A stretch of DNA of 15,684 bases from Promethearchaeia archaeon. Its GTDB lineage: Archaea > Asgardarchaeota > Lokiarchaeia > Sigyniarchaeales > SOKP01. This document shows positions 1 through 15,684 of the stretch, piece by piece. A program made the position numbers and the translations under genes. The notes beneath the pieces were generated by a model. The model worked only from the letters and a program-made list of their open reading frames with translations. It made no database searches and was not told the DNA's origin. Positions within the stretch are counted from its first letter, which is position 1, and each line of letters begins with the position of its first letter. Where the stretch lies: positions 1 to 15,684 of the forward strand of contig JAHQWH010000214.1 in the NCBI GenBank assembly GCA_029856105.1, read 5' to 3'.

Positions 1-1310
1 ACGCTATAAGCCATAAAAATTCTCTTGTGCATGTCAATGTAACCATCAATCTCGCCCCTCCCAATTAATTGAGCTAGATTTTCTTCTATACTGGATTCAG
101 TAACCCCCAATCGATTAGATAATTCTCTCAAAGGCATAGTTCTATATGCTCTTGCTAGTTCTTTTATTTTATCTTCAAGGTATTTTCGCGTCATAAATTC
201 TCTTCTTTGACTGAAAATACCTTTTACCGAACCCGATTTGATAAGGTCGTGGAGTGATTTCCTTGCGAGTTCTTCTGCGATTTTTAACTTTTTTGCAAGC
301 TTAGTTAATTCAAACAATCCACTTTCTTTAGAAAAATCTTTGATTTCTTTATAAATTCTATCAGATGTAATAATTTCGTTGCCACGATCAGCAAAAAACG
401 CGGTAACAGCATTAGTCCTCATTAAATTGACGCAAAACGATTTTGATAGTTCCTTTGGTATATCGAAAACTTTTGCAAGTTTATCTAATGAAATTCTTCC
501 CTTTTTATTTATTTCTTTAATTAAATGGTCCATTACATATTTTTGAGTGTAATAAAATTGCTTAGTTTGTGAGAAGGAGCCTTTTATCTGAAATTGACTT
601 ATTAATTTATATATAACTTTAATGGCTATTTCAGAACTCATGTCAAGCATGGTGGCTAAATCGGTTACTTTCAAAATACCTTCGTTTTGTATTTTTGAAA
701 GGATTTTTTCTCTCATCTCGTACGAAATATAATAAAACATTTGGTCCTTCTGATCGACTATGCCGTATATACGCTCTTCGTCAATGTATTGATTAATTAA
801 TTTTATCATTTGTTGAGCTGATATATTAAAAGACTCCATAATCGTAGAAAAATTAGCGATTGGCGATCTCTTTAAAAATTCTAAAAAGCAATTAGGACAA
901 ACATCTTTTCCAATTATCCTTTTTAAAGACCTACGACATAAACTTAACCGATATCCTTTTATTAAATTATACTTAGTTGCTTCTCTTGCTAGTTGTTCTT
1001 TAGTAGGAAAAAATAAGCCAGGAGATTTTAAGTAGGAGTTCCAGGCACAAGTTTCATCTGAACACTCTAAGTAATATTGCCCAGACGACAGTCTCTCTAA
1101 CTTCAAAAGCGCTTCGCACTCAGGACACTTACTATTTTCAATAACGGTACATTTATAATACTTTTCAGCAGCGCTAGCTTTTGAATAAGATATTTCATGC
1201 TTTTTACAAAGCCAACTTTCTGTTGTAGCCATATGGTGGATGCAAAAACTTGAGTTGCATTTCTCACAGGTAAAAGAAATGTTTTGACTCTCGCAGAATT
1301 TGCATTCCAT
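1..1310 (-). CDS. Zn-finger plus tandem winged-helix (PCI/UFL1-like) repeat protein, partial (3' end outside window)
   Basis: Absent from the ORF track. Manual translation from ATG at 1310 (GGAG just upstream) stays open for 436 codons to the window edge. N-terminus MECKFCESQNISFTCEKCNSSFCIHH...CKKH...CPEC...CSDETC...CPNC, then five ~60-aa repeats, e.g. YYTQKYVMDHLIKEINKKGRISLDKLAKVFDI and AYRTMPLRELSNRLGVTESSIEENLAQLIGRGEIDGYIDMHKRIF (PCI-type winged-helix pattern). Confidence 0.88.
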   Translation of the reverse strand, partial: MECKFCESQNISFTCEKCNSSFCIHHMATTESWLCKKHEISYSKASAAEKYYKCTVIENSKCPECEALLKLERLSSGQYYLECSDETCAWNSYLKSPGLFFPTKEQLAREATKYNLIKGYRLSLCRRSLKRIIGKDVCPNCFLEFLKRSPIANFSTIMESFNISAQQMIKLINQYIDEERIYGIVDQKDQMFYYISYEMREKILSKIQNEGILKVTDLATMLDMSSEIAIKVIYKLISQFQIKGSFSQTKQFYYTQKYVMDHLIKEINKKGRISLDKLAKVFDIPKELSKSFCVNLMRTNAVTAFFADRGNEIITSDRIYKEIKDFSKESGLFELTKLAKKLKIAEELARKSLHDLIKSGSVKGIFSQRREFMTRKYLEDKIKELARAYRTMPLRELSNRLGVTESSIEENLAQLIGRGEIDGYIDMHKRIFMAYS

Positions 1311-1444
1311 TATCTGATTATCTCCATAATTGTTGAAAGATATAGATTTGTTTGCAATATATATAAAAATACTGATATAAATTATTTTATGAGACCAACT
1401 ATTGTTTTTTTTGAATTATTGATAAGTTTTTAATTTTTTGAATC

Positions 1445-1459
1445 AAAAATAAAAAAAAA
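1445..1459 (-). terminator. Putative oligo-T terminator downstream of the 1518..2222 gene
   Basis: A5-T-A9 on the plus strand is a T-rich tract on the minus strand about 60 nt after the stop codon, the usual form of an archaeal terminator. The background is AT-rich. Confidence 0.35.
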
Positions 1460-1480
1460 CTAGTGGAATATATGTAATTA

Positions 1481-1526
1481 CCTATAAGCCTATAAATCCT
1501 ATAAATCCGATAAGATCTTATAAGAT
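1481..1526. repeat. Degenerate 8-10 bp tandem repeat (5 units) containing two overlapping 12-bp palindromes
   Basis: CCTATAAG/CCTATAAAT/CCTATAAAT/CCGATAAGAT/CTTATAAGAT; palindromes ATAAGATCTTAT (1510-1521) and ATCTTATAAGAT (1515-1526). Confidence 0.7.
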
Positions 1527-2222
1527 TGGAAATACAGAAACTCCTAAAAACGATAGCACCATAACCGATGTATTAAAAAGTATAATTATAAGGAGCATAA
1601 TGTAATAAATTGTGTTCTTTCTGCTTTCTTTTGGCTTAACTATAAGAGAAGTGCCTTGCTTAGCTAAAGCAAGAGGAAATAATCCCACAAAAGTGCCTAT
1701 AGAGAAATAAAATACTACCAATAACCCTTCTATGAATCCGTATCCAAGAGATAATTGAAACGCTTGAGAATATAACATTAATTCAAATATACAAGGAGCA
1801 AATCCTGCTATGATTCCAAAGACATAAGGCGTTTTCTTTAATTCCCAATCTAAACTTGGAATGTCCTTAAAATATTTAGAATGAGGTAAATAATCCCGTC
1901 TTGTAATGAAGAATAAAAAAAATATCCCCATAAACATAGATGTGAACGCTCCAAAGAAATTAATAACTATAGGGTCGGGTGTAAAACCGGGTATAATAAA
2001 TCTTGGGACTTGAGTTATAAAAACCGTAACTGACGCAATAATCATATTAGAAGTAATTAATCCCAATCCATAAAGCATTAATATATAAACGCTCTTTTTT
2101 GGAGTCTTTGCTATTCCAAACGACCAAAAAAAGAAGATGGCTTTATCTTCACATGGAATTAGCGTATGTAATATTCCTAATAAAAATGCTGGCATTAAAA
2201 TAATAAAGTATTCTTGAACCAT
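1518..2222 (-). CDS. ~6-TM membrane protein of the CcdA/DsbD_2/RcnA(NicO)-like group
   Basis: TM1 motif LLGILHTLIPCEDK (compare RcnA GxxHAxxPGHxK), TM4 motif GIIAGFAPC, TM5 motif FSIGT; about six hydrophobic segments. Confidence 0.65.
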   Translation of the reverse strand: MVQEYFIILMPAFLLGILHTLIPCEDKAIFFFWSFGIAKTPKKSVYILMLYGLGLITSNMIIASVTVFITQVPRFIIPGFTPDPIVINFFGAFTSMFMGIFFLFFITRRDYLPHSKYFKDIPSLDWELKKTPYVFGIIAGFAPCIFELMLYSQAFQLSLGYGFIEGLLVVFYFSIGTFVGLFPLALAKQGTSLIVKPKESRKNTIYYIMLLIIILFNTSVMVLSFLGVSVFPIL

Positions 2223-2312
2223 TTTTTTGTTAAAGAGTCTTTTGGATTCTTTTATTATATTTCAATATTTCATGTAAAATTTAGAATTGAAATTATTTAA
2301 GTTTTTACCTTA

Positions 2313-3593
2313 TCATTTTTCTTTATTTTCCTTATTTAAGCAATATTGGCTAATCCCTATAAAAATAAGAATTAAAAATATTGTTGAAGCGAAATTAAAT
2401 GGAAAAAACAATTTTGTTAACCAAAATATTCCCATAAAAGCCAAATCAAAGAAATTTAAAAAGAAAAAACTCGGTTTAACATACTTTCTGGTTAATTCTG
2501 AGTTTCTTGGCAAATTAAATAATATAACAACTAAAAGAGGTGTTAAATTGAGAAGATGATGATCCCATGAGTCAAAGTAAGCAAGGAACATAATTAAAAT
2601 ACCGAATGTGTATCCATAAATTAAATCATATCTATAAAATCTTCTGAATACATATAAAATAAAACTTATACTTCCTAAAATGAGGAAAACGCTTAAAAAA
2701 ATAGGTAAAACGCTTAATTCGTTAGCGGGAACCCCAATATATAAGAAGAAATTCGATATGAGTTTTGTAATACTAAAAGAATGGTTTAAAAGCACTGTTT
2801 CAGAGCCAGTGAAATTTGTTTCTATAAACCCATTTAACAAACCCGGGTAAATTAGAAACACGATAATGTTTAAAGACAAAGGCAATATAACGCCTGTTAA
2901 TCTTAGAAAGCTTTTAGTAAAATCAAGTTTTAATTTTTTATTATTATAATCGTAATTGAGCATAACTAAGAAGGGAATCATGAATATAGTTGTTGGTTTA
3001 ATTATAATACTTAATCCTAATAGGAAACTTGCGATAAATTGCCATTTGATATCCTTGCATTTAAGAAATATAAACAGAGATAATAAAATAAGTAGAGTTA
3101 TATATAAATTAATTTGACCTAATATGTAATTAAATACCTGCGGTAATCCAATAAGGTAAAGACAAATGTATAGTATTACTCTATTTTCTTCTTTCTCGTG
3201 ATCTTCTCTTCTAATCAAGAGTATTAATTTATAAAGAATTATAGAGATTAAAATGTTTAAGATTAAATTGATTAAATTAAAAACAATAAATCCTAATTCA
3301 AAACCCATTAAATAAAAAGGAACAAAAATTAGAGCAGAAAGCGGGAAATACCTAAAAGGCCAAATATCAACATAATTTGCAGGGTTATAAAGGTTAGCAG
3401 GGTCGTTAACAAAAATCTCTCCAACTCTATAATATACATAGAAATCACTTTGCGTTCTAAATACCAACAACGTCATAAGTATTGAAAATATAAAATAAAA
3501 CACATGAAGAAATATACTATATCTGAAGAATTTAAATTTCCATAGTTCTACAGAGCGATTCTTAACTTGAGTAAAACGTGCTTTAAAATCCAT
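2313..3593 (-). CDS. GT87/DUF2029-family (GT-C fold) lipid-phosphate-sugar-dependent glycosyltransferase
   Basis: Polytopic; SDFYVYY after TM1 (catalytic Asp position), PFRYFP, LGQIN, IIKP and DSWDHHL match the PimE/DUF2029-type motif order. Confidence 0.82.
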   Translation of the reverse strand: MDFKARFTQVKNRSVELWKFKFFRYSIFLHVFYFIFSILMTLLVFRTQSDFYVYYRVGEIFVNDPANLYNPANYVDIWPFRYFPLSALIFVPFYLMGFELGFIVFNLINLILNILISIILYKLILLIRREDHEKEENRVILYICLYLIGLPQVFNYILGQINLYITLLILLSLFIFLKCKDIKWQFIASFLLGLSIIIKPTTIFMIPFLVMLNYDYNNKKLKLDFTKSFLRLTGVILPLSLNIIVFLIYPGLLNGFIETNFTGSETVLLNHSFSITKLISNFFLYIGVPANELSVLPIFLSVFLILGSISFILYVFRRFYRYDLIYGYTFGILIMFLAYFDSWDHHLLNLTPLLVVILFNLPRNSELTRKYVKPSFFFLNFFDLAFMGIFWLTKLFFPFNFASTIFLILIFIGISQYCLNKENKEK

Positions 3594-3621
3594 GTCAATT
3601 TTAATAAATAGTTATAAAAGG

Positions 3622-4353
3622 TTATATATTTCGTTTTCTCTTTACATATAAATATATAACAATCAAAAATGCACTTATTAAACTTATTGTGGCAGGTAAT
3701 ACATATAGTGGGATTTCATCAAGCGAAATATCAATGACGACTACATTACCGGTTTTATATAATTTAAAAGAGCTTAAAATCCCTTTAAGGTTATAGACTG
3801 CGATTATATAAACATTTTCAGTGGGAATATTTGGTTGGATATAATCTTTTTCAACTTGAACATTTAAAGTTGGCAAAACACGATTATCAACATCGTACAA
3901 ATTACCCAGTTTCATTTCCCCTAAATAATCGCCAATAGGAACGGGTAACCAAAAAGGTACAAAAGGCAAATAAGTTGAAAAATTAAAATTGGGCGGGTAT
4001 AGGTTTGGATTTTTTAAATATGAAGCTTCTGTTATATTATCAAGAGTTCCCCAACTCTCATCGTATTTCCACATCCATATGTTAAATGATGTTAATATTG
4101 TTGTTGAATTTTCTTCGATCGTATTAACATCCCATCTCATCCTTTTTCCTTGGCTTAGGTTTTCAAACAATCCCGCGTCTCTCCAACTTTCCCCAAAAAG
4201 CACGTTCATTTCGTTAATATTACATATATTGCATTTCCAAATTAATTGATCGCCTGTTCTAAAACCAAAACTATAATCTAAAGCATTTACGTTTGATGTG
4301 AAACTCCCCATAAAAATTAAAATAAGAGCGATACTTGTTCTTCTAACCTTCAT
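3622..4353 (-). CDS. Secreted/surface protein with N-terminal signal peptide and C-terminal membrane anchor
   Basis: Preferred start is ATG 4353 (GAGGT 8 nt upstream) rather than 4371. MKVRRTSIALILIFMGSFTSNVNA-L signal peptide, CNIC motif, N-X-S/T sequons NLS, NST, NIT, NFS, C-terminal hydrophobic helix followed by KRKRNI. Overlaps the upstream GT stop by 11 bp. Confidence 0.8.
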   Translation of the reverse strand: MKVRRTSIALILIFMGSFTSNVNALDYSFGFRTGDQLIWKCNICNINEMNVLFGESWRDAGLFENLSQGKRMRWDVNTIEENSTTILTSFNIWMWKYDESWGTLDNITEASYLKNPNLYPPNFNFSTYLPFVPFWLPVPIGDYLGEMKLGNLYDVDNRVLPTLNVQVEKDYIQPNIPTENVYIIAVYNLKGILSSFKLYKTGNVVVIDISLDEIPLYVLPATISLISAFLIVIYLYVKRKRNI

Positions 4354-5626
4354 GGGTGCCAACCTCAACATTGTTTGATTTTTTAACTAAACAGTATTTT
4401 ATAACTCCTAAAAGTGTTAAGATTAGAAAAAATGTCCCAACAAAATTATACGGAAATAGAGGATATGTCAAATACCAAATTCCAACAAACAAGATATCAA
4501 AAAAATTGAAGAAGAATAGACTAGGTTTTATGTAATTCAACAACTCAGTCTGTCTCGGAAGATTAAAGATAATAATTATCAAAAGAGGCGTCAAGTTCAA
4601 GAGATGGTGGTCCCAAGAATCAAAATACGTAAGAAGCATAATTAAAATTCCAAATGTATAACCATATAAGATAGAATTTTGTTTTCTCCTTATTAAAACG
4701 AAAATAATAAATCCGGTGCCCCCAACAATTCCAACTGAGACAAGAAGTATCGTTAATTGATTAAAGGGAATATTATAAAGAAAACAGAAGTTAGTAATGA
4801 GTTTTGTTAAACTGTAAGAAAAATTTAAAGCAATAGGATTGCTTCCGGTAAAGTTGGTTGCTAAAAAGTCCTCCCATAATTTAGGAAAAGCAGCAAATAA
4901 GATGAAATTAGCCAAAACAGGTAATATTACACCAAAAATTCTTATAAAACTTTTTAAAAAGTCGATTTTAAGCTTTCTTTTTTCTAAATCAAAATGTAAT
5001 ATTAACAAGAAAGGGATAAGGAAGATCGAAGTTGGTTTAATTATAATACTAATACCTAAGATAAAGCTCCCAATAAACTGCCAAACATTGCTTTTATAAG
5101 TAAGAAAAATTAACAAGGAAATTAAAATAAACAAAGTGATAAACAAATTAATCTGCCCGTAGATGTAGTTTAAAACGTGAGGCACTCCCATTAAATATAT
5201 ACTGATATAGAGTATTATTCTTTTATCGTTTCGTTCGTGATCTTTTCCGCGAACTATTTTTATTATCTTATATAAAAGCATGATAATTAGAAAATTCAAA
5301 AATAAATTTAGGGTATTAAACAGCACAAACGCTAATCTAAAATCTATAAGTGAAAAAGGAACAAAGAATAGTGCTGATAAAGGAAAGTATCGAAAATCCC
5401 AAAGATAATACGCTTGATTATAGAGATTGTTAATATCATTGAGGAAAATCTTGCCTGATTCGTAAAATATTAAAAAATCGTTTTTTTCGGAAAGAACCGT
5501 AAAAAACAAGATTATTGATAAAAAATAATAAAATAAATGAAGTAAAACAGCGATTCGGAATATTTTCTCTTCCCAGAATCTACTAAACTTTCTTTTTACA
5601 CTAATTAGTAAATCAACAAAAATCAT
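4343..5626 (-). CDS. GT87/DUF2029-family glycosyltransferase, paralog of 2313..3593
   Basis: NDFLIFY, DFRYFPLSAL, YGQIN, IIKP, YFDSWDHHLLNLTPLL; collinear with the other copy and almost the same length (427 vs 426 aa). Confidence 0.82.
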   Translation of the reverse strand: MIFVDLLISVKRKFSRFWEEKIFRIAVLLHLFYYFLSIILFFTVLSEKNDFLIFYESGKIFLNDINNLYNQAYYLWDFRYFPLSALFFVPFSLIDFRLAFVLFNTLNLFLNFLIIMLLYKIIKIVRGKDHERNDKRIILYISIYLMGVPHVLNYIYGQINLFITLFILISLLIFLTYKSNVWQFIGSFILGISIIIKPTSIFLIPFLLILHFDLEKRKLKIDFLKSFIRIFGVILPVLANFILFAAFPKLWEDFLATNFTGSNPIALNFSYSLTKLITNFCFLYNIPFNQLTILLVSVGIVGGTGFIIFVLIRRKQNSILYGYTFGILIMLLTYFDSWDHHLLNLTPLLIIIIFNLPRQTELLNYIKPSLFFFNFFDILFVGIWYLTYPLFPYNFVGTFFLILTLLGVIKYCLVKKSNNVEVGTHEG

Positions 5627-5793
5627 CGGTCAAGAATAGAAAACAATTTAATCTTCAATTTTTAGAATAATTCAATAAAAATTAAATTATTTTTCAAATT
5701 AAATCAAAAAAGAATTATTTTTTATATAAATAAGGTTTTTGATTAACTTAATACAGTTTATAAAAAATAAAAATTCAATAGGTTAAGGAAAAA
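5627..5793. promoter_or_regulatory. Divergent promoter region (GT cluster / dehalogenase)
   Basis: Very AT-rich gap between divergent genes, with a TATA-like TTTATATAAA near 5721-5730 that reads the same on both strands. Exact elements cannot be fixed. Confidence 0.4.
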
Positions 5794-6687
5794 GTGAAAC
5801 TATTAAACACACCCAAAGAGAGGTTTGATAACCTCCCCGACTTTCCATTTGAATCACATTTTATTGAAGTAGATGGAATCAGAATCCACTATTTAGACGA
5901 GGGACCTAAACAAGTAGACATCATTTTATTAATGCATGGTGAACCATCATGGAGTTTTTTATATAGACATATGATTCCTATTCTGGTGAAAGCAGGATTT
6001 AGAATTTTAGCGCCAGATTTAGTAGGATTTGGCCGTTCAGACAAACCAACTGAACAAAACGACCACACATACCTTAAACATGTAGAATGGATGACAAAAT
6101 GGCTACAACTACTCGATCTTCGAAATATTACCTTATTTTGTCAAGATTGGGGATCTTTAATAGGTTTAAGACTTGCTATTGAAAATCAGGATCGATTTAA
6201 TAGAATTGTTTTATCAAATGGGGGGTTACCAACCGGTGAACAAAGGATGTCTGATGCTTTTACTAATTGGCGGGAGTTTTCTAGAAATTCACCTTCTTTT
6301 GACGTCAAATTTATTTTACAGGGTGCAACCACCACTAAATTATCTAAAGACATCTTAAACGGCTATGATGCGCCTTTTCCTGACGATTCTTTTAAAGCTG
6401 GCGCCCGGATCCTACCATCTTTAGTTCCAATCAGTACCGATGATCCAGAACACGAAGCTAATAAAAAAGCGATCGAACTTTTTAAAAAATGGAAAAAACC
6501 CTTTTTAACAGCATTTTCTGATAAGGATCCAATTACACGAGGAGGAGATAGGTTTTGGCAAGCACTCGTTCCTGGAGCTGCGGGGCAAAATCACATAATA
6601 ATTAAAAACGCAGGCCATTTTGTCCAAGAAGATAAAGGTCCTGAACTGGCAGAAGTTATTGTAGAATTTATCAAAAACAACCCATAA
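5794..6687 (+). CDS. dhmA: Haloalkane dehalogenase, HLD-I (DhmA/DhlA-like) alpha/beta hydrolase
   Basis: HGEPSWS oxyanion motif, PDLVGFGRSDKP, nucleophile CQDWG, second halide-binding Trp in FTNWREF, YDAPFP, acid Asp in FSDKDPI, catalytic His in AGHFVQE. GTG start. Confidence 0.92.
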   Translation: MKLLNTPKERFDNLPDFPFESHFIEVDGIRIHYLDEGPKQVDIILLMHGEPSWSFLYRHMIPILVKAGFRILAPDLVGFGRSDKPTEQNDHTYLKHVEWMTKWLQLLDLRNITLFCQDWGSLIGLRLAIENQDRFNRIVLSNGGLPTGEQRMSDAFTNWREFSRNSPSFDVKFILQGATTTKLSKDILNGYDAPFPDDSFKAGARILPSLVPISTDDPEHEANKKAIELFKKWKKPFLTAFSDKDPITRGGDRFWQALVPGAAGQNHIIIKNAGHFVQEDKGPELAEVIVEFIKNNP

Positions 6688-6700
6688 AATAGTTTTAAAA

Positions 6701-8128
6701 ATGTCAATAATGAAAACAAGAAATAAAAATTTAGCATTTGGAATAATTGTTGGTAATAGAGATGTTTTCCCGGACCATCTTGCTAAAGAAGGACGATTAG
6801 AAATTATAAGTGTGTTGAAAGAATTAGGGTTTGGTTATGTTATTCTAAGCGAGAGCGATACAAAAGATGGCGTAGTAGAATCTTATTCCGACGCAAAAAA
6901 ATGTGCTAAACTTTTTAATGAAAATAAAGAAAAAATTGCAGGTATAATTGTAGTTTTACCAAATTTTGGAGATGAAAAAGGCATTGTCAACACTTTGAAA
7001 CTATCTGATTTAAATGTTCCAATCCTTATTCAAGCTTCATCTGATGAAATAGACAAAATGAATCGAAAATTCAGACGAGATGCATTCTGCGGAAAACTAT
7101 CTGTTTGCAGCGTTCTGTATCAGCACGGAATTCCATTTACGCTAACCGAAACGCATACATGTCCTATTAACTCTGATGGATTTAAAGCAGACATAATAAA
7201 ATTTGAAGGAGTCTGTAAAATTGTAAAGAAACTTAAAAACGCAAGATTTGGGCAAATAGGTGTAAGACCTAACGCTTTTGAAACTGTGAGATATAGCGAG
7301 AAAATTTTACAATTACATGGGATTACGATAGAACCAATTGATTTATCAGAAATTTTTGGAGAAATTAGTAGATTACCAGATGGCGATCCTAAAGTAAAGG
7401 AAAAAATTCAAGTAATTAAGGATTATACACCAACTACAACATTTCCAGAAGACGGCATATTAAAATTAGCAAAATTAGCAGTTGTTGTCGAGAATTGGGT
7501 ATTGGAAAACGAATTGGATGGTTTTGCTTTTCAATGTTGGCCAAGCATTCAAGATAATTTCGGGATTGTTCCCTGTGCAGTTATGAGCATGTTTAGCGAA
7601 GGTTTAATACCCGCAGCTTGTGAAGTAGATATTGCGGGTTTAATTGGTATGTATATTTTGCAAGTTGCAACCGAAACGCCTTCGGCAATTTTGGATTGGA
7701 ACAATAATTATGGCGACGATCCTAATAAAATGGTTCTTTTTCACTGCAGTAATCTTCCAAAATCATTCTTTAAAGACACTAAGATGACAATCCACCCCAT
7801 TATTTCAGATCTAAAAGGCGATGACCATAGTTTTGGAGCTATTCAAGGAAGAATTAAAAGTAAACCGTGTACATTATTAAGGATTGAAACTGACGATGTT
7901 TTCGGAGAGATTAAAGCCCTTTTAGTAGAAGGAAATTATACAGACGATATTTTAGAAACTTTTGGAGGTTATGGAGTGATAGAGATACCTAATTTACAAG
8001 CTGTTTTAAAGACATTATGTAAAGAAGGTTTTGCTCACCACGTAGCCGCCTCATTAAATGAAGTAGGTGATATTGTATTTGAAGCTCTTTCTAACTATCT
8101 TGAATGGAATATAATTTATCCAAAGTAA
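6701..8128 (+). CDS. L-fucose/L-arabinose isomerase family protein
   Basis: NFGDE, RRDAFCGKLS, FQCWP, metal-binding ACEVD, LFHCSN and GFAHHVA motifs of the FucI/AraA-related family. Substrate cannot be determined. Confidence 0.85.
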   Translation: MSIMKTRNKNLAFGIIVGNRDVFPDHLAKEGRLEIISVLKELGFGYVILSESDTKDGVVESYSDAKKCAKLFNENKEKIAGIIVVLPNFGDEKGIVNTLKLSDLNVPILIQASSDEIDKMNRKFRRDAFCGKLSVCSVLYQHGIPFTLTETHTCPINSDGFKADIIKFEGVCKIVKKLKNARFGQIGVRPNAFETVRYSEKILQLHGITIEPIDLSEIFGEISRLPDGDPKVKEKIQVIKDYTPTTTFPEDGILKLAKLAVVVENWVLENELDGFAFQCWPSIQDNFGIVPCAVMSMFSEGLIPAACEVDIAGLIGMYILQVATETPSAILDWNNNYGDDPNKMVLFHCSNLPKSFFKDTKMTIHPIISDLKGDDHSFGAIQGRIKSKPCTLLRIETDDVFGEIKALLVEGNYTDDILETFGGYGVIEIPNLQAVLKTLCKEGFAHHVAASLNEVGDIVFEALSNYLEWNIIYPK

Positions 8129-8145
8129 AGATATGCAAAACTCTA

Positions 8146-8155
8146 TTTTTTTTTT
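8146..8155 (+). terminator. Putative oligo-T terminator
   Basis: T10 run starting 18 nt after the isomerase stop codon. Confidence 0.55.
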
Positions 8156-8294
8156 AATGATTTGAATTTCTATCATTTCTGCAGTTTTGACAAAGTCTAT
8201 AGATATTCTTATATAGAAGTTTATCTAAATAAATTTTATAAAATTAATCCAATTTCAAACAAATAAAATCATATTATTAAAGGATTTGATATTA

Positions 8295-8936
8295 ATGAAC
8301 GAAAATCTGAATGCACAAAAAAAATGTCCCGCATGTGGCAAAGAAAATAATTTAGAGTCCAAATTTTGCAAATTTTGCGGAGCTAATATGGATACATTTG
8401 ATTTTCAAACCTTTGAAATATCTCAGACTATGAGATTTAGAAAAAACTGTTTTTCAATTTGCTGTATAATTTTTATTGTTTTAATATTTTACTTATCTTT
8501 AGTGGTATTTCCAAATAATATGGACCCTTTAATGGCATTGGTTGCGTCAGCTCTTTTTATAGTACTCCTTGGAGGATCTAGTTTCATTAGTTTGTTATAC
8601 ATTTTATGGTTGTATCGTGATTCGGGTGTTCGTAGGATTTTTTCCATTTCACCTAAAAGCATTAAAATAGTGCTTCCAAAAGAACTGGTTTTTGAAGTTA
8701 ATTGGTCCGAATTCGATTTAATTCAATTACATAAATATAGTGGCTCTCACAATAATAAATCATATAGATTTTACTTCATTTCAAATGATGAAGTATATAA
8801 AGAGGTTCTTATTGAAGGATCATTGCATTTTAGTGGGGCAAAATGTAGAGCAATTGTATCTCAAATGAAAAAATACGCAGCAAAAATGAATAAACAATTT
8901 ATTAGGGGCAAAAGAAGAAAAAAGAAGAAAAAGTAA
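8295..8936 (+). CDS. Zinc-ribbon-containing 2-TM membrane protein
   Basis: CPACGKEN...FCKFCG zinc ribbon, two hydrophobic helices, a beta-rich C-terminal domain (ISPKSIKI...EVNWSEF, bacterial-PH-like pattern) and a KRRKKKKK terminus. ATG 8295 preferred over TTG 8286. Confidence 0.75.
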   Translation: MNENLNAQKKCPACGKENNLESKFCKFCGANMDTFDFQTFEISQTMRFRKNCFSICCIIFIVLIFYLSLVVFPNNMDPLMALVASALFIVLLGGSSFISLLYILWLYRDSGVRRIFSISPKSIKIVLPKELVFEVNWSEFDLIQLHKYSGSHNNKSYRFYFISNDEVYKEVLIEGSLHFSGAKCRAIVSQMKKYAAKMNKQFIRGKRRKKKKK

Positions 8937-8992
8937 GTGTTTGTCGTTAGGGTAAATTTTATTTAAAATTGGGTGACGAATTATTTTAAAAA

Positions 8993-10072
8993 CTATTTTC
9001 TTTTTATTTTCAAATCTTTTTCAAAAAAGCCAGATGATATTAAATTCTTTTTTTGTTCATCAAAATGAGTATAAATTTCAATAGGCTCAATTTTTTTTAC
9101 TTGGTCAATTATATTTTTTCTATAATTAAGTAATCTCTTGCGAGTTAGATAAATTGAGTATTCGGATATGTCGCTTCCGATCCATCTTCTATTTAATTTA
9201 TCGGCAACTAGTAAAGTTGTTCCAGAACCACAGAAAAAGTCGGCTACTAGATCCCCTTCATTGCTTCCAATTTTAATTATTCGTTCGAGCAAATCGTGGT
9301 GCTTTTGCGTAGGAAACCCTGTCCACTCCTTTGAAGCAGGTTGCATGCATGGTATTTTCCACACATCGTCCATCTTTTTATCTTTTACAACCCTATAAAT
9401 AACATGCCCCTTCTCGTCTTTAGCATTTTTTAAAACACCATCAACCATTACTCTTTTTAACTGCTTTATTGGTTTTCTTCGGAGGACTCTGAGCTCATTG
9501 AAAGTATAATTAGCAGATTTAGAATAAACTAGAATATCGTCGTGAGCTCTCGGCAAATTCTTCTTCCCAGCTGAATATTTATTGTAGTAATACCAAACTA
9601 TACTGTTGACAAATCGGTTTGCTCCGAAAATTTCTTCTAACAACACTCGAACGTAATGACTTGCGTGCCAATCTAAGTGGATAAATAACAACCCGTTTAT
9701 TGACAACAATTCCCTAAATAAAACAATTCTATCACGAAGCATTTGTAAGTAAGAATCTATATCTTTGTCCCAATGATCAAAATACGCAATTGAATCGTAA
9801 TGATTCCCATTTTCTTCGATTTTGATTCTGTAATTCGTTCCTGAGAAAAAGGGAGGATCAACGTAAATTAAATCGATCTTTCCAGAGAAATTATTCGTTA
9901 AATAATGAAGCACATTGAGGTTTTCCCCCCAAAACAACATGTTTTTCCAATTACTACCTCGAAAATCTCCAATTCCCAAGTCCACGGTTTCAAAATAGTT
10001 GAGATATCTTTTTTTTAAATCCTTAACATTTTCAGAAATATTTGACTTATTTTCCCAAGTTAGTTTAACCAT
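8993..10072 (-). CDS. Site-specific DNA methyltransferase (N6-A/N4-C, beta class, Mod-like), solitary
   Basis: KIDLIYVDPPF (motif IV) precedes FPTQK and DFFCGSGTT (motif I), the beta-class order. N-terminal KLTWENK resembles Mod-like enzymes. Confidence 0.92.
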   Translation of the reverse strand: MVKLTWENKSNISENVKDLKKRYLNYFETVDLGIGDFRGSNWKNMLFWGENLNVLHYLTNNFSGKIDLIYVDPPFFSGTNYRIKIEENGNHYDSIAYFDHWDKDIDSYLQMLRDRIVLFRELLSINGLLFIHLDWHASHYVRVLLEEIFGANRFVNSIVWYYYNKYSAGKKNLPRAHDDILVYSKSANYTFNELRVLRRKPIKQLKRVMVDGVLKNAKDEKGHVIYRVVKDKKMDDVWKIPCMQPASKEWTGFPTQKHHDLLERIIKIGSNEGDLVADFFCGSGTTLLVADKLNRRWIGSDISEYSIYLTRKRLLNYRKNIIDQVKKIEPIEIYTHFDEQKKNLISSGFFEKDLKIKRK

Positions 10073-10102
10073 TATCTAATCATTTGACTATTAACTTTAT
10101 CT

Positions 10103-11386
10103 TCAGAAGATTGATAGATTGGATGTAATTATTGTTAAAAAGGTCATCGTGACTAACAGAAATATAGTTATAATAATGTAAAAGACGAGATGAATGACAT
10201 ATACTTTTTTATTTTTATCTTCTTTCAATGCTTGAGTTGAATAGAAGATCTTATTTATTATCGCAGCCGATAAACCGATGGTTATCATCAATAGAGCATT
10301 CCCTTCGTTAATTAAGGATTTATAAAATGCTGTTGCTACAAACAGAGAGGACGCACCGCCGGAAAGAAAACCGATCACAAACACAATAATGTAATAAACA
10401 AGAATATTTATTTCAAAAAAACTTAAAACGATCGATATTATTAAACCAATTAAATAAGTTCCCGAAAAGATTAAAGCGCCTTTAATTGAGAGAGGGTTTT
10501 TGATTTTATCTAAAGTTAATTGAGTTTCTTTTTTTCTTAATATTAAAAATGACCCGATTAACCCAATAAAAGATGTGATTAGAATTGGGAACAAGGCATA
10601 AAATAGTAAAGTAGGAGTAATCATTAAAACGATTATCATTCTAATTAACATAGTCTGAATTACGAGCCAAACAGCTGAGGATGATGCGCCAGCTTCCGCT
10701 AATTCAACGGTTGTAGCTTCACTATGAGCAAAGCCTCCTAAAAAAGAAATATAGTATAGATTTTTCTCACTTGTGCTCTTTAGTATAAAGTAGCTAAAAT
10801 ATTTTACAGCTAAAATTATAATGAAAACTAAAACTATTGGTTTAACATTAATTTCAAAAACCAGAAAATCGTCTGGAATTAAAATGTAAAGCAGAACTAC
10901 GATTGCTATAAATTCAACTGTTCCTGTCCATTCGATATCTTTTAATTTCCTTATTTTATAAAATTGCTTTTTCGTGGAAAGGATAATCAGAAATATTACG
11001 GAAATGGCAATGGCAAGGGTCTCATTGTAATAACATGTCGTTCCAACGACCATCGCTAATATCATTGATAGTGTAGTAGTATAACCCGGATCGTTTTCGC
11101 GAAACAATCTATAAACGCTTCCAATCAATAGAAAAACTATCATTCCTCCAAAAAACATAACAATTAACGTAAAACCCTCTGATACGGGGAGAAATTTGTC
11201 GTGTAATATAATTAAAGATGTAGAAATCATAGAAAAAAAGATGTGATCTCGGGCACCATATTGAGCGCTGACTCTTGTGCGTTCGATCCCAATAACAAAA
11301 CCACAGAAAAAGGATACGATAATTTTTAAAAATAAGATGTAAAATTCTTCTGCTGATATCGTTTGTAATAAGACTAAGTAAACCAT
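10103..11386 (-). CDS. MgtC/SapB N-terminal domain plus DUF4010 membrane protein
   Basis: GFVIGIER...GARDH (MgtC-like), PGYTT, LGGFAHSEATT, NPLSIKGALIF and GFLSG follow the MgtC-DUF4010 pattern; AGGAG upstream of the ATG. Confidence 0.85.
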   Translation of the reverse strand: MVYLVLLQTISAEEFYILFLKIIVSFFCGFVIGIERTRVSAQYGARDHIFFSMISTSLIILHDKFLPVSEGFTLIVMFFGGMIVFLLIGSVYRLFRENDPGYTTTLSMILAMVVGTTCYYNETLAIAISVIFLIILSTKKQFYKIRKLKDIEWTGTVEFIAIVVLLYILIPDDFLVFEINVKPIVLVFIIILAVKYFSYFILKSTSEKNLYYISFLGGFAHSEATTVELAEAGASSSAVWLVIQTMLIRMIIVLMITPTLLFYALFPILITSFIGLIGSFLILRKKETQLTLDKIKNPLSIKGALIFSGTYLIGLIISIVLSFFEINILVYYIIVFVIGFLSGGASSLFVATAFYKSLINEGNALLMITIGLSAAIINKIFYSTQALKEDKNKKVYVIHLVFYIIITIFLLVTMTFLTIITSNLSIF

Positions 11387-11496
11387 TTTTTATTATATCT
11401 CCTAGAGAATTGATGAAGTAATTGCGACTGTTTTAACATATGAAATTACATAGAGATTATTTACCAGAGAAATTATAAAATAAAAGAGATTAGTTT

Positions 11497-12258
11497 TTAT
11501 TCCTGATGTTTATCAATGATATCTTCTAACTCTTTATCGGAAAGGAAACCTTTGTGAGCCATAACTTCTTTAATTCCTTCAATAACTTGGGGCGCACCTT
11601 TTGATTCTTCAATATAATCCTCTAAAGATTTTATTTTGAGCTCAATCGCTTCAAGTTCTTTGTTTTTTGCGTCGAGATCATTTTTAGCTTCTATTATTTG
11701 ATTTTCCTTGCTGTTAATCTGGTCTGTCAATTCGTTTTTCAAACTTTCAATCTCAATATATTTATCTGAAATTGTTTGTTGTAGATCTTTTTTAACGCCC
11801 TCGATTTCTCTTTCTTTTTGTTCGTAGTCTTCCTTTAGATTCCCGACTTGTGGTTCTAATTCCTCTAATTTCTTCGTGGTAATTTCTAATTTGTTTTCAA
11901 ATTCTCTTATTTTTTCGTTACCAGCTTCTAATTTTTGTTCTAAGTTAGATTTGTTTGATTTCAAATTCTCAATTTCTGCTTCAATATTGATTTTTTCTTC
12001 TTTTACAGTGTCTATTTCGCTCATAGTAGTAGATAATTCTTGAGTTTTTTCAGTTAAACTTTTTTCTTTTTCTGATAATTTCTCCTTGTTATCATTTAGT
12101 TCCTTAGATAGCTTCTCTATTTTTTGTTCCCGTTGTTTTAGTTTCTGTTCTAAATCATCAATTTTTGACCTAAGATCTAATAAAAAACGCCCCTCTACGG
12201 CTTGCTTTTTATCCGGTTTCTCAGTTGCTTTAGACCAATCTATCGAAATACTTCTCAC
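11497..12258 (-). CDS. Coiled-coil protein A (head-rod-tail)
   Basis: About 190 aa of E/K-rich coiled-coil between head IDWSKA...VEGRFLLDLR and tail APQVIEGIKEVMAHKGFLSDKEL. No ATPase motifs. Confidence 0.85.
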   Translation of the reverse strand: MRSISIDWSKATEKPDKKQAVEGRFLLDLRSKIDDLEQKLKQREQKIEKLSKELNDNKEKLSEKEKSLTEKTQELSTTMSEIDTVKEEKINIEAEIENLKSNKSNLEQKLEAGNEKIREFENKLEITTKKLEELEPQVGNLKEDYEQKEREIEGVKKDLQQTISDKYIEIESLKNELTDQINSKENQIIEAKNDLDAKNKELEAIELKIKSLEDYIEESKGAPQVIEGIKEVMAHKGFLSDKELEDIIDKHQE

Positions 12259-12404
12259 ACCATTATTTATTTTTTTTATTGTATTATTTTATATTAATAT
12301 TTTTATACTACAAGATATTTAATCTTTTCAAGTTAATATTTTAATCGTAAGAAACAACTTTAAAAATAGATATCAAGATAAAAAATTTATAAAATATCAG
12401 TATA

Positions 12405-13067
12405 TTACTCAAATTCTTTAAATATCAGATCGAGCTCCTTATCAGTAAGAAAGCCTTTGTGCATCATTACCTCTCTTATTCGCTCCAAAATTATAGGTGA
12501 TGCTTTAACTTCTGAAAGCTGAGTTTCGAGCGATTTTATTTTTTCAATCAATTCCTCTGTTTCTTCTCGATTCTCCTTAACTTTTATGTTTAGGATATCA
12601 ATTTCGTTTTTTCTTTTTTCCATATCGGTTTTATTGTTTTCTATCTCTTTATCTTTGAACTTTAATTTTTGTTCCATTTCAGCTGCTTTTTCTGTCGAAA
12701 ACCTCAACTCACTTTCTAATCTTTCAATATTTTCGTTTGTTGTTAACACTTCTTCTTTAAGTTCTTCAAGTTTTGGCTTTAATCGCGTTAATTCTATATC
12801 AACATTTAATTTATCCTCAGAAACACCATCTAAATTCTTTTTAGCTGATGAAAACTTTTCACTAATTTTAACAAGGCTTTTTTCTCTACCAATTAATTTA
12901 TTTTGAGTTTCTTTTAAATTCTCTTTTGAATTTCTTAGATCTTCTTTGTACTTAACTAAATCTCTTTCTAATTCATTGATTTTAGCGCGTAAATCTAATA
13001 AGATTCTACCCTCTACCTTCTGACTTTTCTGTGGTGCTAATTCAGCACGCTCCCAATCTATGTTAAC
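12405..13067 (-). CDS. Coiled-coil protein B, paralog of A; start uncertain (frame open to 13082)
   Basis: The ORF-track call 12405..12749 is truncated. The same frame continues upstream without a stop as AEVNIDWERAELAPQKSQKVEGRILLDLRAKINELE..., matching the head of A; the tail SPIILERIREVMMHKGFLTDKEL matches the tail of A. No in-frame ATG/GTG/TTG upstream of 12749; in-frame TAA at 13083-13085. Confidence 0.8.
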   Translation of the reverse strand, partial: VNIDWERAELAPQKSQKVEGRILLDLRAKINELERDLVKYKEDLRNSKENLKETQNKLIGREKSLVKISEKFSSAKKNLDGVSEDKLNVDIELTRLKPKLEELKEEVLTTNENIERLESELRFSTEKAAEMEQKLKFKDKEIENNKTDMEKRKNEIDILNIKVKENREETEELIEKIKSLETQLSEVKASPIILERIREVMMHKGFLTDKELDLIFKEFE

Positions 13068-13322
13068 TTCCGCCCACCTTATTTATATTAAAATTTAAAA
13101 TGTAACTTTTTTTAAGTTTACTTATTCTATTCGGATCTCAAGTTTTTATTAAGATTTTTTCTTAATTATTACGACCTTATATATTGTAACTCTCTTTTTC
13201 TTTTATAAAACTTTACTATAAATATAAATTATTTATAAAGGCAATTTATTTTATCAGTTGTTACTACGATCTATTTGAATGAATTAGGTCTAGAAGTTAT
13301 TACTTAAGTTTACTTGTGAGTA

Positions 13323-14126
13323 TTGATGGTAAAAATTAACATTGGCTGTGCTGGTTGGGATTATAAGGACTGGGTGGCCTCTTTTTATCCTAAATCGCTT
13401 GAGAAATATAACCGCTTGAAATTTTATTCAGGATTTTTCGATTTAATCGAAATAAATACAACTTTTTACAATGTCCCTAAATATTCGATAGTAAAGAAGT
13501 GGAACATTCGAGTACCAGAAAAATTTAAGTATGTAATAAAAGTATGGCAGAAAATTACTCACGATTTAAAAGTTCCAAATCTTGCTTCTTTAATTTCTCA
13601 ATTTTTTTATCAATTATCACCGATACAAGAAAAAACCGTTGCTTATTTATTACAATTTCCACCTTGGTTTAAATTTACGGAAAAACACCTCAAACAACTA
13701 AATTTTTTAACCAACGAGCTTCCTTCGGGAAATAGGTATATCTTTGAATTTCGCGATAATTCGTGGTTTAAAAAAGAAATAATTTCAGAGTTTATAGCCG
13801 GTACTAAATTTATCTTAGGAACAACATACAAACCAGGGTTAAAAGCCTACTATTTACCTAACCAGGATAGATACTATATTCGGCTCATAGGTGACCGCGA
13901 ATTAACGGTGTTTAGCCACATTCAGAGAAACCAAGAGGAAAAATTAAGCGATCTTATTAAAAATGTTAATAATCTTGAGAAATCGCCTGATGTTCGCGAA
14001 ATCTTCATAATAGTCAATAATCATTTTATGGGATTTGCCCCTGAATCCGTGAACTTGTTGAAAAAGAGTTTTAATTTACCTTTTAATCAATTTAATCAAC
14101 AAAAAAGATTATCAGATTACTTTTAA
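13323..14126 (+). CDS. DUF72 (YecE-like) family protein
   Basis: IGCAGWDYKDW, IEINTTFY, LLQFPP, FEFRDNSW, YIRLIG, NNHFMGFAP. The start may be ATG 13326. Confidence 0.9.
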   Translation: MMVKINIGCAGWDYKDWVASFYPKSLEKYNRLKFYSGFFDLIEINTTFYNVPKYSIVKKWNIRVPEKFKYVIKVWQKITHDLKVPNLASLISQFFYQLSPIQEKTVAYLLQFPPWFKFTEKHLKQLNFLTNELPSGNRYIFEFRDNSWFKKEIISEFIAGTKFILGTTYKPGLKAYYLPNQDRYYIRLIGDRELTVFSHIQRNQEEKLSDLIKNVNNLEKSPDVREIFIIVNNHFMGFAPESVNLLKKSFNLPFNQFNQQKRLSDYF

Positions 14127-14214
14127 AGTGTAAGTAAGGAAATTTAAAATAAAAAAAAAAGATTAAACCAATAGTATTAAAAAATTTTAAATAATCAAAG
14201 TCTATTTTTAATTT

Positions 14215-15525
14215 ATGGATACGATTGAAAACCTAAAGAAATTAGGATTAAAAGAAAACAAGAAATATTTGATTCTGGTAATTTGGCTTCTTGTGAATAT
14301 TACAATTATCCAACTACCTTTTCAATTTTCAATTCAAATTCTTGGTAATCAAATAGATTTATTTGATTTAATAGGAATAGTAATTTACTTACCATTTTTG
14401 ACGTTCTTAGTGTTTATATTTTTGTATTCACTATTTGCTAAGAAAGACGTGAAGGAAGTTGCCGCATGGAAAATATTTTTAGCATTATTCTTAAGTCTTC
14501 CTTTAATGTTTTTTTTGATACCAATTATGGTGGGAATCTTCTTATTTTCAATATTATCTTACATTTTCTTTACGTCGTGGTTTATCTTATACGGTGCTTA
14601 TCTTACAAGTAAAAGATTAGACGATAGTTTTAAAAGACGCGTACATAGCTCATTTTACAGAAGCATTGAATTCGTTGGCGGTACTATATTTTCCTTACTT
14701 TTGTTGGCTCTATATTTATCTGAATCACAAGGTATTGGAGCTCTTATTGGTTTCACATTTACTCAAACCGTTTATGACACTTTAAATTTAGTAATAATTG
14801 TTGTTGGGCTTATAATTGTAGCGTTTATCTTAGTTGGGATTATATACATATTTAAAAAAATATTTAACGCTTGGCTAGGGATGTTTTCGCTTTCTGTTGT
14901 TATATATACTTTTTTTCTACTTGTAAAAATCTTTTTTGCGATTAAAAGCATAGGTGGAGAAAGTACATCAATAGCAACTCAATTTATTTTGTTATTTCTG
15001 GATTTATTCATAATATTATATGCAATTAGCACCTTAATGGGTTCTCAAGCCGAACTTTTAAGTAAAAGACTAAAATTTAAGCGAATTGGCGTTGATTCAA
15101 TATTAATTTGGTTAGTGTTTTCAAAAGTAGCATACGAGTTTATTCACAACTATCCATATAACTTATTTAGTGGTTTCGGTTTTGCTACTACAATTAACGT
15201 ATTAAACGATTCAATTGTAAACCTGGTTAAAAATTGGGGCGTTTTACTGTTCTTTCTTCTTTTACTAATAAGTTTAGGATTTGTTGAAATTAAGAAATAC
15301 ATCCTAAACGAAAGAGAGTTCAAAGAAAAAGTAGATAAAGAGATTAAAGATCTTTTAAGTCCTATCGATTTTATAGAAAAATTGAAAGAACCTTTGACTA
15401 CTCCAGAACCGGAAAACGAACAAGACTATGAGGATTTAGATTCAATTGAAGAAGAAACTGATCCTTTTCCAAAAGAAATTTCAGAGCAAAAAGTACCGGA
15501 TGACCAAGATTTTGACGCTTTTTAA
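14215..15525 (+). CDS. Polytopic membrane protein (~10-11 TM) with acidic C-terminal tail, unknown function
   Basis: Hydrophobic over the first ~360 aa, then a charged helix and a D/E/P-rich tail. No family recognised. Confidence 0.8.
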   Translation: MDTIENLKKLGLKENKKYLILVIWLLVNITIIQLPFQFSIQILGNQIDLFDLIGIVIYLPFLTFLVFIFLYSLFAKKDVKEVAAWKIFLALFLSLPLMFFLIPIMVGIFLFSILSYIFFTSWFILYGAYLTSKRLDDSFKRRVHSSFYRSIEFVGGTIFSLLLLALYLSESQGIGALIGFTFTQTVYDTLNLVIIVVGLIIVAFILVGIIYIFKKIFNAWLGMFSLSVVIYTFFLLVKIFFAIKSIGGESTSIATQFILLFLDLFIILYAISTLMGSQAELLSKRLKFKRIGVDSILIWLVFSKVAYEFIHNYPYNLFSGFGFATTINVLNDSIVNLVKNWGVLLFFLLLLISLGFVEIKKYILNEREFKEKVDKEIKDLLSPIDFIEKLKEPLTTPEPENEQDYEDLDSIEEETDPFPKEISEQKVPDDQDFDAF

Positions 15526-15541
15526 AATTAATTAAAAATTA

Positions 15542-15555
15542 TTTTTCTCTTTTTT
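15542..15555 (+). terminator. Putative oligo-T terminator
   Basis: TTTTTCTCTTTTTT starting 17 nt after the stop codon. Confidence 0.4.
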
Positions 15556-15684
15556 CATATTCAAATTTGTATTGTTATAAATTACAAAAGCAAGAGAGAT
15601 TAATCCCTTAATAACTAATTTTATTAAACACTAAATTAAAACTTATAATACATAATATTTGGGTGGCTTCTTAAATGAGCGATT

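Follow-up and report, generated by a model that had tools for sequence, protein, structure and literature searches.

Our comparisons indicate that two neighbouring genes in the window (the whole 15,684-nucleotide stretch of DNA that we analysed), here called A and B, encode anciently duplicated members of an undescribed family of coiled-coil rod proteins that appears restricted to one Asgard class (Lokiarchaeia-type). Each protein has a strongly conserved N-terminal head, a long rod and a short C-terminal tail, and on balance we favour the view that both serve as dimeric linker or spacer rods in which the docking head is common to the two and the tail exchangeable. The features of the two genes, all on the minus strand, are as follows.

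11497..12249, minus strand: gene A (A-clade rod protein), 250 aa from the likely start ATT at 12249-12247, giving (M)SIDW; stop TAA at 11497-11499
12258, minus strand: GTG, alternative in-frame start of gene A (253 aa)
12258..12261, minus strand: GGTG Shine-Dalgarno-like motif of gene A, 8 nt 5' of ATT 12249 and overlapping the alternative GTG
12139..12249, minus strand: head of A, 37 aa (head profile 79.1 bits, E 1.2e-21)
11500..11607, minus strand: tail of A, putative SHOCT-like two-helix module, contains APQVIEGIKEVMAHKGFLSDKELEDII (tail profile 71.4 bits)
12405..13067, minus strand: gene B (B-clade rod protein), 220 aa from the likely start GTT at 13067-13065; stop TAA at 12405-12407
13075..13078, minus strand: GGTG Shine-Dalgarno-like motif of gene B, 7 nt 5' of GTT 13067
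12957..13067, minus strand: head of B, 37 aa (head profile 73.5 bits, E 6.5e-20)
12408..12512, minus strand: tail of B, putative SHOCT-like two-helix module (tail profile 63.9 bits)
12259..12404, minus strand: A+T-rich spacer between B and A, 146 nt, with a T6 run just past the stop of B

A and B are true paralogs. The 253 aa of A and the 225 codons of B align by BLASTP with 35% identity (E 3e-35), without gaps over their first ~140 residues, and both carry the head motif IDW..A..P.K.Q.VEGR.LLDLR.KI..LE and the ~35-aa tail motif KIKSLE..P..[IL]E.I[KR]EVM.HKGFL[ST]DKEL. The common ends and the collinear N-terminal side had been put forward in the original prediction, and both motifs read as described there; with profiles made from relatives, the heads and tails of A and B score far beyond chance level. 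That prediction also held that neither protein has a transmembrane segment or an ATPase, and our searches agree: no transmembrane segment was found (maximum Kyte-Doolittle 19-residue mean of 0.27 in A and 0.45 in B), and Pfam and NCBIfam gave sub-threshold coiled-coil matches only, with no enzyme domain in either protein. Sequence searches of PDB, Pfam and NCBIfam with the full proteins, the head and the tail yielded generic coiled-coil noise or nothing, and the head had no match in Pfam or PDB. One homolog is annotated with PF24161; this entry, CCDC39, describes a generic coiled coil and was set aside. PF27695 and PF27870 are recorded on fragmentary homologs.

Charged residues make up 44-45% of A and B. 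AlphaFold 2 models A as one helix (residues 15-236) followed by a second (241-252) with a pLDDT of 89, and B as helices 5-10, 18-204 and 209-219. In the head, a short helix at the N-terminus is followed by a loop containing Pro and then by the first heptads (LLDLR.KI..LE); in both models a long, uninterrupted coiled coil follows straight after the head, in agreement with a heptad register scan, giving rod lengths of ~26 nm for B and ~33 nm for A.

The head defines the family. Its profile (A2) matched 158 of 160 other genomes of families f1-f7 of the class and 0 of 239 genomes of other classes of the phylum; almost all genomes of the class have the family, and the other classes of the phylum lack it. 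The tail is narrower: its profile matched 121 of 134 genomes of f1 and 0 of 26 genomes in f2-f7, although the head is present in 25 of those 26. The head is thus class-wide and older than the tail. Across 165 clusters among 1.8 billion proteins the head was always N-terminal (of four family proteins sought there by exact match, none was present). A minimum of four further types of C-terminal part were found joined to it, several of them recurrent and the 'Loki Zn domain' foremost. Among the longer head matches (170-999 aa), 19 ended in the tail type, 18 in a Zn ribbon and 32 in other or truncated C-termini.

Comparison of the tail with 18 genuine Asgard SHOCT domains gave an hhalign probability of 91.3% (P 9.5e-7), with reversed, shuffled, head and rod controls reaching 7.3% at most. 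The tail lies below the Pfam SHOCT (PF09851) cut-off of 27 bits, with a best E of 0.011 and matches in 3 of 18 members, and in genome searches the PF09851 model does not match the tails. In the AlphaFold 2 models the tail folds as two helices joined by a GFL[ST] turn, and we take it to be a divergent SHOCT-like two-helix domain, as judged from profile comparison. For SHOCT-like domains, others have predicted a role in holding proteins to the inner leaflet of the membrane (PMC11237479).

The rods of A and B had been described as divergent. This holds between the two proteins but not within each lineage, where the rod is well conserved among orthologs (mean column identity of 66% and 61%). B is locked in length: ten genomic orthologs measure 220-221 aa and align without gaps at 45-87% identity, and of three relatives from databases, two are truncated N-terminally and the third carries an insertion of 7 aa. 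Its single heptad register runs from head to tail without linkers or stutter, and its rod contains the B-specific invariant block KL.GREKSL..E.FSSAKKNLD. A-type proteins measure 229-250 aa (from the start-position codon), shift heptad register and carry their own invariant block, VKKDLQQTISDKYIEIESLKN. The two proteins share one register for the first ~140 residues; the A and B rods of this genus differ in length by 7-29 residues, and the difference is not constant.

If A and B are rod linkers, the head would dock on a putative partner conserved across the class, the rod would set a distance, fixed in B, and the tail together with the paralog-specific conserved rod patches would bind second targets. 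The partner system would probably be the Lokiactin cytoskeleton, the membrane or both. Lokiarchaeia have an actin-based cytoskeleton and long protrusions, and to our knowledge few of their structural proteins are known beyond actin, its regulators and tubulins.

The possible connection to actin comes from a third paralog of this genome, on contig C136, in which the same head and a coiled-coil rod are followed by a Zn tail with Cys pairs; A and B have no such pairs. This tail is the 'Loki Zn domain' (PMC9433394), which in this genome also ends a protein with two gelsolin repeats and for which Akil et al. saw no F-actin binding (PMC9433394). The Zn ribbon shows a weak, non-significant likeness to a reverse gyrase zinc finger (E 0.016). 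A membrane protein that resembles a left-handed beta-helix recurs next to the Zn-tailed paralog. Zn-type proteins measure 251-402 aa counted from the IDW motif, and the complete genomes G135, G138 and G143, from the family that holds the cultured Lokiarchaea, have only the head-rod-Zn form. In the cultured species L. ossiferum, the protein GNAMCCOK_04980 (44.64 kDa, against 44.66 kDa for a head-rod-Zn gene, with approximate gene order in agreement) was enriched in a Lokiactin co-IP (log2 ratio 2.10, adjusted p 0.0012) and exceeds actin in the proteome (22.60 versus 21.69 on a log2 scale). By mass and gene order, GNAMCCOK_04980 is probably the L. ossiferum counterpart of the Zn-tailed paralog. 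Its identity stays at probable because no neighbouring gene appears in the co-IP sheet, where neighbour masses could serve as a check, and because 5.89-5.95 Mb did not contain the 78.66-kDa marker (tag 05045) that was sought there; when the L. ossiferum-type protein was used as query, the homologs returned did not include the protein itself. For A and B themselves, the putative actin link thus comes by way of a different paralog in a different family.

The original prediction had proposed a search with head and tail profiles for adjacent homologs, and this recovered the B-A tandem, B upstream of A, in at least 32 of the 42 genomes that represent the genus as well as in another genus. In our tree the A clade (support 92/92) and the B clade (97/92) each contain both genera, so the duplication predates their split; a third genus carries an independent tandem duplication. 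A and B might nevertheless be independent, partly redundant homodimers with their own partners, their tandem arrangement merely inherited from the duplication, a reading that we consider rather unlikely. It shares ground with the linker reading, the one point of difference being cooperation between A and B. In its favour, the two paralogs have separate invariant rod blocks and length regimes, copy number across the family ranges from 1 to 6 per genome, and in genomes G233 and G271 A and B lie on different contigs. The spacers of orthologous B-A pairs span ~135-230 nt (from gene coordinates), and a spacer of this length with a T-run suggests that A and B are probably transcribed separately, with promoter and terminator roles presumed. 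Against mere inheritance, the same order and orientation are kept in otherwise rearranged surroundings (in g12, the MgtC gene between A and the methylase gene is lost), which hints at selection for linkage. This long retention is equally compatible with a hetero-complex; a prediction of the A+B complex scored 0.22, against a mark of 0.32, and we took it neither for nor against pairing.

A stronger form of cooperation was the centre of the original prediction, in which a heterodimer or copolymer of A and B polymerises through head-tail contacts in the manner of intermediate filaments or tropomyosin. The conserved ends and the shared register at the N-terminal side would suit such a filament, as would a tandem pair older than the split of two genera, the independent tandem in a third, and a probable relative that is abundant like a structural protein. 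Sub-threshold Pfam matches to Filament, Tropomyosin and Crescentin rods point the same way, with scores for A of 30.7 bits against a gathering cut-off of 40 (PF00038) and 16.7 against 100 (PF19220) and a Tropomyosin score (PF00261) of 17.2 against 38.6; PF00038 and PF19220 are absent among the Pfam matches of B at E up to 0.01. The distribution of the two ends speaks against head-tail assembly, since a head found in tail-less families cannot owe its conservation to tail binding, and the same head is fused to the Zn domain and other C-termini. A match of the ends to a known non-polymerising family, which the original prediction had itself counted against a filament, was found in the resemblance of the tail to SHOCT, for which the first experiments of its describers did not support oligomerisation (PMC3581485). 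The inconstant length difference and the register shift in A, with none in B, argue against an in-register heterodimer with both ends aligned.

Tropomyosin length is quantised in ~39-40-aa actin-binding periods. The lengths of B, A-type and Zn-type proteins given above do not follow this quantisation. We therefore consider the two-component filament unlikely. Quite unlikely, too, is the broader proposal that A, B and the Zn-tailed paralog are components of a Lokiarchaeia-specific cortical skeleton.

The two proteins might instead be chromosome- or nucleic-acid-associated coiled-coil proteins whose SHOCT-like tail binds DNA or RNA. JGI names homologs 'chromosome segregation ATPase', NCBIfam gave sub-threshold matches to SMC and Rad50 coiled coils, and the SHOCT description lists nucleic-acid binding among its hypotheses (PMC3581485). 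A DNA methylase gene also lies downstream in conserved synteny. This synteny is limited to close relatives, however, and differs in genus g2, while the SMC and Rad50 scores of 30-50 bits against cut-offs of 567-1087 are typical coiled-coil noise. A and B are helix-only proteins of 220-250 aa with no ATPase head, hinge or DNA-binding domain, and both are acidic (pI 4.9 and 5.4), which together make a nucleic-acid role very improbable.

Gene B had been suspected of being miscalled, with its pairing to A concealed as a result, and the reading frame bears this out. It is open for 225 codons from 13082, the first codon past the upstream stop, and its first ATG, GTG or TTG is the GTG at 12749 (codon 112), so that standard callers cut the gene to 114 aa; the missing canonical start is what hides the pair. 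Counting back two codons from IDW leads to the likely start of each gene, GTT 13067 for B and ATT 12249 for A. The GGTG spacing of gene A recurs in orthologs. B orthologs have TTG, ATT or ATA at the start position, with GTT again in G241; in the A ortholog of G249, GTA replaces the alternative GTG and ATT is kept at the same position. In this genome, 24 of 1505 near-cognate sites carry the start signature, compared with 4 of 9262 other sense codons (p 3e-17), and the GTT of gene B is the only GTT site to carry it. Near-cognate starts (ATA, ATT or ATC) behind GGTG are common in this genome. That B is a decaying pseudogene, leaving A alone functional, is barely credible: the first 111 codons hold no ATG, GTG or TTG and GTT is not a recognised start codon, yet the frame is intact and length-locked in 10 of 10 genomic orthologs with its invariant blocks, and GGTG stands 7 nt before a start position conserved in a genome where near-cognate starts are widespread.

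Returning to the rod linkers, they represent a family whose annotation is systematically wrong, since many of its genes begin with ATT, ATA or GTT. The family is probably very abundant, and probably recovered with Lokiactin, in the one cultured species with proteome data, and the A/B pair illustrates how it has diversified, with the head kept, rod length locked in one copy and the tail swapped. If A and B are plain adaptors, the result is a modest one; if they were cortical struts or filaments, they would bear on the rise of cytoskeletal complexity before eukaryotes.

Several known systems resemble A and B in part. With tropomyosin, intermediate filaments, crescentin and FilP/Scy they have in common long, parallel-type heptad rods, conserved ends, paralog pairs and a possible association with actin. 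They differ in lacking Pfam membership, in a head that is older than and independent of the tail, in lengths that are not quantised, and in the rod of B, which has no linkers or stutter; polymerisation of A and B is putative.

In bacterial scaffolds of the DivIVA/GpsB type, a coiled coil follows a small, conserved docking domain at the N-terminus, and paralogs with different C-terminal parts recruit different partners. A and B recall this layout, with no sequence similarity detected; the scaffolds belong to another domain of life, and nothing in A and B evidently corresponds to the membrane-binding loops of DivIVA. Resemblances of the head to the N-terminal domain of DivIVA-like proteins, to a KK.KV motif of WH2/thymosin type and to Trp motifs at golgin N-termini were considered and dropped.

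The Loki Zn-domain proteins (Loki2DGel / MKD1-2DGel and 'unrelated multi-domain proteins'; Akil et al. 2022, PMC9433394; PDB 7WHG) come from the same organisms. Their C-terminal CxxC...Y...CxxC domain stands behind an A/B-type head and rod in the third paralog and in G135, G138 and G143, whereas A and B have a SHOCT-like tail in its place and no gelsolin repeat. Unlike the Zn domain, the head and rod are not described in that report (PMC9433394).

The closest parallel to the tail is with the SHOCT proteins (PF09851; Eberhardt et al. 2013, PMC3581485; PMC11237479). The A/B tail differs from these in scoring below the Pfam gathering threshold, in a 2-residue shift in helix 1 and in a first helix that appears continuous with the long coiled coil. 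Like them, it is a short module of two helices at the C-terminus, with a turn at a conserved Gly and the [ST]-x-x-E-[FLY] pattern, and the proteins that carry such modules are otherwise unrelated.

Our data show that A and B are genuine paralogs, conserved as a pair and mis-annotated, from an undescribed, class-specific family of coiled-coil proteins. The ORF listing gives A as a minus-strand gene at 11497..12258 (253 aa, GTG start), and represents B only by a 114-aa ORF (12405..12749, minus strand). Extended upstream, the B frame runs through 225 open codons until it meets a TAA immediately preceding position 13082; none of its first 111 codons is ATG, GTG or TTG. By BLASTP, A and this 225-codon frame are 35% identical (E = 3e-35), with a gap-free alignment over the first ~140 residues and near-identical N- and C-terminal motifs, confirming the original prediction of tandem paralogs of which the second had been miscalled. 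The host genome is a 3.66-Mb Asgard MAG (92% complete), and homologs are listed at NCBI under names including Promethearchaeota archaeon and Thorarchaeota archaeon. Precomputed Pfam annotation assigns PF27695 and PF27870 to fragmentary homologs (P0003-P0007); should these models be recent DUFs derived from the family, it may already be in Pfam.

Both genes appear to start at unusual codons. In the fetched loci, tail-type genes (those ending in the C-terminal tail shared by A and B) have at their M-x-I-D-W start position ATT (10 genes), TTG (5), ATG (3), GTT (2) or ATA (1), and two further B genes instead have TTG a few codons upstream. A GGTG motif, where present, lies 7-10 nt ahead of this position. 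In A, ATT at 12249 begins (M)SIDW 8 nt past GGTG; the annotated GTG overlaps the motif and reads GTA in an orthologous gene (genome G249). B has GTT at the conserved position (13067), as does its 87%-identical ortholog (genome G241), with ATA at 13061 as an alternative. We searched the whole genome for a start signature, which required GGTG[AG] 7 or 8 nt ahead of the codon, an upstream stop no more than 12 codons away, a downstream frame open for 120 codons or more, and no canonical start nearby. The codons found were ATG (27), TTG (13), ATA (9), ATT (8), GTG (4), ATC (3) and CTG (2), and AAA (0/595), TTT (0/483) and TAT (0/359) gave none. Near-cognate codons carried the signature at 24 of 1505 sites and all remaining sense codons at 4 of 9262 (Fisher p = 3e-17), and the strict signature marks 24 near-cognate versus 44 canonical sites. 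The near-cognate start codons of this genome are ATA, ATT, ATC, CTG and possibly ACG. The familiar N-terminus of ribosomal protein uS4, (I)GDPRRLKKK, reads from ATC, and a small GTPase begins at ATA behind the signature; example sites are C7:10806(-), C225:18832(-) and C194:96621(+), and 12249 and 13067 in the window. Standard gene callers are expected to truncate such proteins.

AlphaFold 2 monomer models of both proteins are dominated by one long helix:
A: long helix at residues 15-236, last helix at 241-252 (pLDDT 89)
B: short helix at residues 5-10, long helix at 18-204, last helix at 209-219 (pLDDT 86)
Both proteins are acidic, with 44-45% charged residues, and neither has a hydrophobic segment. 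Ten genomic B orthologs are 220-221 aa long and align without gaps, the distance from LLD in the head to KGF in the tail is 181 residues in every ortholog scored (9 in one set, 10 in another), and a single heptad register is kept from the head as far as roughly residue 205. B also contains an invariant block, KL.GREKSL..E.FSSAKKNLD...KL..DIE. A orthologs range from 229 to 250 aa (LLD to KGF 188-210) with indels, shift heptad register past about residue 140, and have a conserved block unlike that of B, VKKDLQQTISDKYIEIESLKN. B resembles a strut of constant length, about 26 nm. Given B's fixed length and the paralog-specific blocks, the rods are more than spacers of variable length. In the window's genus the lengths of A and B differ by 7-29 residues, making in-register pairing with both ends aligned impossible.

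The original prediction further proposed that A and B, which share both ends, assemble through head-tail contacts into a two-component filament. A 37-position profile of the head matched 158 of 160 other genomes in the seven families of one Asgard class (f1-f7) and 0 of 239 genomes from the phylum's other classes. Run against 1.84 billion representative proteins, the profile matched 165 clusters, in every one of them within residues 1-40. The tail profile is confined to family f1 (121 of 134 genomes), with 0 of 26 genomes in f2-f7. The 69 head-profile matches with lengths of 170-999 aa comprise 19 proteins with the HKGFLSDKE tail, 18 with a CxxC...CxxC zinc ribbon and 32 with another C-terminus, several further C-terminal types recurring. 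Two complete f3 genomes, G135 (4.4 Mb) and G138 (6,035,313 bp), evidently cultured Lokiarchaea, encode a head-rod-zinc ribbon form as their sole head-bearing protein. These distributions show that the head predates the tail and does not depend on it. Since the head is conserved even where the tail is absent, the head-to-tail filament loses its main argument and is not favoured. Separately, in three genomes of genus g11 (G169, G172, G174) several tail-profile matches are interrupted by one in-frame TAA, which could reflect pseudogenes, assembly errors or something else.

The tail itself resembles a known domain. A Pfam single-sequence search gave weak SHOCT matches (E = 0.011) in 3 of 18 tails, genome searches with PF09851 did not find the tails, and they fall below the Pfam threshold for membership. 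We aligned 18 genuine Asgard SHOCT domains, of which 17 exceed the Pfam cut-off and one narrowly misses it (26.4 bits), and compared them with the tail alignment in hhalign. The match (probability 91.3%, P = 9.5e-7, 30 columns) far exceeded all controls (a reversed SHOCT alignment, 30 column-shuffled versions, the head and five rod segments; ≤7.3%), indicating that the tail is a divergent SHOCT-like two-helix module. First experiments by the authors who described SHOCT left oligomerisation unsupported (PMC3581485); a later comparative study predicted that SHOCT-like domains anchor proteins to the inner membrane leaflet (PMC11237479).

In a maximum-likelihood tree, all tail-type proteins form one clade (100/98), sister to the f1 zinc-ribbon proteins, and within it the B clade (97/92) and the A clade (92/92) each contain both the window's genus and genus g12. 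At least 32 of 42 genomes of the window's genus have two same-strand head matches 790-950 nt apart, with the shorter open frame upstream in all checked plus-strand pairs but one, and g12 has the same arrangement. The surrounding gene order, fucose-isomerase-like, DNA methylase, MgtC/DUF4010, A, B, then divergent DUF72 and membrane protein genes, is kept between the two genera except that MgtC is lost in g12. The pair's neighbours in the window are:
8993-10072, minus strand: stand-alone N6/N4 DNA methylase (Pfam scan)
10103-11386, minus strand: MgtC/DUF4010 membrane protein
13323-14126, plus strand: DUF72 protein
14215-15525, plus strand: multi-pass membrane protein (436 aa) whose C-terminal tail is acidic; unmatched in Pfam
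A Pfam scan recognised no restriction enzyme for the methylase among the window's ORFs from 5794 onward. Tandem copies in genus g2 are a separate duplication (100/99). One g2 locus (G149:C2:150971-153066; L024, L026, L028) is a tandem array of three head-bearing genes, at least two of them with KGFITDKE tails; those two duplicated independently of the A/B split. In a g12 genome, an A-type gene (L016, G226:C23, ~1508-2307) aligns with A as two separate segments (residues 4-156 and 196-250), its open frame lacking the tail; it may be a frameshifted or disrupted copy.

The zinc-ribbon form also occurs in the window's genome, as a third head-bearing gene (contig C136, L003:1507-2430, 307 aa). It adjoins a ~290-aa membrane protein (L003:445-1320, minus strand) with a weak left-handed-beta-helix signal, homologs of which flank the zinc-ribbon gene in G149, G143 and G135 in differing orientations; this protein may be a functional partner. 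The ribbon corresponds to the "Zn domain" of Akil et al., which has a conserved Tyr loop, lies C-terminally in Loki2DGel and "unrelated multi-domain proteins", and showed no F-actin binding (PMC9433394). A search of the window's genome with the ribbon found nine copies, C-terminal in all seven whose open frame was extracted; one of them closes a protein that carries two gelsolin repeats (Pfam, 84 bits). In G138, the head-rod-zinc ribbon gene (C1:5841083-5842297; L020, L068) encodes a 404-aa product whose mass is calculated at 44.66 kDa. Supplementary Table 2 of a study of L. ossiferum motility (10.1101/2025.11.30.690169; published as PMC13716822) contains GNAMCCOK_04980, of 44.64 kDa with 84.7% coverage. 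This protein is enriched in the Lokiactin co-immunoprecipitation (log2 ratio 2.10, adjusted p = 0.0012) and averages 22.60 in the proteome versus 21.69 for actin (GNAMCCOK_03343) (10.1101/2025.11.30.690169; PMC13716822). In the published proteome table it ranks within the top ~30 by abundance, and the paper's text does not mention it (PMC13716822). Tag numbers track position in G138 (actin at 3,924,777 is 03343; the 2DGels at 4,784,000 and 3,040,124 are 04136 and 02589), so the head-rod-zinc ribbon gene should have a tag of roughly 4,980-5,110. By mass and tag order, GNAMCCOK_04980 is probably this gene, which would link the family indirectly to actin.

Comparison across genomes favours modular, rod-shaped linkers as the family's role: the common head would dock, the rod would set distance while its paralog-specific patches bind, and the C-terminal module would be exchangeable. 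Such linkers could connect to the membrane through the SHOCT-like tail, and to the Lokiactin cytoskeleton through the relative that ends in the Zn domain.
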